This document shows, piece by piece, positions 1 to 64,000 of a stretch of DNA of 64,000 nt (positions within the stretch are counted from its first letter, which is position 1; each line of letters starts with the position of its first letter). The translations under genes were made by a program, and so were the position numbers. Source of the DNA: Alphaproteobacteria bacterium (GTDB lineage Bacteria; Pseudomonadota; Alphaproteobacteria; Bin95); the NCBI GenBank assembly GCA_964291285.2, contig OZ219786.1, forward strand, positions 1,312,001-1,376,000. The letters run 5' to 3'. Below the pieces are notes generated by a model that worked only from the letters and a program-made list of their open reading frames with translations, was not told the DNA's origin and did no database searches.

Positions 1-17
1 TCCCAGCTGTCGGTCAT
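1..17 (-). CDS. 5' end of a gene running off the left window edge (MTDSW...)
   Basis: ATG at 17 preceded by a GGAGGA RBS on the minus strand; only 5 codons are visible. Confidence 0.45.
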
Positions 18-143
18 GGCGTCCTCCATTCCATGCTGCGGACAATCCTACAACCGGCCCGTTGAAGCGTAAATCCGGGAGGGCGCTTCGTGGTATTGAT
101 GCACCTTCGGAGACCGCCGGCCGAAGCTCAGGGGAGACCGCCG

Positions 144-1079
144 ATGACCGGAACACGGGCCGACCTCTCGCAATGGCGCGAGCCGCAGGCGCTAGTCGAG
201 ACCGGCGAGTTGGAGAACAGCCTCGGCGCGCCAGAGCTTCGCATCGTGGACTGCACCACGTGGCTCAGGCCCGCGGAGCCCGGCGACGACGCCCCCTACC
301 GCGTCGTGCCGGGCCGGGCCGAATACGATGAGGCGCATATTCCGGGTGCCGTGTTCCTGGACCTCCAGGGCGCGGCTTCGGACCCCGGCACGCGCCTCAA
401 ATTCATGGCCCCGTCGGCCGAACGGTTCGCGGAGGCGATGGGCGCGCTCGGCATCGGCGACGCCTCCCGCGTCGTGCTCTATTCGGCCGGCAGCATCATG
501 TGGGCGACCCGCGTCTGGTGGATGCTGCGCGCCTTCGGGTTCGAGGGCGCGGCCGTGCTCGACGGGGGCTGGGAGAAGTGGAAGGCGGAGGGCCGCCCCA
601 TCTCCTCCGAGCCGGCGCGATACCCGCCGGCGCGCTTCACGGCGGCGCTTAAGCCTGGCCGGTTCGTGGACAGGAACCATGTGGCTTCCCGGCTCGAAGA
701 CGAGGGCACCGTCATGGTGAATGCGCTGGCACCTGCCTTCCATCTGGGCGAGGGGCCGAGCCGCTACGGCAGGCCCGGGCGCATCCCCGGCAGCGCCAAC
801 GTGCCGGCGGCCAGCCTGCTCGATCCCGCGAGCGGCGCCTTCGTGGCGCTGGACGAGGCGCGGCGGCTGCACGAGGAGGCCGGGGTCGACCGGGACCGCC
901 ATGTCGTCGCCTATTGCGGCGGCGGCATCTCCGCCACCGTCGGCCTGTTCCTGCTGCACCAGCTCGGCTATGACGACCTCACCCTCTATGACGGCTCGAT
1001 GGGAGACTGGGCCCCGGACCCCGGCCTGCCCATAGAAACGGGCCCGCAACAGTCTTCACACGGCAGGAGCCAGCCATGA
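144..1079 (+). CDS. Tandem-domain rhodanese/sulfurtransferase (SseA/3-mercaptopyruvate sulfurtransferase-like)
   Basis: HIPGAVF, LDGGWEKW, active-site YCGGGISA and YDGSMGDW motifs; ATG at 144 after GGGGAG. Confidence 0.9.
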   Translation: MTGTRADLSQWREPQALVETGELENSLGAPELRIVDCTTWLRPAEPGDDAPYRVVPGRAEYDEAHIPGAVFLDLQGAASDPGTRLKFMAPSAERFAEAMGALGIGDASRVVLYSAGSIMWATRVWWMLRAFGFEGAAVLDGGWEKWKAEGRPISSEPARYPPARFTAALKPGRFVDRNHVASRLEDEGTVMVNALAPAFHLGEGPSRYGRPGRIPGSANVPAASLLDPASGAFVALDEARRLHEEAGVDRDRHVVAYCGGGISATVGLFLLHQLGYDDLTLYDGSMGDWAPDPGLPIETGPQQSSHGRSQP

Positions 1080-1963
1080 CACTCCGGTTCCGCAAGCTTC
1101 ATCCGCATTTCGCCGCCGAGGCGGAGCCGGTCGATCTCCGCCGCGCGCATGACGAGGAGGCCCTCGAAGGAATCCGGGCGGCCATGGATGAACACGCCGT
1201 GCTCGTCTTCCGGGACCAGGCGTTCTCGGGCGAGGAGCAGCTCGATTTCGCCACCCGGCTCGACGGCGAGCTCCACCGCAAGACCGGCTTCAGCGTCCTG
1301 CAGAAGAACCGCTTCGGCGACGAGGCGCTCTCCGACGTCTCGAATGTCGAAGCGGACGGGCAGGTCGTGGAAGCGGACAGCCGCCGGCGCCTCTACGCGC
1401 TCGGGAACCGCCTCTGGCACACGGACGCCTCATTCCAGGACCCGCGCGGCCGCTATTCCATGCTCGCCGCCCTCGTGGTGCCGCCCGTGCCGGCCGACAC
1501 CGAGTTCGCGGATATGCGCACCGCATACGACACGCTGCCGGAGGAGACGAAGGCGGGGCTGGAAGGCCTCCGCGTGCATCATTCCATCGCCCACTCGCGC
1601 ATGACGCTCGGCTTCGAGTTCTCCGAGGAGGAGCGCGACCGGCTCAAGGGCGCGGTCCATCCGCTCGTGCTGACCAACCCGCGGACCGGGCGGCGCGCGC
1701 TCTATCTCGCGTCGCACGCCTCGCGGATCCTCGACCGGCCGGTGCCGGAAGGCCGGCTCCTCATCCGCGAGCTGACGGAGCACGCGACCCGGCCCGAGCT
1801 TGTCTATCGCCATTCCTGGCGGGACGGCGATTTCGTCATCTGGGACAACCGCGCCACCATGCACCGCGCCTGCCGCTACGAAGACACGGTTTACCGCCGG
1901 GAGATGCGCCGCGTCACGACGCTGGACACCGGCGACCCGGCCCGCGTCGCGCAGCCGGCATAA
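1076..1963 (+). CDS. TauD/TfdA family Fe(II)/2-oxoglutarate dioxygenase
   Basis: WHTDASF (HxD) and WDNRATMHR motifs; ATGA overlap with the upstream gene. Confidence 0.93.
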   Translation: MTLRFRKLHPHFAAEAEPVDLRRAHDEEALEGIRAAMDEHAVLVFRDQAFSGEEQLDFATRLDGELHRKTGFSVLQKNRFGDEALSDVSNVEADGQVVEADSRRRLYALGNRLWHTDASFQDPRGRYSMLAALVVPPVPADTEFADMRTAYDTLPEETKAGLEGLRVHHSIAHSRMTLGFEFSEEERDRLKGAVHPLVLTNPRTGRRALYLASHASRILDRPVPEGRLLIRELTEHATRPELVYRHSWRDGDFVIWDNRATMHRACRYEDTVYRREMRRVTTLDTGDPARVAQPA

Positions 1964-2024
1964 CCGCCTCCGCCAGCGTGCCTTTGCGCCGGGACGCACC
2001 TTTTCCGCTATCGGACCGTGTCGA

Positions 2025-3254
2025 ATGAAGCCCCTCGAAGACATCCGCGTGCTCTCGGTCACGGTGTTCCTGGCCGGCCCCTTCCTCAGCATGACGCTCG
2101 CCCGCTTCGGCGCGGAGGTCATCAAGGTCGAGATGCCGGGCGCCGGCGAGCCGATCCGCAGCGCCGGGCCCTTCCACGGGCCGAAGGGCATCCATGCGGA
2201 GCGGCAGACGGAGGACGACCTGTCGGTCCGGTTCCTGAAGCGCTCCGAAGGCGTGAAGAGCGTCACGCTCAACCTGAAGGACCCGGAAGGACGGCGGTTG
2301 TTCCTCGAGATGGCGAAACGGTCCGACGTGCTGGTCGAGAACCTGTCGCCCGGCTCGATGAAGCGGCTGGGACTCGGTTACGAAGAGGTCTGTGCCGTCA
2401 ATCCGGGCATCGTCTATTGCTCCATCGCAGGTTACGGCCAGACCGGCCCCTACAAGGACCTGCCCGCGCACGACCACCAGATCCAGGCCATGTCCGGCAT
2501 CATGGACATGAACGGCGCGGCCGACGGCCCGCCGACGCGGATCGGCGTCTTCGTCGGCGACCTGGTGACGCCGCTCTACGCCGCCTATTCGATCCTGGGC
2601 GCGCTTCGGGTGAGGGAAAGGACGGGCGAAGGGCAATATCTCGACGCCTCGATGATCGACACGCTTGCGACCCTCATGTTCATGGAGCCGATGGAGTATG
2701 TGCTGCAGGAAGGACAGCCGGTCCGGGCCGGCAATGACAGCCGCAACGACGTGACCGGCCTCTACCAGCTCACCGACGGCGACGTGATCATCACGGTCGG
2801 CCTGTCGCTGCGCCTCAACGCCCTGCTGGGCGCGCTCGGCGCCTCCGCGCTTCTGGAGCAGCCGCGCTTCGCGACCCCGGAAGCGAGGGAAGCGAATATC
2901 GCCGCGCTCAGGGCGGAAATCCAGGCGCGCCTCGGCGCCCACAGCTGCGAGGAAGGCATCGCGCTGCTCCAGGGGGCGGGCGTGCCGGTCGCGCGGGTCC
3001 GCACGATTTTGGAAGCGATGGAGGACGGCCATTTCCGGGCGCGCGGCACGCTCAGGCCGATGTACCGGCAGGGTTCCGACGAGCCGGTGGAGCGCGGGAT
3101 CGTCCCGGGTTTCCCGGTCACCTTCTCGGGCGGCGACCTGCCGAAGCTCGAAGGCGGCGCGAAGCTCGGCCACCACAACCGGGAGGTCTTCGGGCGGCTC
3201 CTCGGCCTCGACGCGGCGGCGATGGCCGACCTGGAGGAGCGCGGGGTGATATAG
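2025..3254 (+). CDS. CaiB/BaiF family (class III) CoA transferase
   Basis: LAGPF...GAEVIKVE, SVTLNLK, DVLVENL and GYGQTGPY motifs; start taken as ATG 2025. Confidence 0.92.
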   Translation: MKPLEDIRVLSVTVFLAGPFLSMTLARFGAEVIKVEMPGAGEPIRSAGPFHGPKGIHAERQTEDDLSVRFLKRSEGVKSVTLNLKDPEGRRLFLEMAKRSDVLVENLSPGSMKRLGLGYEEVCAVNPGIVYCSIAGYGQTGPYKDLPAHDHQIQAMSGIMDMNGAADGPPTRIGVFVGDLVTPLYAAYSILGALRVRERTGEGQYLDASMIDTLATLMFMEPMEYVLQEGQPVRAGNDSRNDVTGLYQLTDGDVIITVGLSLRLNALLGALGASALLEQPRFATPEAREANIAALRAEIQARLGAHSCEEGIALLQGAGVPVARVRTILEAMEDGHFRARGTLRPMYRQGSDEPVERGIVPGFPVTFSGGDLPKLEGGAKLGHHNREVFGRLLGLDAAAMADLEERGVI

Positions 3255-3339
3255 GGGCCGAACCGCCAGGCGACGGGGCAGGAGAAGCAGAGATATTTCC
3301 TGTTTGACCAAAAATTTCTGGAAATATCCTCATCATGAC

Positions 3340-3367
3340 TTGACATATTGGAAACGTGTAATATGAT
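3340..3367 (+). promoter_or_regulatory. Putative sigma70 promoter of dispersed element copy 1
   Basis: TTGACA-16bp-TATGAT in an AT-rich patch; 9-bp inverted repeat GATATTTCC/GGAAATATC just upstream (3292-3328). Confidence 0.6.
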
Positions 3368-3695
3368 GAGAGTAGAGAGAGGCGGCTTGCGGGGCCGCCT
3401 TTCGCATTTCTGCGCAGAACGTGGCTGGGGCCGCGAAAAAAGACCCCGGCGGAAGCAAACGGGACAAGTGCGTCCGCCGTCTCGCGCGCGCAATCAGGCG
3501 CGCGAACCGCGCCGGCGCCGACGCGCGGGCGGGCGGGCGCACGATACGCGCGAAACAGGGTCCCGCCGCACGGACGGGCCGGCGGCGGAGGAACGGAACG
3601 CAAGAGAACGAAACGCGATGGAGGGACGACATGCAGGATTCGGGCGGATGCAGCTTCGGCGAGGCGGGCGGAGAGGGGTGCGGCGCGACGCGCCC

Positions 3696-3725
3696 CATGA
3701 CAAAACATGACATTCCATGACATGC
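3696..3725 (+). repeat. Three tandem 10-bp-period CATGACA repeats
   Basis: CATGACAAAA CATGACATTC CATGACATGC. Confidence 0.9.
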
Positions 3726-3805
3726 CCGTGGAGTGGGCCCCTGGTCTCGGACAGTTTTGTTGTAGGAAATTGACAGGTGCGCGGTCATTGGAAGGATCGA
3801 CGCCG

Positions 3806-4156
3806 ATGAGGAAGCACCGCACGCACAGCATGGCCTTCAAGCGCCAGGTCGTTGAGGAGTATCTGGCAGGCGAGACGTTTTACGGTCTGGCCCGCCGTCA
3901 TGACCTGTCTCGCACCCTGATCCGGCTGTGGCTGGAGAAGTATGAGGCCGGGGCCTTCGATGAGGAGGCCGAGGCGGCCGACAGGCTCCGGGCATATGAG
4001 GCCCGGATCGCGACGCTCGAACGGCTGGTCGGCCGGCAGGCCGCGGAGCTGGAGTTCCTAAAGGGGGCTTTGCGGCAAGGACGGCGGTCGAGGCGCGCGC
4101 CCATGTCCGTGATCGCCGGCCCCGAGGCCTCTCCGTCGCCGAAGGATGCCGACTGA
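3806..4156 (+). CDS. IS3 transposase OrfA (HTH)
   Basis: FKRQVV...LARRHDLSRTLIRLW HTH followed by a coiled coil; slippery A AAG GGG at 4060-4066. Confidence 0.9.
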   Translation: MRKHRTHSMAFKRQVVEEYLAGETFYGLARRHDLSRTLIRLWLEKYEAGAFDEEAEAADRLRAYEARIATLERLVGRQAAELEFLKGALRQGRRSRRAPMSVIAGPEASPSPKDAD

Positions 4157-4950
4157 TGGGGATCGCGCGCTCCACCTGTTACCGCGAGCCGCAGAGCCCG
4201 GTCGACGACACCGCCCTGGTCGAGGCGATGCACGAGATCAAGGACGAGTTCGAGGCCTATGGCTGGCGGCGCATGCAGGCGGAACTTCGCCACCGGGGCC
4301 GGACCGTCAACCACAAGAAGGTCAGGCGGCTGATGCGCGAACACGCCCTGCAGCCGCCGCGCAAGCGCCGCTTTGTCGCCACCACGGACAGCGGCCACGA
4401 CGGGCCGGTCTTCCCGGACCGGTCCCGGGACTGCGAGGTCGAGGGCCCGAACCGGCTCTGGGTCGCCGACCTGACCTACATCGCCATCCTGGACGGCTTC
4501 GTCTATCTGGCGGCGGTCATGGACGCCTGGTCGCGCCGCATTGTCGGCTACGCGCTCGGGCAACGCATCGACGCGCGCCTGACGCTCGCGGCGCTCGACA
4601 AGGCGATCGGGAACCGAAGCCCTCAGCCCGGCTGCATCCACCACTCCGACAGGGGCTCGCAATACGCCGCCCATGCCTACCGGACCCGGCTCGACAAACA
4701 CGGGATGGTCGGCTCCATGGGACGACGAGCCAACCCCTACGACAACGCCATGATGGAGAGCTTCATGAAAACCCTGAAGGTCGAGGGCGTCTATCCCATG
4801 GCCTTCGAGACCGCCGAAGACGTCGCAAGGCAACTGCCACGCTTCATCGACAGCTACAACCACAGACGCCTGCACTCCGCGCTCGGATATCTGAGCCCAA
4901 ACCGCTTCGAGGAAAAACAACATCGCAACCCTGTCAAAAATGCCGCTTGA
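4156..4950 (+). CDS. IS3 transposase OrfB (DDE integrase), likely made as an OrfAB fusion by -1 frameshift
   Basis: YGWRRM, WVADLTY, HHSDRGSQY and DNAMMESF motifs; -1 frame is open from the slippery site. Confidence 0.93.
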   Translation: MGIARSTCYREPQSPVDDTALVEAMHEIKDEFEAYGWRRMQAELRHRGRTVNHKKVRRLMREHALQPPRKRRFVATTDSGHDGPVFPDRSRDCEVEGPNRLWVADLTYIAILDGFVYLAAVMDAWSRRIVGYALGQRIDARLTLAALDKAIGNRSPQPGCIHHSDRGSQYAAHAYRTRLDKHGMVGSMGRRANPYDNAMMESFMKTLKVEGVYPMAFETAEDVARQLPRFIDSYNHRRLHSALGYLSPNRFEEKQHRNPVKNAA

Positions 4951-5046
4951 AACTGTCCGACCCAAGGGGCCCACTCCACCGGCAGGTCCCGGAAGCCGCG
5001 CCCCGGCCGCCGGCTGTCCTGCGAGGCAACCGGGCCGGGCGGCGCG

Positions 5047-5796
5047 TCAGGGAGCGGCCCGGAGAAGCTCCGGGCCGTCCGCCGACCAGAGGCGCGCATC
5101 CTCGCCGAGCGCCCGGCGCAGCGCCCAGGCAAGGCAGTAATTGGACGACAGGACGGGCCTGCCGATCCGGTCCGCCGCCGGCGCCAGCGCCGCCAGGGTC
5201 GGCATGCCGGTTCCGCTCATCAGCAGCGCCCCGGCCTCGTCGGACACGCCGCTGTCCAGCGCGGCGAGGGCATCGGCGCTCCGCAGCCCGTAAATCCGGC
5301 GCGTGTCCTGCGAGTCGAGGTCGATGGTCATGACCTCGACGATGGAGAGGCCGGCCGCCTGCCAAAAGGCGACCCCGGCCTCGACGATATCGGCCGGATA
5401 GGGCGCCAGCAGCGCGATGTGCCGGGCGCCCAGGGCCGCCAGCGCATCCAGAATGGCCTGCGCGGCCGTGACGAACGGGCAGCCGAGCCGCGCTTCCGCC
5501 CCGGCGACGATTTCCGCCTCTCGCTCCGCGCCGACGAGATAGGAGGACCCGGTGCAGGCGAAGCCGTAAACGTCGGGACGCAAAACATCGTAGCTGTCCA
5601 GGGTGCGGTCGAGCCCGTCGAAATAGTCGATCAACCGCTCTACGGAGGTCGGAGCCCGGCTCACCAGGCGGCTCGTCAGAAGTTCGGCATCCTGCGGCAG
5701 GAGCCGGCGCATCTCCGCCTCGACCGTCGGGTTCGCCTGCGGCACGCCCACCCCGACCCAGCCGCCGGGCCCGTATTCGCGATCCATCCTGTCCAT
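5047..5796 (-). CDS. Asp/Glu racemase superfamily protein (maleate isomerase/arylmalonate decarboxylase-like)
   Basis: VPQANPTVEAEM, FACTGSSY, LLAPYP and PVLSSN motifs. Confidence 0.82.
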   Translation of the reverse strand: MDRMDREYGPGGWVGVGVPQANPTVEAEMRRLLPQDAELLTSRLVSRAPTSVERLIDYFDGLDRTLDSYDVLRPDVYGFACTGSSYLVGAEREAEIVAGAEARLGCPFVTAAQAILDALAALGARHIALLAPYPADIVEAGVAFWQAAGLSIVEVMTIDLDSQDTRRIYGLRSADALAALDSGVSDEAGALLMSGTGMPTLAALAPAADRIGRPVLSSNYCLAWALRRALGEDARLWSADGPELLRAAP

Positions 5797-5829
5797 GCCG
5801 TTGCCCCGGAACCGTTGCAGGCCGCCCGC

Positions 5830-7134
5830 TCAGATATCCAGCGAGGTTTCCCGCTCCCAGTCGCTCAGATGGCGGGAATAGGCGTCCCATTCCTGCATCT
5901 TCAGCCTGACATAAGCGGACGAGAATTCCGCCCCGAACGCACTCTTCAAAACCGCATTGCGGTCGAAGGCGCGGACCGCGTCCAGCAGGTAGTTCGGCAG
6001 CCGCCTGACCCGGCGCCTGTGGCCCTCGGCATACATGTCGAGGTCGCTGCGCCTGCCCGGATCGCGCCTGTTGGCGATGCCGTCGAGGCCGGCTGCCAGA
6101 CAGGCCGCCTGCAGCAGGTAGGGGTTGGCCGCGCCGTCGGCGAGCCGGAACTCGAAGCGGCCCTCATCGGGGATGCGCACCATGTGGGTGCGGTTGTTGC
6201 CCGTCCAGGTGACGGTGTTGGGCGACCATGTGGCGCCCGAGGCGGTCACCGGCGCGTTGATGCGCTTGTAGGAGTTCACGATCGGGTTGGTGATGGCGCA
6301 GAGCCCCTCGGCGTGGTGGAGCACGCCGCCGAGGAAATGCAGGGCGAGCTCCGACAGGCCGAGTTCCCCGTCCGGATCGTGGAACAGGTTTGTCTTCCCG
6401 TCCGCGTCCCAGACGGACACATGCGCATGGCACCCGTTGCCGGTCAGGCTGAGGAACGGTTTCGGCATGAAGGTCGCGCGCAGCCCGTGCTTCTCGGCAA
6501 TCGACTTCACCATGAATTTGAAGAAGGCGTGCCGGTCAGCCGTCACGAGCGCGTCGTCATAGTCCCAGTTCATCTCGAACTGGCCGTTGGCGTCCTCATG
6601 GTCGTTCTGGTAGGGCCCCCAGCCAAGCTCCAGCATGGCGTCGCAGATCTCGGACACGACATCGTAGCGGCGCATCAGCGCCTGCTGGTCGTAGCAGGGC
6701 TTCGCATCGATGTCGCGCGGGTCCGAAATCCCGGCGCCGTCGGCGTCGATCAGGTGGTATTCGGCCTCGACGCCGGTCTTCATCCGCAGCCCCTCGGCCG
6801 CCGCCCTGGCGACGAGGTTCTTCAGCACGACGCGCGGCGCCTGTTCGACCGGCCGGCCGTCCATGACGAGGTCTCCGGCGACCCACGCCACATCCGGCTG
6901 CCAGGGAAGCCGGATGACGCTCGCGGTGTCGGGGACGGCCAGCATGTCGGGATGGGCGGGTGTCATGTCCAGATAGGTGGCGAAGCCCGCAAATCCCGCG
7001 CCCGCCTCCTCCATTGCCGGCGCGGCGGCCGCCGGCACCAGCTTGGAGCGCTGCATGCCGCGAATGTCGGTGAAATTGAAGAGGAAATACCTGACGCCAT
7101 TCGCCTTTGCGAACGCTTCCAGCTTGCCGGTCAT
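5830..7134 (-). CDS. gmaS: Gamma-glutamylmethylamide synthetase (GlnT-like glutamine synthetase)
   Basis: AGFAGFAT, YQNDHEDANGQFEMNW, NSYKRINA..T.SGATWSP and GNNRTH motifs; adjacent to mgsABC. Confidence 0.88.
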   Translation of the reverse strand: MTGKLEAFAKANGVRYFLFNFTDIRGMQRSKLVPAAAAPAMEEAGAGFAGFATYLDMTPAHPDMLAVPDTASVIRLPWQPDVAWVAGDLVMDGRPVEQAPRVVLKNLVARAAAEGLRMKTGVEAEYHLIDADGAGISDPRDIDAKPCYDQQALMRRYDVVSEICDAMLELGWGPYQNDHEDANGQFEMNWDYDDALVTADRHAFFKFMVKSIAEKHGLRATFMPKPFLSLTGNGCHAHVSVWDADGKTNLFHDPDGELGLSELALHFLGGVLHHAEGLCAITNPIVNSYKRINAPVTASGATWSPNTVTWTGNNRTHMVRIPDEGRFEFRLADGAANPYLLQAACLAAGLDGIANRRDPGRRSDLDMYAEGHRRRVRRLPNYLLDAVRAFDRNAVLKSAFGAEFSSAYVRLKMQEWDAYSRHLSDWERETSLDI

Positions 7135-7173
7135 CGTCTTCCTTTCGGTCGTGAGGGCTCCCGGCGCCGGCGG

Positions 7174-8487
7174 TCAGGACCGGCCCGGAATCCAGTCGGT
7201 CCCTGCCAGCGGAACCCGTGCCATCGCCGCCGCCTCGACGGTGAGCGCGGCAAGGTCCTCCGGTTCCAGATTGTGCACGTGGCTCTTGCCGCAGGCCCGC
7301 GCGAGGGTCTGGCATTCCATCGTAAGGGTCGAGAGGTAGTTGCGCACCCGCCGCCCGCCCTCCTCCGGGTCGAGCCGCGCCTCCAGCACCGGGTCCTGGG
7401 TCGTCACGCCGACGGGGCAGCGGCCCGTCTGGCACATATTGCAGGCGCCCGGACGCGTGCCGAGCGCCTCATAGTCCTCGAGGTAGAGCGGCGCGTTGCA
7501 GTTGAGCGCCATCAGCGCGGCCATGCCGATCGAGACGGCGTCCGCTCCCAGCGCCAGCGCCTTGGCGACATCGGCCCCGGTGCGGATGCCCCCCGAGACG
7601 ATGAGCTGCACCTCGCGGTGGACGCCCAGTTCCTTGAGCGCATCCACGGCGAGGCGGACCGCCGGGAGCGTCGGGATGCCGACATCCTCGATGAACACTT
7701 CCTGGGTGGCCGCCGTGCCGCCCTGCATGCCGTCCACCACCACGGCGTCCGCGCCCGCCTTGACCGCAAGCGCGACATCGTACTGGGTGCGGGTCGCGCC
7801 GACCTTTACATAGACCGGCTTTTCCCAGTTCGTGATCTCGCGCAGCTCCTGAATCTTGATCGTGAGATCGTCGGGCCCCGTCCAGTCCGGGTGCCGGCAA
7901 GCGCTGCGCTGGTCGATGCCGGACGGGAGGGTCCGCATCTCCGCCACCCTTTCCGTCACCTTCTGGCCGAGCAGCATCCCGCCGCCGCCGGGCTTGGCGC
8001 CCTGGCCGACCACCACTTCTATCGCGTCGGCGATGCGGAGATGGTCCGGGTCCATGCCGTAGCGCGAGGGCAGGACCTGATAGACGAGCGTTTCCGATGC
8101 CTCGCGCTCCTCCATCGTCATGCCGCCGTCGCCCGTGGTCGTGCTGGTGCCCATGGCGCTGGCGCCGAGGCCGAGCGCGCGCTTGGCATTGGCGCTGAGC
8201 GCGCCGAAGCTCATGCCGGCAATGGTGATCGGGATCTTGAGCTCAACCGGTCGCGACGCATGGCGCGCGCCTATGGTCACATTCGTGTCGCAGCGCTCGC
8301 GGTAGCCCTCCAGCGGATAGCGCGAGACGGAGGCGCCGAGGAACACCAGGTCGTCGAAGGACGGCACGGCCCGCCACGCGCCGGAGCCCCGGATGTAGTA
8401 GAGGCCCTGGTCTGCCGCGCGATGGATCCCGGAGATGACATGCGGGGGAAAGCTCGCCCAGGAGCGCGTCGTCCGATCGCCTGACAT
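7174..8487 (-). CDS. mgsC: N-methylglutamate synthase subunit C (FMN-binding glutamate synthase family, GlxD)
   Basis: GMSFGALS, TTTGDGGM, GQGAKPGGGG, DQRSACRHPD motifs and a C-terminal CxxxxxCxxxxC cluster; start ATG 8487. Confidence 0.9.
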   Translation of the reverse strand: MSGDRTTRSWASFPPHVISGIHRAADQGLYYIRGSGAWRAVPSFDDLVFLGASVSRYPLEGYRERCDTNVTIGARHASRPVELKIPITIAGMSFGALSANAKRALGLGASAMGTSTTTGDGGMTMEEREASETLVYQVLPSRYGMDPDHLRIADAIEVVVGQGAKPGGGGMLLGQKVTERVAEMRTLPSGIDQRSACRHPDWTGPDDLTIKIQELREITNWEKPVYVKVGATRTQYDVALAVKAGADAVVVDGMQGGTAATQEVFIEDVGIPTLPAVRLAVDALKELGVHREVQLIVSGGIRTGADVAKALALGADAVSIGMAALMALNCNAPLYLEDYEALGTRPGACNMCQTGRCPVGVTTQDPVLEARLDPEEGGRRVRNYLSTLTMECQTLARACGKSHVHNLEPEDLAALTVEAAAMARVPLAGTDWIPGRS

Positions 8488-8497
8488 GATGCCGTTC

Positions 8498-9187
8498 CTA
8501 GTAGGCCGCCGCGTTGTCGACGCGGAAATTGTAGAGCTGACGGGCCGAACCGTAGCGGCGGAACTCCCTTGCGTCGGCAACCACGCCGGCCCGTTCCAGC
8601 AGCGCCTGCAACCCGTCGGCGGCCCGCTCGTCCACATCCTTCTCGACGCAGTCCGCGCCAAGGCTCTCGACCCTGCCCCGGACGAAGATTTCGGCCTCGT
8701 AGATCGAGTCGCCCAGATAGGCGCCCGCATCGCCGCAGACGACCAGCCGGCCGGCCTGCGCCATGAAGGCGGACATATGCCCGATGGAGCCGCCGACCAC
8801 GATGTCGATGCCCTTCATGGTGATGCCGCAGCGGGCGCTGGCACTGCCCTCGATCACGAGAAGCCCGCCGCGCCCGCTTGCCCCGGCAGACTGGCTGGTA
8901 TCCCCCGTTACCCGGACGGTGCCGGACATCAGGTTCTCGGCGACGCCCGTCCCGGCATTCCCTTCCACGGTCACATCCGCCTCCCGGTTCATCCCGGCGC
9001 AGTAGTAGCCGACATGGCCGCGGATCCGGACATTCACCGCTTCCGTCAGCCCGACGGCGACCGCATGGCGTCCCTTGGCATTCGTCACGATAAAATGGCC
9101 GCCGGAGACCGGCCCGTCACGGCCCTGGAGGCGGCGGTTCAGCGCCCGCACGCCCGCCGCGTCGAGGTCGATGGTCTCGACCGTCAC
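8498..9187 (-). CDS. mgsB: N-methylglutamate synthase subunit B (GXGXG domain, GlxC)
   Basis: GYYCAGMN, GVAENLMSG and GSARQLYNF motifs; GTG at 9187 overlaps the mgsA stop (alternative ATG 9202). Confidence 0.88.
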   Translation of the reverse strand: MTVETIDLDAAGVRALNRRLQGRDGPVSGGHFIVTNAKGRHAVAVGLTEAVNVRIRGHVGYYCAGMNREADVTVEGNAGTGVAENLMSGTVRVTGDTSQSAGASGRGGLLVIEGSASARCGITMKGIDIVVGGSIGHMSAFMAQAGRLVVCGDAGAYLGDSIYEAEIFVRGRVESLGADCVEKDVDERAADGLQALLERAGVVADAREFRRYGSARQLYNFRVDNAAAY

Positions 9188-10089
9188 GCGCTGCCGCTCC
9201 ATGAATAGACCTTGCCCGGCTCCGGTTCCCAGACCGATGCGGCCTCGACATCCGGCAGGCAGGCCAGCGCCCGGAACTCCGAGGCCATGGCGACCCAGTC
9301 GTCGTTCTCCGCCATCACGGCGGGCTTGCAGGCGATCGGGTCGCGAAGGACCGAGAAGCCGTCCCTCGTGCCGACCGCGAACGTGTAGAAGCCGTCGAGG
9401 TCCCTGATGCCGGCCTCCAGCGCCTCGGCGATGCTGGCGCCCTCGCCGATCCGCCAGGTCAGGTAGCCGGCAGCGACCTCGGTGTCATTGTCGGTCTGGA
9501 ACCGCACGCCCTGTTGCTCGCGCAGCCAGTCGCGCAGGCGGTGGTGGTTGGAGAGCGAGCCGTTGTGGACGAGGCAAAGATCGTCGCCGGTGTTGAAGGG
9601 GTGAGCCCCGGCGGTCGTCACGGCGCTTTCCGTCGCCATGCGCGTGTGGCCGATCATGTGCGAGCCCGCCATCTGGCTGACGCCGAACCGGTCCAGGACA
9701 TCCGCCGGCAGGCCGACATCCTTGTAGATTTCGAGCACCGTGCCGGAACTGGTGACGCTGAGCTCCGGATGCCCGGCCTCGACCCAGTCCCGCAGGCTGC
9801 CGGCGTCGACGGAGGCTCTGAGGACGGCATGGTTGGACGCCGGTTCGACTGCAGCCTCGGTGCCCAGCGCTTCGCCCGCCTCCACGGCGAGCCCGGACCA
9901 GTCGTAACCGGGCGCCATGCTGCACACCGTGACCTTCGCCTCGTTCCGTCCGCCTTCTTCCCGATAGACCGCAAAGCCCGCGCTGTCGGGGCCGCGCTCG
10001 GTCATTTCCCCCATCATCGGCGTGAAGAGGCGGCCCAGATGCGGGCGCAGGGCAGGGTTCTTGAGATAGAGCCCAACGATGCCGCACAT
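9184..10089 (-). CDS. mgsA: N-methylglutamate synthase subunit A (class II glutamine amidotransferase, GlxB)
   Basis: MCGIVG N-terminus; RGPDSAG, GHTRMATES and HNGSLSN motifs. Confidence 0.9.
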   Translation of the reverse strand: MCGIVGLYLKNPALRPHLGRLFTPMMGEMTERGPDSAGFAVYREEGGRNEAKVTVCSMAPGYDWSGLAVEAGEALGTEAAVEPASNHAVLRASVDAGSLRDWVEAGHPELSVTSSGTVLEIYKDVGLPADVLDRFGVSQMAGSHMIGHTRMATESAVTTAGAHPFNTGDDLCLVHNGSLSNHHRLRDWLREQQGVRFQTDNDTEVAAGYLTWRIGEGASIAEALEAGIRDLDGFYTFAVGTRDGFSVLRDPIACKPAVMAENDDWVAMASEFRALACLPDVEAASVWEPEPGKVYSWSGSA

Positions 10090-10142
10090 GGCTTCCTCCT
10101 CCCGCGCCAGCCGCGTCTCGGCCGCAGTATAGGGCGTCCGGG

Positions 10143-11750
10143 TCAGACCTGCAGCGCCACGCCGTCATGGCCCGGATCGGCCCCGCCGTCGAGGCTGCCG
10201 CCGGCCAGCAGCCTTATGCCATGCACCGCTGCGAAGCCGAAGGTGAGCGGGCTGCGGACGATCTCATAGCCCATTCGCTCCAGAGGCTCGACGACATAGC
10301 CCGGAATGCGGTTCGAGATGTCGATGGCGTTCGAGGTCGAGGAGAAGCGCGGCGCCGACACCGCCTCGGTCATGGTCATGCCGTGGTCGAGCACATTCAG
10401 GATCGCTTGCGTCACGCCCATCGCGATCTGGGTGCCGCCCGGCGCGCCGAGCGCGAGGCAGGGCCGGTCGCCCTCGAAGACGATTGTCGGACAGAGCGAG
10501 GAAAACCGGCTCTTGCCGGGTGCGATCGACCCCGCCCGGCCCGGGCGCGGATCGAAGACCGCCATGCAGCCGTTGTACATGAAGCCGAGACCGGGCGTGA
10601 TGACGCCCGACGGCATGCCGAGCGAGTGGGTCATCGTGACGATCCCGCCCTCGCGGTCCACGGCCACGACATGTGTGGTGTCGGCCGGCTCCGGCGCGAC
10701 CCGTGTCACCGAGGCCCGCTCGCCGCGCGCGATTTCGCCTGCAAGCTCCGCGCCGTAATCCCTGGAAAGCAGCCAGTCCAGAGGCACGTCGTAGAAGGCC
10801 GGGTCGCCGACATGGGCGTCCTTGTCGCGCGTCGCCCGCTTCATCGCCTCGCTGACGACGCGCAGATACTCGGTGCTGTTGTGCCCCATGGCCGCCAGGT
10901 CGAAATGCCCGAGCTGGTTCAGAATCTGCAACACCTGCACGCCGCCGCCGGGCGGGCGGTTGGAGGCGACGCGCCGGCCCCGATAGTCCGTCCAGACGGG
11001 CTCCGTGCGGGTCGTGCGGTAGGCGGCGAGGTCGGCGGCTGTCATCAGCCCGCCATTGGCGCGCATGTCGGCGTCGATCTCCTCGGCGATCTCGCCGGTG
11101 TAGAAGATGTCCGAGCCGTTCCTGGCCACGCGCTCCAGCGTCTGCGCGAGGTCCGGATTGACGACCCGATCGCCCGTGCCTTTCAGGCGTCCGTCCTCGT
11201 GGAAGTAGACGGCTCGGCCGGTGGCGGAGAAGGCGTTGCGGTCCCGGTTTGCGGTGCGGCCGAGCTGTTCCGTCTGCCGCCACCAGAAATCGACATGCGG
11301 GCGCACGGTGAAGCCCTCGCGGGCCCGGGCCACGGCAGGGGCGCAGATATCCGCCCAGTCCCAGCTTCCGAACTCCGTTGCGGCCTCGAAATAGGCCTTG
11401 AGGGCGCCCGGCGTGGTAATCGACTGGTAGCCGAGATCGTTGACGCGGTCCTTCAGGATGAAACCGAAGCCGTCCCGCGTCTCGCTTTCGAGCAGGTCTT
11501 CCCACATCGCTGGATGCGCGGCGAGCGGCGTCTTGCCGTGAAAGTCGATGCAGCAATGAACGCCCCGGGACGGCAGGAAGAGATGACAGGAGCCGAAGCC
11601 CGCTATGCCGCACATCTGCGGATCGACCACGCCCTGCACGAGGGCGGCGGCGATAGCGGCATCGACGGCGTTTCCGCCCCGCTGCAGCACGCGGGCGCCG
11701 GCTTCGGCGGCCTCCGGCTGGGCGGCGACGATCATGGCCGGGCGGGTCAT
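10143..11750 (-). CDS. ggt: Gamma-glutamyltransferase family protein
   Basis: GGNAVDAAIA, DPQMCGIAG, DTTH (nucleophilic Thr) and GAPGG motifs; start ATG 11750. Confidence 0.9.
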   Translation of the reverse strand: MTRPAMIVAAQPEAAEAGARVLQRGGNAVDAAIAAALVQGVVDPQMCGIAGFGSCHLFLPSRGVHCCIDFHGKTPLAAHPAMWEDLLESETRDGFGFILKDRVNDLGYQSITTPGALKAYFEAATEFGSWDWADICAPAVARAREGFTVRPHVDFWWRQTEQLGRTANRDRNAFSATGRAVYFHEDGRLKGTGDRVVNPDLAQTLERVARNGSDIFYTGEIAEEIDADMRANGGLMTAADLAAYRTTRTEPVWTDYRGRRVASNRPPGGGVQVLQILNQLGHFDLAAMGHNSTEYLRVVSEAMKRATRDKDAHVGDPAFYDVPLDWLLSRDYGAELAGEIARGERASVTRVAPEPADTTHVVAVDREGGIVTMTHSLGMPSGVITPGLGFMYNGCMAVFDPRPGRAGSIAPGKSRFSSLCPTIVFEGDRPCLALGAPGGTQIAMGVTQAILNVLDHGMTMTEAVSAPRFSSTSNAIDISNRIPGYVVEPLERMGYEIVRSPLTFGFAAVHGIRLLAGGSLDGGADPGHDGVALQV

Positions 11751-12622
11751 GGCGGCATCTCCCTGCGGGCGGCGGAGCGTAGCCCAAGAGCCGAGTTCAT
11801 GGCGAGTGCCGCGACGATCACCGCGCCTGCGGCCAGCACGGCCTTTGTCGGCGTTTCGCCCGTGCCAAGCCACACCCAGAGCGGCCCGAGCAGGGTTTCC
11901 AGCAGCAGCAACAGCCCTACCTCCGCCGCCGGAATGTATCGGGGGCCGGTGCTGATGAGGCCGATCCCCGCCGGAAGCAACAGGCAGGCCATGAGCGCCA
12001 GCCAGAGCACCCCCGTTTCCGAAACCGAGAAAGGCGAAGCGAACGGCAGCGCCACAAGCGCCGCCGCCAGATTGCCCCAGATCGGCACGGGGAGCGTGCT
12101 CGCGGCCCGGATCGAACGCAGCAGGACGAAATAGGCGGCGAGCCCCACCGTTGCCCCCGCCGCGCAAAGATTGCCGGCGAGCCGCCCCCTCTCCAGATCG
12201 TCCGCGAAAATGACCGCGACCCCGCCGGCCACGGCAACCGCGGCCACCCACGTCCGGGGCGGCACCGGCTCGCCCAGGAAGAGCCGCCCGATGACCGCCG
12301 CGGCGAGCGGCGAGGCGGCCAGCACGACCAGCACATTCGCCGCGGCGGTGAGTGCCAGCGCCCAGATGAAGCAGTGGCTGACCGCGACCAGCAGCGCGGC
12401 CCCCAGCAGCCGGCGCGGACCGAACCGGAACATGTTGCGCAGCCCCGCCCGTCCCTCGACCGCCTGCACGATGACGACAAGGGCGCCGGCAATGCCCAGC
12501 CCCCGCCAGAACACCAGGGTCCATGGGTCGGCATCGACCAGGCGCACCAGTAATGTGTCGGGTGTAACGGCGAGGACGCCGACAAATGTCAGCGCAAGGC
12601 CGCGAGCGTATTGCGAGCGCAT
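11747..12622 (-). CDS. DMT/EamA family transporter
   Basis: About 10 hydrophobic segments with two EamA-like repeats (FLGE; LE...PLWVWL..GE). Confidence 0.88.
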   Translation of the reverse strand: MRSQYARGLALTFVGVLAVTPDTLLVRLVDADPWTLVFWRGLGIAGALVVIVQAVEGRAGLRNMFRFGPRRLLGAALLVAVSHCFIWALALTAAANVLVVLAASPLAAAVIGRLFLGEPVPPRTWVAAVAVAGGVAVIFADDLERGRLAGNLCAAGATVGLAAYFVLLRSIRAASTLPVPIWGNLAAALVALPFASPFSVSETGVLWLALMACLLLPAGIGLISTGPRYIPAAEVGLLLLLETLLGPLWVWLGTGETPTKAVLAAGAVIVAALAMNSALGLRSAARREMPP

Positions 12623-12659
12623 GAGAGGCCGGACGGCGGCGCCGCGGCCCGGCCGTGTG

Positions 12660-13088
12660 CTACGCGGCGTCGTCCAGGACGACGTCCTCGCGCTCCTGGG
12701 TCGGACCGCTGTCCTGGCCCTTGGCGGCGACGTCCCGGTCCACGAATTCGATCAGCGCCATCGGCGCCATGTCGCCCTTGCGGAAGCCGGCCTTGAGCAC
12801 CCGCGTATAGCCGCCGGGGCGATCCGCATAGCGCTCCCGCAGGGTTAAGAACAACTTTGCGACCATGGCGTCGTCCCGGAGCCGGGCGAAGGCCTGCCGG
12901 CGTGCATGAAGGTCACCGCGCTTGGCGAGCGTGACCAGCCTTTCCACCACCGGGCGCAACTCCTTGGCCTTCGGCAGGGTGGTGCGGATCTGTTCATGCT
13001 TGATGAGTGCGTTCGCCATGTTGGAGAACATCGCCTTGCGGTGGGCCCAACTACGGTTGAGCCGCCGGCCCTGTTTGCGATGGCGCAT
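12660..13088 (-). CDS. rplQ: 50S ribosomal protein L17
   Basis: [17 protein letters not shown] and [10 protein letters not shown]. Confidence 0.98.
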
Positions 13089-13105
13089 CGCTTGCCCCCT
13101 CCCGC

Positions 13106-14134
13106 TCAGAACGGCTCGTCGAGCCGCTTGGCCAGCTCTTCGATATTGTCCGGCGGCCAGTTCGGCACTTCCATGCCGAGGTCCAGCTCCATCTGCTTCA
13201 GCAGCGCCTTGATCTCGTTCAGCGACTTCCTGCCGAAATTCGGCGTGCGGAGCATTTCGTTCTCGGTCTTCTGCACCAGGTCGCCGATATAGATGATGTT
13301 GTCGTTCTTCAGGCAGTTCGCCGAGCGGACCGACAGTTCCAGCTCTTCGACCTTGCGCAGCAAATGCGGGTTGAACGGCAGATCGACGGCCCGGCCCTCC
13401 GGCTGCGACTGCTGGAGTTCCTCGAAATTCACGAACAGTTGCAACTGGTCCTGCAGGATGCGGGCGGCAAAGGCGACGGCGTCCTCCGGCGAGACGGAGC
13501 CGTCCGTCTGCACGTCGAGCAGCAGCTTGTCGTAGTCCGTGGCCTGGCCGACGCGGGTCTGCTCGATGCGGTAGGACACCTGGCGGACAGGGCTGTATAT
13601 GGCATCCACCGGAATCATGCCGATGGGCGCATCCTCGGGCCGGTTGTCTGCCGCCTGGACATAGCCCTTGCCGTTCTCGACCGTCATTTCCATGCGCAGG
13701 CTGGCGCCTCGGTCGAGCGTGCAGATGACATGGTCGGAGTCCATGATCTCGATGTCGGAGCCCGCCTGGATGCGGCCGGCAGTCACCACGCCCGGTCCCG
13801 TCGCGTCCAGCACCATCCGCCTCGGGCCTTCGGAATGCTTGCGCAGAGCCAGCCCCTTGATGTTGAGGACGATGTCAGTGACGTCCTCGCGGACGCCCGC
13901 AATCGAGGAGAATTCGTGCAGCACGCCGTCAATCTGCACCCGCGTCACGGCCGCACCCTGCAGGGACGACAGCATGATCCGCCGGAGCGCGTTGCCAAGC
14001 GTGATGCCGAAGCCGCGCTCGAGCGGCTCGGCCGAGATGATGGCCGACCGGCCCGGATCGCCCCCGGCCTGCAGGTCGAGCTTGCCGGGCTTGATGAGAT
14101 CCTGCCAATTCTTGTGCGTGAACGATGTGGACAT
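13106..14134 (-). CDS. rpoA: RNA polymerase alpha subunit
   Basis: [17 protein letters not shown] and [11 protein letters not shown]. Confidence 0.98.
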
Positions 14135-14193
14135 CACCTCGTTTCAATCCCTGCCGGGAGAGCCGGCCCGCTGGTTTCGATCAGGTGCTGCAG

Positions 14194-14586
14194 TCAAACG
14201 CGCCGACGCTTCGGCGGACGGCAGCCGTTATGCGGTATCGGCGTCACATCGCGAATGGACGTGATCGTGAAGCCAGCCGCCTGAAGCGCGCGCAACGCGG
14301 ATTCGCGCCCCGAACCCGGTCCGCGCACATTGACATCCAGTGTCTTGACGCCGTGCTCCTGCGCCTTGCGGGCGCAGTCCTCGGCGGCGATCTGGGCTGC
14401 GAACGGTGTGGACTTGCGAGAACCCTTGAAGCCCTGCCCGCCCGCCGACGACCAGGCGATCGCATTGCCCTGGACATCGGTGATAGTAATCATCGTGTTG
14501 TTGAACGTCGCATTCACATGCGCGACGCCGGAGGAAATGTTCTTCCGCTCGCGCCTGCGCACGCGGGCGGCAGCTGGCCTCGCCAT
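14194..14586 (-). CDS. rpsK: 30S ribosomal protein S11
   Basis: [14 protein letters not shown] and [13 protein letters not shown]. Confidence 0.98.
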
Positions 14587-14608
14587 CCTCTACCGGCTCC
14601 TTCCTGGC

Positions 14609-14977
14609 TTATTTCTTCTTGCCGGCGATCGGCCGCGCCTTGCCCTTGCGGGTGCGCGCATTGGTGTGGGTGCGCTGGCCGCGCACGGGAAGTCCCTTGC
14701 GGTGGCGCTGACCGCGGTAGCAGCCGAGGTCCATCAGCCGCTTGATGTTGATCGCGACCTCGCGCCGCAAATCGCCCTCAACCATATAGTCCCGGTCGAT
14801 CGTCTCGCGGATGCGGATGACCTGATCCTCGGTCAACTGGTTGACCCTGTACTCCAGAGGCACCTCCGCCTTCTCGCAGATCTCCCGCGACTTGGCCCGC
14901 CCGATGCCGTGGATGTAGGTCAGCGAGATCTCAACGCGCTTCTGCGTCGGAATGTTGACGCCGGCAATTCGCGCCAC
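14609..14977 (-). CDS. rpsM: 30S ribosomal protein S13
   Basis: ARIAGVNIP and [18 protein letters not shown]; GTG start. Confidence 0.98.
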
Positions 14978-15016
14978 TCCTGAACCTCCTTATAGGCTGG
15001 ATCGCTGAAACAGCGC

Positions 15017-15045
15017 AACATACGCCCCGTCGTGAAAACCGTCAA
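15017..15045 (-). promoter_or_regulatory. Putative sigma70 promoter of the rpsM-rpsK-rpoA-rplQ operon
   Basis: TTGACG-17bp-TATGTT on the minus strand, overlapping the adk stop. Confidence 0.6.
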
Positions 15046-15712
15046 CCGCCCAGAGGCCGGCCGCCGGCTTCCCCGCCAAGCGCCACATCGATCTTGTGAG
15101 CAACCTCGCCGATTTCCGCCATGCCGTCAACCCGGCGCAGCAGCCCTTTCGACTCGTAATAGGGCAGGACCGGTTCGGTCTGGCCGCGATAGACCCTGAG
15201 CCGCTCCCGTACCGTCTCGGCGCTGTCATCGGGCCGGCGCTCGAAGTCCGACGCCCCGCATTTGTCGCAACGCCCCGCGACCGCCAGCGGTTTGAAACTG
15301 TCGTGATATCCCTCGCCGCAATTCCTGCAGGTGAACCGTCCGGAAATACGTTCGACCAGCGCCTCCTCGTCCACCTCCAGCAGCAGGACGGCGTCGAGCG
15401 CCATGTCCTTGCTGGCAAGAAGGCCGTCGAGGGCCTCGGCCTGCGCGGTCGTGCGCGGGAAGCCGTCGAGGATAAAACCGCCGGCGCAGTCCCGGGCATC
15501 GATTCGCTTGGAGATGATCCCGGTCATGATCTCGTCCGGCATCAGCCGGCCCGCCTCCACTACCGCCGCAGCCTGCCCGCCGAGATCTCCGCCGCCGGCG
15601 ATTTCCGCCCGCAGCATGTCGCCGGAGGAGAGCTGCGGCAGCCCGCGTTCTTCTGTCAACCGCCTGGCCTGCGTTCCCTTGCCTGCGCCGGGCGGGCCCA
15701 GCAGCACCAGGA

Positions 15713-15716
<4 letters not shown>
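15042..15716 (-). CDS. adk: Adenylate kinase
   Basis: GPPGAGKGTQ, LDGFPRT and a CxxC...CxxC zinc lid. Confidence 0.97.
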
Positions 15717-17071
<1,355 letters not shown>

Positions 17072-17080
17072 GGCAGCCGG

Positions 17081-17560
17081 CTATCCTTCCGCCGGCGCCG
17101 CGTTCAGCACAGTCACACTGCCGCCCGCGGCCTCGACCGCCGCCACCGCCGCCTTCGAGGCACCGGCCACCCGGATGTCGAGCCCCGCCTTGAGTTCACC
17201 GCCCGCAAGCAGCCTGATGCCGTCCCGTTCCCGGCGCACCACGCCCGAAGCGACGAGCGCGGCCGCATCGACCGGCTCTGCCGGATCGAGCTTGCCGGCG
17301 TCCACCGCAAGTTGGAGGCGGCCGAGATTGACCGCCTGGTAGCGGGCGCGAAACCGGTGGTTGTTGAAGCCCCGCTTCGGCAACCGGCGGTAGAGCGGCA
17401 TCTGCCCGCCCTCAAACCCGTCGAGGGCCACGCCGCTGCGGGATTTCTGGCCCTTTACGCCGCGCCCGGAGGTCTTGCCCTTGCCGGAACCGATGCCGCG
17501 CCCGACCCGTTTGGCCGTCCTGCGCGCGCCCGGATTGTCGGAGAGTTCGTTCAGCTTCAT
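17081..17560 (-). CDS. rplO: 50S ribosomal protein L15
   Basis: [13 protein letters not shown] and [17 protein letters not shown]. Confidence 0.97.
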
Positions 17561-17606
17561 CGCGTCTTCGTCCTCGCTCGCTCCTGAAATCGGAGGCGGA
17601 CAGCTC

Positions 17607-17804
17607 TTATTCAACCCTTTCCACGCGCACCATGTGCCGCACCTTGGCAATCATGCCCCTCACGGCCGGGGTGTCCTCGAGGATGCGCGACCGGTTCATC
17701 TTGTTCAGCCCGAGGCCGATCAGCGTCTCGCGCTGCACCTTGGGCCGCCGGATCGGCGAACCGGTCTGCGTGACCTTCACGCGCTTTGCCGCCTGCTCAT
17801 TCAT
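17607..17804 (-). CDS. rpmD: 50S ribosomal protein L30
   Basis: GSPIRR...TLIGLGL...DTPAVRGMI. Confidence 0.96.
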
Positions 17805-18384
17805 TGGCTGCAGCCTCGGCCGGCGCGTCGGCCTCCGCGGACTCGCTGGCCGGCGTGCGCGGCCCGAACAGGTCCGACGGCCGCTTGCCCCGCCTCTGCG
17901 CGACCATGCGCGGGCTCGCCGTGCGGGAAAGCGCTTCGAAGGTGGCCTTCACCATATTGTGCGGGTTGGAGGAGCCGAGCGACTTGGCGACCACATCCTG
18001 AATGCCAAGCGCCTCGAAAACCGCGCGCATCGGCCCGCCGGCAATGACGCCGGTGCCCTGCGGCGCCGCGCGAAGCACAACCCGGCCTGCGCCGAAACGC
18101 CCGTCGACATCGTGGTGGAGAGTGCGCCCGTCCTTCAGCGGCACCCGGCGCATCGTGCGCTTGGCGCGCTCGGTCGCCTTGCGGATGGCTTCCGGCACCT
18201 CGCGCGCCTTGCCGGCGCCGACTCCCGCCCGCCCCTGGCCGTCGCCCGCCACGACGAGCGCCGAGAAGCCGAACCGCCGGCCTCCCTTCACCACCTTGGC
18301 GACGCGGTTGATCGAGACAAGCTTCTCGATGAACTCGCTCTCTTCGCGGTCCCGCCCGCGGTCCGATCTCGGTCCCCGTGCCAT
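17797..18384 (-). CDS. rpsE: 30S ribosomal protein S5
   Basis: [19 protein letters not shown] and GTGVIAGG. Confidence 0.97.
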
Positions 18385-18424
18385 GCTGCCCGCCTTCCTT
18401 CCCAGCTCTTGCCCGAGCCTCCCG

Positions 18425-18778
18425 TCAGAACGAGAGGCCGCCCTCGCGGGCCGCATCGGCAAGCGCCTTGACCCGTCCGTGATACCTGTAGCCGCCGCGG
18501 TCGAAGACCACGTCCGTCACGCCCGCAGCGACTGCGCGCTCGGCCAGCCTCGCGCCCACCGCCTCGGCCGCCTGCTTGTTGCCCGCGCCCTGGCGCAGGT
18601 CCTTCTCCAGCGACGAGGCCGCAACCAGCGTCCTGCCCTGCCTGTCGTCCACGATCTGCGCGTAGATATAGCGGTTGGAACGGAACACCGACAGGCGCGG
18701 GCGCCCGCCGCCGGCCTTTCTAAGGCCGTAACGCACACGCCGCCTGCGCCGCTCGAAGAGTTCCCGTGTCGTCAGCAT
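18425..18778 (-). CDS. rplR: 50S ribosomal protein L18
   Basis: RLSVFRSN and [21 protein letters not shown]. Confidence 0.98.
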
Positions 18779-18787
18779 CGCCCGCCT

Positions 18788-19324
18788 CTACTTCTTCTTG
18801 CCTTCCTTGCGGAAGACGTATTCGCCCTCATACCTCACACCCTTGCCCTTGTAGGGCTCGGGCTTGCGCCAGGCGCGGATCTCGGCGGCGACCTGGCCGA
18901 CGCGCTGCCGGTCGGCACCGCTGACGGCAATCGTCGTCGGGCGCTCGCAGACGATCTCGATACCCTCCGGGATCGGATATTCGACCGGATGGCTGTAGCC
19001 GAGCGACAACACCAGCACCCGCCCCCTCACCTCGGCGCGGTAGCCGACCCCGGAGATTTCCAGATTGCGGGTGAAACCCTGGCTCACGCCCGTCACGATA
19101 TTCTGCGCGAGCGACCGGGTCGTGCCCCACATGGCGCGGGCCCGTTTGGACTCGTCGCGCGGCCGCACGGTAATCAGGCCGTCCGTGAGTTCGACTTCGA
19201 CAAACTCCTCGGAAACCGGGAAGCTGAGTTCGCCGAGCCTGCCCCGGGCGCTCAGCACGGCGCCTTCGTAGCGAACTTCGGCCCCGTCCGGGATTGCGAC
19301 GGGATTCTTTCCAACGCGGGACAT
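18788..19324 (-). CDS. rplF: 50S ribosomal protein L6
   Basis: MSRVGK and PEPYKGKG. Confidence 0.98.
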   Translation of the reverse strand: MSRVGKNPVAIPDGAEVRYEGAVLSARGRLGELSFPVSEEFVEVELTDGLITVRPRDESKRARAMWGTTRSLAQNIVTGVSQGFTRNLEISGVGYRAEVRGRVLVLSLGYSHPVEYPIPEGIEIVCERPTTIAVSGADRQRVGQVAAEIRAWRKPEPYKGKGVRYEGEYVFRKEGKKK

Positions 19325-19719
19325 CAGAACACCTGGCAGAGCACTTCGCCGCCGACATTGAAGGACCGCGCTTCGTGGTCCGACATCACGCCGCGCGGCG
19401 TCGACAGGATCTGGATGCCGAGCCCGTTATTGTAGGGCTTGAGGTCCTTGATCCGGGAATAGACCCGCCGGCCCGGCTTCGAAACCCGTTGGATCGAGCG
19501 GATCACCGGCTGGCCTTCGTAATATTTCAACTCGATGCGCAGCTCTCCGGCCGGCCCCTCATGGCTTTCTTCATAGCTGCGGATATAGCCCTCGCGCGCC
19601 AGCACCTGCAGCACGTTCATGCGCAGCTTGGACTTCGGCGACACGACATGCGGCTTGCCGGCCCGCTGGCCGTTGCGGATGCGGGTGAGCATATCGCCCA
19701 GAGGATCGCTCATCGTCAT
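19324..19719 (-). CDS. rpsH: 30S ribosomal protein S8
   Basis: [12 protein letters not shown] and SKPGRRVY. Confidence 0.98.
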
Positions 19720-19738
19720 TGGATGGCCACCTCCTTTC

Positions 19739-20044
19739 CTACCAGCTCGCCTTGACGACGCCGGGCACCTGCCCCCGCGACGCCAATTCGCGAAGCGCGA
19801 TCCGCGACAGGCGGAACTTGCGGTAATAGCCCCGCGGCCGACCGGATACCTCGCAACGGTTGCGCAACCGCACCTTGGCGCCGTTGCGCGGCAGGGTCGC
19901 GAGCTTCAGTGAAGCGGCGAAGCGCTCATCCGGCGCGCGCGACGCGTCGCGCACCTCGGCTCGCAAGGCCGCGCGCCTTTTCGCATACCGCGCCACGATC
20001 CGGCGGCGTTTCCGTTCCCGCTCCACCATGCTGACCTTGGCCAT
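19739..20044 (-). CDS. rpsN: 30S ribosomal protein S14 (long, zinc-independent form)
   Basis: [12 protein letters not shown] and PGVVKASW. Confidence 0.97.
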
Positions 20045-20068
20045 GGGCGTTCCTGTCCTCCCTTGCGC

Positions 20069-20608
20069 CTAGCGTTCGAACGGCATGTTGAGGCCGCCGA
20101 GCAGGGCCCGCGCTTCCTCGTTCGTGCGAGCCGTGGTGCAGATGACGATGTTCATCCCGCGAATCGCATCGACCCTGTCGTAGGAGATCTCGGGAAAGAT
20201 GATCTGCTCCCGGATCCCGAGCGAATAGTTGCCGCGTCCGTCGAAGGCCCTGGGCGACACGCCGCGGAAATCGCGCACACGCGGCAGCGCGATGGTCGTC
20301 AGGCGGTCGAAGAACTCCCACATCCGCGTCCGGCGCAGCGTGACCTTGCAGCCGATCGTCATCCCCTCGCGCAGTTTGAAGCCGGCGATCGATTTCCGGG
20401 CCTTGGTCACCACCGGCCTCTGGCCGGAAATGGCCGTGAGGTCCGCAACCGCAGCCTCGATCTTCTTGCTGTCGCCCACGGCTTCGCCGACGCCCATGTT
20501 CAGCACGATCTTGTCGAGCGCCGGCACCTGCATGGGGTTCGTGTAGCCGAACTGCTCGATCAGCGCCGGGCGCACTGTCTCGCGGTAGATGTCCTGGAGA
20601 CGGGGCAT
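20069..20608 (-). CDS. rplE: 50S ribosomal protein L5
   Basis: KIVLNMGVG and FDGRGNY. Confidence 0.98.
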
Positions 20609-20620
20609 GATGCAGGCCTC

Positions 20621-20938
20621 CTAGCGGTCTATCACCGAGCCGGAACCCCGCGCGAAACGGACCTTGCGGCCGTCGTCGAGGAAGCGGAACCCCACGCGGG
20701 TCGGCTTGTCGGTCTCGGGGTCGATATGGGCGAGATTGGAGAGATGGACGGTCGCCTCGATCTCTTCGACGCCGCCCGAACCCTGCGCGCTGTCGCGGCG
20801 GTGCTTGGTGACCATGTTGACGCCCTGCACCACCGCGCGCTCCTTGTCCGGCAGCACGCGCAGCACTTCCCCGCGCTTGCCCCGGTCGCGGCCGGTCAGC
20901 ACCGCCACCCGGTCGCCCTTGCGAATACGCGCCGCCAT
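20621..20938 (-). CDS. rplX: 50S ribosomal protein L24
   Basis: [19 protein letters not shown] motif; HLSN. Confidence 0.96.
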
Positions 20939-21306
20939 CACAGCACCTCCGGGGCGAGCGAGATGATCTTCATGAACCGCTTGGCGCGCAGCTCGCGCGT
21001 TACCGGGCCGAAAATGCGCGTGCCGACCGGCTCGTTCTGCGGGCTCAGAATCACCGCGGCATTGCGGTCGAAGCGGATCGCAGTGCCGTCGGGCCGCGTC
21101 ACTTCCTTCTTGGTGCGCACCACCACCGCGCGGCGGATTTCGCCCTTGCGCACGCGGCCGCGCGGGATCGCCTCCTTCACGGAGACGACGATGATGTCGC
21201 CCACCGACGCCGTCCGGCGGCCGGTGCCCCCGAGCACCCGGATGCACTGCACCCGGCGGGCCCCGGAGTTGTCGGCGACGTCGAGACTGGTCTCGACCTG
21301 GATCAT
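20938..21306 (-). CDS. rplN: 50S ribosomal protein L14
   Basis: VADNSGA and [12 protein letters not shown]. Confidence 0.98.
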
Positions 21307-21569
21307 GCCCCGGCCTCCCCGGACGCCCGTTCCTCACCCACGCGGCCGAGCGCCGTCCAGCGCTTGCGCCTGGAGATCGGGCGGTGCTCCTCAATCCGCA
21401 CGGTATCGCCTTCGCGATACAGGTTCTCCTCGTCATGCGCGGCGAACTTCTTCGAGCGCGTGATGAACTTCTTGTAGAGCGGATGGCGCACACGGCGGTC
21501 GACGCGGACGATGATCGTCTTGTCCATCTTGTCGCTGACCACGACGCCCTGAAGGATTCGTTTCGGCAT
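21303..21569 (-). CDS. rpsQ: 30S ribosomal protein S17
   Basis: [17 protein letters not shown] and RPISRRKRW. Confidence 0.97.
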
Positions 21570-21582
21570 GGCGGTGTCGTCC

Positions 21583-21786
21583 TCAGGCCCCGGCCGCCGC
21601 GCGGCTCTTCTCGCCGAGGATCGTCTTGATCCTGGCGATGTCCCGGCGCACCTTGCGTATCTCGGCGGTGTTTTCGAGCTGACCCGACGCTCTCTGGAAG
21701 CGCAGGTTGAAGGCCGCCTTCTGGAGGTCCTCCAGAAGCTCCGACAGCTCGTCTGCGGTGCGTGCGCGCACATCGATCGCCTTCAT
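21583..21786 (-). CDS. rpmC: 50S ribosomal protein L29
   Basis: FNLRFQ...GQL...[10 protein letters not shown]. Confidence 0.96.
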
Positions 21787-21790
21787 GGCC

Positions 21791-22204
21791 TCAGACCCCG
21801 TCGCGGACGACCACGCGGGTCGCAATCGGCAGCTTCGCGGAAGCGAGCGCAAAGGCGTCGCGGGCTACGGTCTCGGGCACGCCGTCGAGCTCGAACATGA
21901 TCCGCCCGGGCTTGACCTTCGCCACCCAGTATTCCGGTGAGCCCTTGCCCTTGCCCATGCGCACCTCGGCCGGTTTGGTCGAGACCGGCACATCCGGGAA
22001 GATGCGGATCCACACCTTGCCGGCGCGGCGCATCCGGCGGGTGATCGTGCGCCGGGCGGCCTCGATCTGCCGGGCGGTAATCCTGGCCGGCGCTGCAGCC
22101 TTCAGCCCATAGCTGCCGAAAGTCAGCGCCGTGCCGCCCTTCGCCATGCCGTGGATGCGCCCCTTCTGCCGCTTGCGGTATTTCGTGCGCCTCGGTTGCA
22201 GCAT
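21791..22204 (-). CDS. rplP: 50S ribosomal protein L16
   Basis: WIRIFPD and RMGKGKG. Confidence 0.98.
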
Positions 22205-22216
22205 AGCCCCGCCTCC

Positions 22217-22900
22217 TCAGCGGCCCATCGCGGCGCGTTCTTCGGCGAGCCGCTTGTCCTGCGCCATCGGGTCGTGCGCCATGATCTCGCCCTTGAACAC
22301 CCAGACCTTCACCCCGCAGGAGCCGTAGGTCGTGTTCGCGGTCGCTTCGCCATAGTCGATATCGGCCCGGAGCGTGTGCAGCGGCACCCGGCCCTCGCGA
22401 TACCATTCGGTGCGTGCGATCTCCGCGCCGCCGAGGCGCCCGCCCACATTGATGCGGATGCCGAGCGCGCCGAGGCGCATCGCCGACTGCACCGCCCGCT
22501 TCATCGCACGCCGGAACGCAACGCGGCGCTCGAGCTGCTGGGCGATATTGTCGGCCACCAGCCGCGCGTCGATCTCGGGCTTGCGGATTTCGACGATGTT
22601 GAGGTTGACATCGCTGTTGGTCATCTGCCCGAGCGTGGTACGCAGCCGCTCGATATCGGCGCCCTTCTTGCCGATCACCACACCCGGCCGGGCGGTGTGG
22701 ATGGTGACGCGCGCCTTCTTCGCCGGACGCTCGATGACGATCTTGGAGAGGCCGGCATTCTGGAGCCGTTTCTCCAGGAAGTCGCGGATCCTGAGGTCCT
22801 CATGCAGCAGGTCGCCATAGTCGCGGTCGGCATACCAGCGCGAGTTCCAGGTCCGGTTGATGCCGAGCCGGAGCCCGATCGGGTTGACTTTATGGCCCAT
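22217..22900 (-). CDS. rpsC: 30S ribosomal protein S3
   Basis: [12 protein letters not shown] and [14 protein letters not shown]. Confidence 0.98.
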
Positions 22901-23352
22901 CACACACGCTCCTCGACCGCATCCCCGTCGTCGGCGACGACCACCTCATCCTCGTCGTCGAGGACAAGCAATTCGTCCTCGTCCGGCAGTTCCCGCACCA
23001 CAACGCGGAGATTGCTGAACGGCTTCTCCAGCCGCCCGACCCGGCCCCTGGCGCGGGGCCGCATCCGCTTCATCACGATCGTCCGCCCGACCGTCGCCTC
23101 GGCCACCACAAGCCGATCGATGTCGAGCTCGTGGTTGTTCTCCGCATTCGCGACCGCGGACTGCACGGCCTTGCGGACGTCCTCCGCCACGCGCTTCTTC
23201 GAGAAGGCGAGCGTATCGAGCGCCGCCTCGACGCTCAGGCCGCGAATGCTCTCGGCGACCAGATTCAGCTTGCGCGGGCTCGTGCGGATATATTTCACGT
23301 AAGCCAGCGCCTCATTCTCGGCCAGACGGGGTTCTGCCTTCGGTTTACCCAT
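22900..23352 (-). CDS. rplV: 50S ribosomal protein L22 with acidic C-terminal extension
   Basis: [18 protein letters not shown] and PRARGR. Confidence 0.96.
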
Positions 23353-23356
23353 CGCC

Positions 23357-23635
23357 TCAGCCCCGCCTCGCCTTCTTGTCCGCCGCATGCCCGTAGAAGG
23401 TCCGGGTCGGCGCGAACTCGCCGAACTTGTGTCCGACCATATCCTCGGTAACCAGGACCGGCAGGAATTTCTGCCCGTTATGGACGCCGAAAGTGAGCCC
23501 GACGAATTGCGGCAGGATCGTGGACCGCCTCGACCAGGTGCGGATCACCTCCTTGCGGCCCGACCCGCGCACCGCCTCGGCTTTCCTGAGCAGATAGCCG
23601 TCCACGAAGGGGCCTTTCCAAACCGAACGCGACAT
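23357..23635 (-). CDS. rpsS: 30S ribosomal protein S19
   Basis: RSVWKGPF and [13 protein letters not shown]. Confidence 0.98.
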
Positions 23636-23639
23636 GGAT

Positions 23640-24479
23640 CTAGCCTCTCGTCTTGGCGCGGTGCCGGCTGCGCAGGATCATCTTGTCGGACGCTTTCTTC
23701 TTCCTCGTCCGCCGGCCTTTGGTCGGCTTGCCCCAAGGCGTCACGGGATGGCGCCCGCCCGAGGTCCTGCCCTCGCCGCCGCCATGAGGATGGTCCACGG
23801 GATTCATCACCACGCCGCGCACATGCGGGCGCCGGCCGAGCCAGCGGTTGCGCCCCGCCTTGGCAAGCGTCTGGTTGCCGTGGTCCGAGTTCGAGACCGC
23901 GCCGATGGACGCCATGCACTCATGCGGCACCATGCGGGTTTCGCCGGACTTGAAACGCAGCCGCGCCATGCCGGCATCGCGCCCAACAAGCTGCACATAG
24001 GTTCCGGCGGCGCGCGCTACCTGCCCGCCCTTGCCCGGCTTCAGCTCGACATTGTGAACGATGGTGCCAATCGGAATCCGGCGCAGCGGCATGGCGTTGC
24101 CGGGCTTCACATCCACCTCCCGGCCAGCGACCACCGTGTCGCCCGGCTGGAGGCGCTGCGGCGCCAGGATGTAGGACAACTCGCCGTCCTCATACCGGAT
24201 GAGCGCGATGAAGGCCGTGCGGTTGGGGTCGTATTCCAGCCGCTCCACCACCGCCGGCTGCTCCCATTTGCGCCGCCTGAAGTCGATCCGGCGGTATTTG
24301 CGCTTGTGGCCGCCGCCGCGCCAGAAGACGGTCGTGCGCCCCTGGTTGTTGCGCCCGCCCGTGCCGGTGAGCCCCTCTGTCAGCGCCTTGACCGGCTTGC
24401 CCTTGTGCAGCCCGCTGCGGTCCACCAGCACCAGCCCGCGGCGGCCCGGCGAAGTCGGCTTGTAGTGCTTGAGCGCCAT
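23640..24479 (-). CDS. rplB: 50S ribosomal protein L2
   Basis: EYDPNRTA and [13 protein letters not shown]. Confidence 0.98.
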
Positions 24480-24483
24480 CGCC

Positions 24484-24816
24484 TCAGATCCCCGTGGTCA
24501 CATCGACCGAGTGACCCTCTTCGAGCGTCACCACCGCCTTTTTCCAGTCCGGACGCTTGCCCGCTATCCCCCGGAACCGTTTGGTCTTGCCCTTGACCCT
24601 CATCGTGTTGACCTTCTTCACCTTCACCGAGAACAGGCTCTCGACGGCCTGGAGAATTTCCGGCTTGGTGGCATCCATCGCCACACGGAAGGTGATCTGG
24701 TTGTGCTCGCCGATCAGGGTTGATTTCTCGGTGACGACCGGCGCCCTGATGACGGCGAGCATGCGCTCGCGTCCGATCCGGGGCGGAGGGCGCCCGATGG
24801 CGCGCGCGCGGCTCAT
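24484..24816 (-). CDS. rplW: 50S ribosomal protein L23
   Basis: PVVTEKS and WKKAVVTL. Confidence 0.96.
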
Positions 24817-25433
24817 GACAGGCGCTCCTCAAGATGAGCGGCCGCCTCGCGCGTCAGTACCAGCACGTCGCGCCGCAGAATGTCATAGACATTGGCGCCC
24901 ACGCGCGGCAGCACGTCGATTCCGACGATGTTGGCCGCAGCCCGGCGGAAATTCTCGTCCACCGTCTCGCCGCCCACGATCAGCGCCGAATCGAGTTCCA
25001 TCTCCCGGAGCCGGTTCGCCAGATCGCGCGTGCGCCCGCTTTCCAGCGCGAGGTCCTCGACCACGATCAGCTTCCCGGCCTGCGTCTTCGACGCCAGCGC
25101 CGCGCGCAGCCCCGCGGCCCGGACCTTCTTCGGCAGCTTGTGGGCGTGGTCGCGGACCCGGGGCCCGTGGACGACGCCGCCGCCGCGGAAGATATTCGCC
25201 GTCGCCGCGCCGTGGCGGGCCCGTCCCGTGCCCTTCTGGCGGTATATCTTGGATTTGACGCGCGCGATCTCGCTGCGTTCCTTGACCTTGTGGTTGCCGC
25301 CGCGCTTCTTCGCGCGTTGCCAGTTCACCACGCGGGCCAGCAGGTCGCGGCGCACCTCGCCGCCGAACACGCCGTCGGCAAGCTCGATGCTGCCGGTTTC
25401 GCGGTTGTCCCAATCCTTGACCGGGAGCTGCAT
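24813..25433 (-). CDS. rplD: 50S ribosomal protein L4
   Basis: [11 protein letters not shown] and RGGGVVHGP. Confidence 0.98.
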
Positions 25434-25437
25434 CTTC

Positions 25438-26157
25438 CTACTCCCCGCTCTCGCCGGCCGGCATTTCGGCTTCCGCTTCTTCCGGCGCCTTGAGGCCGGC
25501 CGGGAACGGCGCGTCCTCAGGCAGCCTGCGCTTGCGCGCGTCGGACACCAGCACCCAGCCGCCCTTCGCGCCCGGCACCGCGCCCTTCACCATGATGAGG
25601 CCGCGCTCAACGTCGGTATCGACCACTTCCAGGTTCTGCACTGTGGCCCGCGCATCGCCCATATGGCCGGCCATCTTCTTGCCTTTCCAGACCTTGCCCG
25701 GATTCTGGCTGTTGCCGGTGGAACCGTGCGAGCGGTGCGAGATGGAGACGCCGTGCGACGCGCGGAGGCCGCGGAAATTGTGCCGCTTCATCGCCCCGGC
25801 GAAACCCTTGCCGATGCTCGTGCCCGAAACATCGACATGCTGGCCCTTCACGAAATGGTCGGCGGCAAGCTCCGCGCCCACCTCGACCAGCGCGTCTTCC
25901 GAAACCCGGAACTCGGCGAGACGCCTCGCCGGTTCGACCTTCGCCTTCGCGAAATGGCCGCGCATCGGACGGGTGACCCGCTTGGTACGCGCCATGCCGG
26001 CGCCGAGTTGCAGCGCCGTATAGCCGTCCGGCTCCTCGCGGCGCTGCGCGACCACGCGGCAGCGGTCGAGCGACAGCACCGTGACCGGCACATGCGCGCC
26101 CGTTTCCGCAAACATGCGCATCATGCCGAGCTTGCGGGCAATGACGCCGGTTCGCAT
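25438..26157 (-). CDS. rplC: 50S ribosomal protein L3
   Basis: GKGFAG.MKRH and [10 protein letters not shown]. Confidence 0.97.
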
Positions 26158-26173
26158 CGACCCCGAGCCTCCC

Positions 26174-26482
26174 TCAGACCTTGATCTCGACATCGACGCC
26201 GGCCGCGAGATCGAGCTTCATCAGCGCGTCCACGGTCTGCGGCGTCGGATCGACGATATCGAGCACCCGGCGATGGGTGCGCATCTCGAACTGCTCGCGG
26301 CTCTTCTTGTCGATATGAGGGCCGCGCAGCACGGTGTAGCGCTGGATGCGCACGGGCAGCGGAATCGGCCCGCGCACCTGGGCGCCGGTGCGCTTCGCCG
26401 TACTCACGATCTCGCCGGTGGACTGGTCGAGAACCCGGTGGTCGAACGCCTTCAGGCGTATGCGGATATTCTGGTGATCCAT
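26174..26482 (-). CDS. rpsJ: 30S ribosomal protein S10
   Basis: [10 protein letters not shown] and [11 protein letters not shown]. Confidence 0.98.
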
Positions 26483-26526
26483 GGCACTCGGTCTCTCGTT
26501 CCGGCGTCCCGGCGGCTGGGCGTCGT

Positions 26527-27717
26527 TCAGTCGTCGATGGAGGCGACGACGCCGGCGCCGACGGTGCGTCCGCCCTCGCGGATCGCAAACCGCAACCCCT
26601 CGTCCATCGCTATCGGCGCAATCAGGTTCACCCCCATCGACACATTGTCCCCGGGAAGGACCATCTCAACTCCCTCAGGCAACTCTACCGTCCCCGTAAC
26701 GTCCGTCGTGCGGAAGTAAAACTGAGGACGGTAGTTCGAGAAAAACGGCGTGTGACGACCACCCTCGTCCTTCGTCAGAACATAGCACTCGCAGTGGAAC
26801 TTCGTGTGAGGACGGATCGAACCGGGGCGCGCCAATACCTGGCCGCGCTCCACCTCGTCACGCTTCGTGCCACGAAGCAGAACACCCACATTGTCACCCG
26901 CCTCGCCCTGGTCCAGAAGCTTCCGGAACATCTCGACGCCCGTGCAAACCGTCTTCGTCGTCTCCTTCAGGCCCACAATCTCAACATCGTCGCCCACCTT
27001 CACGATACCCTGCTCGACACGCCCCGTAACAACCGTCCCGCGTCCCGAGATCGAAAACACGTCCTCGATCGGCATCAGGAACGGGCGGTCCTTCGGGCGG
27101 TCCGGCTGCGGCACATACTCATCCACCGCCTCCATCAGGTCCAGAACCGACTGGCGACCCTGCGCAACGTCACCGTCCTCAAGCGCCGCCAAAGCCGAAC
27201 CCTTCACCACCGGAATGTCGTCGCCCGGAAAGTCGTAGCTCGACAAAAGCTCACGGACCTCCAACTCGACAAGCTCCAGAAGCTCCTCGTCGTCAACCTG
27301 GTCGACCTTGTTCATGTAAACAACAAGTGCCGGAACGCCGACCTGGCGCGCCAGAAGAATGTGCTCCCGCGTCTGCGGCATCGGGCCGTCCGCTGCGCTC
27401 ACAACGAGAATCGCGCCGTCCATCTGCGCAGCTCCCGTGATCATGTTCTTCACATAGTCCGCATGGCCCGGGCAATCCACATGCGCGTAGTGGCGCGACC
27501 CCGTCTCATACTCGACATGCGCCGTCGAGATCGTGATGCCCCGGGCCTTCTCCTCCGGAGCCTTGTCAATCTGGTCATACGCCGTGAACTCGGCGCCACC
27601 GGCCTCCGCCAGGATCTTCGTGATCGCCGCCGTCAGCGTCGTCTTGCCATGATCAACATGGCCGATCGTACCTATGTTGCAATGCGGCTTCGTGCGCTCA
27701 AATCGAGCCTTGCCCAT
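26527..27717 (-). CDS. tufA: Elongation factor Tu (str operon copy)
   Basis: [17 protein letters not shown] and NKVD. Confidence 0.99.
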
Positions 27718-27746
27718 GATTCCCGTGCCCCTCTTTTTCCCTGCCG

Positions 27747-29822
<2,076 letters not shown>

Positions 29823-29846
29823 GGGAGGGTGCTCCGGCTCTGTCCG

Positions 29847-30317
29847 TTACCAGCGGTAGTGCGAGAAGGCCCGGTTGGCCTCGGCCATCCGGTGGGTGTC
29901 CTCGCGCTTCTTGACCGCCGCGCCGCGCTGGTTGATGGCGTCGATCAGCTCGCCGCTGAGCCGGTCGATCATGGTCTTTTCAGACCGCTTGCGCGCCACG
30001 TCGATCAACCAGCGGATCGCCAGCGCCTGCGCCCGGTCCGGGCGCACCTCGACCGGCACCTGGTAGGTGGCGCCGCCCACCCGCCGGGACCGTACTTCAA
30101 GATTAGGACGCACATTGTCGAGCGCGGCGTGGAAGACCTGCAGCGCATCGACGCCGGCGCGCCGCTCCGCCCTTTCCAGGGCCCCGTAAACGATGTGCTC
30201 GGCCGTGGACTTCTTGCCGTCCAGCATCAGGCAATTGACGAATTTGGAGATCACCGCATCCCCGTATCGCGGATCGGGGATCGGCTCGCGTTTTTCTGCT
30301 GCACGGCGGCGCGACAT
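29847..30317 (-). CDS. rpsG: 30S ribosomal protein S7
   Basis: [12 protein letters not shown] and [10 protein letters not shown]. Confidence 0.98.
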
Positions 30318-30332
30318 GGCTTCCGGTCCCCT

Positions 30333-30704
30333 CTACCTCGGACGCTTGGCGCCGTATTTCGACCGGCGCTGGCGACGGTCGGCGACCCCCTGCGTGTCCA
30401 GCGTGCCGCGAATGATATGGTAGCGCACACCCGGCAGGTCCTTCACGCGCCCGCCCCGGATCAGGACGACCGAGTGCTCCTGGAGGTTGTGGCCGACGCC
30501 CGGGATGTAGCTCGTTACCTCGAAGCCGTTGGTCAGGCGCACGCGCGCCACCTTGCGCAACGCCGAGTTAGGCTTTTTCGGCGTGGTCGTATAGACGCGC
30601 GTACAGACGCCGCGCTTCTGGGGACACGCCTCCAGCGCCGGCACCTTGTTGCGCGCCCTGGGCGCGGTCCGCGACTTGCGGATCAACTGGTTGATCGTCG
30701 GCAT
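30333..30704 (-). CDS. rpsL: 30S ribosomal protein S12
   Basis: MPTINQL, PKKPNSA and RVKDLPG. Confidence 0.98.
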
Positions 30705-30922
30705 TGCGCCTCCTTGCACCGTCTGCCCCCGCCCGGAGAAGCGGCCTGCGGACCCCGCAGGACCGAAAGCGAACCGGCCGCCTCCGCGTGCCGCGCGCAG
30801 GCTCGCCTGAGCGTTGGGGTGTCCGGAAAATCGAACTCCGCTCGGCCCCAGACCGGCTCGGAGACGCGTCTAAACCCGCCGCAAGCGGGTTTACCGCCGC
30901 CTCCCCGAATAAGGCTGGCGGG

Positions 30923-30951
30923 CTTTTAACGGTGCGGCCGGAGGGCGTCAA
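30923..30951 (-). promoter_or_regulatory. Putative sigma70 promoter of the str operon
   Basis: TTGACG-17bp-TAAAAG; the missing -7 T is common in Alphaproteobacteria. Confidence 0.5.
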
Positions 30952-30998
30952 GCACCGAAAAGCGCCCGCCCGCCGGTTTTCGCACCGCCAGCCCTGCG

Positions 30999-35168
<4,170 letters not shown>

Positions 35169-35211
35169 GCGGTGACTCCAGAGCGGGTTGCGGACAGCGG
35201 CGGACGCGCCA

Positions 35212-39363
<4,152 letters not shown>

Positions 39364-39547
39364 GTCCGATCCACCCTGTTCCACGCCGGCCGGCGGCCGG
39401 CGGCAAGATCATTGTTTAACTGGGTTGCGGCACGAAAATGGCAAACGGCAGCGAAGCCGCGCGCCCCTCTTCCGGGCCCGCAGCCGCGCCTGCCCCTGAT
39501 TTCCGGCCCGGAAACCGGGCCGTTGTCCATTCGGCCGGTCAATCCGG

Positions 39548-39922
39548 CTACTTCAGTTCTACCGTGGCGCCCGCTCCTTCGAGCTTCTCCTTCAACTCCT
39601 CGCCTTCGTCCTTGCTCACGCCTTCCTTGACGGGCTTCGGCGCGGACTCGACCAGCTCCTTGGCCTCCTTGAGGCCGAGGCCGGTAATGGCCCGGATTTC
39701 CTTGATCACATTGATCTTCTTTTCGCCGAAGGACGCCAGGATGACATCGAATTCGGTCTGCTCTTCCACAGCGGCGGCAGCTTCGCCGTTCGACGCCGCG
39801 GCGACCGCGACCGGCGCGGCGGCGGACACGCCCCACTTCTCTTCGAGCATCTTGGACAATTCCGCCGCCTGGATGACGGTCAGTTCCGAAAGTTCGTCGG
39901 CGAGTTTCTGTAGATCGGCCAT
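39548..39922 (-). CDS. rplL: 50S ribosomal protein L7/L12
   Basis: [19 protein letters not shown]. Confidence 0.98.
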
Positions 39923-39986
39923 CTGTTGTTACTCCTGGGTTCGCTTTCCGGTTCGTGTTTGGCTCAAGTCTGCCGGCTGCGGGCGG

Positions 39987-40496
39987 TCAGCCCGAGTCGC
40001 CGCGGGCCGAGAAGACGCGCGCAAGCTGCGCGCCGGGTTCGCCCAGCAGGCGCGCAATCTTGCTTCCCGGCGCCTGCAGCAGCCCCACGATCTTGCCCCG
40101 CAACTCGTCCAGCGAGGGCAGCTTCGCGAGCGTGTCCACCCCCACTTCGTCCAGCGTCTCGGCACCGAGCATGCCGCCCAGCACGGAGAGCTTGCCGTTC
40201 TCATTGGCATAGTCGACGGCCACCTTGGCCGCCGCCACCGGGTCGGCCGAGAACGCGACCGCCGTCGGGCCGGAGAACAGGGGCTGGATATCGGCGAAGG
40301 CTGTCTTTTCCAGCGCGCGTTTCGCCAGCCGGTTCTTGGTGACCCGGAACGTAACGCCCGCCGCGCGCATGCGCCGGCGCAGGTCCGTCATCTCGGCCAC
40401 CGTCAGTCCGGAATGCCGGGTCACGACCATGAGTTCGGCGCTGCCGAAGCTCTCGGTCATGTTCCGGACCAATTCCTCTTTCTGCTTCTTGAGCAA
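39987..40496 (-). CDS. rplJ: 50S ribosomal protein L10
   Basis: GLTVAEMTDLRR, KNRLAKRA and LPSLDELR; TTG start. Confidence 0.97.
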   Translation of the reverse strand: MLKKQKEELVRNMTESFGSAELMVVTRHSGLTVAEMTDLRRRMRAAGVTFRVTKNRLAKRALEKTAFADIQPLFSGPTAVAFSADPVAAAKVAVDYANENGKLSVLGGMLGAETLDEVGVDTLAKLPSLDELRGKIVGLLQAPGSKIARLLGEPGAQLARVFSARGDSG

Positions 40497-40603
40497 GGGG
40501 TCCTCTCCTGGGTGGGGCCTGGGCCCCGGTTGGTGTTGACCGCCCTTGCGGACGGCGTCGGACCCTGTCCCGGAAGCGGACGCCGGTCGCCCGGCGCCTT
40601 CCT

Positions 40604-40675
40604 CCCGTCTAGCGTCGGCGCTTTCGCTTTAGGTCCGGCCTGCGGGCAGGCGCGGACACCGACGGTCTCGGACAG
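40604..40675 (-). ncRNA. Ribosomal protein L10 leader (autoregulatory RNA)
   Basis: CTGTCCGAGACCGTCGGTG...CCGACGCTAGACGGG pairing pattern in the rplA-rplJ spacer. Confidence 0.65.
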
Positions 40676-40695
40676 GTTTCTTTCGGCGGCCCGGT

Positions 40696-41400
40696 TCAGC
40701 CCGCTCCGCCGAGAGCGCTTGCATCCACGCGCACGCCCGGCCCCATCGTGGAACTCAGCGTGACGCGCTTGATATAGGTTCCCTTGGCGCCGGTGGGCTT
40801 GGCGCGCAGTATGGCGTCGAAGAAAGCGCGGGCATTGCCTTCCAGCGCCTCCTGCTCGAAGCTCGCCTTGCCGATGCCGGCATGCACGATTCCGGCCCGT
40901 TCGACCCGGAACTGCACCTGGCCGCCCTTGGCCGCCCGCACGGCGTCCGCCACATCCATGGTCACGGTGCCGAGGCGCGGGTTCGGCATCAGGCCGCGGG
41001 GGCCCAGAACGCGGCCGAGCCGGCCCACCACCGGCATGGTGTCCGGCGTGGCGATGGCGCGGTCGAAGGCAATCTCGCCCCCGCTGATCGTCTCGGCGAG
41101 ATCTTCCGCGCCCACCAGGTCGGCGCCCGCCTCCCGGGCCTCGTCGGCCTTCGCGCCGCGCGCGAACACCGCCACCCGAACCGGCTTGCCGGTGCCGTGC
41201 GGCAGGTCGCAAACCCCGCGCACCATCTGGTCCGCATGGCGCGGGTCGACGCCGAGATTGATCGCGATATCGACCGTTTCGTCGAATTTGGCGCCGGCCC
41301 GCTCCCGGACCAGGCGCACCGCTTCCGTGAGTTCGTGCTCGACGGTGCGGTCCACGCCGTCCCACGCGGCGCGCATCCGCTTGCCCTTGCGGCTCGCCAT
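40696..41400 (-). CDS. rplA: 50S ribosomal protein L1
   Basis: KFDETV, LPHGTGK and [10 protein letters not shown]. Confidence 0.98.
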
Positions 41401-41404
41401 CGCG

Positions 41405-41836
41405 TCAGCCCTCCGTCACTTCGAGGCCCATGGACCGGGCGGAACCCGCAAGCATGGCCTCGGCGGCGTCGAGGTCGTTGGCGTTCAGGTCCTCCATCTT
41501 CGTCTCCGCGATCTCCCGCAGCTGCGCGCGCGTGACCTGGCCTGCACTCTCCCGGCCGGGCGTCTGGCTGCCCTTGTCGAGCCCCGCCGCGCGCCGCAGC
41601 AGGAAACTCGCCGGCGGCGTCTTCATCGTGAAGCTGAAGGACTTGTCCGCATAGACGGTGATGATCGTCGGAATCGGCATGCCCTGTTCCTGGGCCTGCG
41701 TTGCGGCGTTGAATGCCTTGCAGAACTCCATGATGTTCAGTCCGCGCTGTCCCAGAACCGGACCGATGGGCGGCTGCGGCGTGGCCTGCCCCGCCGGAAC
41801 CTGCAGCTTGATGTAGCCGCTGATTTTCTTTGCCAT
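41405..41836 (-). CDS. rplK: 50S ribosomal protein L11
   Basis: [20 protein letters not shown]. Confidence 0.98.
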
Positions 41837-41923
41837 TTCGGCTCCCCATATGCGGCGGCGCTGCTGCCGCCGGCGGTCACGGCCGGGGTCGGCCTCCCGC
41901 CTTCGCCTCGTTGCTGTTTGCGG

Positions 41924-42499
41924 TCAGGTTTTTTCCACTTGCGAATATTCGAGATCGACGGGCGTCGCGCGCCCGAAGATCGACACCGAAACCTTGAGCC
42001 GCGCGCGTTCCTCATCGACCTCTTCCACCACGCCGGTGAAGGAGGTGAACGGGCCGTCCGAGACCCGGACCTGCTCGCCGATGTCGTAGATGACCGAGGG
42101 ACGCGGGCGTTCGACCCCTTCGCTGACCTGGTAGAGGATGCGGTTGGCCTCGGGCTCGGATATCGGAATCGGCCGGTTGCCGCCGCCGCCGAGGAAGCCC
42201 GTGACCTTCGGCGTGTTCTTGACCAGATGCCAGACACGGTCGTCCGGACGGCTGCCCGTCCGCTCGGGCCGCTCGGCGTTCTGCTGCGTTTCCATCTTGA
42301 TGAGCACATAACCCGGGAAGAACTTGCGCTCCCCGGTCACGCGCCGCCCGCGCCGGATTTCGGCGACCTTTTCCATGGGCACGCTGATCTCCTCGATCAG
42401 CCCGCCCACGCCCTGCCGGTCCGCCTGCTCGCGGATCGCCGCTGCGACCTTCTGCTCGGAGCCCGAGTGGACATGGATGACGTACCAGAGCGCGGTCAC
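41924..42499 (-). CDS. nusG: Transcription antitermination factor NusG
   Basis: WYVIHVHSG, FPGYVL, TPKVTGF, KOW motif and IFGRATPV; GTG start. Confidence 0.97.
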   Translation of the reverse strand: MTALWYVIHVHSGSEQKVAAAIREQADRQGVGGLIEEISVPMEKVAEIRRGRRVTGERKFFPGYVLIKMETQQNAERPERTGSRPDDRVWHLVKNTPKVTGFLGGGGNRPIPISEPEANRILYQVSEGVERPRPSVIYDIGEQVRVSDGPFTSFTGVVEEVDEERARLKVSVSIFGRATPVDLEYSQVEKT

Positions 42500-42503
42500 G
42501 GCG

Positions 42504-42701
42504 CTATCCCCCGAGCCCGAGCACGACGCGCACGATCCACGCCAGGGCCTGGTCCACGACGAAGAAGAACAGCGCCGCCAGCGTCACCATGACGAACACC
42601 ATGGCCGTGGAGACGCCGGTCTCCCTGCGCGTCGGCCAGGTGACCTTCGCCGCCTCCTGGCGGACCTGGCGGATGAAAGCGCCGGGGCTGGTTCGCGCCA
42701 T
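42504..42701 (-). CDS. secE: Preprotein translocase subunit SecE
   Basis: KVTWPTRRE plus a single TM helix. Confidence 0.95.
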   Translation of the reverse strand: MARTSPGAFIRQVRQEAAKVTWPTRRETGVSTAMVFVMVTLAALFFFVVDQALAWIVRVVLGLGG

Positions 42702-42713
42702 GGCAGCCTCAGA

Positions 42714-42789
42714 TGGCAGGAGCAGCAGGACTCGAACCCGCAACCCCCGGTTTTGGAGACCGGTGCTCTACCAATTGAGCTATGCTCCT
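42714..42789 (-). tRNA. tRNA-Trp (CCA)
   Basis: Cloverleaf AGGAGCATAGCTCAATTGGTAGAGC..CTCCAAA..GGTTCGAGTCC..GCCA. Confidence 0.97.
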
Positions 42790-42853
42790 ACTGAGATTCA
42801 TGGCTTTACTTTCGGCCCTCCGCCGTTCAGTCATCGTTCGAGGCGCTGGCGCC

Positions 42854-44044
42854 TCAGTCGTCGATGGAGGCGACGACGCCGGCGCCGACGGTGCGTCCGC
42901 CCTCGCGGATCGCAAACCGCAACCCCTCGTCCATCGCTATCGGCGCAATCAGGTTCACCCCCATCGACACATTGTCCCCGGGAAGGACCATCTCAACTCC
43001 CTCAGGCAACTCTACCGTCCCCGTAACGTCCGTCGTGCGGAAGTAAAACTGAGGACGGTAGTTCGAGAAAAACGGCGTGTGACGACCGCCCTCGTCCTTC
43101 GTCAGAACATAGCACTCGCAGTGGAACTTCGTGTGAGGACGGATCGAACCGGGGCGCGCCAATACCTGACCGCGCTCCACCTCGTCACGCTTCGTGCCAC
43201 GAAGCAGAACACCCACATTGTCACCCGCCTCGCCCTGGTCCAGAAGCTTCCGGAACATCTCGACGCCCGTGCAGACCGTCTTCGTCGTCTCCTTCAGGCC
43301 CACAATCTCAACATCGTCGCCCACCTTCACGATACCCTGCTCGACACGCCCCGTAACAACCGTCCCGCGTCCCGAGATCGAAAACACGTCCTCGATCGGC
43401 ATCAGAAACGGACGGTCCTTCGGGCGGTCCGGCTGCGGCACATACTCATCCACCGCCTCCATCAGGTCCAGAACCGACTGGCGACCCTGCGCAACGTCAC
43501 CGTCCTCAAGCGCCGCCAAAGCCGAACCCTTCACCACCGGAATGTCGTCGCCCGGAAAGTCGTAGCTCGACAAAAGCTCACGGACCTCCAACTCGACAAG
43601 CTCCAGAAGCTCCTCGTCGTCAACCTGGTCGACCTTGTTCATGTAAACAACAAGTGCCGGAACGCCGACCTGGCGCGCCAGAAGAATGTGCTCCCGCGTC
43701 TGCGGCATCGGGCCGTCCGCTGCGCTCACAACGAGAATCGCGCCGTCCATCTGCGCAGCTCCCGTGATCATGTTCTTCACATAGTCCGCATGGCCCGGGC
43801 AATCCACATGCGCGTAGTGGCGCGACCCCGTCTCATACTCGACATGCGCCGTCGAGATCGTGATGCCCCGGGCCTTCTCCTCCGGAGCCTTGTCAATCTG
43901 GTCATACGCCGTGAACTCGGCGCCACCGGCCTCCGCCAGGATCTTCGTGATCGCCGCCGTCAGCGTCGTCTTGCCATGATCAACATGGCCGATCGTACCT
44001 ATGTTGCAATGCGGCTTCGTGCGCTCAAATCGAGCCTTGCCCAT
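42854..44044 (-). CDS. tufB: Elongation factor Tu (tRNA-linked copy)
   Basis: Protein identical to 26527-27717. Confidence 0.99.
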
Positions 44045-44110
44045 CGACCTCGTCCCGCTGCGATACCTGGGTTCTGGTTTCTAGTCGGTTCCGTTCGTCC
44101 CGGCCGAAGC

Positions 44111-44184
44111 TGGAGCGGGTGACGGGAATCGAACCCGCACAACCAGCTTGGAAGGCTGGGGCTCTACCATTGAGCTACACCCGC
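44111..44184 (-). tRNA. tRNA-Gly (TCC)
   Basis: GCGGGTGTAGCTCAATGGTAGAGC..CTTCCAA..GGTTCGATTCCC..TCCA. Confidence 0.97.
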
Positions 44185-44267
44185 CGGCGCTCCGTCCCGG
44201 TTTCCGTCCGTGCAGTCCTGCGCTGCGCTCACACCCCGCCGTTCGACCGTCGTCCGGGCCGTCCGAA

Positions 44268-44352
44268 TGGTGGAGGGGGTTGGATTCGAACCAACGTAGG
44301 CAACGCCAACGGGTTTACAGCCCGTCCCCTTTAGCCACTCGGGCACCCCTCC
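44268..44352 (-). tRNA. tRNA-Tyr (GTA)
   Basis: GGAGGGGTGCCCGAGTGGCTAAAGGG..CTGTAAA, long variable arm, GGTTCGAATCC..ACCA. Confidence 0.97.
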
Positions 44353-44398
44353 GTTCCGTCCCCGAAACGGCGGGCGAAAATGATATGCTCATGCAGCA

Positions 44399-45181
44399 AT
44401 GTCAATGGCCAATCGGACGCAAAATCGCGGCAAACCGCCCGCGGCCGGCGAACTCTGGCTTCATGGCCGCCACACCGTGGCCGCGGCCCTGGCGAACCCT
44501 TCCCGCAAGGTTCGCCGGCTCCTCCAGACGGAGGCCGGCGAAGCGGAGGCCGCGGCGCGCCGGCGCGGCATTCCCGTCGAAACCGTGGAGCGCCGCCTGC
44601 TCGACCGGCGCTTCGGCACCGGCGCCGTCCACCAGGGCATCGCGCTCCACTGCGAGCCGCTGCCCCCGCCCGACCTGGACGCCATCGCGGCGGAGCCCGG
44701 CCCGGCGCGCCTGCTGCTGCTCGACCGGGTAAGCGATCCGCGCAATGTGGGTGCGGTGCTTCGCTCGGCCGAAGCCTTCGACGTGCGCGCCGTCATCATG
44801 CCGGCCGCCGGTGCGCCGGCGGAGACCGCCGCGCTCGCCAAGGCCGCGGCCGGGGCGCTGGAGCGGGTGCCGCTCGCCCGTGTCGTCAATCTCGCCCGCA
44901 CGCTGGAGCGCCTCAAGGCCGCGGGATACTGGTTCGCCGCGCTTGACGGGACGGCGGACCTGCCGCTCGCGCGCCTCGATCTCACCGGCCGGGTCGGCCT
45001 TGTGCTGGGAGCCGAGGGCGCCGGCATCCGCCGCCTGGTGCGCCGCGCCTGCGACTTCGAGGCCGCAATCCCGATGAGCGGCGGCGCCGACAGCCTCAAT
45101 ATCGCCGTCGCGGCCGGCATCGCCCTTTACGAAGCGCATAGGCAGTCCTACATGGCCAATGCTGCCGCCGGGGCGCCCTGA
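44399..45181 (+). CDS. rlmB: 23S rRNA Gm2251 2'-O-methyltransferase (TrmH/SpoU family)
   Basis: HQGI, DPRNVGAVLRSA, GAEGAG and SLN SPOUT motifs; divergent from tRNA-Tyr. Confidence 0.9.
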   Translation: MSMANRTQNRGKPPAAGELWLHGRHTVAAALANPSRKVRRLLQTEAGEAEAAARRRGIPVETVERRLLDRRFGTGAVHQGIALHCEPLPPPDLDAIAAEPGPARLLLLDRVSDPRNVGAVLRSAEAFDVRAVIMPAAGAPAETAALAKAAAGALERVPLARVVNLARTLERLKAAGYWFAALDGTADLPLARLDLTGRVGLVLGAEGAGIRRLVRRACDFEAAIPMSGGADSLNIAVAAGIALYEAHRQSYMANAAAGAP

Positions 45182-45228
45182 AGCCGCCGCAGCAGCGCCG
45201 GTCAACCGAAAACCTCACGGGAAACACC

Positions 45229-45864
45229 ATGTCTCTGCGTCTAGGCGACGATGCTCCGGACTTCACCGCGGAAACCACCGACGGCGAAGTCTCCTTCCAC
45301 GATTATCTCGGCGACGGCTGGGGCGTCCTCTTCTCCCATCCCGCCGATTTCACCCCGGTCTGCACGACCGAGCTCGCGGCCGCCGCGCGCCTCAAGGGCG
45401 ATTTCGAGAAGCGGAATTGCCGCATTATCGGCCTTTCCGTCGATCCGCTGGGCAGCCACAGGGAATGGGCCAGCGACATCGAGGAAACCCAGGGCCAGGC
45501 GGTCAACTTCCCGATCATCGCCGACCATGACCGGAACGTGTCCACGCTCTACGACATGATCCATCCCAATGCCGCCGAGACGGTGACGGTGCGCTCGGTG
45601 TTCTTCATCGGGCCCGACAAGAAGGTGAAGGCGACGATCACCTACCCGCCTTCCACCGGGCGCAATTTCGACGAGATCCTGCGCACGCTCGATTCGCTCC
45701 AGTTGACCGCCAGCCACAAGGTGGCGACGCCGGTGAACTGGCAGCAGGGCGACGATGTCATCATCCTGCCGGCGCTCACCAACGAGCAGGCGAAGGAGCT
45801 GTTCCCCGATGGCTGGGACGAGCAGAAGCCCTATCTGCGCGTGGTCCCGCAGCCGGGGCGCTGA
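45229..45864 (+). CDS. 1-Cys peroxiredoxin (Prx6)
   Basis: FSHPADFTPVCTTE and YPPSTGRNFDE. Confidence 0.95.
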   Translation: MSLRLGDDAPDFTAETTDGEVSFHDYLGDGWGVLFSHPADFTPVCTTELAAAARLKGDFEKRNCRIIGLSVDPLGSHREWASDIEETQGQAVNFPIIADHDRNVSTLYDMIHPNAAETVTVRSVFFIGPDKKVKATITYPPSTGRNFDEILRTLDSLQLTASHKVATPVNWQQGDDVIILPALTNEQAKELFPDGWDEQKPYLRVVPQPGR

Positions 45865-48044
45865 GCGCCGGCTCCCGCCGACAGGCAGAGGTCCCCGGGC
45901 GGTCCCGGCAGCACCTCGCCGACGACCGCCGCCTGCGCATAGCCGGCGGCGGCGAGCGCGGCCAGGCAATCGGCCGCCCGGTCCCCCGGAACGCCGGCCA
46001 GCAGCCCGCCGGCCGTCTGCGGGTCGAACAGCACCGGGCAGTCTTCCGGGTCGAAGGCCGCCGCCGCCTCATTGGCGGGGTGCAGCGTGCTGCGCACGCC
46101 GCGCGCGATGAGGTCGCGGGCGCCCGGCAGCACGGGCAAGGCGTCGGGCCACAGAACGGCCGCGCGGCCCGAGGCCCGGAGCATTTCGCCGAGATGGCCC
46201 GCAAGGCCGAAGCCGGTGACATCGGTGACGGCGACCGCGCCATGCGCGCGGAACGCCTCGCCCGCCTCGCGGTTGGACTGCTGCATGGCGGCAAGCGCCG
46301 CCCCCAGCCACTCGCCCCGGCAGCGGCCGGCCATGTGCGCGGCGAGGATCGCGCCGGTCCCGAGCGGCTTGGCGAGCACGAGCCGGTCTCCGGCTTCCAG
46401 CCCGTCCTTGCCCGTCAGCCGGTCCTCGCGGCCGTGGCCGTCGAGGGCGAAGCCGAGCGCCAGTTCCGCCCCCTCCGCCGTGTGGCCGCCGACCAGCGCG
46501 CAACCGGCGTCGTTCAACACCTCCAGCGCGCCGCGCAACAGCGCTTCCAGGTCCCGTTCGAGCTTCTCGTCGGGCGCGTGCGGCAAGGTCGCCAGGGCGA
46601 GCGCGGTCTGGGGCTCGGCGCCCATGGCATAGATGTCGCCGAGCGCGTGGTTCGCGGCGATGCGCCCGAAGAGCCAGGGGTCGTCGATGAAAGCGCGGAA
46701 CTGGTCCGCCGTGCGGACGGCGACCCGGCCGGGCGGCGGGCGCACGACCGCGGCGTCGTCGCCGAGGCCGAGCGCCACATCCTCGCGCGGCGCAACCTCC
46801 AGGCGGGCCAGCACGCGCGCCAGCGGGTCCGCCGGCAGTTTCGCGCCGCAGCCCCCGCAGCGCATGTCTTCGGCCCCCGGCATTGCCGGCAGGTCGCGGT
46901 AGCGGTCCATCCAGCGCCGGTCGATGCGGTCCTTCCAGCGCCATGCCCAGCCGCCGGCGGCCGCAAACGGCCCCCAGGAGGCGACCGCCTGCCCGCTCTC
47001 GGTCGAAATCAGCGCGAGCGTCCGTTTCTGCGGCTTGTAAGGGCGCAGGGAGTCGGAGCCCGCCGCCAGCCGGCGCAGGTTCTCCGCCAGAACCGGACCC
47101 TGCCGGACCGCGAAGACGCCCGATTTCGGCAAGGCGCGCGCCCCGAACGCGGCGATATCCCCCGCCGCGAAGACCTGCGGGTGGCTGCGCGAGCGCAGGT
47201 TCCGCCCCACCTCGACGAAACCCCGCCCGTCCACCGCAAGCCCGGAGGCCGCAACCCAGCCGGCCGGGGCCGCCGGCGTCGCCAGGATCACCGCGTCCGC
47301 CGGCAGCATCTCGCCGGTCTCCGTCACCGCGCCGCCGGGCTTGACCGCCGCCACCCGAACGCCCGTCCGCGGCTCGATCCCGCAGCGATGCAGCGCCGCC
47401 CCGATCCTCAGGCGCGCCGCCCGGCCGTAAGCCGGCAGGACCTCGCGCATGTCCGAGACGACCGTGAAATGCGGCCCTTCCGCGGAAATGCCCTGTTCCG
47501 CCAGACGCGCGGCCAGCCTGCGTTTCAGCGCAAGCGTGAGCTCGACGCCGCCCGCGCCCGCGCCCACGGTGACGAGCCGGAACCGCCCCCCGGCCTCCAC
47601 CGCACGGCCCTCGACTTCCTCCCAGTGTTCGAGGAACCGGTCCACCGGCTTGACCGGCAGGGCGTGCTCCGCCCCTTCGATGCCTGCCGGGGACGGCGTC
47701 GAGCCGATGTCGAGCGAGACAAGGTCGAAGGCCAGCGCCGGCCGGCCGTCGATTGCGGCTTCATTGCGGTCGAGGTCGAGGCCCGTCACGGCCCCGTGAA
47801 TGAGCCTCGCGCCGGCGAAGGCTGCCAACGGCGCCAGATCGACATGCGCCTCGTCATGGCTGTAATGGCCCGCGACCAGCCCCGGCAGCATCCCGGAGTA
47901 GGGCGTGGCCAGGTCGCGCGTGGCCAGCGTCAGCCGCACGCCCGGGACCGGGGCCATGCCGAAGCGGCGCAGCACCTCCACATGGGCGTGGCCGCCGCCG
48001 ATCAGCAGGATGTCGGTGCGGACCGGCGCCGGCGCGGGCATCAT
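45831..48044 (-). CDS. selD: FAD-dependent oxidoreductase fused to a selenophosphate synthetase (SelD)-like domain
   Basis: N-terminal IGGGHAH, PYSGMLPG, FAAGD; C-terminal CGGCGAK, DDAA, DIYAMG, GGHT, DVTGFGL.GH, DPQTAGGLL. Confidence 0.9.
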   Translation of the reverse strand: MMPAPAPVRTDILLIGGGHAHVEVLRRFGMAPVPGVRLTLATRDLATPYSGMLPGLVAGHYSHDEAHVDLAPLAAFAGARLIHGAVTGLDLDRNEAAIDGRPALAFDLVSLDIGSTPSPAGIEGAEHALPVKPVDRFLEHWEEVEGRAVEAGGRFRLVTVGAGAGGVELTLALKRRLAARLAEQGISAEGPHFTVVSDMREVLPAYGRAARLRIGAALHRCGIEPRTGVRVAAVKPGGAVTETGEMLPADAVILATPAAPAGWVAASGLAVDGRGFVEVGRNLRSRSHPQVFAAGDIAAFGARALPKSGVFAVRQGPVLAENLRRLAAGSDSLRPYKPQKRTLALISTESGQAVASWGPFAAAGGWAWRWKDRIDRRWMDRYRDLPAMPGAEDMRCGGCGAKLPADPLARVLARLEVAPREDVALGLGDDAAVVRPPPGRVAVRTADQFRAFIDDPWLFGRIAANHALGDIYAMGAEPQTALALATLPHAPDEKLERDLEALLRGALEVLNDAGCALVGGHTAEGAELALGFALDGHGREDRLTGKDGLEAGDRLVLAKPLGTGAILAAHMAGRCRGEWLGAALAAMQQSNREAGEAFRAHGAVAVTDVTGFGLAGHLGEMLRASGRAAVLWPDALPVLPGARDLIARGVRSTLHPANEAAAAFDPEDCPVLFDPQTAGGLLAGVPGDRAADCLAALAAAGYAQAAVVGEVLPGPPGDLCLSAGAGAQRPGCGTTRR

Positions 48045-48063
48045 GGCGCGGAACGCGGCAGCG

Positions 48064-49209
48064 TCAGCGCTGCTTCACGGCCCCGACGGCGTTCAGGCGG
48101 GCGATCTCGGCGGCCGCGAAGCCCCAGTCGCCAAGCGCCTCGTCCGTGTGCTCGCCGGCATGGGCCGGGCCCCTGGAAACGCCGCTCGGCGTGCCCTCGA
48201 ACACCGGGGCCGGCCCCGGCTGGCGCACGCCGTCCACATCGACGAAGCTGCCGCGGGCGACATTGTGGTGGTGCTCCATCGCCTCGGACATGGAGAGCAC
48301 CGGGCCGAAGCAGATGTCGGTCTGCTCCATGATCGCCGTCCACTCGTCGCGGGTCTTGGTCTTGAAGATTTCGCGCAGGCGCTCGCGCGTATCGCGCCAG
48401 CGGGGCCGGTCGAGCTGGTCCGGCAGGTCGGCGTCCTCCAGCCCGGTATGCTTGAGCAGCAGCGCATAGAATTGCGGCTCGATGGAGCCGACCGAGACAT
48501 GCTTGCCGTCGGCGGTCTCATAGACATTGTAGTAATGCGCGCCCTTGTCGAGCCGGTTCTTGCCCCGCTCCTCGACCCAGGCTCCGGAGGCCAGCGCGCC
48601 GTACATCGGCGTCATCAGCGAGGCCGAGCCCTCGACCATCGAGCAGTCCACCACCTGGCCCTTTCCGGTCGTGCGCGCGCTGACGATGCCGGCCAGCATG
48701 CCGACGGCCATGTAGAGCGCGCCGCCGCCGAAATCGCCGACGAGGTTGAGCGGCGGCACCGGCGGGCCGTCCTCCTCGCCGATGGAGTAAAGCGCGCCCG
48801 AGAGCGAGATGTAGTTGATGTCGTGCCCGGCCGTGTGCGCGATGGGTCCGGTCTGGCCCCAGCCGGTCATACGCCCGATCACGAGCTTGGGATTGCGTTC
48901 GAGCAAGGTGTCGGGTGCGAGGCCGAGGCGCTCCATGACGCCCGGCCGGAAGCCTTCCACGACGGCGTCCGCGCCGTCGCAGAGCCGGAGCGCCGTTTCG
49001 CGCCCGTCCGGATGCTTGAGGTCGATGGCGATGTTCTTGCGGCTCCGCAGCAGGGTGTTGAACTTCGGGTGCTCGGCCTCCCTGCCGACATTGGCCGCGC
49101 GGTCCACGCGCAGCACGTCCGCGCCCATGTCCGCGAGCAGCATGCTGCAAAACGGCCCCGGCCCGATGCCGGCGAATTCCACGATCCTGACCCCGTCCAA
49201 CGCGCCCAT
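48064..49209 (-). CDS. CaiB/BaiF CoA transferase, alpha-methylacyl-CoA racemase-like
   Basis: AGIGPGPF, EGFRPGVMERLG, AGHDINY and NLVGDFGGG. Confidence 0.92.
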   Translation of the reverse strand: MGALDGVRIVEFAGIGPGPFCSMLLADMGADVLRVDRAANVGREAEHPKFNTLLRSRKNIAIDLKHPDGRETALRLCDGADAVVEGFRPGVMERLGLAPDTLLERNPKLVIGRMTGWGQTGPIAHTAGHDINYISLSGALYSIGEEDGPPVPPLNLVGDFGGGALYMAVGMLAGIVSARTTGKGQVVDCSMVEGSASLMTPMYGALASGAWVEERGKNRLDKGAHYYNVYETADGKHVSVGSIEPQFYALLLKHTGLEDADLPDQLDRPRWRDTRERLREIFKTKTRDEWTAIMEQTDICFGPVLSMSEAMEHHHNVARGSFVDVDGVRQPGPAPVFEGTPSGVSRGPAHAGEHTDEALGDWGFAAAEIARLNAVGAVKQR

Positions 49210-49274
49210 GGCCTCATTGCTCCCTTTCGGCGTTATGGTGGCGCGAGCATAGCGCGCAAGGAAGGACCCGCAAC

Positions 49275-50489
49275 ATGACCAGGCCGTTTTCCGGCATCCG
49301 CGTCCTGGACTTCACCCAGGTCTTCGCCGGGCCGTTCGGCAGCTACCAGCTCGCCCTGCTCGGTGCGGATGTCATAAAGATCGAGCGGCCGGGCGGCGAG
49401 GACATGCGCTTCTCCCCGCCTTCGAAGCTGTGGGCGGAGCGCGCGATGGCGCCGATGTGGGCCTCGGCCAACGCCAACAAGCGCAATCTCGCGCTCGACC
49501 TGAAGGACCCGGACGCCGTGGCCGCACTCCGCCACATGGCGAAGGGTGCCGATGTGGTGATGGAGAACTTCCGCCCGGGCGTGATGGACCGGCTCGGCCT
49601 CGGCTACGAGGCGCTCTCGGACATCAACCCGCGGCTCATCTATTGCGCGGTTTCGGGCTTCGGCCAGAACGGGCCCGACCGGGAGACGGCGGCCTATGAC
49701 GGCAGGATCCAGGCGACCTCCGGCATCATGTCCGTCACCGGCCATGCCGAGACCGGGCCCGTCAGGGCGGGCTTCGCGGTCTGCGACGCCATCGGCGGCA
49801 TGACGGCCGCCTTCGCCGTGGCGAGCGCGCTCTTCCAGCGCAGCCATACCGGCAGGGGCCAGATGGTCGATGTGGCGATGCTCGACGCCGCGCTCTCCTT
49901 CATGTCGCCGGCGGTGGTGGAATATCTGGTCGCCGGCCACCTGCAGGGCCAGTACGGCAACCAGGCGGTGAGCCGGAAGCCGACCGCCAACCTGTTCAGG
50001 GCGGGCGACGGCCACCTCCTCCTTGCCGTCAACAACGAGAAACAGTTCCGGGCGCTCTGCGCGGCGCTCGGGCGCGAGGACCTGCTGGAGGACCCGCGTT
50101 TCGCCGACTGGGACGCCCGCACCGCCCATGCCGACGAGTTGCGCGAGATTATCGAGGCGGCCTTTGCGGACGGGGGCGCGGAGGCCTGGGAAGACCGGCT
50201 GGAGGACGCCGGGGCGCCGTCCGCACGCATCCGCAGCATCGCCGAGGCGGTCGGCCACCGTCAGCTCGCCCACCGCGACGTGATCCAGGATGTCGAGGGA
50301 CCCTGGGGGCCGATGCGGCTGGTGGGGTCCGGCTTCAAATTGGCGCACGGCTCCGGCGCCATCGACCGGCCGCCGCCCCTGCCGGGGCAGCACAGCGAGG
50401 AGGTGCTGCGCGAAGCGGGCCTGGACGAGGCCCTGCTCCAGCGCCTGCTCGCCCGGTCCGCAACCGACACAGGCGGAGAGACGCCATGA
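49275..50489 (+). CDS. CaiB/BaiF family CoA transferase
   Basis: FAGPF, GADVIKIE, ENFRPGVMDRLG and SGFGQNGP. Confidence 0.92.
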   Translation: MTRPFSGIRVLDFTQVFAGPFGSYQLALLGADVIKIERPGGEDMRFSPPSKLWAERAMAPMWASANANKRNLALDLKDPDAVAALRHMAKGADVVMENFRPGVMDRLGLGYEALSDINPRLIYCAVSGFGQNGPDRETAAYDGRIQATSGIMSVTGHAETGPVRAGFAVCDAIGGMTAAFAVASALFQRSHTGRGQMVDVAMLDAALSFMSPAVVEYLVAGHLQGQYGNQAVSRKPTANLFRAGDGHLLLAVNNEKQFRALCAALGREDLLEDPRFADWDARTAHADELREIIEAAFADGGAEAWEDRLEDAGAPSARIRSIAEAVGHRQLAHRDVIQDVEGPWGPMRLVGSGFKLAHGSGAIDRPPPLPGQHSEEVLREAGLDEALLQRLLARSATDTGGETP

Positions 50490-51601
50490 GCAAACGGCGA
50501 CCGCCCTTCCGCGCCGACCATGTCGGCAGCCTGCTGCGTCCGGCAAGCGTCGTCGAGGCGCGCCGCAAGTGCCTCGACGAGAAGACCATGCCGGCCGAGG
50601 AGCTGCGCGCGATCGAGGACGAGGCGATCACGCAAGCCATCCGCATGCAGGAGGATATCGGGTTCGAGGCGGTGACCGACGGCGAGTACCGCCGCCTGTT
50701 CTGGCATTACGACTTCATGGAGATGCTGACCGGGTTCGAGTTCGAGACGCGCGAACTGGGCGTGCAGTTCGCCGGCGTGCGCCTGCCGCCGCTCTACCCG
50801 ACGATTACGGCCCGGCTCGACTTCCCCGACGACCACCCGATGCTCGACCACTTCAAATTCGTGGCCGCCAACACCACGGTGGCGCCGAAGATCTCGATTC
50901 CCGGCCCGAGCTGCTGCCATTTCCGGCTCACGCCGGACGACATTCATGTGCCGGAATACGCGGACACCGACCTCTTGTTCGCGGACATCGCGGCCACCTA
51001 CCGGAAGGCCGTCGGAGCGTTCTATGCCGCCGGCTGCCGCTATATCCAGCTCGACGACATCTTCTTCGCCTATCTCTGCGACCCGAAGCACCGCGCGGAG
51101 AAGCAGCAGCAGGGCTGGGACCCGGACCGGTTGATCGACCGCTATGCCTGGATGATGAACGAGGCGATCAGGGACCGCCCGGACGACATGACGGTCGCGA
51201 TGCATCTCTGCCGCGGCAATTTCCGGTCCGCCCACGCGGCGGAAGGCGCTTACGACCCTGCCGCCGATGCCGTCTTCAACCGGACCGGGGTCGATATCTT
51301 CTTCATGGAATACGACACCGAGCGCGCCGGCGGGCTGGAGCCGCTGGGTCTGCTGGCCAAGGGCCGCCAGCGCGTGCTGCCGGGCTTCATCACCACCAAG
51401 ACGCCCGAGCTCGAGAGCCTCGACGGCCTCAAGCGGAAGTTCGACGAGGCGTCGCGATATGTCGATCTCGACCAGCTCGGCATCGCGCCGCAATGCGGCT
51501 TCGCCTCGACCGAACACGGCAACAGGATCAGCCATGACGACCAGCGGCGGAAGCTCGAACTGGTGGTGACGCTCGCCGAGGAAATCTGGGGAGGGGTGTA
51601 A
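50486..51601 (+). CDS. Cobalamin-independent methionine synthase II family protein (single-barrel MetE-like)
   Basis: RADHVGSLLRP, TDGEYRR and Zn ligands in HLCRGN, EYD and QCGFAS. Confidence 0.9.
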   Translation: MSKRRPPFRADHVGSLLRPASVVEARRKCLDEKTMPAEELRAIEDEAITQAIRMQEDIGFEAVTDGEYRRLFWHYDFMEMLTGFEFETRELGVQFAGVRLPPLYPTITARLDFPDDHPMLDHFKFVAANTTVAPKISIPGPSCCHFRLTPDDIHVPEYADTDLLFADIAATYRKAVGAFYAAGCRYIQLDDIFFAYLCDPKHRAEKQQQGWDPDRLIDRYAWMMNEAIRDRPDDMTVAMHLCRGNFRSAHAAEGAYDPAADAVFNRTGVDIFFMEYDTERAGGLEPLGLLAKGRQRVLPGFITTKTPELESLDGLKRKFDEASRYVDLDQLGIAPQCGFASTEHGNRISHDDQRRKLELVVTLAEEIWGGV

Positions 51602-51766
51602 GCCCGCCTGGTACGACATCCGGTCCTGTCGGATCGTGACGAAGGAAGGGCAAGGACCGTCGTCCCGGCCCCCGCCTGTTCTCGCCCCCGGGCGGGGAAT
51701 CCGGTAGCTGGTCGGGCTTGCGGCAATTTGTTCTCAATATTCAGGCAATATTTCTCCATTCGGGGC

Positions 51767-51793
51767 TTGCGTTTTCAGAAATTGTGGTATGAT
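51767..51793 (+). promoter_or_regulatory. Putative promoter of dispersed element copy 2
   Basis: TTGCGT..TGgTATGAT (extended -10; 15-bp spacing is short); CAATATT direct repeats upstream; same position as the copy 1 promoter. Confidence 0.5.
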
Positions 51794-52043
51794 GGGTGCA
51801 AGGGAGGAGGCATCCGGAGCCGCTTCCCGCCCGCGCCGGCCCGGTGCGGAACGACCCCGATTCAGCCGACAGGCGAGGTGCGCCCTGTGCCTGCCTCGCG
51901 CCCGCGCAATCAGGCGCGCGAACCGCGCCGGCGCCGACACCCGCCCGCGCCGGCACAGGCGCGCGCAGGATACGCGCGGATAAGGGTCGCTCCCCGCCGG
52001 GCCTGCCTGTCGAACGCCAGCGGAACGAAAGGAGCCGCACACC

Positions 52044-53033
52044 ATGCCCGTCATCGACCCCGCCGTCGCGCTTTCCACCCGCCAGGAAGCCTTCTGCCGC
52101 CACTACACAGCGTCCGGCAATGCCGCAGACGCTGCAAGGCAGGCCGGCTATGCCGAGCGCTCCGCAAGGCAGACCGGATGCGCCCTGCTGGAGCGGCCCT
52201 GGATCGTCGAGCGCGTGCGCCGCATCCGCCTGTCGTGGCGGCGCACCGAACGCGACGAGGCCCGCATCCTGCTCGCCCGCTCGGAGCAGGCCTGGGACGC
52301 CGCCGTCGCCAGCGGCTCGGCTTACATGATGCTCCGGGTGCTGCGCTTCCAGGCCGAGATCGCCGGGCTTGTCAGTCCGGCCGGCGCGAACCGGGCCCGC
52401 CTCTGGCCGCTGCCGCACGAGGACGAGTTCGGCGAGATCGAAGCGGGCGAGGCGCATGTGACCGGCACCGAGCCCGGCCCGCTCGCAGACGCCGTGCGCA
52501 GCGGCCATGCCCGGGCCGAACGAGCGCTCGCCCGCCACCGCGAGCGGCGCGAGGCGATGGAGGCGCAGGAGGGCTTCGACGGGGCCGCGCATGAGGAGGC
52601 CGCCCGCAGGCTCGCCGCGGCCGTCGAGGAGCGCTCCCGCCTGCCCGTCGGCTTCGGCCCCCCGCCCGCGCCGGCAAACGACCTGCCGCCGGCCGACGAC
52701 CCGCCCGAGGAAACCTACGAATACTGCCCCTGGGCCGCCGCCGCCGCACCCGGCCACGAGGACAGCACCGACGACGACCGGGCCGACGGCGCCGAACATG
52801 ACTGGCTCTACCAGCGCCGCAACGGCTACGACGACATCTACGACCCCTGGGCCCCGGAGGAGGTCGAGGAGCGCAGGCAGAGCCGCCTCGAACGGGAAGA
52901 GCGGGGCGAAGACGAAGACAACGACTGGAGCGGACCGGCGGCGAGGAGGAAGAAGCAGAAAAAGAAGAAGGGGAAGAAGCGGAGGACCGGCCCGGAGGAC
53001 GCCGGTTCCGCCCCCGACCATGACAAAACATGA
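52044..53033 (+). CDS. Orphan terminase small subunit-like HTH protein with acidic low-complexity region and polybasic C-terminus
   Basis: LSTRQEAFCRHY..SGNAADAARQAGYAERSA...LL..P resembles the phage TerS N-terminal HTH; AAGGAG RBS. Confidence 0.75.
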   Translation: MPVIDPAVALSTRQEAFCRHYTASGNAADAARQAGYAERSARQTGCALLERPWIVERVRRIRLSWRRTERDEARILLARSEQAWDAAVASGSAYMMLRVLRFQAEIAGLVSPAGANRARLWPLPHEDEFGEIEAGEAHVTGTEPGPLADAVRSGHARAERALARHRERREAMEAQEGFDGAAHEEAARRLAAAVEERSRLPVGFGPPPAPANDLPPADDPPEETYEYCPWAAAAAPGHEDSTDDDRADGAEHDWLYQRRNGYDDIYDPWAPEEVEERRQSRLEREERGEDEDNDWSGPAARRKKQKKKKGKKRRTGPEDAGSAPDHDKT

Positions 53034-53048
53034 CATTCCATGACACGG
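53019..53048 (+). repeat. Three tandem 10-bp-period CATGACA repeats overlapping the TerS-like stop codon
   Basis: CATGACAAAA CATGACATTC CATGACACGG. Confidence 0.9.
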
Positions 53049-53077
53049 CGCCAGGGAAGCGCTTTCCGAAGCACAGC

Positions 53078-53205
53078 CGTCGCCCCGGCGCGGAGCCGGG
53101 GGCCAGCCCTGACTCTCGCGGCAGCCTCGGCGGTGCCGCCCTCTTTCCACCGGCTGCGGCGGCATCTGGAGTCAGGGATGGGTCCCCGCCTTCGCGAGGA
53201 CGACG
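53078..53205. repeat. REP-like palindromic unit (CGTC-type inverted pair)
   Basis: CGTCGCCCCGGCGCGGAGCCGGGG ... CCCCGCCTTCGCGAGGACGACG enclosing a CCCTGACTC/GAGTCAGGG stem. Confidence 0.5.
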
Positions 53206-53330
53206 AAAAGGGAGCAAAGGTCCGCGCAGCCGGGTCGTCGGACGCACCGCAGACAAGCCGAAACGGAAGTCGGGCCTCCGGCGAGCTCGGGACAGGCCCC
53301 TTCGTTCCAGACCGGTCGGATTCCGCTCTA

Positions 53331-54182
53331 GGTTCAATCGACATACAGGATTCCCTGGGAAGACATTATGTGATTCATGACGCTCCAACTGATTTTCGGT
53401 TGGAGTTGGGCGTATGGTGAAGCGCTATGAGCTGACGGATGCGCAGTGGGTCCGCATCGAAGGTCTGCTTCTGGGCAAGCCGGGCGATCCGGGGCGTTCG
53501 GGAGCAGACAACCGGTTGTTCGTCAACGCGGTTCTGTGGGTGCTTCGTTCGGGCGCCCACTGGCACGACCTGCCGCCGCGCTATGGGAAGTGGAAGTCGG
53601 TGCACAAGCGTTTCACACGCTGGGCCAAAGTGGGCGTGTGGGAGAGGGTGTTCGATACCCTGACGGCGGATCGCGACAATGGCTATCTCATGCTCGACAG
53701 CACCATCGTGCGCGCGCATCAACAGGCGGCGACCGGAAAAGGGGGGGCCGGGATCAGGCTCTGGGGCGTTCCAGAGGCGGACTGACGACCAAAATACACA
53801 TCGCCTGCGACACTCTCGGACGACCGCTCCGCGTGATCCTCTCGCCCGGACAGGCCGGCGACGCGCCAAAGGCCCTGGCGTTGATGGAGGGGTTTCGGCC
53901 CCGCCATGTGCTCGCCGACGCTGCTTACGACGCCAATGCCATCCGCAACCGCATCGCCGACATCGAGGCCGAGGCCGTCATCCCCTGCAATCCAACGCGA
54001 AAGCGTCTCATCGGCTATGACGCCGAAATCTACAAACACCGAAACCGCATCGAGCGCTACTTCAACAAGATCAAACACTTCCGCCGCATCGCAACCCGAT
54101 ACGACCGAAAAGCAATATACTTCCTCGCCTTCATACACATCGCTTCTGCTATCCTCTGGATGCGATGAATGTCGATTCTGCC
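53331..54182 (+). mobile_element. IS5-family (IS427-like) insertion sequence
   Basis: IRs GGTTCAATCGACAT / ATGTCGATTCTGCC; TA duplication in a CTAG context; two-ORF transposase. Confidence 0.92.
53414..54168 (+). CDS. IS5 transposase made from two frames by -1 frameshift at AAAAGGGGGGG (53737-53747)
   Basis: LTDAQW, WHDLP.RYG.W and DSTIVRAH in frame 1; GRSRGGLTTKIH, ADAAYD, RN.IER.F and RRIATRYD in frame 2. Confidence 0.9.
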
Positions 54183-55252
54183 TAGCGGACGTAGAGGCGG
54201 ACTTCCTCCACATTCAGGTCGTTGTCCGCCCGCGTCGCGATCCTGAGCCTGGATGCCGCGACGCCCATGCGGCGCAGGCTCCGGTGGACCTTGTCGGCAT
54301 AGTCCGCGGCCGCGGCCATGCTGCCGCCGGGCGACACGCCGACGACCTCGAATGTCGTGCCGGGCCGGCGGTCGAGCACCTGCTGGACGGCGGCCGACAG
54401 GGCTTCCTCGAAAGCGACATTCGGATCGTCGAAGCGGACCACCGCCAGCGGCCGCTCCTCCGCGGCCCGCGCGGCGTAGGGACCGCTCGCCACGCCGTCC
54501 TCCAGGCTGCCGGCGTCGATCGCCTCGGCCAGAAGCGCGAGTTCGCGCCGCTCGGCCGTCACCAGCCGGCCCTGCCGCTCCGACGCGGCCGAGACCTCGT
54601 CCAGAAGCCGGGTCACGGTGACCGTCATATGCGCCGTCCTGTCGCCGATGGCGTGCAGCGCCTCGTGGTCTTCCTCCACCGCGCCCGACAGCTCGAAGGC
54701 GTTCAGCACCGAGTCGTTGAGGAATGCGGCCCTGGAATCGGCCTCGGCGGCGCGTGTCCGCAGCACGTCCCAGGCGCCGACATCGCGGTCGAGCGCCGCC
54801 AGCATCGACTGCGCGACATTCCACTCGGCCCTCAGTCTCGGATTGGCGCGGGTCGTGCCGATCTTGAGGCGCGCCTCGATGGCGCCGACGCGCTGATGAT
54901 AGGTCGCGGCGCGCTGGCGGGCGCCGTCCCGGAGGCCCGCATGCGCCTTCTCCAGCCCGTCGATCACCTCGGCGAGCGCATCCGCCTCGCCGGCAAGCTG
55001 GCGGACCTTGCTGACGACGAAGCTCTCCCCGCCCTGTCGCGACGCGGGCGCCGCGGCCGCCTGCCGGGCCACCGGAGCCGGCGCCTCGCGGACGGCGGGT
55101 GCCGCCGGAGCCGGCGCTTCGCGGACGGCGGACGCCGGCGGAGCGGCGACGCGGGTCGAGTCGGGCGGCAGGCCGGCATCCGGGTTAACGCAACCTGCAA
55201 TGCCCAGAAGCCCGCCTAAAAGGAGGGCGCTCGCGCTCGTCCGTTTACGCAT
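54182..55252 (-). CDS. Putative lipoprotein (coiled-coil, hypothetical)
   Basis: Basic N-terminus, hydrophobic stretch and lipobox IAGC; Pro/Ala linker with a 33-bp duplication (55072-55131). Confidence 0.75.
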   Translation of the reverse strand: MRKRTSASALLLGGLLGIAGCVNPDAGLPPDSTRVAAPPASAVREAPAPAAPAVREAPAPVARQAAAAPASRQGGESFVVSKVRQLAGEADALAEVIDGLEKAHAGLRDGARQRAATYHQRVGAIEARLKIGTTRANPRLRAEWNVAQSMLAALDRDVGAWDVLRTRAAEADSRAAFLNDSVLNAFELSGAVEEDHEALHAIGDRTAHMTVTVTRLLDEVSAASERQGRLVTAERRELALLAEAIDAGSLEDGVASGPYAARAAEERPLAVVRFDDPNVAFEEALSAAVQQVLDRRPGTTFEVVGVSPGGSMAAAADYADKVHRSLRRMGVAASRLRIATRADNDLNVEEVRLYVR

Positions 55253-55363
55253 AATGTTCCGCCTGAAACGCCACCGGTTTTCCGCCCTTTGCCAGACAGT
55301 AGCGTGTTATTGCAGCTTCTGCCAATGACTTATCCAAAGGCGGGGAACGGTTCGCGGCAATGC

Positions 55364-55392
55364 TTGCGCGGACGCCGGGCCGGGGCTAAATT
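55364..55392 (+). promoter_or_regulatory. Putative sigma70 promoter of tRNA-Arg
   Basis: TTGCGC-17bp-TAAATT, ending 16 bp before the tRNA. Confidence 0.55.
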
Positions 55393-55408
55393 CGCCCTCT
55401 CGTCAACG

Positions 55409-55485
<77 letters not shown>

Positions 55486-55567
55486 GATTTCCATTTCATG
55501 CGAGGATACCGCCCGCGGCGCGCATGGCGACGGCCGCTCCCGGGGCGGGCGGGCCGAGCGAGGCGGG

Positions 55568-57187
55568 ATGAGCGGAACAGATCTTGATGTCGCGATCGTC
55601 GGCGCGGGGGTCGGCGGCCTTTATGCGATCCACCGGCTGCGGAAGTCCGGGTTCCGGGTGCGCGCCTTCGAGGCTGCGGACGGCATCGGCGGCACCTGGT
55701 ACTGGAACCGCTACCCCGGCTGCCGCTGCGACGTCGAGAGCATGGAATACTCCTATTCGTTCTCGGAAGACCTGCAGCAGGACTGGCGCTGGCCCGAGCG
55801 TTACGGGACCCAGCCGGCGATCCTCTCCTATGTGAACCATGTCGCCGACCGGTTCGACCTCCGCCGGGATGTCGAGCTGAACACGCGCATCCGCTCGGCC
55901 CGTTTCGACAGCGAGGCCGGCCTCTGGACGCTGGAAGCGGAGAACACGGAGACCGGCGCCGTCCGGTCCGTGCAGGCGCCCCACTGCATCATGGCGACGG
56001 GCAACCTCTCGACGCCGCGCACCCCCGGCTATCCGGGGCTGGAGCGCTTCCGGGGCCGCTGGTACCACACCGGCCTCTGGCCGCATGACGGCGTGGACTT
56101 CACCGGGCAGAGGGTCGGCATTATCGGCACGGGTTCGTCCGGTGTGCAGTCGATCCCCCATATCGCGCGCGAGGCGAAGCATCTGCACGTCTTCCAGCGC
56201 ACCGCCAATTTCAGCCTGCCGGCCCGCAACGAGCCGATGCCCGAGGAAAAGGAAAACCGCCACAAGGCCGAATATGCCGAGCGCCGCCGCGCCGCCTATA
56301 CGACGCCCTTCGGCATCGCCGGCTACCCGCCGCCCGGCAGATCGGCGCTCGACGTCCCCGAGGACGAGCGCAACCGCATCTACGAGGCCAAGTGGCAGGA
56401 GGGCGGCAGCATCAGCTTCCTCTATTCCTTCAACGACCTCCTGGTGAACCGGGAAGCGAACGAGACCGCCTGCGAGTTCGTGCGCCAGAAGATCCGCCGG
56501 ACGGTGAAGGACCCGGAGACGGCCGAGCTGCTCTGCCCCAACGACCACCCGATCGGCACCAAGCGGCTGATCCTCGACACGAACTATTACGAGACCTACA
56601 ACCGCGACAACGTGACGCTCGTGGATGTCCGCAGCGCGCCGATTCGGGAAATCCTGCCGGACGGGCTCAGGACGGACGAGGCCAGCTACGAGCTCGACGC
56701 CATCGTCTTCGCCACCGGCTTCGACGCGATGACCGGGGCGATGAAGGAGATCGACATCCGCACCGACCGGGGCGCGGTCATCGGCGAGAAATGGGCGGAC
56801 GGGCCGCAGACCTATCTCGGCATCATGATGGCGGGCTTCCCCAACCTCTTCATGGTCACCGGCCCGCAGAGCCCCGGCGTGAAGAGCCAGATGATCCTGT
56901 CCTGCGAGCAGCATGTGGACTGGATCGCGAACTGCCTGGAGCATCTGCGCGCCGAGGGGCTCGGCCGCATCGAGCCGGAGGAGGCCGCCGAGCGGGCCTG
57001 GGTGCGGCACAATAACGAGGTTGCGGACTCGACGCTCTACCCGCTCGCCAACTCCTGGTATGTCGGCGCCAACATCCCCGGCAAGCCGCGCATCTTCATG
57101 CCCTATGTCGGCGGGGTGGACCGCTACAAGCAGCGTTGCGACAAGGTGGCCGCGAACGGCTATGAGGGCTTCCGGACCGCCGGATAG
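55568..57187 (+). CDS. Baeyer-Villiger monooxygenase (cyclohexanone monooxygenase family)
   Basis: GAGVGG, GGTWYWNRYPG, FxGxxxHxxxW (FRGRWYHTGLWP), GTGSSG and ATGF. Confidence 0.95.
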   Translation: MSGTDLDVAIVGAGVGGLYAIHRLRKSGFRVRAFEAADGIGGTWYWNRYPGCRCDVESMEYSYSFSEDLQQDWRWPERYGTQPAILSYVNHVADRFDLRRDVELNTRIRSARFDSEAGLWTLEAENTETGAVRSVQAPHCIMATGNLSTPRTPGYPGLERFRGRWYHTGLWPHDGVDFTGQRVGIIGTGSSGVQSIPHIAREAKHLHVFQRTANFSLPARNEPMPEEKENRHKAEYAERRRAAYTTPFGIAGYPPPGRSALDVPEDERNRIYEAKWQEGGSISFLYSFNDLLVNREANETACEFVRQKIRRTVKDPETAELLCPNDHPIGTKRLILDTNYYETYNRDNVTLVDVRSAPIREILPDGLRTDEASYELDAIVFATGFDAMTGAMKEIDIRTDRGAVIGEKWADGPQTYLGIMMAGFPNLFMVTGPQSPGVKSQMILSCEQHVDWIANCLEHLRAEGLGRIEPEEAAERAWVRHNNEVADSTLYPLANSWYVGANIPGKPRIFMPYVGGVDRYKQRCDKVAANGYEGFRTAG

Positions 57188-57196
57188 GCCGCAGCC

Positions 57197-57561
57197 CTAC
57201 CAGGTCTCGCCGAAGGGGCGCAGCTCGACCCGGAAGGACCAGGCGGAGCGGTCCTGGTGGGCAACGCGGTAGATTTCCTCCGCGATCGCCGGGGGCTTGG
57301 CGAAGAAGTCGTCCGGCCTGCCCGGCGCGCGTCCATCTCCGCCTTCACGCGCGAGACGGTCTCGACCAGGGCGTCGAGGTCGGCGACGTCGCACCCGTAG
57401 GCGCGGCAGTCCCCGTATTTGCCGGCGAGCGCGGCCAGATTGTCCGCATTGCGGGCCAGCATGGCGACCCGGTAGCCGGCCTCGCTGAAGCGCCTCGCGG
57501 TCTCTGCGCCGGTGCCGCCTTCGGGCCCGACGCCGGTGACGAGGCAGACAGGCTTGCTCAA
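57197..57561 (-). pseudogene. Short-chain dehydrogenase pseudogene with a large internal out-of-frame deletion
   Basis: N-terminal VCLVTGVGP.GGTG...CDVAD is joined in another frame to C-terminal DDFF.KP..IA......Q.RSAWSF..ELRP; the catalytic middle is missing. Confidence 0.8.
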
Positions 57562-57571
57562 CGCCGCCTCC

Positions 57572-58204
57572 CTAGAGTTGGAAGGCCGGCCGCGCCGATA
57601 CCTTCCGGAACCAGGCGTGGATGGCGGGCCAGGACGCGCCGATATCCATCTCCAGCGCATAGGCCATGCGGAGCGTGAAGAAGCCGGTAATGTCGGCGAC
57701 GGTGAAGTCCGGCCCGGCGACGAATTCGTTCCTCGCCATATGCGGCTCGGCGCGGTCGAAGAGCACGCCGGCCATCTCCCTGCCCCGGCCGACCATGGCC
57801 TCCGACTGCGGGAGGTCCGTGCGGGTGCCCGGCACGACCTTGCCGGCGAAGTTCGGCAGCCGGTTGCGCAGCGCGTGCAGGAGCGGGATGAAGGCGTCCA
57901 GCTCGAAGCGCCGCATCCACATGTCGATAACGGCGCGCTCGGCCGGCGTGCGTCCGAACAGCGGCGGCTCCGGGTGCAGCTCTTCCAGATAGCTGCAGAT
58001 CGACATGGATTCGGCGATCACCGTGCCGTCGTCCAGCGCCAGGAACGGCACGCAGTGGAAGGGGTTCATCGAGGTGAAGGGCTCGGCGAACTGCTCGTCC
58101 TCGCGCACGTTCAACTGCTCGGTCGGCAGCTCCAGCCCCTTCTCGGCCAGATAGACGCGGACGCGCTGGGAGCTGGGCGCCGGCGTGAAATCGTAGAACT
58201 TCAT
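57572..58204 (-). CDS. Glutathione S-transferase family protein
   Basis: RVRVYLAEKG, NP...VP.L.LDDG..IAES and FTVADIT. Confidence 0.93.
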   Translation of the reverse strand: MKFYDFTPAPSSQRVRVYLAEKGLELPTEQLNVREDEQFAEPFTSMNPFHCVPFLALDDGTVIAESMSICSYLEELHPEPPLFGRTPAERAVIDMWMRRFELDAFIPLLHALRNRLPNFAGKVVPGTRTDLPQSEAMVGRGREMAGVLFDRAEPHMARNEFVAGPDFTVADITGFFTLRMAYALEMDIGASWPAIHAWFRKVSARPAFQL

Positions 58205-58287
58205 GGGTCGTTTCCTCTTGCCCCGGCGGCTAAACCATAGACGAGCCGGGTCCCGCCTCCAAACCGCGCCCCGGCTCCGAAGCGCCC

Positions 58288-58392
58288 TCAGGGCTCCCCC
58301 ACCCTGACAGGCGCATCCCCCGCCGCCTCGATGAAGCGCCGGTCGAAAGTCAGCATGGCCTCGCAATCCCCTGCGGCGCCGAGATGCAGCGC
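58288..58392 (-). pseudogene. C-terminal remnant of a PIN-domain (VapC-like) toxin
   Basis: Hand translation ALHLGAAGDCEAMLTFDRRFIEAAGDAPVRVGEP* resembles the PIN C-terminus; no N-terminal half. Confidence 0.55.
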
Positions 58393-58405
58393 AAAGGCCC
58401 TGCCG

Positions 58406-59353
58406 TTACTCCGCCGCCAGGTCCTTCTGGTCGTCCGCGTTGTAGTTGGCGTCGTACCACCAGGCGAGGTGGTCCTCGTAGATGACGGGCGGCCAGCGGG
58501 GCGGGTTGTCCGGGCCGGTGCAGGTCGGCGCGCAGCGGATTTCGGCGTCGAGGTTCGGGCCGAAGAAATAGGGGATGGCGTAGCGGTGCCGGTCCTGAGG
58601 CGGCTGGGCGCGGTGCGGGGTGGACTGGTAGCGCCCGTTGGTCCAGCGGTGCAGCATGTCGCCCGTGTTGACGACGAAGCTGTCCTCGACGAACGGCACG
58701 TCCTCCCAGTCTCCGCCCTCCGGCCGGATCTGCAGGCCCGGCACGTCCGACTGCGCGAGGAAGGTGAGGAAGTTGGTGTCGGTGTGCGGCGCGATGCCGT
58801 AAAGGCCCGGCTCGCGCGCGGCGGGCGGGTAGTGCGAGAGCCGGAAGGAGAACTGGCTGCGGGTGAAATGCGGGTCGAACCAGTCCTCCGGCAGGCCGAG
58901 GGAGAGCGAGAGCGCCGGCAGCACGCCGAGCGCCAGCCGGTCGATCGTCCCGCAATAGTCGAGCACCGTCTCGCGGAAGCCCGGCAGGTTCTCCGGCCAG
59001 CGGTTCGGACCGGCGAAGCGCCGCCCGGCGAGCGGGTCGTCGGGCCCGCGCTCGCGCTTGATGAAGAAGGCCTCGTTCATGTCCGGTTTGGCTTCCGCCT
59101 CGCTCACGCGCGAGGTGCGCACATTGTAGCGCGCCATTGCCATGTAGCCGTTATTGTGCTCGTTCATCAGCACGGCGTGCTTGGCTTCGTCCGGCTGGGC
59201 GTGGAAGCGCCGGGCCTCCGCGAACATGGCGGCGATCTTCTCCTGCGGCACGCCGTGGTTCACGACGATGAAGAAGCCCACATGCTCCAGCGTGGCGGCG
59301 AGCGCGTCGGCGACTTCCTCCCGGCTCCGGGACAGGTCGATCAACGGAATCAT
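58406..59353 (-). CDS. Isopenicillin N synthase-family 2OG-Fe(II) oxygenase
   Basis: IPLIDL, GFFIVVNHG, HTD, NTGDML..WTNG...STPHR and RYAIP.F. Confidence 0.93.
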   Translation of the reverse strand: MIPLIDLSRSREEVADALAATLEHVGFFIVVNHGVPQEKIAAMFAEARRFHAQPDEAKHAVLMNEHNNGYMAMARYNVRTSRVSEAEAKPDMNEAFFIKRERGPDDPLAGRRFAGPNRWPENLPGFRETVLDYCGTIDRLALGVLPALSLSLGLPEDWFDPHFTRSQFSFRLSHYPPAAREPGLYGIAPHTDTNFLTFLAQSDVPGLQIRPEGGDWEDVPFVEDSFVVNTGDMLHRWTNGRYQSTPHRAQPPQDRHRYAIPYFFGPNLDAEIRCAPTCTGPDNPPRWPPVIYEDHLAWWYDANYNADDQKDLAAE

Positions 59354-59383
59354 GGCGCCGTCTCCCTCCGTTGCTCCCCCAGT

Positions 59384-60775
59384 CTAGCCGATTACGACCG
59401 GCTCGACCGCCTCCAGCAGCCAGCGGGCGAAGCCGGTCATGCGCGCGTCCGCGCCGAAGGCCCCCATCACCTGCGCGCCGACCGGCAGGCCGCCCACCGC
59501 CATCAGCGGCATGGAGACCGCAGGCGCGAACAGGATCGAGGCGGGCGTGTTGAACACCGCATCGCCCGTCGGTCTGGCCAGCGGCGGCTCGCCCGGCCTG
59601 TCGCCGGCCCACACATGCGCCGGGCCCGGGCAGCTCAGCATCAGCGCGCCGTCTACCGCCTCCAGCGCGCGGGCCCACGCCGCCTGCGCCGCCTCGCGCC
59701 CGTCGAGCGCGGCATGGTAGTCCGCCACGCTCATCGCCTCGGCGGCCTCCAGCGACTGGCGGGCGCGGAAGCTGATCGCGTCCGGGCCCATGTCCGCGAG
59801 CGCCCGGTGCAGCCAGCGGTTTTCCCAGCCGATGATCGCGTAGCAGATGGCCGACGCCCGCATGAGTTCCGCGTCGAGGGCCGCCAGCAAAGGGTCGTCC
59901 GCCGGGCGCAGCACCGTCACGCCCGCCGCCACCACGGCTTCCAGCAGGCGGCCGAACGCCTCTTTGGCCGCATCGTCGAGCATGGGCCAGCCCGTGCCCT
60001 CGATAGCCAGCAGGCGGCGCGGCTTTTCGGCCGGCGGCGGGTCGGACGGGCCGGCGAGGCCGCGATGGCCGGGGTCGCCGCCCGCGCGCTTCGCGATCTC
60101 GGCCGCCATCCGCCACATGTCCTCAATGGAATTGGCGTGGACGCCGTTGACGCTCTGGCTGCTCGCCTGGCGCTCGCCGCGGTTGATCGCGCCCTTGCTC
60201 GGCTTCAGCGCGATGTTGCCGCAATAGCCCGCCGGGCGGACGATGGAGCCGCCCACCTGGCTGCCGATGGCGGCCGGCAGCATCCCCGCCGCCACCGCCG
60301 CCGCCGAGCCCGAGGAGGAGCCGCCGGGCGTGCGCGCCGGGTCGAAGGGGTTGGTCGTCGGGCCCGGATGCGCGCCGCCGAGCTCCGAGGTCACGGTCTT
60401 GGCGAGCACGACCGCGCCGGCCTCGCGCAAGGCCGCCACCGCCGCATTGTCGCGCTTGGGGAAATTGCCCCGGTAGGCTTCGCAGCCCATCTGGGTCGGC
60501 ATGGTGCGCGTTTCCAGCAGGTCCTTGATGCCGACCGGCATCCCGTCAACGGGCGAGAGGGCCCGGCCCGCCCGCCAGCGTGCGGCGCTCGCATCCGCCG
60601 CCTCGCGCGCGCCCTCGATGTCGGTCGCAACCAGCGCCTGCACCGCCGGCTCCCGCGCCTCGACGGTTTCGAGGCAACGCTCCAGGTAGGCGCGCGGCGT
60701 ATCGCTGCCGTCGCGGAAGCCGGGCAGCGCGTCGTGGAAGGTGAGGCCGCGGAAGGTCTTCGGATCGTATCGCAT
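59384..60775 (-). CDS. Amidase signature family protein
   Basis: GMPVGIKD, TPGGSSSGSAAAVA and GSQVGGSIVRPA. Confidence 0.92.
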   Translation of the reverse strand: MRYDPKTFRGLTFHDALPGFRDGSDTPRAYLERCLETVEAREPAVQALVATDIEGAREAADASAARWRAGRALSPVDGMPVGIKDLLETRTMPTQMGCEAYRGNFPKRDNAAVAALREAGAVVLAKTVTSELGGAHPGPTTNPFDPARTPGGSSSGSAAAVAAGMLPAAIGSQVGGSIVRPAGYCGNIALKPSKGAINRGERQASSQSVNGVHANSIEDMWRMAAEIAKRAGGDPGHRGLAGPSDPPPAEKPRRLLAIEGTGWPMLDDAAKEAFGRLLEAVVAAGVTVLRPADDPLLAALDAELMRASAICYAIIGWENRWLHRALADMGPDAISFRARQSLEAAEAMSVADYHAALDGREAAQAAWARALEAVDGALMLSCPGPAHVWAGDRPGEPPLARPTGDAVFNTPASILFAPAVSMPLMAVGGLPVGAQVMGAFGADARMTGFARWLLEAVEPVVIG

Positions 60776-60916
60776 GGCGCGAGCCTAGCCCGGTTGCCTC
60801 CCGCTTGTCATGGCCGGCTCCCGCATTGCGCCCCGGCCCCCTGTATCGGGGACGCCGATGCCGCTAGGCTTCGGCCTTGCCCGGCGCGCCGGCCCCTGCC
60901 GGGCGGAGGACACGCC

Positions 60917-62089
60917 ATGCCGCGTTTCCGGACGGTCTGCCTTGCGCTCCTTCTGGTCCTGCCCGCTGCGGCCGACGGGAAGGACCTGAAGCCGAAACTC
61001 GGGGATATCGGCGGGGCCTTCTATGCGGAGGTGTCGGAGAGCCGCGGGGTCTGCCGGAGCGCGGTCGAGGGCAGGATCGCGCTCTGCCGTCTGAACACGG
61101 GCTTCGAGGACGAGGCCGGGAACCGGGAATACGCAAGCTGCCTGCCGGTCTTCGAATGGCAGGCCGAGAGCTGCGCCGCCCATTTCCGGCGCCAGGCCGG
61201 CAAGTGCGAGGGCCGGGGCCCGGCGCGCATCGACGGCTTCGCCCGCTTCGGCTGCACGGTGGCGGCGAAGGCCGGGGAGGAGAGCGGCGGGCCGGTCGTC
61301 GCGCCGGTCGACCGGGCGATGCAGGCGCGGGTGCGGACCGGTATCCGCAGCGGGCCCGGACCCGGCCACGCCAGGACCGGGGTGCTGGAAGCCGGCCGGG
61401 AGGTGCGGGTGACGGGCGAGGCCGGGGCGTGGCTCAGGATCGAGGCGCCCGGCGGCGGCGCGGCCTTCGTCCACGGCTCGCGGCTCGTCCCGCCCGGCCC
61501 GAAAGAGCGGGACCCGGCCGCCGGCCTCGCGCCGACATGCGTGGGCATGAGCCCGGGCGCGGCCTGCTGGCACGAACTCGCCGACCCGCCGGGCTGCCGC
61601 TTCTGGTACGACTACTACAATCCCGGGTTGAGCTGGGCCTGGTCGGGCGCGTGCAGGGCCGGCGTCGCCGAGGGGCAGGGCGCGCTGGCGGCGGCGTCCG
61701 CCGGCGGGTCGGTCCACCTCATCGGCGCGTTCGGCGGCGGCAGGATGCAGGGCCTGTGGGTCGTCCGCTACGCCGACGGCAGGATCGACCGCGGCCCCTA
61801 CCTGGACGGCAGGCGGCACGGCCGCTGGGTGGACCGCTACGCCGACGGCAGGGTCGATGAAGGCGCCTACGCGCACGGCAGGAAGCACGGCCGCTGGGTG
61901 GATCGCTACGCCAGCGGCAACCGCCTCGAATACGAATATCGCGACGGCTCGGTGGACGGGCTGCCGGGGGTCTATATCGCCGCGGACGGGGAACGCCGTC
62001 CGGGGCGCTGGTCCGGCAACTGCTTCCTGGACGGCGAAGGCCGTCTGCTGGTCCAGCGCGGCGGCGGGGAGACATGCCCGCCGGGATAG
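60917..62089 (+). CDS. Secreted Cys-rich protein with an SH3b-like domain and MORN-like repeats
   Basis: Signal peptide after a GGAGG RBS; IRSGPG...G.L..G..V.V.G..G.W..I (SH3b); WSGAC..G.A.G.G; three 23-aa repeats at 61757-61963. Confidence 0.8.
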   Translation: MPRFRTVCLALLLVLPAAADGKDLKPKLGDIGGAFYAEVSESRGVCRSAVEGRIALCRLNTGFEDEAGNREYASCLPVFEWQAESCAAHFRRQAGKCEGRGPARIDGFARFGCTVAAKAGEESGGPVVAPVDRAMQARVRTGIRSGPGPGHARTGVLEAGREVRVTGEAGAWLRIEAPGGGAAFVHGSRLVPPGPKERDPAAGLAPTCVGMSPGAACWHELADPPGCRFWYDYYNPGLSWAWSGACRAGVAEGQGALAAASAGGSVHLIGAFGGGRMQGLWVVRYADGRIDRGPYLDGRRHGRWVDRYADGRVDEGAYAHGRKHGRWVDRYASGNRLEYEYRDGSVDGLPGVYIAADGERRPGRWSGNCFLDGEGRLLVQRGGGETCPPG

Positions 62090-62116
62090 CGGAAGGCGCT
62101 CCGGTTCGCGCGAACG

Positions 62117-62379
62117 TCACGCCGGAGGCAGGGCCAGCGGAACGAGTTTCGACTGTCCGATCACCCGGTTGCGGGTAAGCAGGGGAACGTTATGCACGGC
62201 GCTGGTCGCCGCGATGATCCCGTCGGCCGGGTCGGCGCGGAAGTCGAGCTGGACCGGCTTTGCAAGCTCCCACAGCACGATGGCCGAAATCGACCAGCCG
62301 TTCCGCTCCAGCAAGGCGCTCTCGGCAGGCCGAAGCCCGCCGGAGAGGGCGAAAACGAGGATGTGGGTGTCAGGATTCG
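62117..62379 (-). pseudogene. vapC: VapC/PIN toxin pseudogene (no start codon, internal deletion)
   Basis: PNPDTHIL...SISAIVLWELAK runs almost directly into QLDFRADPADGIIAAT...PLLT; too short for a PIN domain. Confidence 0.75.
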
Positions 62380-62594
62380 GCGCCGGCGTTCCACTCGAGG
62401 CCCGTGCTGAAGATGTCGCCCCGGACCTTCACCTTGTGGCTGAGGCTGCCGATGAGCCCGGCGTGCCGCCGCTCGTAGGGAAGCAGGCGCGCGACCGGTT
62501 TTCCACGCCTGGTGATGACCAGGCCGTCATCGCCGAGGTCGTCCAGCAGGGCCAGGCACCGCTCCTTGAATTTCGCGGCGTCGATGGTCTTCAT
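62370..62594 (-). CDS. Phd/YefM family antitoxin
   Basis: MKTIDAAKFK..CLALLD......VITRRGKPVARLLP; GGAGG RBS. Confidence 0.88.
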   Translation of the reverse strand: MKTIDAAKFKERCLALLDDLGDDGLVITRRGKPVARLLPYERRHAGLIGSLSHKVKVRGDIFSTGLEWNAGAES

Positions 62595-62744
62595 CGTTCC
62601 GCCTCCCCGTAATGCGTCACAATTTTGCGGCCAGCCAATCAAAGTGTCCATATAGAAGCATGTGCGGCTGTGCCCGGTCCGCCTTGATTGCCCGGAGCGG
62701 AAATGCCATGCCTTGAGCCGGCGGCGGAACGCGGGGGACGCGGG

Positions 62745-64000
62745 ATGGCGGAATATCTGAAGCGGGGCCGGACGGCGGCCGAGCGCGCGGCGGCGGATGC
62801 GAAGGTGCGCGCGGCCGTCGAGGCGATCCTGGAGGACATAAGCGCGCGCGGCGACGAGGCGGTGCGGGCGCTCTCGGAGAAGTTCGACGACTGGTCGCCG
62901 GAGAGTTTCAGGCTTGGCGAGCAGGAGATCGAGCGGGCGCTCTCGCAGGTGGCGAAGCGCGACCTCGACGACATCCGCTTCGCGCAGGCCCAGGTGCGCG
63001 GCTTCGCGGAGCACCAGCGCGCCGCGCTCCGGGACATCGAGGTGGAGACCCTGCCGGGCGTCGTGCTGGGGCACCGCAACATCCCGGTGAACTCGGTCGG
63101 CTGCTATGCGCCCGGCGGGAAGTATCCCATCGTCGCCTCGGTGCATATGAGCGTGGTGACGGCCAAGGCCGCCGGCGTGCCGCGCATCGTAGCCGCCGCC
63201 CCGCCCGCGCAGGGCGGCGGGCCGCATCCGGCGACGGTCGCCGCCATGCATATGGGCGGGGCTGACGAAATCCTGGTGCTGGGCGGCGTGCAGGCCGTGG
63301 GCGCGATGGCGCTCGGCACGGAGACGGTCGCGCCGGTGGACATGCTGGTCGGCCCCGGCAACGCCTTCGTCGCCGAGGCCAAGCGCCAGCTCTTCGGCCG
63401 CGTCGGCATCGACCTGCTGGCGGGCCCGACCGAGACCCTGCTGATCGCCGACGACACGGTGGACGCCGAGCTCTGCGCGACCGACCTGCTGGGCCAGGCC
63501 GAGCACGGGCCGGACAGCCCGGCCATTCTGGTCACCAATTCGCGCGCGCTCGCCGAAGCCACCATGGCCGAGGTCGACCGGCTGCTGGCGATCCTGCCGA
63601 CAGCCGCCAATGCGGGCGCCGCCTGGCGCGACTATGGCGAGGTGATCCTCTGCGCGGACCATGACGAGATGCTGGCGGAAGCCGAGCGCCTCGCCTCGGA
63701 GCATGTGCAGGTGATGACCGACCGCGACGAGTGGTATCTGGAGCACATGACCTGCTACGGCGCGCTGTTCCTCGGGCCGCGCACCAACGTCTCCTACGGC
63801 GACAAGGTCATCGGCACCAACCACACGCTGCCCACCCGCCGCGCGGCGCGCTACACGGGCGGCCTCTGGGTCGGCAAGTTCATCAAGACGCATACTTACC
63901 AGCGCATCCTGACCGACGAGGCCTCGGCGGTGCTCGGCGAGGTCTGCTCGCGGCTCTGCATGCTGGAGGGCTTCGTCGGCCATGCCGAGCAGGCCAATAT
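62745..64000 (+). CDS. Histidinol dehydrogenase family protein, HpsN-like; runs off the right edge
   Basis: Hand translation (not in the ORF track): MAEYLKRG..., [53 protein letters not shown]. Confidence 0.88.

Follow-up and report, generated by a model that had tools for sequence, protein, structure and literature searches.

A genus-specific family of small repeat elements with phased CATGACA arrays, whose full-length form encodes a TerS-like protein

Both loci described here, which lie in the window (the whole 64,000-nt stretch of DNA that was analysed), belong to a genus-specific family of small repeat elements with about 90-115 loci in their own genome (G000). The long locus, copy B, is a full-length member with a gene for a protein that resembles the phage small terminase (TerS) at its N-terminus, and the short locus, copy A, is a smaller relative. 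The long-form TerS-like element fits no known kind of mobile element. In our tentative reading, the family may be a mobile (selfish) element of a new, non-canonical kind, with a TerS-derived protein that binds the array of CATGACA heptamers; from the data below we infer this binding, mobility together with its mechanism, and transcription. No element of this kind was found in the portion of the literature reached by full-text search. The features of the two copies are collected in Table 1.

Table 1. Features of the two family members in the window (positions in the window unless otherwise given)
Feature	Position	Strand	Remarks
Copy B AT-rich upstream box, TTTGTTC ... AATATTTC	51727..51754	+	left element edge; homology of the 10 full-length copies begins here
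Copy B promoter-like site	51767..51793	+	weak -35 TTGCGT, 15-nt spacer, extended -10 TGgTATGAT; by eye
Copy B 5' hairpin P1, GGGAGGAGGC / GCCGCTTCCC	51802..51828	+	single-sequence fold
Copy B GC-rich leader	51829..52043	+	most repeated part of the element (blastn)
Invariant 36-mer in copy B leader	51903-51938	+	
GATACGCGCG in copy B leader	51969-51978	+	
AGGGTC in copy B leader	51983-51988	+	
CGGAACG (GGAACG motif) in copy B leader	52021-52027	+	
Shine-Dalgarno (SD) AGGAG of copy B	52030-52034	+	
Copy B ORF, 329 aa	52044..53033	+	N-terminal TerS-type HTH; Pfam, PHROGs and PDB matches
Copy B array, three CATGACA at 53019, 53029 and 53039	53019..53045	+	right element edge
Copy A AT-rich box and promoter	3293..3367	+	TTGACA-16-TATGAT at 3340-3367
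Copy A 5' hairpin P1, GAGGCGGC / GCCGCCTTTC	3377..3403	+	stem sequence differs from copy B
Copy A leader	3404..3617	+	36-mer identical to that of copy B
Copy A 36-mer	3487-3522 (G000:C2:1315487-1315522)	+	same as in copy B
Copy A short ORF, 30 aa, MEGRHAGFG...	3618..3710	+	'MEERHAGYG' type; predicted; unrelated to the TerS-like ORF
Copy A CATGACA triplet, 27 nt	3696..3722	+	same as in copy B

All the parts that the first-pass annotation had listed as shared by the two loci are present, in identical order and on the + strand, as read from the sequence. The likeness is not due to chance: the 36-mer has 65 genomic matches at up to 3 mismatches (34 exact) and the 27-nt CATGACA triplet occurs 99 times (26 exact), with 0 matches for the backwards 36-mer and 0 for the control of the triplet. 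The same annotation had proposed a dispersed, self-contained unit, and this also stands, the two loci being no isolated oddity: the 6.1-Mb genome contains 91 copies of the conserved leader, 81 of which have a CATGACA array on the same strand no more than 1.7 kb downstream, and the family is present in 13 of the 16 other genomes of the genus (one uncultured bacterial genus) and essentially missing in two sister genera. Its description of copy A as a degenerate second copy has to be replaced, as copy A is a different short family member with another small ORF, and starts like that of this ORF recur in other short copies. Leader, TerS-like gene and arrays co-occur across genomes: array dimers number 109-336 per genome where TerS-like genes occur (12 genomes), 31 in G008, where the leader is present and TerS-like genes are missing, 0-2 in the three members of the genus that lack the leader, and 0-1 in 20 genomes of the two sister genera. 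PLSDB plasmids, searched in both near and distant modes, gave no match at the DNA level and, at the protein level, a single weak match, an annotated TerS on a Skermanella plasmid with 31% identity; a phage collection yielded only 4 N-terminal TerS matches (33-48% identity).

The units follow a common order: an AT-rich box, a sigma-70-like promoter, a covarying 5' hairpin and a GC-rich leader with the invariant 36-mer are followed by an SD, an ATG, a variable ORF and CATGACA heptamers at exactly 10-bp spacing. The AT-rich box (TTTGTTC, about 13 nt, AATAATTC) was recognized by eye upstream of most of the 91 copies, and the copy B leader collects 78-91 blastn matches per 20-nt bin between positions 51880 and 51999. 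The full-length unit measures 1.32 kb with one ORF; 10 copies of this 1.3-kb form occur in the own genome, each encoding the TerS-like ORF, at 10 different loci on 4 contigs, so that only about 10 of about 100 units encode the protein. Eight short copies retain only residues 1-24, 1-31 or 1-65 of it, which fits internal deletion, and the short units are taken to be deletion or variant forms. An SD and an ATG follow the leader in 78 of the 91 copies, and the small ORFs of diverged copies have motifs in common, such as MPKT..GN..EYPEP.PE; a 218-aa 'MTATDP' ORF has no Pfam match. Extra matches to the AT-rich box, considered as 'empty landing pads' without an element, proved to be diverged or IS-broken family members.

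The own genome contains 125 arrays of 2-8 heptamers. The helical phasing first noted in the window is a general property, 252 of 323 successive heptamer pairs being exactly 10 bp apart, as are the heptamers of copy B. CATGACA occurs 10 times in the window (4.6 +/- 2.1 expected), with 6 of the 10 inside the two triplets, and in the alignment of the 10 full-length copies homology stops directly 3' of the third heptamer. The stop codon TGA of the copy B ORF falls within the second heptamer. Because the triple heptamer supplies a TGA and an ATG to each of the three frames, any unit ORF terminates in the array; many downstream ORFs that 'start' at an array ATG are regarded as an artefact of crude gene calling, since three-frame stops are followed there by ATGs in GC-rich DNA.

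Upstream of the leader, 36 of the 91 copies have a sigma-70 match of at least 9/12 and 20 more have an extended -10, giving promoter-like sites in 56 of 91 copies versus 5 of 910 random 115-nt windows; in these 56 copies the -10 ends at a median of 92 nt upstream of the leader core. The copy A promoter reaches 11/12 matches, where shuffles expect 0.1, and a simple promoter scan called no site in copy B. In the P1 helix, compared over 96 copies from several species, 87.6% of cells are paired versus 50-58% with slid partners, and double-change cells number 47 versus 19.9 +/- 3.6 in shuffles (0 of 500 as high); the covariation includes many G-U pairs, which fits a + strand RNA. Within the leader, 96 copies from other genomes show almost no variation in the 28 central bases. 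RNAalifold, applied to 96 copies, to 20 copies and to 19 truncated copies, found only invariant pairs, those of the leader beyond P1 showing no variation; single-sequence folds are mildly better than shuffles (z -2.1 and -2.4), and a best-hairpin count does not separate real from shuffled sequence (9 vs 7.9 pairs). The leader has no Rfam match: at gathering scores the window contains only 4 tRNAs, and positions 51650-53150 give only two chance-level matches (E 2.4-3.7).

These features bear on an alternative that we consider unlikely, namely a host multi-copy family of regulatory RNA or leader-peptide genes whose copies are homogenised by gene conversion and not by transposition. Promoter, 5' hairpin and invariant leader would then yield a structured RNA in abundance, either an sRNA or a leader that regulates small proteins in cis, and the arrays would work at the RNA level or as three-frame translation stops. 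Such a family would account for the fixed promoter distance, the G-U-rich P1 covariation, the frequent SD and ATG, the motifs common to diverged small ORFs, and a leader core that stays nearly invariant while the TerS-like ORF has a dS of about 0.4-0.6; the long runs of units on one strand, described below for two closed genomes, would suit heavy transcription. The stronger conservation of the 36-mer than of the ORF indeed suggests a function at the RNA or DNA level, which the mobility reading leaves unexplained. A host gene family is harder to reconcile with absence from 3 of the 16 genus genomes and from the sister genera, with orthologous sites that are empty in relatives, and with unit contents that are variable and often deleted. 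Moreover, units stand in every orientation to neighbouring genes (27 same/opposite, 27 same/same, 16 opposite/same and 11 opposite/opposite), no Rfam family is matched, and the predicted pairs beyond P1 are invariant.

The TerS-like character of the N-terminus, proposed from the translation of copy B, is corroborated by three collections. Pfam PF03592 (Terminase_2) matches residues 11-70 (E 1.2e-10; 42.6 bits, cut-off 26.1) over profile positions 2-61 of 141 only, PHROGs TerS families match residues 9-65, and the SF6 TerS DNA-binding domain in the PDB (2cmp, 3zqp, 4zc3) matches the N-terminal HTH. Judged by these family models, only this HTH (residues about 9-70) appears TerS-like. In the 329-aa protein it is followed by a helical middle and an acidic/proline-rich plus basic tail. 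AlphaFold assigns pLDDT of about 80-88 only to residues 11-60 and low confidence outside the HTH, with only 54-67 for the predicted helices at 69-106. Relatives of ordinary size align with about residues 10-115/130, and nothing of known function is related to the C-terminal part, an Atlas search of residues 100-329 giving scores of at most 0.85. The protein's reading frame, the only large ORF of the unit, contains no transposase, recombinase or other catalytic domain (Pfam, only Terminase_2; NCBIfam, none). The protein is under purifying selection, with dN/dS of 0.14-0.32 for residues 1-130 and 0.29-0.55 for residues 131-290; these values, together with intact ORFs in 12 of the 16 genus genomes, mostly several per genome, indicate that it is functional.

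Convergent pairs enclose 9-17 kb far more often than pairs in other orientations and are strongly over-represented in four genomes, which are not independent because the pairs are partly orthologous between species. In G000 the figure for such pairs is 13 of 17 (0 of 10000 strand shuffles as high), and in G016 the range contains 6 of 13 convergent pairs versus 0 of 32 other pairs. The enclosed blocks consist of conserved core genes, with no cargo and no transposition genes, and one of them keeps inward-facing arrays in G000, G015 and G010 despite different outer neighbours. Long runs on one strand also occur: 24 successive array loci of G015, from 0.93 to 2.97 Mb, are all on the + strand, and G011 has a mostly - region up to 1.51 Mb followed by 13 + loci. 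The pair excess, the runs and the conserved inward-facing arrays would be expected of chromosome-organising polar sites, in which HTH-bound arrays act as loop anchors, insulators or polar motifs related to replication or segregation. We nevertheless regard this as highly improbable: three genus genomes manage without the system, the strand switch in G011 matches neither the position of dnaA (0.867 Mb) nor the GC skew as sampled, orientation in G000 is mixed and the cumulative skew of that genome irregular, and the partial orthology of the pairs weakens the agreement between the four genomes. Loss of close direct repeats by recombination, together with promoter-side breakpoints, could also produce part of the pattern without any function.

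The TerS relationship invites comparison with packaging systems. Small terminases of the SPP1/SF6 type sit on phased repeats in pac, with boxes in or near their own gene, and the oligomerisation core after their HTH forms a ring of 8-11 subunits. In SaPI/PICI satellites, a TerS gene outside a complete phage redirects helper packaging; P4, PICI and some gene transfer agents (GTAs) have small capsids, which 9-17 kb would fit. The family resembles SPP1/SF6 TerS (G1P) and pac in its N-terminal HTH and in the short repeats, phased by one helical turn, at the gene end, and the SaPI/PICI satellites in a TerS-like gene that is not part of a complete phage and may have a recognition site of its own. 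It departs from SPP1/SF6 in having no TerL beside any copy, a protein twice as long with an unrelated tail, a gene present in multiple copies and on every replicon, and about 100 arrays in each genome, most of which lack the gene. Unlike SaPI/PICI and P4-like satellites, the unit is 1.3 kb with one ORF and no integrase, replication or interference genes, and it exists in tens to hundreds of copies where SaPI/PICI form one island.

A packaging or gene-transfer module is accordingly a further candidate, although an improbable one. The TerS-like protein would bind the arrays as dispersed pac-like sites and recruit a large terminase supplied by an infecting phage, by a satellite or by a resident head module. 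Packaging of host DNA would then begin at about 100 sites, with gene transfer or an anti-phage decoy as its role. The TerS-type HTH, the phased repeats at the gene end and the 9-17 kb between convergent pairs are in its favour, as is the one head module of G000 (TerL-like, capsid, protease and portal), which on reading has no TerS gene in the 340 bp upstream of its TerL. The distribution of packaging genes points the other way. The gene was first described as an orphan, and none of the 10 long copies is near the genome's single TerL-like gene (C2:89785-91362), the nearest ending 12.9 kb away and none lying within 12 kb; Terminase_6N, TerL_ATPase and Terminase_3 have no matches in this genome, and whole-genome family searches are consistent with the reported lack of TerL, portal and capsid in the window. 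Homologues of the G000 TerL occur in only 3 of the 16 other genus genomes, and PF20441 and PF03237 each in 3 of 17. In 6 of the 12 genomes with multi-copy TerS-like genes (G004, G006, G007, G009, G012 and G014) three queries found no TerL, which speaks against dependence on a resident packaging machine. The restriction of TerS likeness to residues about 9-70, a C-terminal part without relatives of known function, the absence of any PADLOC match and the enclosure of core gene blocks in place of cargo count against it as well. Three observations named in advance as contrary to the first-pass proposal, namely only two copies, constant adjacency to TerL and no match to TerS HMMs, were all looked for, and none of them holds.

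Genome comparison reveals filled and empty sites. The genes flanking copy B abut in six relatives, with 16 to about 60 bp between them; the orthologous site contains an element in G007 and G014, and an element of G007 occupies a site that is 7 bp in G000. The comparison proposed for defining element ends delivered empty orthologous sites, but neither a target duplication nor a clean junction at the two sites read base by base, where both inserts have a mosaic structure, with other small repeats and an IS. Elements are associated with rearrangement breakpoints, being located at synteny breaks between species. Median copy identity is 94% within G000 and 96% within G007, versus 65-81% between genomes, a genome-wise clustering that could stem from gene conversion instead of recent bursts. 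Some copies are old, orthologous between species and flanking the same gene block, so mobility, if any, is not fast. For the pair at 586-599 kb of contig C2, examined as a composite transposon, the outer flanks are adjacent in no other genome, and hence there is no simple empty site. In G012, a duplicate of a C4-type composite has its right end inside the right element and its left side running into repeated intron-like sequence, which leaves its limits undefined. The Y1 HUH transposase family PF01797 (Y1_Tnp) has 0 matches at E up to 0.01 in the own genome, which is 100% complete, the control search giving matches in 6 of 14 genomes; no transposase that would act on the units in trans was identified.

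Set against known repeats, the family shares with IS elements and their MITE-like derivatives a high copy number, within-genome similarity, internal deletions, filled and empty sites and a role in rearrangement. Unlike them, it has no transposase domain, no observed target duplication and, in the alignment of full copies, no terminal inverted repeats: its two ends are dissimilar, with the AT-rich box on the left and the heptamer array on the right. The lack of inverted repeats, a hairpin near one end and a strong strand bias, which is known for single-strand transposition, recall IS200/IS605, PATEs and REP/RAYT, but the own genome lacks a Y1 HUH transposase gene. As in Tn7 and Mu ends, which have several phased transposase sites, a short direct-repeat array lies at the element end and inward-facing arrays enclose 9-17 kb; in contrast to Tn7 and Mu, the enclosed DNA holds core genes and none for transposition, and the 7-mers stand at one end of a small unit. 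Correia, ERIC and similar sequences are small intergenic repeats with their own promoter and many copies, as is this family, which differs from them in its long conserved leader, the protein gene of its full form, the phased heptamer array and the absence of Rfam similarity.

The preferred reading, that of a non-canonical mobile element, can be put as a mechanism. The full-length 1.3-kb form would carry a single gene whose DNA-binding product descends from a phage small terminase and has retained the N-terminal HTH, the remainder being probably helical or disordered. A strong promoter and a stabilising 5' hairpin would drive its expression. The protein would most likely recognise the CATGACA heptamers, phased by 10 bp, at the 3' end of the element, in a way that would recall the small terminases of the SPP1/SF6 type on their pac repeats, and could build there a nucleoprotein complex that marks this end and serves copying or recombination. 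The short units, in which promoter, 5' hairpin, invariant leader and array remain as the cis parts, would need the protein in trans. A bolder version, which we think doubtful, treats the family as a new class of genome element: TerS-derived protein and phased arrays would form oriented end-complexes that propagate the 1.3-kb unit without a classical transposase and delimit 9-17 kb segments. That such inward-bounded chromosome segments would move, invert or be packaged as units is equally doubtful.

If the mobile-element reading is true, a high-copy element needs no more than a structured leader and a DNA-binding protein of terminase origin to proliferate, and the family stands outside every IS, MITE, REP and satellite family. 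Phage packaging proteins would have a new way of acquiring cellular or selfish DNA functions, and the family would help to explain the shuffling of these uncultured genomes into blocks of a few kb. The new class, if real, would amount to a chromosome-wide, terminase-derived system of gene-block mobility in sponge- or marine-associated Alphaproteobacteria, and the convergent-pair rule offers a concrete, testable hypothesis on what bounds or moves gene blocks. The modest reading has its use too, as otherwise 5-16 genes per genome are annotated as 'terminase small subunit' and non-existent prophages are inferred from them.

Both loci that the first-pass annotation had paired are borne out. Pairwise alignment places the same parts in the same order in the short element (copy A) and in the long one with the TerS-like ORF (copy B), namely an AT-rich patch ending in TATGATG, a hairpin, an identical 36-mer, GATACGCGCG..AGGGTC, CGGAACG, an SD sequence with ATG, and an identical 27-nt CATGACA triplet. 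No known Rfam family was matched at either locus, whether in the search of the whole window or in a separate search of the copy B region. The unit is dispersed, as had been proposed, and not a two-copy case: in the window's own genome (G000; 6.13 Mb, five contigs, 68% GC), 91 loci match the 121-nt leader core by blastn, and 81 of these are followed on the same strand, within 1.7 kb, by a phased heptamer array. The 36-mer occurs 65 times with up to three mismatches and the 27-nt triplet 99 times, their backwards controls giving none. Genome-wide, 125 arrays of two to eight heptamers contain 432 of the 901 CATGACA heptamers; of 323 spacings between successive heptamers, 252 are exactly 10 bp and most others are 21 or 33 bp. 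Because three heptamers stand at 10-bp spacing, the sequence itself places TGA and ATG in all three frames, and the array is the end point of all unit ORFs.

Within the genus, which consists of MAGs of uncultured Alphaproteobacteria, 13 of the 16 other genomes have the leader; outside the genus it gives only two marginal matches (E 2e-4 to 9e-4). Intact multi-copy TerS-like ORFs are found in 12 of the 16, and the 20 genomes of two sister genera yield only two single matches, at 33% identity. Counts of heptamer dimers per genome are 109-336 in the 12 TerS-like-positive genomes, 31 in G008, a genus member with the leader and without the TerS-like gene, 0-2 in the three leader-less genus genomes and 0-1 in the 20 sister-genus genomes. 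Copies within one genome are much more alike than copies between genomes.

Upstream of the leader, the layout is alike in nearly every copy while its sequence varies (TTTGTTC, about 13 nt, AATAATTC, -35, -10, hairpin). Of the 91 copies, 56 show either a sigma-70-like match of at least 9/12 or an extended -10, vs 5 of 910 random windows, and the end of the -10 lies a median of 92 nt upstream of the core. In the 5' hairpin, P1, 87.6% of 675 cells are paired across 96 copies from several species, vs 50-58% with slid partners; double changes occur in eight of nine pairs, G-U pairs are many, and double-change cells number 47 vs 19.9 +/- 3.6 in shuffles, the sequences compared being related. This covariation supports the P1 hairpin; beyond it, the leader is too conserved for covariation to bear on predicted pairs. 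An SD and ATG follow the leader in 78 of 91 copies and open ORFs of several types, among which the 'MTATDP' protein matched no known family. A 199-bp mini-unit, comprising GCGCGCATTATGCGCG, a hairpin, an SD and a 12-codon ORF MPCERPGRRPAP, may follow an array and is repeated one to three times, a new array ending each. The hairpin and the small ORFs can also be read as a host RNA or small-protein family, which we consider unlikely. In one copy, the 225-aa ORF between leader and array has, by eye, an isochorismatase-family hydrolase look; it could be a captured gene, or a gene flanked by two half-units.

The TerS-like N-terminus proposed for copy B is confirmed by a Pfam Terminase_2 match above the curated cut-off. 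This HTH is the only part recognised by family models, and in PDB it is related to the SF6 small terminase, again through the DNA-binding domain. Only residues ~11-60 are modelled with confidence by AlphaFold; residues 69-106 and 146-199 are predicted as long helices and the other parts as disordered. Searches of the 329-aa protein for a catalytic domain, a defence family or an NCBIfam model were all negative. Of 1.8 billion representatives scanned in full, 828 are relatives at E <=1e-3; they include 300-450-aa proteins of 45-60% identity as well as TerS proteins of ordinary size (130-200 aa) aligned to residues 10-115/130. Ten long copies, spread over four contigs, match the window copy at 84-100% identity across 271 residues or more, and eight short units retain no more than the initial 24-65 codons. 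Interspecies dN/dS values are 0.14-0.32 for residues 1-130 and 0.29-0.55 for residues 131-290. The SPP1/SF6 TerS is the model for an HTH protein binding phased repeats, and by analogy the combination of HTH and phased repeats predicts binding of the array.

A packaging or transfer module, to which the terminase likeness might point, is distinctly unlikely. Genome-wide family searches of G000 gave no match to Terminase_6N, TerL_ATPase or Terminase_3. Its one head module encodes a TerL (526 aa, TerL_nuclease-type), a capsid-like protein, an S78 protease and a portal-like protein; a primase-like ORF precedes it, a TRAP transporter lies at the boundary, a lower-GC stretch adjoins, and no TerS gene was read upstream of the TerL. 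The module may be a satellite or remnant. The genus-wide survey used three queries: homologues of the G000 TerL occur in 3 of 16 other genomes, PF20441 in 3 of 17 and PF03237 likewise in 3 of 17, and six genomes rich in TerS-like genes gave no TerL by these queries.

In six relatives, the two convergent genes that flank the copy B site lie 16 to ~60 bp apart; the same genes in G000 are separated by 2.57 kb holding REP-like bits, copy B, 344 bp of another repeat and a CTAG-flanked IS. The element is present at this site in G007 and G014. A mosaic 830-bp insert with a G007 element stands where G000 has 7 bp, and no clean duplication was seen at it. The G000 genome has no Y1 transposase.

Several other repeats adjoin the elements. 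A 44-bp GC-rich REP-like repeat just upstream of copy B, separate from the element, has counterparts of 86-93% identity in many genomes of the genus. By eye, the intergenic inserts at copy B and at the G007 stretch L058 are mosaics of several repeat families, and a small repeat, ..CTCTTTCCACCGGCTGCGGCGGCATC.., is shared by the downstream side of copy B and the upstream side of the G007 element. The CTAG-flanked IS has two overlapping ORFs and is presumably of the IS5 family, judging from protein appearance; the window sequence without it matches the junction in G006. About 85 bp past the copy A array begins an ORF that we take to be IS3-type OrfA-like, so IS candidates lie just downstream of both window copies. 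Four to five G000 copies carry one and the same foreign stretch, probably the end of an IS, fused to the leader at exactly the same position, between ..GAGATACAAG and GTGCG..; this points either to insertion at a specific site in the element or to an interrupted form having been copied. In G012, a group II intron-like sequence with a reverse-transcriptase YADD motif (by eye) ends just upstream of P1 in two copies, and the same P1-side junction occurs in other copies of that subfamily.

Features of the element family and its surroundings
Feature	Location	Remarks
Copy A	window ~3293-3722	+ strand; 'MEERHAGYG' peptide
OrfA-like ORF	window 3780-4100	start 3807
tRNA genes, three clustered	window 42717-44352	minus
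REP-like repeat	window 51656-51699	44 bp
Copy B	window ~51727-53045	+ strand
Leader core	window 51880-52000	121 nt
Copy B ORF	window 52044-53033	329 aa; residues 11-70 match Terminase_2
Small repeat	window 53100-53190; L058:3330-3420
IS	window 53353-54177	ORFs 53414-53785, 53446-54168
tRNA gene	window 55409-55482	plus
ORF type: TerS-like protein
ORF type: 'MTATDP' protein		192-218 aa, acidic, proline-rich
ORF type: peptides with MPKT..GN..EYPEP.PE		31-41 aa
ORF type: 'MEERHAGYG' peptides
ORF type: ordinary-looking enzyme gene	G000 C3:1747463-1748600	C3_1748431-
Mini-unit repeats	G000 C1:1183700-1184700, C1:227990-228500, C4:370300-370760
Foreign-sequence junctions	G000 C1:641313, C1:860047, C2:876803, C3:1277650	partly C2:1145187
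Intron-like sequence	G012 L232:1-970, L233:1-955
Head module	G000 ~C2:85300-92400	minus; L190:13332-20000; TerL, capsid, protease and portal genes at C2:85.3-91.4 kb
dnaA	G000 C2:602505-602972

In a comparison of 16 G007 loci, the position of an element often coincides exactly with a break at which its two flanks lead to separate places in G000, and each of these places carries an element of its own. In larger searches, synteny blocks between genus species span ~1-12 kb, with edges coinciding with elements, and blocks of G000 C2:583001-603000 and C4:125001-144000 map to different contigs or replicons in relatives. The orientation rules of the elements are new with this analysis. Of 17 pairs of consecutive G000 elements 9-17 kb apart, 13 are convergent with arrays inward, a number reached in 0 of 10000 strand shuffles. 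Among the first 100 matches listed per genome, the counts at 9-17 kb for convergent pairs vs other orientations are 6/13 vs 0/32 in G016, 2/6 vs 1/37 in G015 and 3/6 vs 5/40 in G011. The enclosed DNA is conserved core sequence, different in each pair. Block C2:587-599 kb is contiguous in 16/16 relatives, the DNA on its outer sides being found elsewhere, and it has inward arrays at both ends also in G015 and G010; the C4 block starts exactly at an array in G012, G016, G010 and G007, and G012 holds the whole C4-type composite twice. Since blocks are common to several genomes, some convergent pairs are orthologous and the genomes do not count as independent samples. In G000, the dnaA gene and the right-hand element of a convergent pair are ~3 kb apart. 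Long one-strand runs also occur: 24 successive array loci in G015 are all on the + strand from 0.93 to 2.97 Mb (C1:925401-2967740), and arrays of G011 C1:1-2899678 are mostly on the - strand, switch near 1.55 Mb and continue as 13 loci all on +. No fit of these runs with replication was found on comparison with dnaA position and GC skew. A chromosome-organising site system, to which such orientation might speak, is highly improbable.

Our tentative preference is for a mobile element of non-canonical type, with a TerS-derived protein that would, by analogy, bind the array; the probability left over after this reading and the three rivals named above goes to some explanation as yet unthought of. 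The family itself is real and, within the genus, old; it is still homogenised or active within genomes, and it resembles no described element.
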